The translations under genes and the position numbers were made by a program. From an uncultured bacterium (GTDB lineage Bacteria; Bacteroidota; Bacteroidia; Bacteroidales; Bacteroidaceae), in the NCBI GenBank assembly GCA_905215655.1, contig CAJMQT010000001.1, forward strand, positions 1 through 35,903: a stretch of DNA of 35,903 bases, read 5' to 3'. The notes beneath the pieces are model-generated. The model was not told the DNA's origin. It saw only the letters and a list, made by a program, of their open reading frames with translations, and ran no database searches. Positions 1 through 35,903 of the stretch are shown one piece after another. The number at the start of each line of letters is the position of its first letter. Position 1 is the stretch's first letter.

Positions 1-39
1 AAAGCTGTTTCTCTTAATTGGCTTAACGCCGAACTTCGT

Positions 40-99
40 TTCTCAATTCTCAACTCTTAATTTTCAATTTTTCAATTTTTCAATTCTCAATTTTTCAAT
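40..99. repeat. TT(C/T)TCAA-type hepta/octamer tandem repeats overlapping the queG 3' end
   Basis: ttctcaattctcaactcttaattttcaatttttcaatttttcaattctcaatttttcaat; encodes the IEKLRIEKLKN tail. Confidence 0.75.
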
Positions 100-1020
100 G
101 GTGCGTATGTTCCTCATCAGTCCCTCGTATTTGGCTCGTTTCACGGCGCTGCCTTTGAACAGGAGGCGGTATTCTTCGGGCGTCAGAGAGTGCCAGCGGT
201 CGCGCGTCATTTGCAGAAGTTCGTCTTTGGGCGTCAGCAGCGGCTCGTCGGTCGGCTTGGCAAAGCGGTTCCACGGGCATGCCGTCTGGCAGCGGTCGCA
301 GCCGTAGACGGTGTCGCCCAGCTTGCAGGCAAGGTCGGAGGGGATGTCTCCGCGGTTCTCGATGGTCTGGTATGACAGGCAGCGTGCGGCGTCAACCGAG
401 CTGTTGTCAAGTCCGTTGACCGTCTCTTCGCTTATCGCGCCGCCGGGACAGGTGTCGATGCACGCCCTGCAACTGCCGCAACGCGACTTCGCCGGCTTGT
501 CGTATTCAAGTTCTACGTCGACAAACAGCTCGCCGAGAAAGAACATGCTGCCGGCGTGGGGGATGATGAGTTGGCTGTTCCTGCCTATCCACCCCAGTCC
601 TGCTTGTGCCGCCCAGTAGCGTTCGAGCACGGGAGCCGTGTCGCAGAAGGCGCGGTAATGTTGCAGCCCGAGCCGTGCGGCGAGCCGGTGCAGCTTGTCC
701 TTCATTATGTCGTGATAGTCGGCGCCGAGGGCGTAAGCGGCGAATTGCAGCTCGCCTTCGGGTATTCTGCGTGCCGGGGCGTAATTCAGCGCCACGCAGA
801 CAATGCTTTTCACGCCGTCCATGAGCAGCCGCGGGTCGAGCCGTTTGTCCGTGTTGTTCGCCATGTAAGCCATGTCTGCCTGATGTCCCAGCTCTATCCA
901 GCGCTTGAAGCGGCGTGCCGTCTCTTCATCGACGGGTGCCGCTTTTGCCGCTCCACAAGCAAAAAAGCCGAGGTTTGCAGCCTCGGCTTTTATCTGTTTA
1001 CTCGAAAGTTTTGAACTCAT
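64..1020 (-). CDS. queG: tRNA epoxyqueuosine(34) reductase QueG
   Basis: DTAPVLERYWA and GLGWIGRNS motifs; two Fe-S cysteine clusters (CGSCRACIDTCP, GCDRCQTACPWN). Confidence 0.95.
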   Translation of the reverse strand: MSSKLSSKQIKAEAANLGFFACGAAKAAPVDEETARRFKRWIELGHQADMAYMANNTDKRLDPRLLMDGVKSIVCVALNYAPARRIPEGELQFAAYALGADYHDIMKDKLHRLAARLGLQHYRAFCDTAPVLERYWAAQAGLGWIGRNSQLIIPHAGSMFFLGELFVDVELEYDKPAKSRCGSCRACIDTCPGGAISEETVNGLDNSSVDAARCLSYQTIENRGDIPSDLACKLGDTVYGCDRCQTACPWNRFAKPTDEPLLTPKDELLQMTRDRWHSLTPEEYRLLFKGSAVKRAKYEGLMRNIRTIEKLRIEKLKN

Positions 1021-1609
1021 AACCTTGCTCTTTAAGCCATTTCAGCGCCTCGGGCAGTGCGTAACGCAGCTTGTCAATGCTTTTAAGCGAGTCGTGAAAC
1101 GTTATTATCGAACCGTTACGCGTGTATGTCTTCACGTTGTGCAGCACGTCTTCTGCCGTCAGCCATTTGCTGTAATCGCGCGTCACAAGGTCCCACATCA
1201 CGATCCGGTATTTGCGTCCCAGCCAGAAATATTGTTCCCAACGCATCCAGCCGTGCGGCGGACGGAAGAGATGCGACCCTATAAGCTGGTTTGCCATCTC
1301 CACGTTCGCGCTGTATGCTTTCGGCGAATGCTTGAAACCGCCCCAGTGATTGAACGTATGGTTGCCCGTTCTGTGACCGGCGGCAACTATTTTTTCGAAC
1401 AGTTCAGGATATTTTCTTACGTTATCGCCAACCATGAAGAACGTTGCGCGGACGTCAAACCTTGCCAGCGTCTCCAAGATAAACGGCGTGGACTCGGGTA
1501 TCGGACCGTCATCGAAAGTCAGATATACCGATTTCTCGTTCTTGTCCATCCGCCACGTCGCTCTCGGATAAAGCCAACGTAACCATTTTGCCGGTTGCTC
1601 GATAATCAT
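998..1609 (-). CDS. Polysaccharide deacetylase (NodB/CE4 family)
   Basis: LTFDDGP, NHTFNH, FRPPHG and FHD motifs; 3' end overlaps the queG start. Confidence 0.93.
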   Translation of the reverse strand: MIIEQPAKWLRWLYPRATWRMDKNEKSVYLTFDDGPIPESTPFILETLARFDVRATFFMVGDNVRKYPELFEKIVAAGHRTGNHTFNHWGGFKHSPKAYSANVEMANQLIGSHLFRPPHGWMRWEQYFWLGRKYRIVMWDLVTRDYSKWLTAEDVLHNVKTYTRNGSIITFHDSLKSIDKLRYALPEALKWLKEQGYEFKTFE

Positions 1610-1616
1610 GTTTCCT

Positions 1617-1725
1617 TAATTAAGAGTGAAAATTTAAGAGTGAAGAGTGAAGAATTAAGAATTAAGAGTCGTGTGAAAAGATTTCAATTATATCTTTCTT
1701 AACCCTTAACTCTTAATTCTTAATT
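1617..1725. repeat. Heptamer repeats (AAGAGTG/AAGAATT) facing their complements, forming an inverted repeat
   Basis: AATTAAGAATTAAGAGT (1653-1669) pairs with ACTCTTAATTCTTAATT (1709-1725). Confidence 0.8.
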
Positions 1726-1728
1726 TAT

Positions 1729-4700
1729 TTATTGTTCTATTGTCGGCATGCGTCCGCCTTTGTTCTGATATGTCATGGCGTCGGCGTTGAGCTGTTTGTC
1801 CAACTGTTTCGACCAGTTGTTGTCTATCATTTCGGCAACCATGATGCAGTCATTCATTATGTAAAGATGTCCTAAACAGTCTCTTTCCGACATTATGAAG
1901 CGGCTGCCTTCCATCGAGTTATACCAGCCCATGTACTGGTGCGAGTTGTTGAATATCGCACTGACGATATGCTTTGCCTTCGCCATATTGCCTAAAAGTA
2001 CATAAGCCTTGGCAAGGTTCAGACCTTCGCCGAAGTACACATACGGGACATTATACTCGGGAATTACCTTCTCGCAGTAGGCAAGAGCCTTTGCAGCTTT
2101 GTCGTTTTTGCCCTCTTGAATGAGGTTGAGGGCGAGCTGTATGAAGAGGCGTCGGTGACCGTAACACATCTTCATGACTGTCTCGTCAAGGTAAATGCCC
2201 TTTTTATCGATACCTCCGTACTTGAAGCGGGTCATCAGATTGGTGTAAACTTTCTCTGTGTCGAAGTTCTTTACGCCGGCTACGTTCGTGGTGAACGGTG
2301 TGATGCGGTTGGCAAGTCCCTCCTGAACGAAGTTGTCGCCGAGGTTCATATAACTTTCCTGTCCTACCGTCGTAGCGACATAGACGGGGCGCGTCCAGTT
2401 GCATTGAGAGATTATTTCAAGCATCATAAGGTCGCCTTTGTACAGCGCGTTCTTGCCTTTCAGCGAGATGACCATGCGGTCCGGTATTGTGTCAGACGCC
2501 AACATCATGCCGCTTTTACGCACGGCGTCCTTGTCGATGGTAATATATAAGGTGTCCGTCGGAATGAAGTGCATGTCCGGATTGTTGCCTCTCACCCAGT
2601 ATTTGAGAATGTTCTTTACCTCGAAAGGCTCGTCTCCGAACGCGGCTTTCGCCTCCTCCGGGTTGGTCTTATAGAAGTCGAGAACTTGCTGTTTTGCCTC
2701 GGCTTGCACCTCAACGTACTCGTTTGTGCCCGAGCAATAGTCGAGACGCGGCCATGAGATGGGCAGTCGCGGAGAGTCGTATGCCTCTCGGCACATCTGG
2801 TCGATGTACCAGTCGGTCTGCAAATAACTGAGGTTGCAGACGCGGGCGTCGGTTCTTACGCCTTCAACTTCTTGGCTGTACCACAGCGGGAAGGTGTCGT
2901 TGTCGCCGTTGGTGAAGATTATCGGGTTGCCTTTGTCCTGCAATGACATCAAGTAATTCTGTCCGAAATCGCGGCAGGTGTAACGTCCGCTGCGGTCATG
3001 GTCGTCCCATGTCTGGCTTGCCATTTGTATAGGAACAAGCAGACATATTGCTGCAACAGCGGCAGAGACCGCCGTTCCGTTCAGATTGAGCCGTTTCAGA
3101 AGGTCTGTTATTGCTGCAACTCCGATACCGCACCATATCGCAAAGGCATAGAATGAGCCTGCGTAAGCATAGTCACGTTCACGCGGTTGCATCGGTGTTT
3201 GGTTCAGATAAAGCACTATTGCGAGACCTGTCATGAAGAAAAGGAAGAACACTACCCAGAACTGACGTATGCCTCGTTGTCCGCGGTAAGCCTGCCAGAA
3301 CAGACCGATAAGACCGAGCAGCAGCGGCAGACAGTAGAAGACGTTGTGTCCCTTGTTTTCTTTCAGCTCGTCGGGCAGCTTGCTTTGATCGCCCAGACGC
3401 CAGTTGTCGAAGAACGGAATGCCCGTAATCCAGTTGCCATGTTCAAGTTCTCCGTTGCCTTGAAGGTCGTTCTGACGTCCCGCAAAGTTCCACATGAAGT
3501 AGCGCCAGTACATGAAATTGCATTGATAAGACAGGAAGAAACGTATGTTCTCAAACTGTGTGGGCATTTTGACGGTTGTCATTTCGCCGCAACGGTCATA
3601 CGGAACCTGTGTTCCTTCGACGCCTCCCATCCAGCTTTCGTATGAGTCTGCATGTGCTGCATCCCACATTCGGGGGAACACCATGTTCTGTGCGTAGATG
3701 TAATCGGTCTTGTGGCGCACGATGAAGTATGAGTCTTTCTCGTCTTTCGACGCCTTTTCCTTGCGCTGGTATATCGCCTCTCCTTGTTTCATCGCCGGTT
3801 TGCAATAGTCGCCTTCGCGGTCTAATTTCACCTGAGAGGTGTACGCCTCGCCGTAAATCAGCGGACTGTTGCCGTATTGGTCGCGGCTGAGGTAACTGCC
3901 GAGGGTAAAGATATCCTCGGGCGAGTTCTGATCCATTGGCGTGTTTGCGGAAGATCTTATTACGATAAGTGCGTAACTTGAATATCCGATCATAAGCATA
4001 AGCATGCAGAGCAGGGTGGTGTTCTTGATGCGTGAGCTTACCAACGGTTTCTTGTTGACCTTGCGGTTGATGACAAACCAGATGCAGGCGAGCAGCACAA
4101 TGCCAATGATGAATGCTGTGACTCCGTGTCCGAAGAAAGGCACTCCGAGCATTGCCACCGAGAGGAGGAATGAGATATTCTCGCGCTTCGGGCTGTTACC
4201 GCCGTAGCTTTCGTAGATAGCCCAGATCACGACGGCGACGAGCAGGAAGATGTAAATTATCTCGCCGGTGTTGAACGGACAGCCGAGCGTGTTGACAAAG
4301 AACAACTCGAACATTCCGCCTACCTTGATAATGCCCGGCACGACGCCGTAAAGTATTGCCGCAACGAGGGCGAACGATATGGCGAGAGCTATGAGCGAGC
4401 CTTTCAAATCGGCGTTGGGGAACTTGCGGTAGTAGAACACAAGGACGATTGCGGGCACGCAAAGAAGGTTCAGAAGGTGTACGCCGACGCTCAGTCCGGT
4501 CATGTACGTTATGAGCACAAGCCAGCGGTCGCTGTGCGGCTCGTCGGCATGGTCTTCCCATTTAAGTATCAGCCAGAACACAACGGCGGTGAAAGCCGAC
4601 GAGTAGGCGTAGACTTCGCCCTCGACGGCGCTGAACCAGAATGTGTCGCTGAACGTGTAAATAAGCGCTCCTACCAGTCCGCTCGCCTCGATGGCAATGA

Positions 4701-5049
4701 GCTTTCCGAGGTTCATTTGGCTCCAGTCTTTCAGTATCAGCTTGCGAGTCAGGTGCGTGATGGTCCAGAACAGGAACATGATACACGTGGCGCTGAGCAG
4801 CGCGCTCATTATGTTTACCATGCGTGCCACCTGCGTCGGGTCGCTTGCGAACTGTGAGAAGAAGTTTGCCGTGAGCATGAAGAACGGTGCTCCGGGCGGG
4901 TGACCGATTTCAAGTTTGTATCCTGTAATGATAAACTCGGGGCAATCCCAGAAGCTTGCCGTCGGCTCGATAGTGCTGCAATAAACAAAGGCTGCGATGG
5001 CAAATGCCAACCAACCCAAGATATTGTCCACCAATTTAAACTGTTTCAT
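1729..5049 (-). CDS. DUF2723 (TMEM260/GT117-like) polytopic GT-C glycosyltransferase with large C-terminal soluble domain
   Basis: SFWDCPEFI, GHPPGAP, FWFSAVEGEVY, QPRERDY and FTNGDNDTFPLWY motifs; many TM segments. Confidence 0.9.
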   Translation of the reverse strand: MKQFKLVDNILGWLAFAIAAFVYCSTIEPTASFWDCPEFIITGYKLEIGHPPGAPFFMLTANFFSQFASDPTQVARMVNIMSALLSATCIMFLFWTITHLTRKLILKDWSQMNLGKLIAIEASGLVGALIYTFSDTFWFSAVEGEVYAYSSAFTAVVFWLILKWEDHADEPHSDRWLVLITYMTGLSVGVHLLNLLCVPAIVLVFYYRKFPNADLKGSLIALAISFALVAAILYGVVPGIIKVGGMFELFFVNTLGCPFNTGEIIYIFLLVAVVIWAIYESYGGNSPKRENISFLLSVAMLGVPFFGHGVTAFIIGIVLLACIWFVINRKVNKKPLVSSRIKNTTLLCMLMLMIGYSSYALIVIRSSANTPMDQNSPEDIFTLGSYLSRDQYGNSPLIYGEAYTSQVKLDREGDYCKPAMKQGEAIYQRKEKASKDEKDSYFIVRHKTDYIYAQNMVFPRMWDAAHADSYESWMGGVEGTQVPYDRCGEMTTVKMPTQFENIRFFLSYQCNFMYWRYFMWNFAGRQNDLQGNGELEHGNWITGIPFFDNWRLGDQSKLPDELKENKGHNVFYCLPLLLGLIGLFWQAYRGQRGIRQFWVVFFLFFMTGLAIVLYLNQTPMQPRERDYAYAGSFYAFAIWCGIGVAAITDLLKRLNLNGTAVSAAVAAICLLVPIQMASQTWDDHDRSGRYTCRDFGQNYLMSLQDKGNPIIFTNGDNDTFPLWYSQEVEGVRTDARVCNLSYLQTDWYIDQMCREAYDSPRLPISWPRLDYCSGTNEYVEVQAEAKQQVLDFYKTNPEEAKAAFGDEPFEVKNILKYWVRGNNPDMHFIPTDTLYITIDKDAVRKSGMMLASDTIPDRMVISLKGKNALYKGDLMMLEIISQCNWTRPVYVATTVGQESYMNLGDNFVQEGLANRITPFTTNVAGVKNFDTEKVYTNLMTRFKYGGIDKKGIYLDETVMKMCYGHRRLFIQLALNLIQEGKNDKAAKALAYCEKVIPEYNVPYVYFGEGLNLAKAYVLLGNMAKAKHIVSAIFNNSHQYMGWYNSMEGSRFIMSERDCLGHLYIMNDCIMVAEMIDNNWSKQLDKQLNADAMTYQNKGGRMPTIEQ

Positions 5050-5100
5050 TTATCGATTCAGATTGTATTTTGTTATAAAAATCTTTTGTGATAAAGGTAA

Positions 5101-5129
5101 ATCTTTGCATAATTTATCATGCAAAGATA
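5101..5129 (-). promoter_or_regulatory. Bacteroidota -7 promoter element for the DUF2723 operon, overlapped by a 10-bp inverted repeat
   Basis: TATCTTTG on minus strand (5122-5129); ATCTTTGCAT-N8-ATGCAAAGAT at 5101-5128. Confidence 0.65.
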
Positions 5130-5240
5130 CAAAGTTTGTATTGCTTATCGGGGCATTTATTATTCTTTAACGCATTTTTCAATGTGCCAAGGACTATTTA
5201 AGATGTCTTTTTCCTTAAATCGCCTGTCTCATAAATCTTC

Positions 5241-5693
5241 TCAGAAAAGCGCCTGCACGCCGTAAACGAGCGCCACATATCTCAGAAATTTGCCTATCGT
5301 TATGCTGGTGACCGATATCGGGATGTTGGAGCGCATCAGTCCGAGAAGTATCGTTATGGCGCTGCCGAGAATGGGCAGGAAGGCGAAAAAGCCCATCCAA
5401 GCTCCTCTGCCAGCCATGAAACGTTGTGCCCGGTCGAGGTCTTTCTTTTTGACATGCAGATATTTCTCTATCCAATCGAGACGCCCGAGGCGTCCGATGA
5501 AGTAGTTGAACATACCTCCCACGACGTTGCCGATTGTGCCGTAGACGATAAGTTGCCAGCCGTCCAGCCCGGCGGCAAGCAGCCCTACCATCACAGCCTC
5601 GCTGCTGAACGGCAGAAAACTTCCGGCAAGGAACGCAGACATAAGCATTCCCCAATAGCCGTAACTGATAAGAAAATCAATCAGGACATCCAT
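5241..5693 (-). CDS. YqaA/DedA (VTT domain) membrane protein
   Basis: SAFLAGSFLPFSSE, GNVVGG..NY, FLPILG and GKFLRY motifs. Confidence 0.9.
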   Translation of the reverse strand: MDVLIDFLISYGYWGMLMSAFLAGSFLPFSSEAVMVGLLAAGLDGWQLIVYGTIGNVVGGMFNYFIGRLGRLDWIEKYLHVKKKDLDRAQRFMAGRGAWMGFFAFLPILGSAITILLGLMRSNIPISVTSITIGKFLRYVALVYGVQALF

Positions 5694-6607
5694 ATATTAT
5701 ATAAGGTGAGTGCCGCCGCCGAGAAGACGATAAGGCAGAACACGATGTTGGTGATCCGTGTCCGTGTAAGTGCAAGGAAGTGAGCCGTCAGCGTGCCGGC
5801 GGTGATTATCAGCAGCCCAAGCAGCGGCTCGATGTATTGAGGCTGCAAAATGATGAAAACAAAGGTTGCCGCGTTCATCGCGATAAGCATCTCATAAATC
5901 ATCCGTGTGCGGATCTTGTCTTTATAAGAGTTGCGCAGAAAGTGTATCGTGCCCAGCAAAGAGAGCGCCGAGACGTAGCAGAATGTTATGAGCTGATGCG
6001 TCTCCACGCCGTCGAAACGGCACAGAGGGGCGAAGTCGGCTATCTCCGCTACGTTGCGGACAAAGACGTCGAGGCTGTCAGTAAGGATGAAATACGCAGC
6101 CAAGAACCAGTACGGCGTGATAATTCCGAGCAGCGAGGCGGGTATCGTCCGCGGACTGAACATCATCAGGTTTGCCGCCATCAATACCCAGAGAACGGGC
6201 ACGAAGAACAGTATCTGTATGAAGGACAGGCTCGCTACGCCAAGAAACAGGAAGGCGTAAAACACTTTTCCAAAGGCGCGCTTGTCCTGATACCCGCCGA
6301 GAAGGACGGAGTAGGCGAGTATCATGCAAAGCTGTACTCTGAGCGTACCGGGCTGATTGAAAGTGAAAGCCGCCGCCGTGGTGAGCACGAGAAACGAGCA
6401 TGAGACCATCCTGCTGTATGTTCTGATAAGCGCGTTGCGGTTGTTCAGCTCAACCATCAGGTAAGTCGAGACGCCGAGCAGCATTATCCATTCATACGAA
6501 TTCTTCTCGAACAGTCCGCCGAGCAGCCACATGGCAAGCGTCAGCGCTGTCGTTACGGGCAGCGTGAAGCGGCTTTCGGATATTTTGTTTTGCAGTCTCT
6601 TGGGCAT
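5681..6607 (-). CDS. Conserved Bacteroidota polytopic membrane protein (DUF6427-like)
   Basis: Multiple TM segments; ELNNRNALIR and YKDKIRTR; position downstream of purD. Confidence 0.7.
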   Translation of the reverse strand: MPKRLQNKISESRFTLPVTTALTLAMWLLGGLFEKNSYEWIMLLGVSTYLMVELNNRNALIRTYSRMVSCSFLVLTTAAAFTFNQPGTLRVQLCMILAYSVLLGGYQDKRAFGKVFYAFLFLGVASLSFIQILFFVPVLWVLMAANLMMFSPRTIPASLLGIITPYWFLAAYFILTDSLDVFVRNVAEIADFAPLCRFDGVETHQLITFCYVSALSLLGTIHFLRNSYKDKIRTRMIYEMLIAMNAATFVFIILQPQYIEPLLGLLIITAGTLTAHFLALTRTRITNIVFCLIVFSAAALTLYNIWMS

Positions 6608-6716
6608 GTTTCGTTTCTATGTCTGTGAATTTTCCGTCGAAAGATTGCCTTGCTTACAATCTCTTAATATTTCGAGGCTTTTTCTTACGGTTTTCATCGG
6701 CAAACGCCCGTTTTCC

Positions 6717-6826
6717 AAAAGGCGGTCTTTTGGCGTGTAAAAGGTTATCTTTTAGCGCGTGAAAGACCGTCTTTTGCAAGGTAAAAGGCTACCTTTTAAA
6801 ATCGTAAGTGCCGTCTTTTGCAAATC
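6717..6826 (+). repeat. 22-bp-period palindromic array 1 (5 units, AAAAG-N5-CTTTT-N7)
   Basis: Units start at 6717, 6739, 6761, 6783, 6805. Confidence 0.9.
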
Positions 6827-6872
6827 CGACTGTTTGCTGTCAGGATTTATTACCTTTTCTTTCAGTTTCCTT

Positions 6873-8141
6873 TTAAAGGTCTTTGCCTATGTCGCTGCGG
6901 AAATATTTGTCTTTGAAAACTATTTTCCGAGCCTCACGGAACGATTTTTCCAGAGCCTCGCTCTTGTCTTTTCCATACGAGCTTACGGCTATTACGCGAC
7001 CTCCGGCGGTAACCGTTTCGCCGTCTTTCATCGCCGTTCCCGAGTGGAACACGATGCTTCCTTCAACGCTGTCAATGCCCGTTATCGGGTAACCTTTCAC
7101 GTATTTCTCGGGATAACCGCCGCTGACGAGCATTACGCAGACTGCGGCGCGCGGGTCAAACTCAATCTCGCGCTTGTCAAGGTCGCCATTGGCAACGCCT
7201 TCAAACAGGTCTACGATGTCGCTTTTCAGACGCAGCATGACGCTCTCCGTCTCGGGGTCGCCCATGCGGCAGTTGTATTCGATGACCATAGGCTCGCCTT
7301 CCACGTTGATAAGTCCGAAGAAGATAAAGCCTTTGTAGTCGATATTTTCGACCGCAAGTCCGTCCACCGTCGGGCGGATTATGCGCTCCTCGACCTTCTG
7401 CATCCACTCTTTCGTGGCGAAGGGTACGGGCGTCACGCTGCCCATTCCGCCGGTGTTGAGACCCGTGTCGTGTTCTCCGATGCGCTTGTAGTCCTTAGCC
7501 TCGGGCAGTATTTTGTAGTTCTTGCCGTCCGTGAGCACGAAGACGGAGCACTCGATGCCGCTCAGAAACTCCTCGATAACGACGTTTGCCGACGCGTTGC
7601 CGAACATTCCGCCGAGCATATCCTTGAATTCTTTCTTTGCCTCGTCGAGCGTCGGAACGATGAGAACGCCCTTTCCGGCGCACAGTCCGTCGGCTTTCAG
7701 CACGTAAGGCGGCTGCAACGTCTCCAGGAAAGCCAGTCCTTCGTCGATGTTCGTGCCGTTGAATGTACGATATTTTGCCGTCGGGATGTTGTGCCTTTGC
7801 ATGAAAGCCTTGGCAAAGTCTTTGCTGCCTTCGAGCACGGCGCCCTGCTTCGACGGGCCGATTACGGGTATCGCGGCTGTGCGGCTGTCGTTCTTGAAGT
7901 CGTCATAGATACCCTTTACCAGCGGGTCTTCCGGTCCTACAACCACCATGTCGATACCTTTCTCCACGGCAAAAGCCTTCAATGCCTCGAAGTCGTCAGC
8001 CTTGATATCAACGTTCTCGCCTACGTTTGATGTGCCGGCGTTGCCGGGAGCGATGTACAGTTTGTCTGTTTTCGGGCTCTGTGCTATCTTCCATGCAAGC
8101 GCATGTTCGCGCCCGCCGCTGCCCAATAATAATATTTTCAT
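6873..8141 (-). CDS. purD: Phosphoribosylamine--glycine ligase
   Basis: [37 protein letters not shown] and [10 protein letters not shown] motifs. Confidence 0.98.
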
Positions 8142-8160
8142 GTCTTTGCTTGTTATCGTT

Positions 8161-10392
8161 TTACTTTAAATAATCCTCAAAATAACGGGTGATACGTTCG
8201 TGCAGATGCACGCTCTTGTGTCCCATCATGTTATGTCCTTCGCCCGGATAGACAAAGAAATCGGGCTGTGTGCCCGCCTCCGAGCATGCGTTGAGGAACT
8301 GTAATGCGTGCTGCGGCACCACCGTCGGGTCGTTCATGCCGATTATTATCTGGAGTCTGCCTTTCAGGTTTTTCGCCTTGTCGAGCAGACTTGTCTTCTT
8401 GTAGCCCTCCGGATTGCTCTCCGGCGTGTCCATGTAGCGCTCGCCGTACATCACTTCGTACCACTTCCAGTCGATTACCGGACCGCCGGCAACGCCCGCC
8501 TTGAATACGTCCGGATAGTTCAGCATGAGCGAGATGGTCATAAATCCGCCGAAGCTCCAGCCGTGAACGCCGAGCCGCTGCATGTCGACGTATGGCAATG
8601 TGCGCAGGAATTCTACACCCTTCATCTGGTCTTTCATCTCTTCCTGACCGAGATTTCTGAACGTAGCCTGCTCAAATTCCATGCCGCGGTTCTCGCTGCC
8701 GCGGTTGTCCAAGATGAAGACAATGTATCCTTTCTGCGCCATGTATGTCTCCCACGAACGGCTCATCCAGTGCCAACGTGCGTCGACATTATGTGCATGA
8801 GGACCGCCGTAGACGTAAATGACGGTGGGATATTTCTTCTTCGGATTGAAATTCAGGGGTTTCACCATGCGGTAATAAAGGTCGGTCGTGCCGTCGGCTG
8901 CCTTAATCGTGCCGCACGAATACTCCGGAACGCCGTATCCTTTCCATGGGTCGGGAGCGCTGAAAATAAGATTTCGCTTAGCCGAAGATGTGTTGACAAC
9001 TTCAATATTGCGCGGTACGTCGGGCTCGGAATACTTGTCATAAAGCATCGTTCCGTTGCTTGCGAGTACTCCATAATGAACTCCGCGACCGTTGTCAAGC
9101 GCCGTCCGCCGTCCGTCGGCTGTGCTTACGGCGTACAGATTGCTTTGAAGCGGACTCTTTTCGGTTGAAAGGATTATCGCGCTTTTGGTCTTTTTGTTAA
9201 ATCCCAAAAGCTCTTGTACGAGCCAGTCGCCCTTTGTCAGCTGCTTTGTCAGCAGGTATTCGGTGTATCGGCTGCCCGTTTTGGTAGTCTTGACGCCTGC
9301 GTCCGCCTTCTTCTTCAAGTCCATGAGATACAGGTGGTTGTAGCCGTCGCGGGCGCTTTGGAGGATGAATTTGCCATTATCCCACGGCAGGAAGACAATC
9401 GGATGGAGCGGTTCCACGTATTTGTCGTGGTGCTCCGTATAGAGCGTTGCCGTCTTCTCGCCGGTCAGGGCGTCGTAAGCCGTCAGCTCGGCATCGGTCT
9501 GATCGCGGTTCAGCTCTATCATATAAACCGTCGTTCCGTCGGTATTCCATGCAATGTTGGTGAAGTAACGGTCGGTAGGATCGCCCGTTTTGAGATATAC
9601 GGTCTTGCCCGTCGCGGTGTCAAAGATGCCCACCGTCACCTTGTGAGACGTCATTCCTGCCATCGGATACTTGTCCGGCTCAGCCTCGGCGATGCGTGTA
9701 AAGGTGTTCACCTGCGGATAGTCGGTCACCATGCTCTGGTCCATGCGGTAGAAAGCGAGCCTCGTTCCCGCCTCGTTCCAGAACAAACCTTTCATTATTC
9801 CGAACTCGTTTCGATGTACGGCTTGCCCGTAAACAATCTCCCGGCTGCCGTCCGTTGTCAGTTGTGTGACCTTCCCTGACGCGTCGGTAACATAGAGGTT
9901 GTTGTCTTTGATGAATGCAACGGCTCTCGACTTGGAGTTCCATTCTGCGTTGCTTTCATCCTTGCAGCTCTGTCGCCAGACGCATTTCTTTGTCTTGAAG
10001 TTTACGAGCAGTCGCTCGTCCTTCGTCCTTACAAGCACTAACGGCTCGTCGGCGTAAGGAAAAGAGGCGTACATCAGGTTGCGCACTTTTACCTTATCGT
10101 CGGCTCCTATTGCCGAGTTTATCTCGTCAATGGTGAAGAGCGGTGCCTTCTTTCCGTTCGTCTTATTGATTATTCCGCAATCTTCGACATCCTTTTCCAC
10201 AAGGTTTTCGCCCCACCAAGACAAGTACTTGTTGGCGGGAGACATGTTCCGATAGTTGTTCCCGCCGAAGTTGAGGTCTTCAAGGGTGAACTCTTTAAGT
10301 TGCGCTTTTGCCGTCATAGCCGATAAAACGGTGGCTGTCACGAGGAGACAGAGCCTCAGCGACTGCCACATCTTGCTGTTATTCCTCATCAT
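8161..10392 (-). CDS. S9B dipeptidyl-peptidase IV / prolyl tripeptidyl peptidase, secreted; start trimmed to MMRNNSK
   Basis: GWSFGG catalytic Ser, NDPTV Asp, GEGH His, HRNEFG; signal peptide after 10392; the upstream ORF extension overlaps the THUMP gene. Confidence 0.92.
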
Positions 10393-11833
10393 TGAAACGT
10401 TTATTATATTTCTTAAAGCCGTCTTTGCCCTTGCCGCGACCGAAGTCCTTGCCGCCTTTGCGTCCGCCTTCGCGGCGCTCTCTGCCGCCCTTTGTGCGCT
10501 CTCGACGGTCGTTGTCGTTGTCCTTGAACGACACACGGTGGAACTTGAAGGTACGTATGTCGCCCTCTTCGTTGTCCGTCTCGCCGTCGTCAAAGCGCTT
10601 TTTGAACTCACGGTTCTTCTTGAACCGGTGCTTTTCCGCCATCTGCTGCTTCTCGTCTTCGGTTTTCAGGATGTTTCCTTCGCTGCGGAATGTTTCGAGT
10701 TTGCCCTCGAACAAGACGTATTTACGAAACTCGCATTCGAGCGAACCGTTGTAAAGAGGCACCTTTAATGACGGTTTCAGACCTATCTGGTCGAAACATT
10801 CTTCACGATAACTCAGCACCCATGCCTCGTTGGTTTTGAACTGACGTTTGAGTGTGTCGCCTATCATTTTATACGTTCCGAGCAGGTTGGGAGTGGATAT
10901 TCGCTCGCCGTAAGGAGGATTGGTGACGATGATAGCATGTTCTTCGGGACGCTTGAAGTCTTTGAAGTCGGCCTCTTCTATCGTGATGTCTTTTGTCATT
11001 CCCGCCGCCTTGACGTTGAGACGAGCCTTCATTACAGCCGCGATGTCGATGTCGTAGCCGTAAATATGGTGGTCGAACTCACGCTCCTGAGAGTCGTCGT
11101 TGTAGATGCTGTCAAACAAATCTTGGTCGAAGTCGCTCCATCTTTCAAAGGCGTACTCTTTCCGGAATACGCCCGGCGCTATGTTGCGGGCTATGAGTGC
11201 CGCCTCGATGGGCAGCGTGCCCGAGCCGCACATGGGGTCGATGAAGTCTGTCTCGCCTCTCCAGCCGGTCATAAGTATCATTCCTGCCGCGAGGACCTCG
11301 TTCAACGGAGCCTCTACCGCCTCCTGTCTGTAACCGCGTCGGTGCAGACTTTCGCCGCTCGAGTCGAGCGAGAGGGTGCATTGATAGTCGGCAATGTGCA
11401 TGTTGAGGCGTATGTCCGGATTGGCAACGGATATGTTGGGGCGCTGTCCGGTCTTCTCTCTGAACTGGTCGACGATGGCGTCTTTAACCTTGTAAGACAC
11501 GAATTTGGAGTGTCTGAACTCGTCGGAGAACACCACGGAGTCAACCGCGAAGCTCTTTTTCAGGTCGAGATATTGGCTCCAGTCTATTTTCTTTACCTCC
11601 TCATACACGTCGTCGGCGCTATTAGCCTTGAAGTGTTTGATGGGTTTGAGTATTCTTATTGCCGTGCGCAACTGGAAGTTTGCACGGTACATCATCTCTT
11701 TGTTGCCGGTGAACGACACCATGCGACGTCCTATCTGCACGTCGTTAGCTCCTAAGTTTGTCAGCTCTTCCGCCAAAATGGGTTCCAGTCCCATGAATGT
11801 TTTGGCTATGAGTTCAAATTCTTGTTCCATCAA
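10379..11833 (-). CDS. THUMP-domain RNA methyltransferase (RlmL-like)
   Basis: LHRRGYR, APLNEVLAA, DPMCGSGT and TNPPYGER motifs; charged low-complexity C-tail. Confidence 0.92.
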   Translation of the reverse strand: MMEQEFELIAKTFMGLEPILAEELTNLGANDVQIGRRMVSFTGNKEMMYRANFQLRTAIRILKPIKHFKANSADDVYEEVKKIDWSQYLDLKKSFAVDSVVFSDEFRHSKFVSYKVKDAIVDQFREKTGQRPNISVANPDIRLNMHIADYQCTLSLDSSGESLHRRGYRQEAVEAPLNEVLAAGMILMTGWRGETDFIDPMCGSGTLPIEAALIARNIAPGVFRKEYAFERWSDFDQDLFDSIYNDDSQEREFDHHIYGYDIDIAAVMKARLNVKAAGMTKDITIEEADFKDFKRPEEHAIIVTNPPYGERISTPNLLGTYKMIGDTLKRQFKTNEAWVLSYREECFDQIGLKPSLKVPLYNGSLECEFRKYVLFEGKLETFRSEGNILKTEDEKQQMAEKHRFKKNREFKKRFDDGETDNEEGDIRTFKFHRVSFKDNDNDRRERTKGGRERREGGRKGGKDFGRGKGKDGFKKYNKRFNDEE

Positions 11834-11901
11834 TTATTTGGTATTTCTTGTCTTTTTTTATTTCCGAGAGTATTCTGTCAGCTGCTTATCCCTGCCGGAT
11901 G

Positions 11902-12798
11902 TCAGCCTTTAATGTGCTTTTTTGTGAGGGGCTCCATGTCTTTCGTCACCCAGATGTTGGCTCCTACGACGCATCCTCTGCCTATGGTGATGCGTCCGAG
12001 GATGGTCGCATTTGAGTAGACCACCACGTCGTCTTCGAGTATGGGGTGACGCGGTATGCCCTTGATGGGGTTGCCCTGCTCGTCGAGCGGAAAGCTCTTG
12101 GCTCCGAGTGTCACGCCTTGGTACAGTTTGACGTTGTTCCCTATGATGCAGGTGGCACCGATAACGACGCCCGTGCCGTGGTCGATCGTGAAGTGATGAC
12201 CTATCCGTGCCCCGGGATGAATGTCTATTCCGGTCTCGTAGTGTGCCATTTCCGTGATAATGCGGGGTATCAGCGGCACATCGAGCATCAGCAGTTCGTG
12301 TGCCATGCGGTAGTTTGTCAGCGCGCGTATGACGGGATAACATGATATTATTTCGCCGGCGCTTTCAGCCGCCGGGTCGCCGTTGTATGCCGCTTCAACG
12401 TCGGTTGCGAGCACGGCACGTATCTCCGGCAGCCGGCTGATAAACTCTGTCGCCATCCTTACCGCCTCGCAACGGTGACGCGCCGACAGCTCCGGGTTGT
12501 CGCGATATTCGTTGTCGACAAAGCAGAGTCCTGCCGCTATCTGGTCAGACAGCAGCTTATGTAATCGTTCGATGTTGACTCCGATGTGGTATTTCAGCGT
12601 CCTTATATTGATTTCCGATTTGCCGAAAAAGCCCGGAAACAATATGGAACGCGCCAGTTCTATAATCTCTTTAAGGGCTTTTCCTGAGGGGAGAGGATCT
12701 CCGTCGCGGTGCTGATGAAACAATTCTTTCAACGACTCGGGTTGCGACAGCCTGTCGGTTGTTTGCGTAAGAATTTGCGTCAGGTTATCAGTACTCAT
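11902..12798 (-). CDS. cysE: Serine O-acetyltransferase
   Basis: GDPAA, TGIDIHPGA, IDHGTGVVIG, YQGVTLG and RHP motifs. Confidence 0.93.
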   Translation of the reverse strand: MSTDNLTQILTQTTDRLSQPESLKELFHQHRDGDPLPSGKALKEIIELARSILFPGFFGKSEINIRTLKYHIGVNIERLHKLLSDQIAAGLCFVDNEYRDNPELSARHRCEAVRMATEFISRLPEIRAVLATDVEAAYNGDPAAESAGEIISCYPVIRALTNYRMAHELLMLDVPLIPRIITEMAHYETGIDIHPGARIGHHFTIDHGTGVVIGATCIIGNNVKLYQGVTLGAKSFPLDEQGNPIKGIPRHPILEDDVVVYSNATILGRITIGRGCVVGANIWVTKDMEPLTKKHIKG

Positions 12799-12822
12799 TT
12801 AAATATGTATCAATTTGTCGTG

Positions 12823-12854
12823 CAAAATTAATTCATTTATAATGAACCGCCAAA
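12823..12854 (-). promoter_or_regulatory. Bacteroidota sigma-A promoter of the cysE operon
   Basis: TTTG (12851-12854)-N20-TAATTTTG (12823-12830) on minus strand. Confidence 0.75.
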
Positions 12855-12944
12855 TTTTTTTTCGGCTTTATTCGGCATGTTCCCATGTGTGTTAAAATAC
12901 GTTTCGTTACGTATTGAAAATCGGTTGAAAATCTTTGAGTTTTC

Positions 12945-13054
12945 CATACGCCGCGTTTTACGTTGCAAAAGGCGGTCTTTCAGGCTCTAAAAGGCAAGCT
13001 TTTACACGCTGAAAGGCGGTCTTTTGCAATGTAAAATGCCGCCTTTTGCAAACC
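12945..13054 (+). repeat. 22-bp-period palindromic array 2
   Basis: Units start at 12945 (degenerate), 12967, 12989, 13011, 13033; followed by CTGAATATCAG. Confidence 0.9.
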
Positions 13055-13200
13055 CTCTGAATATCAGCCGGTTGCAAAGACGTTTCTTCCTACGGTGCAA
13101 TCATTGGCTGGGACGTCGCAGAAATGTAAAGTTTTCTTAAAATGACGGCGGCAGACTGTGGAATAAAGTCAAATAGGGAGTGAGGAAATGAAATATTTAT

Positions 13201-13208
13201 TACTTTTG
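13201..13208 (+). promoter_or_regulatory. -7 promoter element for the ArsG-like gene
   Basis: TACTTTTG about 45 nt upstream of the ATG. Confidence 0.55.
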
Positions 13209-13252
13209 CAGAATTGGATTTTTGAAAGTCCTTTGATAAGACAGTAAAAGTC

Positions 13253-13954
13253 ATGGAATGGTTACAAAGCATAATAGATAACGGCTGCACGCCTGTGATA
13301 ACGGCGCTGCTGCTCGGCTTGATAGTGGCGCTGCATCCCTGTCCGCTCGCCGCAAACGTGGCGGCGATGGGCTACATCGCGAAAGATATGGGACAGGGGC
13401 GACGCGTGTTGGTCAACGGACTGTTTTACACCCTTGGTAGGATGCTTGCCTACTCGCTGCTCGGAATTTTGTTAATTGCCGTTTTCAGGGGCAGCGTAAA
13501 CATTGCTGCTCTCGGCGGTTGGTTCGGCGAGTGGGGCGAACGGTTGCTCGCTCCGCTGCTGATAATAATCGGTCTGTATTTCCTTCTCAGTAAAATATTG
13601 CACAAACACGAGCATTGTCCTACGCTGCCCGTTCTCGGTCTGCATCTTCACGGGCGTGCGGGAAGCCTTCTGCTTGGTGTCCTCCTCGCCCTGTCATTCT
13701 GTCCCGAGAGTGCCATCGTCTACTTCGGAATGCTCCTCCCGCTGTCGGCAAAAGCCGATGCGGGCGTCTTCCTGCCTGTCGTATTCTCCTTTGCCACCGC
13801 CGTTCCGACGGTTCTCATAGCGTGGGTTGTTGCCTACGGCGTGTCGGAAACGTCGGTCGTGCGTAACGGAATGCACGCCGTGCAGAAGTGGATGAGCGTC
13901 GTCGTAGGTCTGATATTTATCGCAGCGGGCACCTATTGCTTGTTTGCCGATTAG
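13253..13954 (+). CDS. ArsG-family / DsbD-like (TauE/CcdA-related) membrane permease
   Basis: PCPLAANVAA, YTLGR and ALSFCPESAIVYFGML motifs; about 6 TM segments. Confidence 0.8.
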   Translation: MEWLQSIIDNGCTPVITALLLGLIVALHPCPLAANVAAMGYIAKDMGQGRRVLVNGLFYTLGRMLAYSLLGILLIAVFRGSVNIAALGGWFGEWGERLLAPLLIIIGLYFLLSKILHKHEHCPTLPVLGLHLHGRAGSLLLGVLLALSFCPESAIVYFGMLLPLSAKADAGVFLPVVFSFATAVPTVLIAWVVAYGVSETSVVRNGMHAVQKWMSVVVGLIFIAAGTYCLFAD

Positions 13955-14063
13955 GCGGTTTGCATAGGTCTTCGGAACGGACGTTATTATGATTGCTTTT
14001 GAGAATGGTGACCGGTCTTGCGAGCCTTGTAAGGAAATATGATTTCTCAGATGCTTTTCTTGA

Positions 14064-14144
14064 TTAAAATCTATTTATCCAATCATCGACGATATGCGAA
14101 GACAAGCGGTTGAGAAACTGTCACACGTATCTGCGAGTGAATAA
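14064..14144 (+). pseudogene. Possible C-terminal remnant of a tyrosine integrase
   Basis: Frame reads LKSIYPIIDDMRRQAVEKLSHVSASE*, resembling the IYAKIID..R.AV..L tail of Bacteroidota integrases. Confidence 0.3.
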
Positions 14145-14157
14145 TTAGCAAATAACT

Positions 14158-14189
14158 TTTGGTAAGTTCTATAAAAAGCAGTACCTTTG
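14158..14189 (+). promoter_or_regulatory. Consensus Bacteroidota promoter driving hairpin RNA 1 and possibly the abi gene
   Basis: TTTG (14158-14161)-N20-TACCTTTG (14182-14189). Confidence 0.8.
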
Positions 14190-14194
14190 TATAG

Positions 14195-14244
14195 TATGTT
14201 TCCGCCAAGCCTCTTTTGCGTATCATGGCGGAATATTTGTTTTT
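14195..14244 (+). ncRNA. Candidate AbiF-associated small RNA 1
   Basis: Directly after the promoter; 8-bp stem TTCCGCCA/TGGCGGAA with an 18-nt loop AGCCTCTTTTGCGTATCA, then a U-rich tract. Confidence 0.55.
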
Positions 14245-14298
14245 ATCATTATTATGATTATACCATAACAATTATGATAAAACGATAAATAAAGACAT

Positions 14299-14356
14299 AA
14301 AAAAACCCGGATTCATCACCTGCATCTGATATCAGGGAGAGGAATTACCGGGACTG
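14299..14356 (-). ncRNA. Candidate small RNA 2, antisense to the abi 5' leader
   Basis: Minus-strand promoter CTTG-N19-TATCTTTG (14362-14369); CCCGG..CCGGG closing stem, inner ATTC/GAAT and CCTG/CAGG pairs, ends in T7. Confidence 0.55.
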
Positions 14357-14377
14357 CATTGCAAAGATATAAAAAAT

Positions 14378-15037
14378 ATGGCATATAACAAGCAATTCTT
14401 TGAAAAAGTTTTCTCTGATAAACGGATGGAACGTTATTTCCGGCTATATCCGCAGGATGAAAGTCGTGCAATAACACATTATCAGTGTAATCTCAGTTTG
14501 TCGGAAGCGATGTATCCGTCTCTTTCTGTTCTTGAGGTAACACTCAGAAATTCTTTGTGTCGGGAACTTAGGACAATGACCGGGCGCGATGACTGGTATG
14601 CCATATTCCCCAACACTCCCGGCTTGGCAAACCTCAACAAATATATCACTCAGGCTTCAAAACGCATTTCAGGAAGACATGAACAAGTGACACCCTCCAA
14701 GATAATTGCGGAGTTGACACTCGGATTTTGGGTGTCATTGCTGAACAGCGAATACGAGAAAGTTCTTTGGAAAGATTTGCGTCGTGCTTTTCCGTATATG
14801 CCCAAAAAAAATAAACAGCGCAAAAATGTGTCAGCTCCGCTTAACCGCTTCAGAGCTTTCAGAAACAGGGTGTTTCATAACGAATCTGTTTGCTGGAACC
14901 TTGACAGGGTGACGGATTTGCATAATGAGTTCATAATGCTGTTAAGCTGGATGAATAATGATGTTCCAGGTTGGTTGGCTTTGTCCGACAGATTTGACAA
15001 AGTAACCGGAGATATTCGCACAACGCTGAATTTGTGA
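14378..15037 (+). CDS. Abi_2/AbiD-AbiF-like HEPN ribonuclease (abortive infection toxin)
   Basis: LEVTLRN, ELTLGFW and HEPN RxxxxH (RNRVFH) motifs; AT-richer than flanking genes. Confidence 0.85.
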   Translation: MAYNKQFFEKVFSDKRMERYFRLYPQDESRAITHYQCNLSLSEAMYPSLSVLEVTLRNSLCRELRTMTGRDDWYAIFPNTPGLANLNKYITQASKRISGRHEQVTPSKIIAELTLGFWVSLLNSEYEKVLWKDLRRAFPYMPKKNKQRKNVSAPLNRFRAFRNRVFHNESVCWNLDRVTDLHNEFIMLLSWMNNDVPGWLALSDRFDKVTGDIRTTLNL

Positions 15038-15125
15038 AATAATTACTAAATGCCTTTTTCGTGGTGATTTCAAGCTATTCCTATTGATTGAAAGGAATTG
15101 GTGGATTAAAATAGAAGCATTGCCT

Positions 15126-15172
15126 TGAATTGCACTACAAAAGTTAGACACAAAACTTTTTAGTGCATTATA
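15126..15172. mobile_element. Degenerate inverted copy of the IS3-end-like mini-hairpin at 35676
   Basis: TGAATTGCACTACAAAAGTT-AGACACAA-AACTTTTTAGTGCA; the loop is the reverse complement of the loop at 35696-35703. Confidence 0.75.
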
Positions 15173-15311
15173 TAAAATAATATTACGGCGATGACGAAAA
15201 GCGGAATATAGTCAACCGAATATTCGGCGGAAAGCCTATCCTTGCAATAAATCGAGAGTTGAAAGTTGACAGTAAGATGGTTCTGTGGCATCTGCGCAAT
15301 CTGTCCGAACG

Positions 15312-15974
15312 TCAGTGACGGCGTATGGAATCAGGCTCGAATTTTATGCTTATCTGCTCATAACCGAGGCTGTTGAGCATTTTGCGGAATTGTGTTTCAG
15401 CGTTACGTTCGGCGGTCTTGATGTTCTCGCCGGTAAGACAACGGCTGCGCATCTTTGTGTAAGCGCGGCGGTAGAGGGCGGCTCTGTCCTTGTCGGTCCA
15501 GCGTCCTGACTCGTAGAACGATTGCGTGCGAGCCTCGTCGATGAAATCTTCGTCAAGCAGTCCGATGGCGGGCAGCGTGACGCGAAGCGTGTCTTTATCC
15601 TTGCGTATCCAGTTTTCTGGCGCTTTACGCATGTCAAATCCGAGGCGCACGGTGCCGAAATAGATGCGTATCAGCTCGTCCTTGCCAAACCAGCCGCGGC
15701 GCACCGTGTCTACCAGTTCTTCGTCGTCGATTGACAGAAACTCCCATTCGCCGATCTCTTTCATAGCCGTAACCTGCGTCGGGGTTATGTCAATCCTGTC
15801 GTTGACGTATGTGCCGATATTGTTGTCGCGGCACGAACGTATCAGGTATGCCGACGAGATGATAAGAATTATTATGATTATGAAAATAGCGGCGGTCTTA
15901 AATCGCAGCATCGTCCGCCAAAATCCTGACATCCGTCCACGTTTCGGGCGGTCGTTATAGATGTTATATTCCAT
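15312..15974 (-). CDS. DUF4230-family protein with N-terminal membrane anchor
   Basis: TM helix IFIIIIILIISS; GTVRLGFDM, VTLP and AERNAETQF..ML.SLGY pattern. Confidence 0.75.
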   Translation of the reverse strand: MEYNIYNDRPKRGRMSGFWRTMLRFKTAAIFIIIIILIISSAYLIRSCRDNNIGTYVNDRIDITPTQVTAMKEIGEWEFLSIDDEELVDTVRRGWFGKDELIRIYFGTVRLGFDMRKAPENWIRKDKDTLRVTLPAIGLLDEDFIDEARTQSFYESGRWTDKDRAALYRRAYTKMRSRCLTGENIKTAERNAETQFRKMLNSLGYEQISIKFEPDSIRRH

Positions 15975-16638
15975 TTTCCAAAACCTTGTTGTCTAAAATG
16001 AAAGGCAGGTCGTCCGTGGTGAACTCCTTCCGGAACGTTATCTTGATGTTCTCCTCCTTAAATCCCATCTGCTTTATCATGGGAATTAAGGCGTGAGCCG
16101 CACCCTCGCGTGCAATGTCGATTATGCCCATCGAAGGAATGCTGTTGATTATCGCCATGCGCCCCTGCTGCTCGTAGTTCACCAGCTCCTTGTCGCTGAA
16201 ATTTGAACGGACGAGCGACACCTGGCGCTTTATCTCGTCGTGATTGATGCGGCTGCTCGTCATCTCGACCTTGGGGTCGGGCAGCAAAATCTCTATTTTG
16301 TCGTCTTTACGGATGACATTCTTCTCACTGAAATCGTTGAAGTCGATGTAAGCTTTCAATGTGGCGTCAATGGGGATGGCTATCTTACGTGACGTCAGAG
16401 GCAGCGAAATGTCGAACTTCTGTTGAAGGAACGACCCTTTGAGCTTTACTTGGTCGTCGTGGGTTACAATCTTATGGACGCGGTATTCGGCGGTGTATAG
16501 CTTGGCACACTTCTTTACCTGCGTGACGAGCACGGGTATCGTGTCCGTCGCCGGTTGCCTCACGTCCTGCCGTTTCTTGTCCGAACAAGCGGCAAAGATC
16601 ATTGCCGACAGCAAAATATATAACGTAATTCTTTTCAT
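15964..16638 (-). CDS. DUF4230-family lipoprotein
   Basis: FAAC lipobox; KLYTAEY, ATLKAYIDF, ILLPDP and MGF pattern. Confidence 0.75.
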   Translation of the reverse strand: MKRITLYILLSAMIFAACSDKKRQDVRQPATDTIPVLVTQVKKCAKLYTAEYRVHKIVTHDDQVKLKGSFLQQKFDISLPLTSRKIAIPIDATLKAYIDFNDFSEKNVIRKDDKIEILLPDPKVEMTSSRINHDEIKRQVSLVRSNFSDKELVNYEQQGRMAIINSIPSMGIIDIAREGAAHALIPMIKQMGFKEENIKITFRKEFTTDDLPFILDNKVLENGI

Positions 16639-16648
16639 AATACGCTTA

Positions 16649-16792
16649 CAAAGTTAAGGAAAAACCGTTAATGTGATATAAAATCAGATGTTTTTTTAGC
16701 GTTTTGTCACTATTCTTTGCATTAAAGAGAGAACGTACAAAACAAATAAAGGTCTGCGAATGCGGATTTATTAGATTTTTGCATTACCTTTG
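16649..16792. promoter_or_regulatory. Divergent promoter pair
   Basis: TAACTTTG on minus (16649-16656); TACCTTTG on plus (16785-16792). Confidence 0.65.
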
Positions 16793-16815
16793 CTGCGTAC
16801 AAACATAATAGGAAA

Positions 16816-17385
16816 ATGAAATCAATACTTACATTGTTCTTCGCCGCGTCAACGCTGTTTTGCTTCGTCTCGTGTGGTGAAAAGAAACAGACAAATGACA
16901 TAATAGCCCGCAAAACGGAGAAGAAAGCTCCCGCAGCACCCGGCAAAATGCAGGATTACAGCCATAAGGAAACGATAGAATGGCTCGGGAAAGCTTACAA
17001 CATCGAGATAAAAAGAAATGTGGACGCCGGACTGCCGATGGTGGTTGACGACTCGGGAAACAAGTATTATGACAACAAAATAAAGGTTGTCGTGAGCCGT
17101 GAGGACGGCTCCGTGTTCTTCGACCGCACTTTCTCAAAGTCCGACTTCTCGTCTTGCATGACTGAAAGTTACATAAAGAAGAGCGCCCTGCTCGGCATTG
17201 TTGTCGACAAGGTTGACGGTGACAACCTGCGTTTCGCCGCCAGCGTCGGCTCGCCCGATGTGCTGAGCGACGAGTACATGCCTCTTATCCTCACCCTTAC
17301 GAGGATGGGCAGCGTCAGCATTACCAAAGACACACGCCTCGACTCATCCTCCGAGACGACGGAAGACGAGGACGAGGGAGTGTAA
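16816..17385 (+). CDS. Bacteroidota lipoprotein (DUF4738-like)
   Basis: FVSC lipobox; YYDNKI, FFDRTFSK and ASVGSPD motifs; acidic tail ending DEGV. Confidence 0.7.
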   Translation: MKSILTLFFAASTLFCFVSCGEKKQTNDIIARKTEKKAPAAPGKMQDYSHKETIEWLGKAYNIEIKRNVDAGLPMVVDDSGNKYYDNKIKVVVSREDGSVFFDRTFSKSDFSSCMTESYIKKSALLGIVVDKVDGDNLRFAASVGSPDVLSDEYMPLILTLTRMGSVSITKDTRLDSSSETTEDEDEGV

Positions 17386-17437
17386 AAGATGTTTTAAACG
17401 ATTTGTGATATCAACGATAACAATTCAGCCGCGAGTG

Positions 17438-18187
17438 TCAAAGGACAAGTTCAACGGGGCAGTGGTCGGAGCCGAAGATATCGGAATGAATGCCGGCGGA
17501 TTGAATTTTGTCGGCTAAACGGCTGGAAACGACGAAGTAATCGATGCGCCAGCCTGCGTTCTTTTCACGTGCCTTGAAGCGGTACGACCACCAAGAGTAA
17601 GCTCCCTCCTTGTCGGGATAGAGATAACGGAAGGTGTCTGTGAAGCCGGATGACAGCAGGGTGGTGAACTTCTCGCGCTCTTCGTCGGTGAAACCGGCGT
17701 TCTTCCGGTTTGTCTTAGGGTTCTTCAAGTCTATTTCCTTGTGTGCCACGTTCATGTCGCCGCAGACGATTACAGGTTTCGTTGCATCCAGACGGAGCAG
17801 GTATTCGCGGAAATCATCCTCCCATTTCATGCGGTATTCGAGACGGCGAAGACCGTCTTGCGAGTTCGGCGTATAGACGGTTATCAAGTAGAAGTCGTCC
17901 ATTTCGAGCGTTATCACGCGTCCTTCATGGTCGTGTTCGTCGATGCCGAGCCCGTAGGTGACGCTTAGCGGCTCGTGTTTTGTGAATATAGCCGTGCCCG
18001 AGTAGCCTTTTTTCTCGGCATAGTTCCAATATGATTTGTATCCGTCGAACTGCAAATCAAGCTGACCTTCCTGCATCTTCGTCTCTTGAAGGCAGAAGAA
18101 GTCGGCGTCCAGCCGCTTGAAAACATCGCTGAAACCTTTGCCTTCACAGGCCCGTAAGCCGTTTACGTTCCATGAAATAAACTTCAT
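17438..18187 (-). CDS. xth: Exodeoxyribonuclease III / AP endonuclease
   Basis: [27 protein letters not shown] and SDHCP motifs. Confidence 0.97.
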
Positions 18188-18214
18188 AACAGTTGCTGTT
18201 TTTGTGTATTTTTT

Positions 18215-18256
18215 AAAACAAAAGGGCAGACTTCGATAAATCTACCCTTTGTTTTT
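18215..18256. terminator. Probable intrinsic terminator downstream of ribH
   Basis: AAAACAAAAGGGCAGA-loop-TCTACCCTTTGTTTTT. Confidence 0.6.
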
Positions 18257-18280
18257 CGTTATTGAAAAATTCTGTATAAA

Positions 18281-18757
18281 TCAAAATTTAGCCATCTTTA
18301 TTGCGCCGATGGCACATTCGTCGCCCTTGTTGCCGAGCTTTCCGCCGCTGCGATCCTTTGCCTGTTGCAGGTCGTTGGTGGTGAGTAAACCGTAAATTAC
18401 GGGTATTTCGCTCTTTGCGTTGAGGCGTGCTATTCCGTAGGTTACGCCCTGGCAGATGTAATCGAAGTGCGGAGTCTCGCCCCTGATCACACTTCCGAGG
18501 ATGATTATTGCGTCGTATCCTCCGTTAAGGGTCATCTGATGGGCGCCGTAAATCAGCTCGAAACTTCCCGGAACGGTCTTTACGTGTATGTTCTCGGGCA
18601 GCGTGCCGTGCTTTTCCAGCGTCTTTACGGCTCCGTCGAGAAGTGCTCCCGTTATTTCGGGATTCCACTCGGCGACGACTATACCGAAACACATGTTGCT
18701 TGCGTCGGGTATCTTGTTCGGGTCGTAATCCGACAGGTTGTGCAGTGCGGTAGCCAT
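18281..18757 (-). CDS. ribH: 6,7-dimethyl-8-ribityllumazine synthase
   Basis: [22 protein letters not shown] and GNKG motifs. Confidence 0.97.
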
Positions 18758-19452
18758 TATTTTACTGAAACTCGTTCGATGTATTTGTCTATTTCCTGTG
18801 ATGCGGGCGAGTTGAGATATTTCTCTTTGATATCTTGATAAATCTTCAAAGCCTCTTCTTTCTTGTTCTGGCTTTCGAGGATTTCGCCTGCCTGGATGAG
18901 GAATACGGGCGAGATGCTGTTGTTTACCTTGTCTTCCGCCTTGCTGTCAGCCATCTTCGCTGCTTTCTTCAAGCATTCAACGGCTTTGTCGAGCTGGTTG
19001 ATGTGAGCGTAAGCGTTGCCCAATGCAGCTGTTGCGGCAGGGCTTATCATCTGGTCGTCAGAGGTTGAGAACTCTTCAAGGTACTTGACTGCGTCGTTCC
19101 ATTTTTCAAGATTGGCGTAGCAGAGACCGGCATAAAGGTTGGCAAGGTTGCCTGCGTCGGTGCTGCTGTAATCGGAAGCGATGTTGAGAAGTCCGGCAAA
19201 TCCTGCGCCGTCTCCTTTCAGAGCCTTCTCATACTGCTGGTTGGCGAAGTAGTCCTGACCCTTTGCCAGAGCTGTGCTTGCCTCTTGTTCTCTCGGTCCC
19301 GAGATGTAAGTGTTGTAGCAAATGATGCCTGCCACAACGAGAATTATCGCAACAATCACGATAGAGATTGTCTTTTTGTGCTGCATGAAGACAGCCTCTT
19401 TCTGACTGAGGGCCTCGTTTGCCGTGCCCTTCTCCTTATTAAGATTTGCCAT
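18757..19452 (-). CDS. Membrane-anchored TPR protein (YfgM-like)
   Basis: N-terminal TM helix followed by TPR helices; translationally coupled to ribH. Confidence 0.85.
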
Positions 19453-19495
19453 TTATTGTATTTTTATTTTATAATTAGCTGTTTACAAAGCGTGG

Positions 19496-19574
19496 CAAAA
19501 TTACAGATTTTATCTCATATATTGAAATTTATGACTGACTTTTTTTGTTTTTCATGCCAAATCGGGTAACTTTG
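19496..19574. promoter_or_regulatory. Divergent promoters for TPR-ribH and recF
   Basis: TAATTTTG on minus (19496-19503); TAACTTTG on plus (19567-19574). Confidence 0.7.
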
Positions 19575-19598
19575 CACCTGCTCAGAAGAGGTTGTTTT

Positions 19599-20714
19599 AT
19601 GTTTTTGAACAAGATTTCCATATTGAATTATAAGAATATCAAGGACGCAAGTCTTACTTTTTCGCCGAAGATGAATTGCTTTATCGGGAGCAACGGCGAG
19701 GGCAAGACCAACCTCTTGGACGCCGTCTATTATCTTTCTTTTTGCCGAAGTGCTTACACGGTTGCCGACTCTCACGTAATTCGTCATGGCGAAGAGTTCT
19801 TCATGCTGGATGGTTATTACACCGACGAGGAGGGCAACGAGGAGAATATTTTCTGCGGAATGAAGCGCGGAACAAAGAAACATTTCAAGCGAAACAAAAA
19901 GGAATATAAGAAACTTTCCGCTCACATAGGACTTATTCCGCTTATTTTCGTGTCGCCGTCGGACACCGTTCTCATCGATGGTGGCAGCGAGGAGCGCCGC
20001 CGACTGATGGATGTCGTGATCTCGCAGTATGACGTTGCCTATATTGACGCCCTCAACCGGTACAACAAAGCGCTGCAACAGCGCAATACGTTGTTGAAGA
20101 GCGAGGAGGAGCCTGACGCCGAGCTGATGTCTCTTTGGGAAGAGCAGATGGCTTGTTATGGCGAGATTTTGTTCGGGAAACGCAAGGCTTTCATCGACGA
20201 GCTGATACCGGTGTTTCAGAGTTTTTACAGCCGTATATCTGGCGAAAAGGAGAGTGTGTCGCTCGATTACACGTCGCACTGCCTGCGCGGACCGCTCTTG
20301 GACGTGATACGTCGCGACCGTTTCAAAGACCGTGCCGTGGGTTATTCGTTACATGGGGTGCACCGCGACGACCTTGAAATGCTCATCGGTGGTTATCCGA
20401 TAAAGCGGGAGGGCAGTCAGGGACAGAACAAAACGTTCGTCATTGCGCTGAAACTGGCACAGTTTGACTTCCTGAAACGCACCTGCTCGAAGACAACTCC
20501 GATACTTCTTCTTGACGATATATTCGACAAACTGGATGCCGGCAGGGTGGAGCAGATTGTCCGCATTGTTGCCGGAGACGGTTTCGGACAGATACTTCTG
20601 ACCGACACCAACCGCGAACATCTTGACCGGATACTGCGTGACAGCGTGTCGGATTATCGTATATTTTATGTCGAAGGCGGTGAAATAACGTGCAGGGAGG
20701 AAACCGATGTTTAA
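19599..20714 (+). CDS. recF: DNA replication/repair protein RecF (start at MFLNKIS)
   Basis: GSNGEGKTN Walker A, G.HRDD, GSQGQ and LLLDD motifs; the promoter at 19567 argues for this start. Confidence 0.96.
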   Translation: MFLNKISILNYKNIKDASLTFSPKMNCFIGSNGEGKTNLLDAVYYLSFCRSAYTVADSHVIRHGEEFFMLDGYYTDEEGNEENIFCGMKRGTKKHFKRNKKEYKKLSAHIGLIPLIFVSPSDTVLIDGGSEERRRLMDVVISQYDVAYIDALNRYNKALQQRNTLLKSEEEPDAELMSLWEEQMACYGEILFGKRKAFIDELIPVFQSFYSRISGEKESVSLDYTSHCLRGPLLDVIRRDRFKDRAVGYSLHGVHRDDLEMLIGGYPIKREGSQGQNKTFVIALKLAQFDFLKRTCSKTTPILLLDDIFDKLDAGRVEQIVRIVAGDGFGQILLTDTNREHLDRILRDSVSDYRIFYVEGGEITCREETDV

Positions 20715-20997
20715 GCGCGATGTAAAGTCTTTGGCAGACATCGTAAGTCAATGTCTGCGTCATGACGGTCTTGAAATGCCTCTGATGCAGCGGCGTCTGA
20801 TTGATTCGTGGGAGAAGGTGGCGGGCGCCGGCGTCGCAAAATATACCGGCGACAAGTTTATCAAGAACCAGACGCTCTTCGTGAAAATACTCAATCCGGC
20901 GCTGCGTGCCAACCTTTCGATGATGCGCGCACGGCTCGTGAAGAACCTTAACGTCGAGGTCGGCAGCAACATTATTACCGATATAAAGTTTTATTAG
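20707..20997 (+). CDS. DUF721/DciA family protein
   Basis: W..VAG motif; small ORF coupled directly to recF, a conserved arrangement. Confidence 0.88.
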   Translation: MFKRDVKSLADIVSQCLRHDGLEMPLMQRRLIDSWEKVAGAGVAKYTGDKFIKNQTLFVKILNPALRANLSMMRARLVKNLNVEVGSNIITDIKFY

Positions 20998-21140
20998 AGG
21001 GTATTGTATAAACCAAATCGGTCATCAGATTATTTTCGTAAAGGGCAATCAGACAATAAGAAACTGCACTTTACGGTCTGACGACCGATTTGGACTTGAT
21101 GAAAACGTTTGGACCTGACAGTCGGATAACTGCTTTCTTC

Positions 21141-22160
21141 TTATTTTTTGCACTTGTCCGAGCTTTCCCTGATCTTCAAAATCATCGGAATTATCTCTTT
21201 GTATATCTTCTTTTCGCCGGCGATGTTCTTCAAAAGAAGTTCGCAGGCTCGCTCTCCCATGCGGTGCGACTGGTCCATGATAGCCGACAGTTTGGGCGTT
21301 ACGAAAGCCGAAGAATCGGTCTCGGTAAAGCCTATTATCGCCACGTCGTCAGGTATGCGCAGGTTGAGTGTCTTTATCGCGTCGAAGGCGGCGTAGGTTA
21401 TTATGTCGTTGAATGCCAGTATTGCGTCGGGGCGGTCGTCGCGCTGCAGCAGTTCAAGCGTCTTCTCGCGCATCTGTTCGTAGTCGATGTCGCCGTTGAT
21501 TACTATCGAACGGTCTATTTCTATCTTTCTTTCTCTCAGAGCTTCGAGGTATCCGTGCTTGCGTCTCTTCACCATGTCGAGATGTGCCGGTCCGCCGATG
21601 AACGCTATCCGTCGGCTTCCCGTGTCGATGAGATGTCTTGTCGCTTCGAGCGCCGCCTCGTCGCCGTTTGACACGACGGAAGAGAATGTGTCTGTAAGAC
21701 ATGTCCGGGCGAAGAAGACGAGCGGTATTCCCATGTCGTGAATTTCGGCAAAGTGTGAATAGTCGGTCGTGTCTTGCGCCAGACAGGCTATTATTCCTTC
21801 CACGTAAATGTTGATGAAGTTGTCTATGGCTTTCTCTTCCCGTATGTGGTCTTCGTGGCTGTTTGCTGTTATAACGGCGTATCCCGCTTTCGTGGCGTAG
21901 TCCTCTATGCCGTCAAGAACGGCGGCGTAATAGTGTGTCACGAGGTTCGGCACGACTACACCGATAACTTTCGGCTTGTTGGCTCTCAGGTTTTGGGCGA
22001 AGGGGTTTGGACGATAGTTCAGTTCTTTTGCCAATTTTTGAACGCGCGTTTTCATCTCTTCGCCCACTTCATGGCTGTTTCTCAATGCTCTTGATACGGT
22101 CGCGATACTTACTCCCAACCGTTCCGCCATTTCTTTTAAAGATGTTCTGCGCTGTCCCAT
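21141..22160 (-). CDS. LacI-family transcriptional regulator
   Basis: N-terminal HTH (SLKEMAERLGVSIATVSRAL, YRPN); sugar-binding domain (IPDDVAIIGF). Confidence 0.96.
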   Translation of the reverse strand: MGQRRTSLKEMAERLGVSIATVSRALRNSHEVGEEMKTRVQKLAKELNYRPNPFAQNLRANKPKVIGVVVPNLVTHYYAAVLDGIEDYATKAGYAVITANSHEDHIREEKAIDNFINIYVEGIIACLAQDTTDYSHFAEIHDMGIPLVFFARTCLTDTFSSVVSNGDEAALEATRHLIDTGSRRIAFIGGPAHLDMVKRRKHGYLEALRERKIEIDRSIVINGDIDYEQMREKTLELLQRDDRPDAILAFNDIITYAAFDAIKTLNLRIPDDVAIIGFTETDSSAFVTPKLSAIMDQSHRMGERACELLLKNIAGEKKIYKEIIPMILKIRESSDKCKK

Positions 22161-22354
22161 TTTAAGGAATAATAATAGGTGTTTTTTTAGATAATAGAAT
22201 TACATGCTTTTGCAAAAATACTAAAATGATGCGTATTTCACAACATTTTTTGTCATTGATTTACATTTTTCTGTTGTCTCGGCGATGTTTCGGATACTTG
22301 TCTTGTGTGCGTTTTTCGGGGAGTTTTAATGCTGTTTCTTGTCTGACAGGTTGT

Positions 22355-22486
22355 CATACGTTACCTGTGCTGCTGTAAAAGATAAGCTTTTACATTGTAA
22401 AAGGCGGTCTTTCGGCTTGCAAAAGCTTACCTTTTAGAATGCAAAAGGCGGTCTTTTGCAAATCAAAAGACCGCCCTTTGTAATAC
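22355..22486 (+). repeat. 22-bp-period palindromic array 3
   Basis: Units start at 22355 (degenerate), 22377, 22399, 22421, 22443, 22465; followed by TTGAATATCAA. Confidence 0.9.
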
Positions 22487-22542
22487 GTTGAATATCAAAA
22501 TGTTATCTTGTATGGCGCGTATGACAGATTGTCAGCCCGTCT

Positions 22543-23028
22543 TTACATGGGCAACAGTTCGTCGCCTTCCAGATCGCAAGACGTGAAACCCATCTCTTCG
22601 GCTCGCCGCCGGTCGAAGACGAAGTATGTTGCCGTGCCTTCGGTACACACCTCTCCCTGCTGGTTTTCTATCTTTACGTCTATGTCGACGATGTTTCTCC
22701 GCTGTCCGGTGATGCGTGCCCTTACCGTAATCTGTGAGTCGGTGGTCATCACGGGCTTTTTATATCTTACGTCGAGGCGCGTGGTCACGCCCGATGTCTG
22801 CAACTTACGGAACACCGTCCATGCCGCCGCCTCGTCCATCAACGTGCCGAGTATTCCGCCGTGCATGGTGTTGATCCAGCCTTTGTAGTGTGATTTGGGG
22901 TTCCAGAAACTTACTATCTCGTCGCCGTCTTCATAAAATTCCATGTGTACTCCTAAGGGATTGTCGGGGCTGCAACCGAAACAGTCGTAGCCTTCTTTGT
23001 GCATCCATGGGTTCTTGATCTTTCTCAT
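22543..23028 (-). CDS. PaaI-family (hotdog) thioesterase
   Basis: CFGC..NP.G, HGGILGTLMDE and YKKP motifs. Confidence 0.92.
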   Translation of the reverse strand: MRKIKNPWMHKEGYDCFGCSPDNPLGVHMEFYEDGDEIVSFWNPKSHYKGWINTMHGGILGTLMDEAAAWTVFRKLQTSGVTTRLDVRYKKPVMTTDSQITVRARITGQRRNIVDIDVKIENQQGEVCTEGTATYFVFDRRRAEEMGFTSCDLEGDELLPM

Positions 23029-23049
23029 AATATGTCAGGTTTTTCTTGA

Positions 23050-25608
23050 TTAGAAGTTAAGCCGCATCATAATTCTCACTCCATGCTTCTTTGCCGTGGG
23101 CAGACTGAGGTAGTTCAGACGCCGCACATACTGCACTTGGAATATCTTGAAGATGTTGTGAACGCCGGCGATAAGCTCCACGTATGGCTTGTTCTTGTCC
23201 ATCAGGTAAGCTCCTTCGGGGAAGAACATCAGCGTGTTGTCGCCCTCGTTGCGTTGCAACATGGGGTTGTTACGGTCGGTCAGCGTGCCCCAAAGACACT
23301 TGACGCCCAGACATTCACGCCATTTCAGTTTCTTCAAGAGCGGTATCCGGTTGAATATCTTTCCGTTCATATCCCACGACAGGTCGAGACTTGCATAGCG
23401 GTCGTTCAGAAATTCCATGTTGTTTATCAGGTTGAACGTGTTGTCGTGTACGATGTATGACAGGTTGGCGGCAGGCATTATGAGCAGAGGGTAGGGCACT
23501 TTATCCCACTGTATTCCGCCCTTCACTTGCAGGTCCATGTTCCCCCAGCTGTTAAGCCAGAAACGTTTGTATATGCTTGCCTCGGTAAAGTTGTAGTTGT
23601 ATTCGCCTCCCAACACGCCTTTCAAGCCCACAGAGTGTGAGAGCGTGAAGACCGGAGCATCGAGATTGACGGGCACCCGGCGCTGTTTCGTGTTGATATA
23701 TTTCTCGCCCGGGGCAAATCGGAACTCTATTTTTGCCTCCGTGGTGCGTATCTTTCCATGCCCGTATTTGGTGTATTCGGTCGTCGGTCCGCTCAAAGGA
23801 GTGAAGTAAAGCTCGCCGCAAGCCTCGTTAGCCTCTGTTTTCAGATTTACCGAAGTCTTGAAGCCCCATTCCTGTTCGTACTCGAACGAGAGCTGTTGGC
23901 GGTTGTAAAACATCATCTTGTCCACCTTCGCCCACTTGAATGCGGTGAAGACGTTGTCCTTGTCTGTGCTCACAAAATTGTCCGAAGGTGAGCAGACGTC
24001 ATACGTCGAGGTGAATGTCAGCGTGCGTTTCGGAAACTCTCGCGGCAGATATTCTTTTTTGTTGAACGAGTATGTCAGTTCGCCCTTGTAATAATTCTTT
24101 TTGCTGTCCTTGCCTCTTGCATAATAACCTGACAGAAACCAGTGCGGATTAAGGTTGGCGGTGGTCTGTGCGCTTATTCTCGCTCGCACACCGTCGATAA
24201 AGTTCTTGCTGACAAACGTGTTGACAGGTCCAAGGTCAACAAGGCTCGGATGGTTCTTCCCGCCCGTCTCGATGAAGTTTTCTACGAGAGCCTTGACGCC
24301 GAACAGCAGGTACTTGAAGCCTCTTGTCTGGCTCATGCCGTTGATGAATGCGTCCATCGAACTCTCGCTTTTGGTCAGTTCCACGCTGCGGTGCTTGTTC
24401 CAGAACACTTCGTCGCGCATCCTCGAATTAGCCTCGTGGCGCAGGTTCGCCTTACCTTTGAACAGCTTGTCGGGCAGCTCGTCGAAGGCATAATCAGACA
24501 TCCTTGTGGTTCGTATGACTATCGCCTTGGTCAGGAAGTTGGTTATCGCCATCTCGACAAACATGTCGTCGGTGGTAAGAACCCAGTCGCCGCTCGGCAG
24601 ACAAGTGTATTCCTGCACTATGCTAAGGTCTTCGACAAAGTTTACGTCGCTCTTCTTCGGCAACGTAAGTTTGCACCTCTTGACGTGCAAGGTCGAGTCG
24701 TTGAGCACCCAGAGGTCGCCTCTGAAACCGAAATCCTGCTGGTTGTTGGGAAGAAATTGAAGGTGGATGCACTTGTCGCGGTCAACAAACACGGTGTCGA
24801 CGATGTAAAAACGGTAGAACGAGACGGCGTCTTTGCCGATGGGACTGGTGAACCGTGATTGCAGCAGACGTATCTGGTCGTCGTACAGATCGACATCGGT
24901 GAAGATGTCTTTCATCATGTTGTTGAGGATGTCTCCCGTTTCAAGAAGATGGTTCACGCCCGTTGAATTCTGTCCCGTCACAATGGTTTTCTCGCTCCGC
25001 GGGCTGCGTCTGTAAATGTTGCGGGTCACGGTTTCGTCGACAGTCAGCGGCAAAATGAGCTTGCTGTTGTAAGGACACATCTCGATTTGGTTGGCGAGCC
25101 ATTTCTTCTTTCTCATCTTTTCGCTCTCCAACTCGGCGGGGTCGATGTCGTTGACGGCAAGCGTCAACTTCTGATATTTGTTGAACTGGTAATAATCTTT
25201 ATTGGATAAGTCGGTCTGTTTCTTTGCCGCAATGACTCTTTTCATCAGCTCGACGGCAGGATTTTCCTTACGTCTGTACTTCTGCCGCTTGGTCTTTACC
25301 GTCACTTCTTGCAGGCTTTTCGTGTCTGTTTTCAGCGTTATGCGCAGTTCGGAGGGCGTGTTCGGTCCGATAAGAATACGCAGGGTCTTGTATCCTACGG
25401 CGCTTATCGTGAGATATGAGCCGTCCTTCCGTTCTATGGTAAACCTGCCGGAGGCGTTGCCGGCCATTGCGATATTACCTTTCTTATACCTTATGCTGGG
25501 ATATGGGATGCTGTCGCCGCTTCCTTCTTCAACGACGACTCCGCTTATCGTTTGCGCGTCAACGCCAAGCGAAAGTATAAAAAACAGTACTGTCAGGATA
25601 TATTTCAT
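23050..25608 (-). CDS. DUF5686 outer-membrane protein with N-terminal carboxypeptidase-regulatory-like domain
   Basis: Signal peptide, ISAVGY, LQEVTV, RKENPAVELMKRVI; beta-rich C-terminus ending in Phe. Confidence 0.85.
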   Translation of the reverse strand: MKYILTVLFFILSLGVDAQTISGVVVEEGSGDSIPYPSIRYKKGNIAMAGNASGRFTIERKDGSYLTISAVGYKTLRILIGPNTPSELRITLKTDTKSLQEVTVKTKRQKYRRKENPAVELMKRVIAAKKQTDLSNKDYYQFNKYQKLTLAVNDIDPAELESEKMRKKKWLANQIEMCPYNSKLILPLTVDETVTRNIYRRSPRSEKTIVTGQNSTGVNHLLETGDILNNMMKDIFTDVDLYDDQIRLLQSRFTSPIGKDAVSFYRFYIVDTVFVDRDKCIHLQFLPNNQQDFGFRGDLWVLNDSTLHVKRCKLTLPKKSDVNFVEDLSIVQEYTCLPSGDWVLTTDDMFVEMAITNFLTKAIVIRTTRMSDYAFDELPDKLFKGKANLRHEANSRMRDEVFWNKHRSVELTKSESSMDAFINGMSQTRGFKYLLFGVKALVENFIETGGKNHPSLVDLGPVNTFVSKNFIDGVRARISAQTTANLNPHWFLSGYYARGKDSKKNYYKGELTYSFNKKEYLPREFPKRTLTFTSTYDVCSPSDNFVSTDKDNVFTAFKWAKVDKMMFYNRQQLSFEYEQEWGFKTSVNLKTEANEACGELYFTPLSGPTTEYTKYGHGKIRTTEAKIEFRFAPGEKYINTKQRRVPVNLDAPVFTLSHSVGLKGVLGGEYNYNFTEASIYKRFWLNSWGNMDLQVKGGIQWDKVPYPLLIMPAANLSYIVHDNTFNLINNMEFLNDRYASLDLSWDMNGKIFNRIPLLKKLKWRECLGVKCLWGTLTDRNNPMLQRNEGDNTLMFFPEGAYLMDKNKPYVELIAGVHNIFKIFQVQYVRRLNYLSLPTAKKHGVRIMMRLNF

Positions 25609-25762
25609 TCTTTTGGAGTTAAGAAGTTAAAGGAGATGTCGCTCCGTTTCACTTCGTTTGGAAGTTAAGACAGATGTTTGTATTAATGAAAAATGAATAA
25701 TGGGGGAATGATAAATATATGATTTTTACCCTTCATCGTTCGTCTTTCACTTATTCTTTCTG

Positions 25763-26482
25763 TCACTCTTTCACCTTTTCTAATTGTGTGAGTTCTTGCA
25801 AGTTGGTTATTATTTTGTCAGGAACGGTCTCGTCGAAGGTCTCTTCCGTCCATCCTTCACCTTTCAGCCAGATTGCATGACAGCCGGCTTTCTTTGCCGG
25901 AACGATGTCTTTGTCGAAGCTGTCGCCTACCACCGTCACTTCTTCCGGCTGCATGTCGAGCGCCCGGACGCCGAGAGTGAATATCCGCGGGTCGGGCTTG
26001 CGAATACCGACGACGGCAGATTCTATTACGGAACGGAACAGACCGTCGAGCCGGAACTCTTTGAGCACTATCCCGATGTTGCCGTAGAAGTTGCTGACGA
26101 GCACTTTCGGCACGTCCGAACCAAGCTCTTCGAGCACCCGGCGGCTGCGTTCCGTCTCACGGATTACGCCTTCGTAGAGGCTTTCGAGCATTTTGTCGTG
26201 CAAAGATAAGCATTCTTTTTCAGATACAAACAAATAGTTTGAGTCTTTAAGATATTCCAACTCTATGCGCAGCTTGATGTCCAATGTCTTGCGGAAGGTG
26301 TAGTCTGACTGAATGATAGGGTTTCGTCCGAGTGTTCGTTCGGCGTGGACGTAAGCCTCGCGAAACTGATTTTCGGTCACGTCGACCGCCTGTTCGCGGT
26401 ACGCCTGCCACAAAACTTTGCCCCAGTGGCGGCCCGCCGTGTCGAGAGTGCCGCCGTAATCGAAGATATATCCTTTGGTCAT
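25763..26482 (-). CDS. HAD-family hydrolase (start at MTKG)
   Basis: FDYGGTLD, LVSN, KPDP and VGDS..KD motifs; ATGA overlap with the upstream stop. Confidence 0.92.
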   Translation of the reverse strand: MTKGYIFDYGGTLDTAGRHWGKVLWQAYREQAVDVTENQFREAYVHAERTLGRNPIIQSDYTFRKTLDIKLRIELEYLKDSNYLFVSEKECLSLHDKMLESLYEGVIRETERSRRVLEELGSDVPKVLVSNFYGNIGIVLKEFRLDGLFRSVIESAVVGIRKPDPRIFTLGVRALDMQPEEVTVVGDSFDKDIVPAKKAGCHAIWLKGEGWTEETFDETVPDKIITNLQELTQLEKVKE

Positions 26483-27411
26483 TGTATCTTTTCTGTTATC
26501 GTGAGACATAAGTTCTCGTGCTTACGCCGCATGTAAGCGTACATGATTTGCAGCACGCAGATGTCGATCAGCATGAAGACCCACGGACATCCGAGCAGGC
26601 AGGTTGCGTAAATGCAGATGGCGCGGACGTTGAACGTCAGCATGTTTGTATATTTCATAAGCGGTCGGCTGCCGTCAAGAAACTCGCGTTTCAGTTCTTC
26701 CGGCATGGCTGGAACGTCTCCGAAGCGTTTTCTTATCGCGCCCATCATTGCCTGAAAGGCGGGCGTCCGGCGCTCCTGACTCTTGCAATAGTTGGAGTAA
26801 TTGAGGTAGAAGAGGCACTGAAACCAGTCTTTCCACGACAGGGCGTCGTATATTTTACGCTGGCTTTCGTAAGTGTCAAGCTCGCTGCCGGCTCTTCCTT
26901 TAAGGAAAAGAAGGTGTATCTGGCGGTAGTAATCGGCGAGAGAGCTTTGCGGCGAGTGGCATATTATGCCGGCGACGAAGGCGAGCAACCATATCGTCAG
27001 CCCCCATTTGACGCCGAGCAGAGGTATGTCTTCGTTCATCAGGCGCAGACATACGAAGAAATATATCGAGAAAAACCATACGTCGCCCGCAAAACCGTCG
27101 AGCACTCTGCCGAGAAGTGTCTTCTGACCGGTCAGTCGGGCGAGTTGTCCGTCGGTAGAGTCGAGGAAGTTGGCGAACATCAGTAGGGCAACGCCGAGCA
27201 GGTTATGACACAGGTCTGTATGGAAAAACATCCATCCTGCGGCGGCTCCGACGAATATCGAAACGATGGTTACGGCATTAGGATGTATGCCGAGCCTCTT
27301 GCAAAACAGGGCGAGCACCAGTCCGATGGGGCGCGTGAAATGCACGTCAAGCCATTCTTCCGTATCTTCCGATTTGAACGATGCGTTAAGCATCTCTTTG
27401 AATTTACTCAT
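26479..27411 (-). CDS. CDP-alcohol phosphatidyltransferase
   Basis: PNAVT and DSTDGQLAR..G..LDG..D signature. Confidence 0.94.
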   Translation of the reverse strand: MSKFKEMLNASFKSEDTEEWLDVHFTRPIGLVLALFCKRLGIHPNAVTIVSIFVGAAAGWMFFHTDLCHNLLGVALLMFANFLDSTDGQLARLTGQKTLLGRVLDGFAGDVWFFSIYFFVCLRLMNEDIPLLGVKWGLTIWLLAFVAGIICHSPQSSLADYYRQIHLLFLKGRAGSELDTYESQRKIYDALSWKDWFQCLFYLNYSNYCKSQERRTPAFQAMMGAIRKRFGDVPAMPEELKREFLDGSRPLMKYTNMLTFNVRAICIYATCLLGCPWVFMLIDICVLQIMYAYMRRKHENLCLTITEKIQ

Positions 27412-27488
27412 TGCTTAATGTTTATGTAGGAGTTAAAGGGGGTTGAGGTAGTTTAAGGAGTTAAGACAAATGCTTTGTTTTTTATTAT

Positions 27489-27563
27489 TTTCAACCTTTC
27501 AGTTTTTCAACCTTTCAATTTGTTTTTATAATTTTCAATCTTTCAATTTTTCAACCTTTCAAT
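27489..27563. repeat. TTTCAACC/TTTCAATT octamer repeats overlapping the ATP-grasp gene stop
   Basis: ttttcaacctttcagtttttcaacctttcaat...; encodes the IERLKN tail; similar to the repeat at 40-99. Confidence 0.7.
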
Positions 27564-28343
27564 TTGTTCCGTTATCGCCTCGCCCGCCTCTTCGCGACAT
27601 CTTGAAAAGCTCGGGAAGTCGTTGAAGTCGATTATCGCATACGTCCCGTCGCTGCGGATGATGCAGTCGCCGCCGTAAACGCATGTCCCCGTCAAGCGTG
27701 CCACATGTTCGGCGTCGCGTTGTAATGAGACTTTTGAGAAAGGATAGTGCATCGATGCGCCGTTGATACGTTCGTCGCCGAACTTGGATATGCCGTCGTC
27801 AGCGGGGTAGAATGTGCGGAAGAAGCCTGTGCCGAGCACACCGTAAAACTTTATGAGGTCGCCCTTTACGTGCGCCGTTACCACTATTTCGTCGATACCC
27901 CGCTGCCTCATACGCCGTATCTCGGTATCACACTCCGCCTCGTCTCGGGCAAACACCACGTCGGCTTTGCTCTGTGCGGCGGCGTCTCCGCGTTTTATCC
28001 AGTAGCCGTCGCTGCCTTCCGTCGGCGCCGCCGGTATGCCGTTAAGACGCATCAGTCGGTCAACCGTGCTGCGGGAGCACGCCTTGACGCTCTCCGCTGT
28101 GTTGATTACGACGGCTCCGGACGCCTCTTTTGCTTTCAGCAGGTCGAGCGTGCGTTGCCGCCTGCCCATCGTCAGGAAGATGTCGGCTTGTGTGTCGGGC
28201 GTCAGGTTGTCTTCGCTGACAGACTTTACGGCATAACCTCTGTCGCTAAGACGTGCCGTTACGGCGTCCATTATCGCCCTGTCCTTGTCGACGGAGTTGG
28301 GCGAGAATACTTCGGCTCGATATATCGCGACAACCTGTTTCAT
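27543..28343 (-). CDS. ATP-grasp fold protein, candidate ITPK1-like inositol kinase
   Basis: VIN, WIKR, HVKGDLIKFYGV and GGD..IIDFNDFPSF motifs. Confidence 0.7.
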   Translation of the reverse strand: MKQVVAIYRAEVFSPNSVDKDRAIMDAVTARLSDRGYAVKSVSEDNLTPDTQADIFLTMGRRQRTLDLLKAKEASGAVVINTAESVKACSRSTVDRLMRLNGIPAAPTEGSDGYWIKRGDAAAQSKADVVFARDEAECDTEIRRMRQRGIDEIVVTAHVKGDLIKFYGVLGTGFFRTFYPADDGISKFGDERINGASMHYPFSKVSLQRDAEHVARLTGTCVYGGDCIIRSDGTYAIIDFNDFPSFSRCREEAGEAITEQIERLKN

Positions 28344-29069
28344 CTATTTCTCGTTTAGGAAAAGTTCCGCCTTGCGTATGTCTGACGCGTGGTCGATGTC
28401 CAGCACCTTGCTGAACGGCATTGCTTTCAGGCGCAGACCGTTGCTTACGAGCGCTCTCTGGAAGTTGCGCATACGGCTCTCGCCACGACGGATGCAGTCT
28501 TTCAGTATGTCTGTTGTCTGCGGCGTCAGTCCGTATATGCCGCCAGAGATGTATCGGCAGTTGTCGTTCTCATCGAGAAATGCCGTGATGTTCAGCTCGT
28601 CGTCGGTACCGACATATAGCGGCTTTTCGTCGTCTATGAAGTCGGTCACGCCCATCATGCCGTCGCACTCGCCGTGCTGCACGCTTTCGGTGAACGCCTT
28701 TATATAATAGGTAAACTCGCTCTCGCGGAATATTGTGTCTACGGTGGTAAGGCAGAACGGTGCGTCCGCCAGCCTGTCGCTTATCTCGAAAAAGCTGTGC
28801 ATTGAGCTTGGCGTGGTCTTTACGACGATTGTCAGCGGAATGTTCTGCCCGTTCAGCCCGTGCCGCTGTATGTCTTTGAGATGTCGTGCGACCTCCTTCC
28901 GCATGTCGTTACAGATAACGACGATCTCTTCCGCGCCGTTGTTCATAAACACACGGATAAGTCGGTCGACAAGCTTTTCGCCGTTGATTTCAACCAACGG
29001 CTTCGGTGCTTCGACGCCCTCTTGTGCCAACCGCGAGCCTTCGCCGGCTGCAATAATCGCATATTTCAT
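28344..29069 (-). CDS. NTP transferase (nucleotidyl/cytidylyltransferase)
   Basis: IIAAGEGSRL, PKPL and LDID motifs. Confidence 0.92.
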   Translation of the reverse strand: MKYAIIAAGEGSRLAQEGVEAPKPLVEINGEKLVDRLIRVFMNNGAEEIVVICNDMRKEVARHLKDIQRHGLNGQNIPLTIVVKTTPSSMHSFFEISDRLADAPFCLTTVDTIFRESEFTYYIKAFTESVQHGECDGMMGVTDFIDDEKPLYVGTDDELNITAFLDENDNCRYISGGIYGLTPQTTDILKDCIRRGESRMRNFQRALVSNGLRLKAMPFSKVLDIDHASDIRKAELFLNEK

Positions 29070-29159
29070 TCGCCTTTTACGTTCGTTTAATCTGTTTCAA
29101 CTGTCTATACAGTCAGTCTTTTAGCTTAATCGGCTCTTTTCCTGACGCCCGATAATGCG

Positions 29160-29167
29160 CAAAGTTA
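29160..29167 (-). promoter_or_regulatory. -7 promoter element of the NTP-transferase operon
   Basis: TAACTTTG on minus strand. Confidence 0.6.
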
Positions 29168-29285
29168 GGTATTATTGACGAAAGGCGGAAACTTATCGGG
29201 GCTTTTTTGGTTTTTCTTATGCCCGTGTGTTATTTATTAAGAGATTTTATGTGTATTTGCAAAAGATTGAACCTCTGATTTTAAA

Positions 29286-29478
29286 CCCAAATCTGTCATT
29301 AGACCGCAAGAACGATTATTCTCATGATTAAATCGGCTTTTTCATCGTTTGAGCCTTCCTATCCGCCGTCTTGTCTCCCGTCCCGTCTCGACATAGCCCG
29401 CTATGCCTTCGACGATACGGAAAACAATCCGTCGAATATTAAGACACAAACGATAGAAAATCTAATGACAGATTTGGG
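29286..29478. mobile_element. MITE, 193 bp, with perfect 18-bp TIRs and a TTAAA direct repeat
   Basis: CCCAAATCTGTCATTAGA (29286-29303) / TCTAATGACAGATTTGGG (29461-29478); TTAAA at 29281-29285 and 29479-29483. Confidence 0.85.
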
Positions 29479-29480
29479 TT

Positions 29481-29568
29481 AAAAGGTAAGCTTTTGCGTT
29501 CCAAAAGGTAAGCTTTTACACGCTGAAAGGCGGTCTTTTGGAACGCAAAAGACCGCCTTTTGGAAATC
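29481..29568 (+). repeat. 22-bp-period palindromic array 4
   Basis: Units start at 29481, 29503, 29525, 29547; followed by TAACTCGTTGATTATTAG. Confidence 0.9.
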
Positions 29569-29732
29569 AGAGTAAAGCCTGTTCGTAACTCGTTGATTAT
29601 TAGTTGTTTTCCTGTTTCCTTCTTTTTACCGCAAAGTGCTATGGTGAAAGGATGTCTGAACTTGATAAAATCGCTGCGGAAGCGGTATGGATTGTTGAAC
29701 TGAAATGGTCTGAAATCTTTATCGGGCACTCG

Positions 29733-30479
29733 TTAATTGATCTTGATATCACCCGAACCGGTGGTCTTCTCATGGTGCGACTTGACGCTGCCTTTTATCC
29801 TGATGTCTCCCGAACCCGTCAATTGGCTCTCCGCATGACCGATGACGGCGTTGCCGATATTGATGTCGCCCGAGCCTGTTACAGAGCTTTCCACGCGTCT
29901 TATCTTTGCGTTGTCGATGTCGATGTTGCCTGAGCCGGTCACGGAAATGGTACAATCAGCCGTCGTCAGTCTGCCTATCTCGACCTCTCCGCTGCCGGAA
30001 ACTTTTACTGACGCCCTGTTGCAGATTATGTCTTTGATGTCTACGTCGCCGCTGCCTGCAACCTTTATGTTCATAACATCCGTGTCAATGCCGCCTTTAA
30101 CCTCAAATTCGCCCGAGCCGGTTACAGTAACGCCTCTCATGTTGGGCGACGAAGCGAACACGTCAACGTTGCTCGAACCGTTTAATTTGAAGAGAGAACT
30201 TATGTTGCCATGTCGTTTCTTCCCGATGTGAAGAGCGCCGTTTTTACATGTGATATCCATTTCTTCAATCTCTTCCTCGGGACCTCGCATTATCACGGAT
30301 GTGGTGTCGCTCTGAATGAAATGTACGTTCTGACTTCCCGAAACCGTTATCTCGCTGAATTCACCGACGTTAACTTTCTCGGTCTTTACTTTCCCACCGG
30401 CTTGAATATTGCTTTCCGATGTGCATGCTGTCAGCGACATTGCCGCCGCGATAAACGAAATGATAATAGATGTCTTCAT
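29733..30479 (-). CDS. DUF2807 / head GIN-domain lipoprotein (start at MKTSII)
   Basis: LTAC lipobox; repeated (S/T)GSG(D/E)(I/V) beta-helix motifs. Confidence 0.88.
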   Translation of the reverse strand: MKTSIIISFIAAAMSLTACTSESNIQAGGKVKTEKVNVGEFSEITVSGSQNVHFIQSDTTSVIMRGPEEEIEEMDITCKNGALHIGKKRHGNISSLFKLNGSSNVDVFASSPNMRGVTVTGSGEFEVKGGIDTDVMNIKVAGSGDVDIKDIICNRASVKVSGSGEVEIGRLTTADCTISVTGSGNIDIDNAKIRRVESSVTGSGDINIGNAVIGHAESQLTGSGDIRIKGSVKSHHEKTTGSGDIKIN

Positions 30480-30602
30480 ATTTTTTGTATTTGTTTTTGT
30501 CCTTTTTCTGAACCTTTTATCGTTTAGACGTGAATTAAGGAGAAAAAGTTGCATTTAGAAAAAAAGGTGTGCCAAAATGAGATTTACGGCGGAATAATAT
30601 GC

Positions 30603-30684
30603 AAGTAGGGACATGTCTTGGGCATATATGACTGTCTAACGTATTGATAATCAAATGAAACATGCCAAAGGCATGTCCCTACTT
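30603..30684. repeat. GTAG-family REP doublet (REPIN)
   Basis: AAGTAGGGACATGTCTTGGGCAT ... ATGCCAAAGGCATGTCCCTACTT; internal palindrome CATGCC-AAA-GGCATG. Confidence 0.8.
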
Positions 30685-30726
30685 CTGGATTGTTTTGTTT
30701 TTTGATACTTGCTCTTAATAAACTCG

Positions 30727-31257
30727 TTAAATAACAACATCCATTCTGATGTCGTGTTCGGATGCGGGGATTATCGGCATTTTCTGGAAATCAAAGCATA
30801 CGCCGACCTTGAAGACATTGGGTGTTTGGACAAGAAAGCGGTCATAATATCCCTTGCCTCGACCGAGCCGGTTGCAAGAGCTGTCAAAACTCATGCCCGG
30901 GATTACGGCTACATCTATCGCCGCATAATCGCGAAAGAGCGTTCCCGACGGCTCCATAATTCCGAATGCTCCCTGCCGAAGGTCATCCGGCGTATTGTAA
31001 ATCCTGAGTTCTATGTTCTCGCCGTCAATCACCCGCGGCAGCAGAACATGCTTGCCGGCGCTGACAAGACGGTTTATCGCCTCGTGAGTGAAGACCTCGT
31101 CGGGCAGCGAATGATACATAAGAATTGTTCCGGCGCTGACAATAGCAGGGTGGGCGAGTAACCTTTCAATAATCGGGCGCGACAAACCGACCAACTCTTC
31201 GTCGGTAAATTGGCTTTTCAGCGCGCGTATATGCTGTCTTAATTCTTGTTTGTTCAT
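30727..31257 (-). CDS. 5-formyltetrahydrofolate cyclo-ligase
   Basis: KQELR, FGIMEP, RLGRGKGYYDR and HDIRMD motifs. Confidence 0.95.
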   Translation of the reverse strand: MNKQELRQHIRALKSQFTDEELVGLSRPIIERLLAHPAIVSAGTILMYHSLPDEVFTHEAINRLVSAGKHVLLPRVIDGENIELRIYNTPDDLRQGAFGIMEPSGTLFRDYAAIDVAVIPGMSFDSSCNRLGRGKGYYDRFLVQTPNVFKVGVCFDFQKMPIIPASEHDIRMDVVI

Positions 31258-31270
31258 TTATTTTTTTAAG

Positions 31271-31320
31271 ACAAGTTTACTCGTCCCTCGTCTACTTGTT
31301 TGCTCGTCTACTTGTCCACT
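31271..31320. repeat. CT(C/T)GTC(T/C)A octamer intergenic repeats
   Basis: ctcgtccctcgtctacttgtttgctcgtctacttgtccact. Confidence 0.65.
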
Positions 31321-31324
31321 AAAA

Positions 31325-32956
31325 TCATTTCTTTTCCGGTTTTTTCGGGAAAGCCGTACCGTTTTTAAACACTTTCAGCGCCGCCTTGATTACGTTGTCA
31401 TCCAGATTGATGTATTGGATCCAAGCGTCTTCGTCCATTATGTTGTAAATGATGCGGCTGTTGATGTAGCGTTCCAGCAGGTTGTGCGACTTCTTGATCA
31501 TCAGGTTGCGGCGTTGCAGACCGTTTCGGTCGGCATAAGTGGCGAACTTATCCACCGTGTTCTGTTTGACAAGATAGTCTGAAAGCTCCATCATCTCCGT
31601 GAAGTTGTTCAGTTTCAGACGGTTGTCATCTGTGTATGTGAATGCGAATTGCAGTATCAGACCGCTCATGCTCGCCTCCTTGAAGTATGAAGTCATGCCG
31701 AGTGTGTCTTCCGGAACGAAGATATCGGGCGTGATACCTCCTCCGCCGTAAACCGTCCTGCCAATGCTTGTGTGGTAAGCCGGTCCCGTGTGCTTGATAC
31801 TGTCTTGCGAGAAGAACTCTCCATGCTGGTATCTGGTCAGCAGGTCTGCCTCGTAATCCTTGTCCTCGCCCAAGACATAAGGCTTTTGGATGCATCTGCC
31901 CGACGGCGTGTAATAACGTGCGATGGTCAGACGTATCATCGATTTGTCGGGAAATTCTATCTGTTTCTGTACCAGACCCTTGCCGAATGAGCGGCGACCG
32001 ATGATTGTGGCGCGGTCGTTGTCTTGCATCGCGCCGGCAAAAATCTCTGATGCCGACGCCGAGGTCTCGTTAATCAGCACGATGAGAGGTATGTTCTGAT
32101 AGCTGCCTCTGCCGTCGCTCTTGTAGTCTTGGCGCGGAGATTTGCGTCCCTCGGTGTACACGATGAGACGGTTCTTAGGCAGAAATTCGTTAGCCATCTG
32201 CACCGCCGACTGCAAGTATCCGCCCGTGTTGTCGCGCAGGTCGATGACAAGGTTGCCGAAACCCTCCTGCGACAGTTGGGCGAGGGCGATGAGCAGCTCG
32301 GAATATGTGCTCTCTCCGAAGCTCTTTATCTTGATATAGCCCGTGTTTTCGTCAAGCATGTAAGCGGCGCTGATACTCTTCTGAGGTATGTCGGCACGAG
32401 TGATGGTAAATTCTTTCACCTTCTTCTGCCCGTAGCGTAGCACCCCGATCTTCACTTTCGTGTCCTTCGGACCTTTCAGACGGTGCATCGCCTCCTCGTT
32501 GGTGACAATCTTTCCGACGAAGGGTTTGCCGTCGACGCTTACTATCTTGTCGCCGGCAAGGATGCCCGCCTGTTCCGCCGGACCGTTCTTTATCACTCCT
32601 TGAATGCGTATGGTGTCGTTGCGGATTACGAATTCTATTCCTACTCCCGAGAACGAACCTTTCAAATCGTCGGTGGCAAGCTGCACGTCTTTTGCCGAGA
32701 TATACACCGAATGCGGGTCGAGGTCGGCAAGAATTTGTGGTATCGCCTTGTCAACGAGCGAGTCGATGTTTATCGCGTCGACGTACTGGTCGTCAATGAT
32801 GTGAAGCAGGTTGTTCAGTCTGTTGCTGCCGGAGTTGATGATGTTGAGCCTGTTTCCTGAGAAGTGGTTGGCATAGAACGTGCCGATAATAATGCCAAGC
32901 ACCACGCAGAACGCCATCATCAGCGGCATCAGACGATTTGATTTATTCGGTTCCAT
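31325..32956 (-). CDS. S41 family C-terminal processing peptidase (PDZ)
   Basis: LDPHS, DLRDNTGG, SASASEI, SFGKGLVQ and YYTPSGR motifs. Confidence 0.96.
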   Translation of the reverse strand: MEPNKSNRLMPLMMAFCVVLGIIIGTFYANHFSGNRLNIINSGSNRLNNLLHIIDDQYVDAINIDSLVDKAIPQILADLDPHSVYISAKDVQLATDDLKGSFSGVGIEFVIRNDTIRIQGVIKNGPAEQAGILAGDKIVSVDGKPFVGKIVTNEEAMHRLKGPKDTKVKIGVLRYGQKKVKEFTITRADIPQKSISAAYMLDENTGYIKIKSFGESTYSELLIALAQLSQEGFGNLVIDLRDNTGGYLQSAVQMANEFLPKNRLIVYTEGRKSPRQDYKSDGRGSYQNIPLIVLINETSASASEIFAGAMQDNDRATIIGRRSFGKGLVQKQIEFPDKSMIRLTIARYYTPSGRCIQKPYVLGEDKDYEADLLTRYQHGEFFSQDSIKHTGPAYHTSIGRTVYGGGGITPDIFVPEDTLGMTSYFKEASMSGLILQFAFTYTDDNRLKLNNFTEMMELSDYLVKQNTVDKFATYADRNGLQRRNLMIKKSHNLLERYINSRIIYNIMDEDAWIQYINLDDNVIKAALKVFKNGTAFPKKPEKK

Positions 32957-33410
32957 ATTCGTCCGGGTTTAGATATATAACTTCGATATTTGCTCTTTTC
33001 AACAGGTTTATGCCGTCTTCGAGCCGGTATTTCTCGCCGTAGACCACACGCTTTATGCCGGCCTGAATGATAAGTTTGGAGCACTCGATGCAGGGCGACG
33101 CCGTGACGTAAAGTGTCGAGCCGTCGCTGTTGTTCGAGCTTCGTGCCAGTTTCGTTATGGCGTTTGCCTCGGCGTGCAGCACGTAAGGTTTCGTGACGTT
33201 GTTGTCATCCTCGCACACGTTTTCAAAACCGCTCGGCGTACCGTTGTAGCCGTCGCTTATTATCATTTTGTCCTTGACCACCAGCGTGCCCACCTTGCGC
33301 CGCTCGCAGTAGCTGTTCTCTGCCCAGATGCGCGCCATGCGCAGATAGCGGAGGTCGAGAAGACGTTGTTTTTCGGCTGTTTCCATCGGTCTGTTATCGT
33401 TGTTTGTCAT
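32943..33410 (-). CDS. dCMP deaminase family protein
   Basis: GYNG, HAEANAI and PCIEC motifs; ATGA overlap with the M3 peptidase stop. Confidence 0.95.
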   Translation of the reverse strand: MTNNDNRPMETAEKQRLLDLRYLRMARIWAENSYCERRKVGTLVVKDKMIISDGYNGTPSGFENVCEDDNNVTKPYVLHAEANAITKLARSSNNSDGSTLYVTASPCIECSKLIIQAGIKRVVYGEKYRLEDGINLLKRANIEVIYLNPDEYGTE

Positions 33411-35506
33411 TTTTTGTTCGTTGTCTTGACGTGTTTCGGTTTTATTCCGTTCCTTTTCAGCAGCGCGTCGATTGTCGGTTCGCCACCTTTGAAACGCTTA
33501 TAGAGGGTCATGGGATGCTCCGTGCCACCCTTTGACAGGATGCAGTCGCGGAAACGCTGCGCCGTGTCGGGGTTGAAGATACCGTGTTTTTTGAACACGC
33601 TGAACGCGTCGGCGTCGAGCACCTCAGCCCATTTGTAACTGTAATATCCGGCGGCGTAGCCTCCCGCCATTATGTGGCTGAACTGCACCGTCATACATGT
33701 GTCGGTGCGCTGGCTGCCCAAGATTGCCTTCTTCCACGCCTTTTTTTCAAACGGGATGATGTCTTCGGTAAACTCTTCCTTTTTTGTGTAATAAGCCATG
33801 TCGAGCAGTCCGAGGCTGACTTGACGCAGACAGGCGTATGCCGCCATGAAGTTGCGGCTCTTGACAATGCGGTCGATAAGCTCGTCGGGGAGCGGCTCGC
33901 CCGTCTTATAATGAAAGGCGAAGGTGCGCAGAAACTCTTTCTCGACGGAGAAGTTTTCCATGAATTGTGACGGCAGCTCTACAAAATCCCACCATACGTT
34001 CGTGCCGGAAAGACTCTCAAACCGTGTGTTTGCGAACATGCCGTGCAGCGAGTGACCGAACTCATGCAGGAATGTCTCCACCTCGCCGAGCGTCAGCAGC
34101 GCCGGTTTCTCTTCCGTCGGTTTTGTAAGGTTCATCACGACGCTTACGTGCGGACGTACGTTCTCGCCCTTTCTGCTGATCCATTGTCCTTGGAATTCGG
34201 TCATCCATGCGCCGCCTTGCTTGCCTTTGCGCGGGTGGAAGTCGGCGTAGAACACGGCGAGATAAGAGCCGTCGCGGTCGAACACCTCGTAAGCCTTGAC
34301 GTCGGGATGATAGACGGGAATGTCTTTATTCTCCTTGAATGTTATGCCGTAAAGCCGATTGGCAAGTCCGAACACGCCGTCGATGACTTTCGACAACTCG
34401 AAATACGGTCGCAGCATCTCGGCGTCGATGTTAAACTTCTTCAACTGCAATTTGTGCGAGTAGTAGCTGAAATCCCACGGCTCAGTCTTGAAATCTTTTC
34501 CTTCAAGTTTTCTTGCCAGCTTGTTGATTTGCTCCACCTCTTTCTCTGCCGTCGGCTTGTAGGCGTCGATGAGGCTGTCAAGCAGTTTGTAAACGCCGCG
34601 CGCGTTGCCAGCCATGCGGTTTTTCAGCACATATTCGGCGTAAGTCTTGTAACCTAACAGCTGTGCAATCTCTCTTCTGAGATTGACAATGCGCTTGCAT
34701 ATTTCGAGGTTGTTGGTGTCGTTGTCGTGAGTGCAGACCGTGTTACGCGCCATGTATAGCTGCCGGCGCAGCTCACGGTCTTTGGCGTGAGTCATGAACG
34801 GGCTGTAACTCGGAAAGTCCGTCGTAATCACCCAGCCGTCAAGTCCGCGCTCCTTAGCCGCCATCCTTGCCGCCTCACGCGCCGTCTCGGGCAGTCCCTC
34901 GAGCCGGCTCTCGTCGGTGATGTGCATGGTGTAAGCCTTGTTCTCTTTCAATAAATTCTGTGAGAATTGCAGGGAGAGCATGCTTGCCTCTTCCGTCAGT
35001 CGCCTCAGCTTATCTTTTCCCTCGTCGTCCAAGAGGGCACCGCTGCGGCGAAAACTGTCGTAGCAGTTGTCAAGCAGCATTTTCTCTTCCGGAGTGAGCT
35101 TGCGGTGATGGCGGTGAACGGCTTGTATGCGTTCAAACAAACGGCGGTTCAGCCGCACGTCGTTGGCGTGTTTTGTCAATATGGGCTGCAACTTCTGCGC
35201 CAGCGCGTCCATCTCGTCGTTTGTTTCGGCGCTGAGCATGTTGAAGAACACCGTCGACACTCGCGACAGCAGGTCGTAATAACCGTCCTTGTCCTCGTCG
35301 ACGCTGATTATCGTATTGTCAAAAGTCGGTTTGTCAGGATTGTTTATCGTCTTTTCAATCTGTTCGTCATCACGCCGTATTCCCTCCATGAACGCCTCTT
35401 CGTAGTCTTCAAGGCGTATGCGGTCAAACGGCACGGTATCGTGCGGCGTGTTATACGGTTCAAAAAACGGGTTCTTGTGCTCTTTCTCTGTCATTGTTTC
35501 ATTCAT
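33407..35506 (-). CDS. M3 family metallopeptidase (Dcp/oligopeptidase A-like); start at MNETM
   Basis: HEFGH, DFVELPSQ and GYYSYKWAE motifs; TACCTTTG promoter on minus at 35535-35542 lies inside the longer ORF. Confidence 0.95.
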   Translation of the reverse strand: MNETMTEKEHKNPFFEPYNTPHDTVPFDRIRLEDYEEAFMEGIRRDDEQIEKTINNPDKPTFDNTIISVDEDKDGYYDLLSRVSTVFFNMLSAETNDEMDALAQKLQPILTKHANDVRLNRRLFERIQAVHRHHRKLTPEEKMLLDNCYDSFRRSGALLDDEGKDKLRRLTEEASMLSLQFSQNLLKENKAYTMHITDESRLEGLPETAREAARMAAKERGLDGWVITTDFPSYSPFMTHAKDRELRRQLYMARNTVCTHDNDTNNLEICKRIVNLRREIAQLLGYKTYAEYVLKNRMAGNARGVYKLLDSLIDAYKPTAEKEVEQINKLARKLEGKDFKTEPWDFSYYSHKLQLKKFNIDAEMLRPYFELSKVIDGVFGLANRLYGITFKENKDIPVYHPDVKAYEVFDRDGSYLAVFYADFHPRKGKQGGAWMTEFQGQWISRKGENVRPHVSVVMNLTKPTEEKPALLTLGEVETFLHEFGHSLHGMFANTRFESLSGTNVWWDFVELPSQFMENFSVEKEFLRTFAFHYKTGEPLPDELIDRIVKSRNFMAAYACLRQVSLGLLDMAYYTKKEEFTEDIIPFEKKAWKKAILGSQRTDTCMTVQFSHIMAGGYAAGYYSYKWAEVLDADAFSVFKKHGIFNPDTAQRFRDCILSKGGTEHPMTLYKRFKGGEPTIDALLKRNGIKPKHVKTTNKK

Positions 35507-35675
35507 ACCGGCGTACTTGTTCCTGTTTATCCCACAAAGGTAATAATTTTCTGCTTTGTGCTTAAAAGAAACAGATATTTTTAACTTATTTAATTTTACA
35601 CGGTAAATGAAAAGGTAATGAAAATACATTTCAACACCTCAACATAAGAACCGACAATAATCTGTCCCCGACTTG

Positions 35676-35723
35676 TGAACTGCACCCCAAAAGTTTTGTG
35701 TCTAACTTTTGGGGTGCAGTTCA
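35676..35723. mobile_element. 48-bp perfect hairpin resembling fused IS3-family ends
   Basis: TGAACTGCACCCCAAAAGTT-TTGTGTCT-AACTTTTGGGGTGCAGTTCA; TG...CA termini. Confidence 0.75.
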
Positions 35724-35766
35724 TACTGAAACCATGAACAGGGTAATCTTATACTTGTTTACTGTA

Positions 35767-35875
35767 TCAGGCATACCTTTTCTCTCCAAAAGATAACCTT
35801 TTACCTTCCAAAAGATAACCTTTTGCAATGTAAAAGACGGTCTTTGGTAATGTAAAATGCGGTCTTTTGGAAAAC
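35767..35875 (+). repeat. 22-bp-period palindromic array 5
   Basis: Units start at 35788, 35810, 35832, 35854, plus a degenerate unit at 35767. Confidence 0.9.
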
Positions 35876-35903
35876 AGAATGCTTTTAACCTGCATTATTC
35901 ATA

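Follow-up and report, generated by a model that had tools for sequence, protein, structure and literature searches.

An unnamed ATP-grasp gene in the alternative inositol-lipid cluster of Bacteroidota and its possible role as an inositol-ring kinase

The stretch of DNA of 35,903 nucleotides analysed here (the window) encodes an unnamed ATP-grasp enzyme that is a fixed component of the alternative inositol-lipid cluster in Bacteroidota of the gut and mouth, had so far gone unremarked, and most likely phosphorylates the inositol ring. The published three-enzyme model of this cluster omits a gene which 193 of the 195 genomes with the NTP transferase contain, and which is fused elsewhere to each of the three enzymes; pathway reconstitution or knockout studies must include it. 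If the encoded protein is a kinase, it would represent a new bacterial inositol-kinase family without a Pfam model, would account for the cluster's need of a phosphatase, and would be a candidate for the use of host inositol by oral and gut species that lack inositol-phosphate synthase (MIPS), a matter left open by the study of T. forsythia (PMC4587543).

The ATP-grasp gene and its operon

As a sequence-only reading of this DNA had proposed, the operon corresponds to the alternative inositol-lipid cluster of Heaver et al. 2022 (PMC9246714), with the NTP transferase, CDP-alcohol transferase and HAD phosphatase all encoded between positions 25763 and 29069 of the reverse strand (Table 1) and a BT_1527-like protein as a further shared component. 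The cluster is described as the commoner route in Prevotella, and the inositol lipids of Bacteroides and Prevotella are reported to affect the capsule, resistance to antimicrobial peptides and fitness in the gut (PMC9246714); the cluster itself is still described as predicted in silico only (PMC10191378). The term ATP-grasp does not occur in the main text of PMC9246714; the gene may appear as a hypothetical protein in its Fig. 6, Supplementary Table 5 or Supplementary Fig. 5. No paper describing an ATP-grasp gene in this pathway was found in the literature searched.

Table 1. Features of the operon, its flanking sequence and the ATP-grasp coding region
Feature	Position	Strand	Details
NTP transferase, predicted cytidylyltransferase	28344..29069	-	First operon gene; PF00483 (e-value: 3.7e-12), PF12804 (e-value: 4.3e-9)
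ATP-grasp gene, unnamed family, predicted inositol-ring kinase	27543..28343	-	266 aa, ATG start
CDP-alcohol phosphotransferase, membrane protein	26479..27411	-	PF01066 (e-value: 1.8e-10)
HAD-IA phosphatase	25763..26509	-	31-bp overlap with the CDP-alcohol phosphotransferase gene; PF00702, PF13419
CarbopepD_reg and DUF5686 protein, BT_1527-like of Heaver et al.	23050..25608	-	PF18939 (e-value: 5.2e-48), PF13715
4HBT-type thioesterase	22543..23028	-	21 bp downstream of the DUF5686 gene; PF03061 (e-value: 1e-11)
Tandem repeat, two 44-nt AT-rich units, 93% alike	27479..27566	.	Spans the ATP-grasp stop codon and extends into the 131-bp spacer to the next gene
Hairpin, perfect 15-nt stem	29526..29560	.	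Inverted repeat; separates the operon from the DUF2807 gene upstream
K117 codon, W-x-K-R-G-D strand, predicted ATP-binding lysine	27993..27995	-	Invariant in 117 sequences
Motif H158-V169 (HVKGDLIKFYGV)	27837..27872	-	K165 invariant; 117-sequence conservation
Motif G224-F246 (GGD...IDFNDFPSF)	27606..27674	-	Predicted metal ligands D226, D239 and N241, and D242; invariant

The open reading frame of the ATP-grasp gene is real and its translation carries both motifs quoted in the earlier reading, with residues 157-169 reading AHVKGDLIKFYGV and residues 223-246 reading YGGDCII...YAIIDFNDFPSF. The NTP transferase frame adjoins it without a spacer, so that the two genes directly abut one another as had been stated. 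No Pfam or NCBIfam family matched the ATP-grasp protein. Its predicted structure is a confident three-domain ATP-grasp fold (pLDDT 93.2), and structure comparison of this model upheld the claimed ATP-grasp identity. Contigs from three RNA libraries of three studies span the NTP transferase/ATP-grasp junction (X2: 27536-29282; X18: 28090-28651; X20: 28184-28436), which gives at most a hint of transcription across it. Bridging contigs cannot prove that one transcript covers both genes, RNA libraries may contain DNA, and the coverage of X2 extends over all 30 bins, as does that of the DNA run.

The NTP transferase (P0002) shows a weak NCBIfam match to IPCT/DIPPS (e-value: 8.5e-10), as does P0003 (e-value: 3.7e-4). 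Towards the 3′ end of the operon, the CarbopepD_reg and DUF5686 protein is probably associated with the envelope, and the thioesterase gene may be the last of the operon, while the hairpin likely marks the operon boundary. At the 44-nt tandem repeat, contig breaks occur in runs X1 and X2 and the depth spikes.

Distribution of the cluster and its association with MIPS

The ATP-grasp gene belongs to the core of the cluster and is specific to it. Of 301 genomes of the family, 193 carry the gene and 195 the NTP transferase, and all 193 with the former also have the latter, although genomes of one family are kin and such counts overstate independence. Within 10 kb of 80 ATP-grasp homologs, the HAD phosphatase is encoded in 78 cases, the NTP transferase in 73, the CDP-alcohol transferase in 71 and the DUF5686 protein in 68. 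This synteny extends across the phylum, with the CDP-alcohol transferase, HAD phosphatase, NTP transferase and MIPS found within 10 kb in 20, 19, 19 and 18, respectively, of 20 loci that belong to other families and classes. Furthermore, ten long representatives that were scanned comprised three NTP transferase-ATP-grasp, four ATP-grasp-HAD, two ATP-grasp-CDP-alcohol transferase and one histidine kinase-ATP-grasp fusions, and Atlas clusters of such fusions contain 395, 418 and 60 members.

The gene is absent from 34 genomes of the B. thetaiotaomicron (BT) type which carry MIPS alone, and in which Ins3P is given directly to PIP synthase. A supposed alternative cluster without the ATP-grasp gene, represented by 31 genomes with a CDP-alcohol transferase match and neither the ATP-grasp gene nor MIPS, was rejected: in the 6/31 contexts fetched, the match was a lone paralog (48-50% identity) without a P0002-type NTP transferase or HAD phosphatase, which in the two loci examined adjoins an IspD-type cytidylyltransferase and no ATP-grasp gene.

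The ATP-grasp gene accompanies, and does not replace, inositol-phosphate synthase. The sequence-only reading had taken MIPS to be absent and had proposed that the gene provides a salvage entry in its stead. While MIPS is indeed missing from the window, an intact copy is encoded on contig C114 of the same assembly (434 aa; PF07994; e-value: 4.2e-104), not adjacent to the cluster, and similar exceptions to adjacency are known, as noted for P. copri (PMC9246714). The predicted anticorrelation with MIPS was likewise reversed, as among 225 genomes with an alternative-type CDP-alcohol transferase, MIPS is present in 174 of the 192 that carry the ATP-grasp gene and in 2 of the 33 that do not. It is located in the same cluster in 30/80 loci and in 18/20 of the distant loci. 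The association is nonetheless not obligate, since 18/192 cluster genomes lack MIPS, eleven of them at completeness of at least 90%. Its absence was verified with the Pfam model in 5/5 of these carriers (93-99% complete), and the 5/5 contexts fetched retain the full cluster, including the HAD phosphatase. Organisms of this kind would need an entry point for outside inositol.

A kinase serving salvage alone, standing in for a missing MIPS, is therefore highly improbable. The carriers that lack MIPS would be in keeping with it, as would T. forsythia, which builds its inositol lipids solely from outside inositol and for which no kinase candidate was known (PMC4587543), and B. thetaiotaomicron, which has the BT-type cluster and makes very minor use of outside inositol for these lipids (PMC9246714). 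An exclusive salvage role is, however, already contradicted by the occurrence of MIPS in this genome, in most carriers and frequently within the cluster itself, and NTP transferase-bearing genomes with MIPS retain the ATP-grasp gene with the exception of 2/195, which would be unexpected for a dispensable salvage enzyme.

The most constant adjacency of the cluster is that of the HAD phosphatase and MIPS genes, which lie directly beside one another wherever MIPS is in the cluster among the 80 loci (30/30) and in 16/18 distant loci; in the distant clusters, adjacency of the CDP-alcohol transferase and HAD phosphatase genes was observed in only 2/19. An IMPase-family gene was not found in 7/10 near-complete cluster-bearing genomes checked. 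A class-III aminotransferase and a GFO/IDH/MocA oxidoreductase are additionally encoded in 13/15 clusters from other classes, and are absent from the window and from all 80 Prevotellaceae-type loci (0/80). Neither a conserved carboxylate-supplying gene nor an amino-acid or carrier-protein partner was found in the cluster across the 80 and 20 loci.

Relationship to characterized ATP-grasp families

Comparison of a 117-sequence profile against the PDB returned At ITPK4, Eh ITPK1 and Hs ITPK1 (e-values: 7e-4, 4.8e-3 and 7.4e-3, respectively; ITPK range to 7.8e-3), all three with a D-x-N triplet, in agreement with the ITPK-like C-terminal metal-site block recognized earlier. Significance was reached only with 117 sequences, a 35-sequence profile giving ITPK matches at e-values of 0.13-0.32, and a single-sequence PDB search yielded two insignificant, unrelated matches only. 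The best PDB profile match was the graspetide ligase PsnB (e-value: 7.3e-5). In a structural check against ITPK1 and RimK, as had been envisaged, peptide ligases top the list by Z (RimK: 20.7; LysX/ArgX: 19.3-19.6; ITPK1: 18.3-18.5). Foldseek searches of the pdb and pdb_via libraries placed ITPK1 in the same range as Ddl, ArgX, RimK and PPIP5K2 (e-values: 1.6e-11 to 6e-10), a ranking which does not discriminate among ATP-grasp families. Atlas neighbours of the protein are mostly RimK-named. A Pfam scan of the 117 members at e-values of up to 10 points to no preferred family, with weak matches to PF05770 (11), ATPgrasp_ST (11), TTL (11) and RimK (9). PF05770 did not match the ATP-grasp protein at an e-value of up to 1 and was above the cut-off in 0/117 members (best e-value: 0.0041), while PF08443 did not match the protein and matched 9/117 members weakly (best e-value: 0.001).

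Conservation was assessed over 117 family representatives sharing 34-54% identity with the query. Residues K165, G224, D226, D239, N241, D242 and P244 are invariant in this set and H158 is retained in at least 90% of it, and the motifs are not due to chance. The G224-F246 block aligns with the G-x-D...D-x-N-x-x-P-S/G-F/Y block of At ITPK4, Eh ITPK1 and Hs ITPK1, in which the invariant D239-F-N241 has the counterparts D-L-N, D-V-N and D-I-N, respectively; D226, D239 and N241 also align with the equivalent PsnB block. By hhalign, K117 was placed onto the F-V-K-P strand of the Ddl of the same genome, in an alignment of the central domain alone (probability 32%) which is as such unusable for the metal site. 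We take K117, K165, D226, D239 and N241 to be the ATP and metal ligands established for the ATP-grasp fold. In ITPKs, inositol phosphates are held by basic residues of the N-terminal and central domains; the family conserves the basic residues R9, R61, R91, H158 and K165, which may be equivalent to the substrate ligands of ITPK1. Besides the common C-terminal block, a likeness to ITPK1/ITPK4 (PF05770; PDB 2odt, 2q7d, 1z2n, 7pup, 7tn5) in substrate class is suggested by the gene context. The ATP-grasp protein differs from these enzymes in being shorter (266 aa), bacterial and encoded in a lipid operon, in the invariant Asp (D242) immediately following the Asn, and in its proposed substrate, which would be inositol or its monophosphate rather than InsP3/InsP4. 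Prokaryotic ITPKs are described as reported so far from Lokiarchaeota only (PMC8024741).

One alternative is that of an ATP-grasp ligase, which would create an amide or ester via an acyl-phosphate on a pathway intermediate, the head group, or a protein or peptide partner; in its favour, RimK, LysX and ArgX (PF08443; PDB 5zk6, 3vpd, 3vpb) are the closest structures by Z, PsnB is the best profile match and the Atlas neighbours are RimK-named. The aminotransferase and oxidoreductase of the other-class clusters could furthermore create an amine. We nevertheless consider this function unlikely, as the ATP-grasp gene persists in the window and in the 80 Prevotellaceae-type loci that lack both enzymes, and the cluster holds no conserved carboxylate-supplying gene. 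The family also has D-x-N in place of the E-x-N read in PsnB (LELN) and in the Ddl of this genome (...IEINTTPG...), the two ligases compared, for which the earlier statement that ligases use E-x-N holds true, and Lys165 in place of an Arg of PsnB (L-V-K versus D-V-R in the HMMER alignment). RimK and LysX, we assume, also have E-x-N and the Arg of the D-x-R strand. Ddl also has the N-x-x-P-G/S portion of the motif, which is thus not ITPK-specific. Finally, species with only the alternative cluster are reported to produce PI-DHC in its plain form, as B. thetaiotaomicron does (PMC9246714), a product without trace of the ATP-grasp enzyme, which would fit a phosphate that becomes the bridge or is removed, and not an acyl or aminoacyl group.

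Proposed route to inositol lipids and alternative roles

The context is best accounted for by a kinase directed at inositol, and kinase-like traits are suggested by the invariant D-x-N, the ITPK profile matches and Lys165 at the PsnB Arg position. ITPK1, an ATP-grasp kinase that acts on MIPS-made inositol monophosphate, provides a precedent (PMC6900528). We infer the kinase role, its substrate and regiochemistry and the role of the HAD phosphatase within a Kennedy-type route, which appears plausible but short of probable. In this route, the ATP-grasp kinase would phosphorylate the inositol ring and deliver inositol phosphate to the neighbouring NTP transferase, which would convert it to CDP-inositol, from which the CDP-alcohol transferase would transfer phospho-inositol to diacylglycerol or dihydroceramide as the lipid alcohol. 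The preferred order would begin with the production of D-inositol-3-phosphate by MIPS and its conversion to free inositol by the MIPS-adjacent HAD phosphatase; the kinase would then re-phosphorylate inositol, plausibly at D-1, the linkage position of canonical inositol lipids, before the NTP transferase and CDP-alcohol transferase act. The kinase step could also admit outside inositol, and this would account for the carriers that lack MIPS. Besides the ligase-dominated rankings and the even spread of weak Pfam matches over several ATP-grasp families, several observations weigh against this proposal: dephosphorylation followed by re-phosphorylation costs ATP and is without proven bacterial precedent, the HAD phosphatase is kept in 5/5 MIPS-less contexts where the order does not require it, and the CDP-alcohol transferase-HAD fusion reported in P. 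veroralis (PMC9246714) would better suit a late-acting phosphatase.

Such a late-acting HAD phosphatase is central to a further alternative, in which the ATP-grasp enzyme would be an inositol-3-phosphate kinase that attaches a further phosphate to the product of MIPS. One phosphate would be activated by the NTP transferase to yield CDP-inositol-phosphate, from which the CDP-alcohol transferase would form a PIP-like lipid, and the HAD phosphatase would take off the extra phosphate last. This sequence of steps mirrors the PIP-synthase/PIP-phosphatase logic of B. thetaiotaomicron and mycobacteria, and is based on the evidence from the cluster, the fusions and the motifs that also underlies the ring kinase. 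It would also be consistent with the strong tie of the gene to MIPS (174/192 versus 2/33), with both the P. veroralis fusion (PMC9246714) and the retention of the HAD phosphatase in MIPS-less carriers, with the weak match of this phosphatase to the PGP-phosphatase family PF09419 (e-value: 0.0077), and with the phosphorylation of MIPS-made inositol monophosphate by the ATP-grasp kinase ITPK1 (PMC6900528). The 18 MIPS-less carriers would, however, have no substrate unless free inositol were phosphorylated as well, and in distant clusters the HAD phosphatase gene lies by MIPS (16/18) and rarely by the CDP-alcohol transferase gene (2/19). We judge this alternative, for which we know of no precedent of a CDP-inositol-phosphate donor, to be unlikely also.

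In the model of PMC9246714, inositol phosphate passes straight to the NTP transferase and the HAD phosphatase converts PI-DAG to PI-DHC, and the present data bring a fourth obligatory enzyme to this cluster and suggest a MIPS-tied phosphatase role for the HAD. Heaver et al. liken the last two steps to the Kennedy pathway (PMC9246714). With the ring kinase preferred here, the likeness to the eukaryotic pathway would extend to the whole proposed order of kinase, cytidylyltransferase and CDP-OH_P_transf-family enzyme, but the kinase would have an ATP-grasp fold in place of that of choline kinase and would act on inositol as the alcohol, so that the likeness is one of mechanism and not of homology. 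The Rhodothermus marinus MIPS-IPCT-BEPIS and archaeal IPCT/DIPPS systems have the CDP-inositol donor, the cytidylyltransferase and the CDP-alcohol transferase in common with the proposed route. The R. marinus route reportedly needs only MIPS, IPCT and the transferase (BEPIS) and no kinase (Jorge et al. 2015, cited in PMC4587543), which speaks against a ring kinase, and its operon is described without a kinase or phosphatase, whereas the Bacteroidales-type cluster always adds the ATP-grasp and HAD genes.

Taken jointly, these proposals would make the ATP-grasp enzyme the first bacterial ITPK-like ring kinase, which together with the HAD phosphatase would shift the phosphate from D-3, as made by MIPS, to D-1, as found in lipids, completing a Kennedy-type pathway for inositol glycerolipids and sphingolipids in gut and oral Bacteroidota and offering an entry point for host or dietary inositol where MIPS is lacking. 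Elsewhere in Bacteroidota, duplicated copies, the aminotransferase and an inositol-dehydrogenase-like enzyme would then lead to aminocyclitol-headed lipids with Mla-type export. This joint reading as a whole is possible but doubtful.

The aminotransferase and oxidoreductase, which suggest modified cyclitols in those clusters, could be seen to favour a kinase for another acceptor, such as a different polyol or aminocyclitol, a lipid alcohol (ceramide or diacylglycerol) or the completed inositol lipid. We regard this as improbable, as MIPS is the conserved partner and the NTP transferase, though only weakly IPCT-like, belongs to a family whose fold acts on soluble phospho-alcohols; to our knowledge, no lipid kinase has an ATP-grasp fold. 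Some substrate plasticity is suggested by the tandem ATP-grasp paralogs found in 4/20 distant loci, in which the otherwise invariant R61 is replaced by Q in 3/8 copies, one in each of three of the four pairs, and D162 also varies.

Gene row and the alternative inositol-lipid cluster

The ATP-grasp gene is the second gene in a same-strand row, in which it directly abuts the gene for an NTP transferase (a predicted cytidylyltransferase) and is followed by genes for a CDP-alcohol phosphotransferase and a HAD hydrolase. The sequence-only reading had described this operon setting correctly, and the motifs it quoted, AHVKGDLIKFYGV and YGGDCII...YAIIDFNDFPSF, are present letter for letter in the translation. 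A perfect hairpin sets the row apart from the upstream DUF2807 gene, and the remaining genes in the window are of an ordinary housekeeping nature (QueG, PurD, DPP-IV, RlmL, S41 and M3 peptidases and the LacI regulator). The junction of the NTP transferase and ATP-grasp genes is spanned by contigs from three RNA libraries, each of a different study, a weak hint that the two are co-transcribed.

Features of the ATP-grasp gene row and its flanks in the window
Feature	Position	Strand	Remark
Perfect hairpin	29526-29560
Stretch skipped by contigs	29282-29503		220 bp
Region with inverted-repeat pair	29280-29503		24 nt, 96% complementary, 157 nt apart
NTP transferase	28344-29069	-	zero spacer to ATP-grasp gene
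ATP-grasp gene	27543-28343	-	ORF translation, ATG start, 266 aa
Tandem AT-rich units	27479-27566		two of 44 nt, 93% alike
Spacer, ATP-grasp to CDP-alcohol phosphotransferase			131 bp
CDP-alcohol phosphotransferase	26479-27411	-
HAD-IA hydrolase	25763-26509	-	31-bp overlap with CDP-alcohol phosphotransferase gene
CarbopepD_reg/DUF5686 protein	23050-25608	-
4HBT thioesterase	22543-23028	-	21 bp after DUF5686 gene
LacI-type regulator	21141-22160		further down from thioesterase

Two repeat structures are found in the row. The tandem units, made up of TTGAAAGGTTGAAAAA-like words, span the last codons and stop of the ATP-grasp ORF and reach into the spacer; contigs of one DNA run and one RNA run break here and the summed depth rises approximately three- to five-fold, suggesting that the repeat word is common in these metagenomes. 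The inverted-repeat pair upstream of the NTP transferase gene coincides with the stretch skipped by contigs of two sequencing runs, X1 and X2 (one DNA, one RNA), and resembles a small MITE-like insertion polymorphism within the operon promoter region.

An alternative inositol-lipid cluster, comprising NTP transferase, CDP-alcohol transferase and HAD genes adjoining the inositol-phosphate synthase (MIPS) gene, has been described in Bacteroides and Prevotella, although P. copri, for example, has its MIPS gene elsewhere, and PI-DHC is produced by B. vulgatus and P. veroralis, in which this is the only cluster (Heaver et al. 2022, PMC9246714). The cluster in the window is this alternative cluster and the ATP-grasp gene belongs to it, with no occurrence of such a gene in the main text of that paper. 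A search of the searchable library likewise found no paper on an ATP-grasp gene in the inositol-lipid pathway or on a bacterial ITPK-like kinase. In the relevant passages of two reviews, the route is "predicted in silico" with the NTP transferase and transferase only (2023; PMC10191378) and prokaryotic ITPKs are given from Lokiarchaeota only (2021; PMC8024741). We class the ATP-grasp protein as a fourth enzyme of this known cluster that had been overlooked.

Among the best 80 of 597 homolog-encoding stretches in named genomes, genes for HAD (78/80), NTP transferase (73/80), CDP-alcohol transferase (71/80), the DUF5686 protein (68/80) and MIPS (30/80) are located within 10 kb of the ATP-grasp homolog, with NTP-grasp-CDPOH-HAD-(MIPS)-DUF5686 and grasp-HAD-MIPS-DUF5686-NTP-CDPOH as recurring orders. 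Ten long family representatives are fusions, namely NTP_transferase-grasp (three), grasp-HAD (four), grasp-CDP-OH_P_transf (two) and PAS/histidine-kinase-grasp (one), and Atlas clusters join the ATP-grasp domain to NTP transferase (395 members), HAD (418) and CDP-OH (60, 30% of these also with NTP transferase) domains. Membership of the inositol-lipid pathway is near certain. The histidine-kinase fusion (P0139, 691 aa; PAS-HisKA-HATPase_c) reflects either pathway regulation or a gene-calling artefact; a separate PAS histidine-kinase gene heads one distant cluster (L134, 3376-4581).

Co-occurrence with inositol-phosphate synthase

Four queries were run against the same 301 genomes of the GTDB family of the window, with matches for the ATP-grasp protein in 193 (E<=1e-10), MIPS in 211 (E<=1e-10), the alternative-type CDP-alcohol transferase in 225 (E<=1e-25) and the NTP transferase in 195 genomes (E<=1e-35). 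The NTP transferase is present in all 193 ATP-grasp-positive genomes, and without ATP-grasp in only two (98% and 81% complete). ATP-grasp, CDP-alcohol transferase and MIPS occur together in 174 genomes; 18 have the first two without MIPS, and one has ATP-grasp and MIPS without the transferase. Where ATP-grasp is missing, two genomes have transferase and MIPS, 31 the transferase alone, 34 MIPS alone and 41 none of the three. The anticorrelation with MIPS predicted by the sequence-only reading is thus reversed: MIPS is found in 174/192 transferase-bearing genomes with ATP-grasp versus 2/33 without it, counts which are not independent events because the genomes are related. The discordant classes each span at least four genera.

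Eleven of the 18 ATP-grasp-positive, MIPS-negative genomes are at least 90% complete, and NTP-grasp-CDPOH-HAD is retained in all five contexts fetched. The MIPS Pfam model had no match in the five of these 18 genomes checked (93-99% complete; four among those fetched); carriers that truly lack MIPS therefore exist. The genome of the window is not one of these. Its assembly (70% complete, 157 contigs) carries a single intact MIPS gene on contig C114, for a protein of 434 aa (PF07994: 4.2e-104; PF01658: 2.3e-33), so that the absence of MIPS holds for the window but not for the genome. This copy and the 174/192 carriers contradict the argument that the ATP-grasp gene serves salvage because MIPS is missing. 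Linkage of the five genes is not obligatory, since the complete genome G001 of the same genus has a split cluster, with NTP-grasp at ~1.56 Mb but CDP-alcohol transferase and MIPS at ~0.435-0.438 Mb.

Contexts were fetched for six of the 31 transferase-bearing genomes with neither ATP-grasp nor MIPS, and for one of the two with transferase and MIPS but no ATP-grasp. In 7/7, the match is a lone CDP-alcohol transferase paralog (48-50% identical) without a P0002-type NTP transferase, HAD or ATP-grasp, and the reading of these as alternative clusters lacking ATP-grasp was rejected. In two loci examined further, an IspD-type cytidylyltransferase gene lies downstream of the paralog (PF01128; 1e-29 and 5e-31). 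The partner of this transferase family thus seems to be the cytidylyltransferase that supplies its CDP-alcohol, whichever that is, and only the inositol version seems to carry ATP-grasp. There is a hint here of a second head-group system for CDP-alcohol lipids, built on another alcohol. An NTP_transf_5 gene also follows the paralog in L083 (7962-9693) and L085 (3083-5273).

Family, fold and conserved residues

The ATP-grasp protein has no Pfam or NCBIfam match at E<=1 and a single-sequence PDB search matched nothing meaningful. Its family is nevertheless large: of 1929 candidates from a word-indexed search, 1024 proteins reached E<=1e-3, and an exhaustive search yielded 910 representatives at E<=1e-3, 248 of them at E<=1e-30; where named by their sources, the homologues are hypothetical proteins of Prevotella-type organisms. 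The structural model matches RimK (Z 20.7; rmsd 2.8, 237 residues), LysX/ArgX (Z 19.3-19.6), carbamoyl-phosphate synthetase (Z 18.9), maize ITPK1 and synapsin (Z 18.5), and human ITPK1 and Ddl (Z 18.3), with human ITPK1 showing the top identity (16-17%). The modelled fold is thus slightly nearer the peptide ligases, by only ~2 Z units, and leaves the chemistry undecided.

Searched with a profile built from 117 diverse members (34-54% identity to the query), the PDB gave seven chains at E<0.01, namely the graspetide ligase PsnB (7.3e-5; positions 61-253), Arabidopsis ITPK4 (7e-4), Entamoeba ITPK1 (4.8e-3) and four human ITPK1 constructs (7.4-7.8e-3), followed by LysX and glutathione synthetase (0.16-0.22). 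The PsnB match and the ranking of RimK, LysX and ArgX keep alive the alternative that the protein is an ATP-grasp ligase, as does an aminotransferase in distant clusters. That alternative is weakened because the gene persists in loci without amine-forming genes and the lipid product, PI-DHC, is described as unmodified (PMC9246714).

Every ITPK match falls on the C-terminal block G-x-D...D-x-N-x-x-P-S/G-F/Y, and D226, D239, N241, D242 and P244 are invariant among the 117 members. The D-x-N site aligns to E-L-N in PsnB, and the Ddl of the same genome has E-I-N, so the contrast drawn earlier with the E-x-N of ligases stands for those compared; the N-x-x-P-G that comes next is also found in Ddl, leaving only the Asp as ITPK-like. 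The invariant K165 aligns to the Arg of the PsnB D-V-R strand, and ITPK1 presumably likewise has a Lys here. At a permissive threshold, members matched PF05770 (11), ATPgrasp_ST (11), TTL (11), RimK (9) and R2K_3 (9), all sub-threshold, and in the Atlas most feature neighbours carry RimK names, while one cluster is named as an Asgard ITPK. By their models, the protein lies outside both PF05770 (ITPK) and PF08443 (RimK). We conclude that, within the ATP-grasp clan, it represents a family of its own, with an ITPK-like metal site and RimK-like overall shape.

Proposed reactions and distant loci

The five conserved genes encode MIPS, HAD, ATP-grasp, NTP transferase and CDP-alcohol transferase; the two transferases have been likened to Kennedy-type steps two and three (Heaver et al., PMC9246714). 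As the Kennedy route starts with a kinase, the ATP-grasp protein is read as that kinase, probably an inositol-ring kinase of a new ATP-grasp family. A kinase acting on inositol or an inositol phosphate is the reading we moderately favour, and the inositol kinase proposed from sequence is thus chemically plausible, its salvage rationale apart. Chemically, such routes can do without a kinase, as a Rhodothermus CDP-inositol operon is described without one (cited in PMC4587543).

In the preferred order, for which our support is tentative, the HAD, tied to MIPS, would be the phosphatase freeing inositol from Ins3P, a proposed role akin to that of eukaryotic IMPase, and the ATP-grasp kinase would make the phospho-inositol used by the cytidylyltransferase. 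MIPS yields the D-3 phosphate and canonical inositol lipids are D-1 linked; ring position may explain why a phosphate would be taken off and put back. A search for IMPase-family (PF00459) genes found none in seven of ten near-complete (93-99%) cluster-bearing genomes (G001, G036, G216, G090, G276, G065 and G261), a family detected in 14/14 control genomes. This order would explain ordinary PI-DHC in species with only the alternative cluster, the lack of ATP-grasp in the 34 genomes with the B. thetaiotaomicron-type cluster, where PIP synthase takes Ins3P directly, and the use of outside inositol by MIPS-less carriers. B. thetaiotaomicron takes only a very minor amount of outside inositol into its inositol lipids (PMC9246714). 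T. forsythia uses outside inositol only, with no kinase candidate and only a lone transferase homolog found by the authors (PMC4587543).

Less probably, the ATP-grasp protein phosphorylates Ins3P, and the HAD acts last, stripping a PIP-like lipid of its additional phosphate. ITPK1 provides a precedent, acting on Ins3P (PMC6900528), and this order better fits the HAD retained in MIPS-less carriers (5/5 contexts), a CDP-OH-HAD fusion reported in P. veroralis (PMC9246714) and the tie between ATP-grasp and MIPS. It fits more poorly with the existence of MIPS-less carriers and with the HAD-MIPS adjacency, the most constant of all (30/30 Prevotellaceae-type loci among the best 80 of 597; 16/18 distant loci with both).

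A phylum-wide profile search of 401 genomes detected the family in 28, including the genome of the window and five weak matches to longer proteins. In the loci fetched for 20 of 22 strong carriers, CDP-OH (20/20), HAD (19/20), NTP transferase (19/20) and MIPS (18/20) genes occur within 10 kb. The 15 loci from other classes form a larger cluster with Mla-like lipid ABC transporter genes (14/15), an LPG_synthase_TM (MprF-type flippase-like) protein (15/15) and a class-III aminotransferase and GFO/IDH/MocA oxidoreductase (13/15); Omp85-like and PagL-like genes are found in only three to four of the 20 loci. These accessory genes are absent from the window and the best 80 of 597 stretches, barring two chance-level ABC ATPase matches, and suggest a lipid with an aminocyclitol head group and its export to the outer membrane. 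The order in L130-L144 (e.g. L133, 4765-19096) is (Omp85-like)-(PagL-like)-NTP-MlaE-MlaF-MlaD-grasp-aminotransferase III-CDPOH-GFO/IDH/MocA oxidoreductase-LPG_synthase_TM-HAD-MIPS-(Omp85-like), and the aminotransferases share 65-94% identity between loci.

Tandem ATP-grasp paralogs (48-52% mutual identity) are present in 4/20 distant loci (L132, L133, L136 and L137; near 9.4-11.3 kb), in a clade without the 178-202 loop of Bacteroidales members. Both copies retain K117, K165, D226, D239, N241 and D242, while Gln replaces the otherwise invariant R61 in three copies and position 162 is D, E or K.
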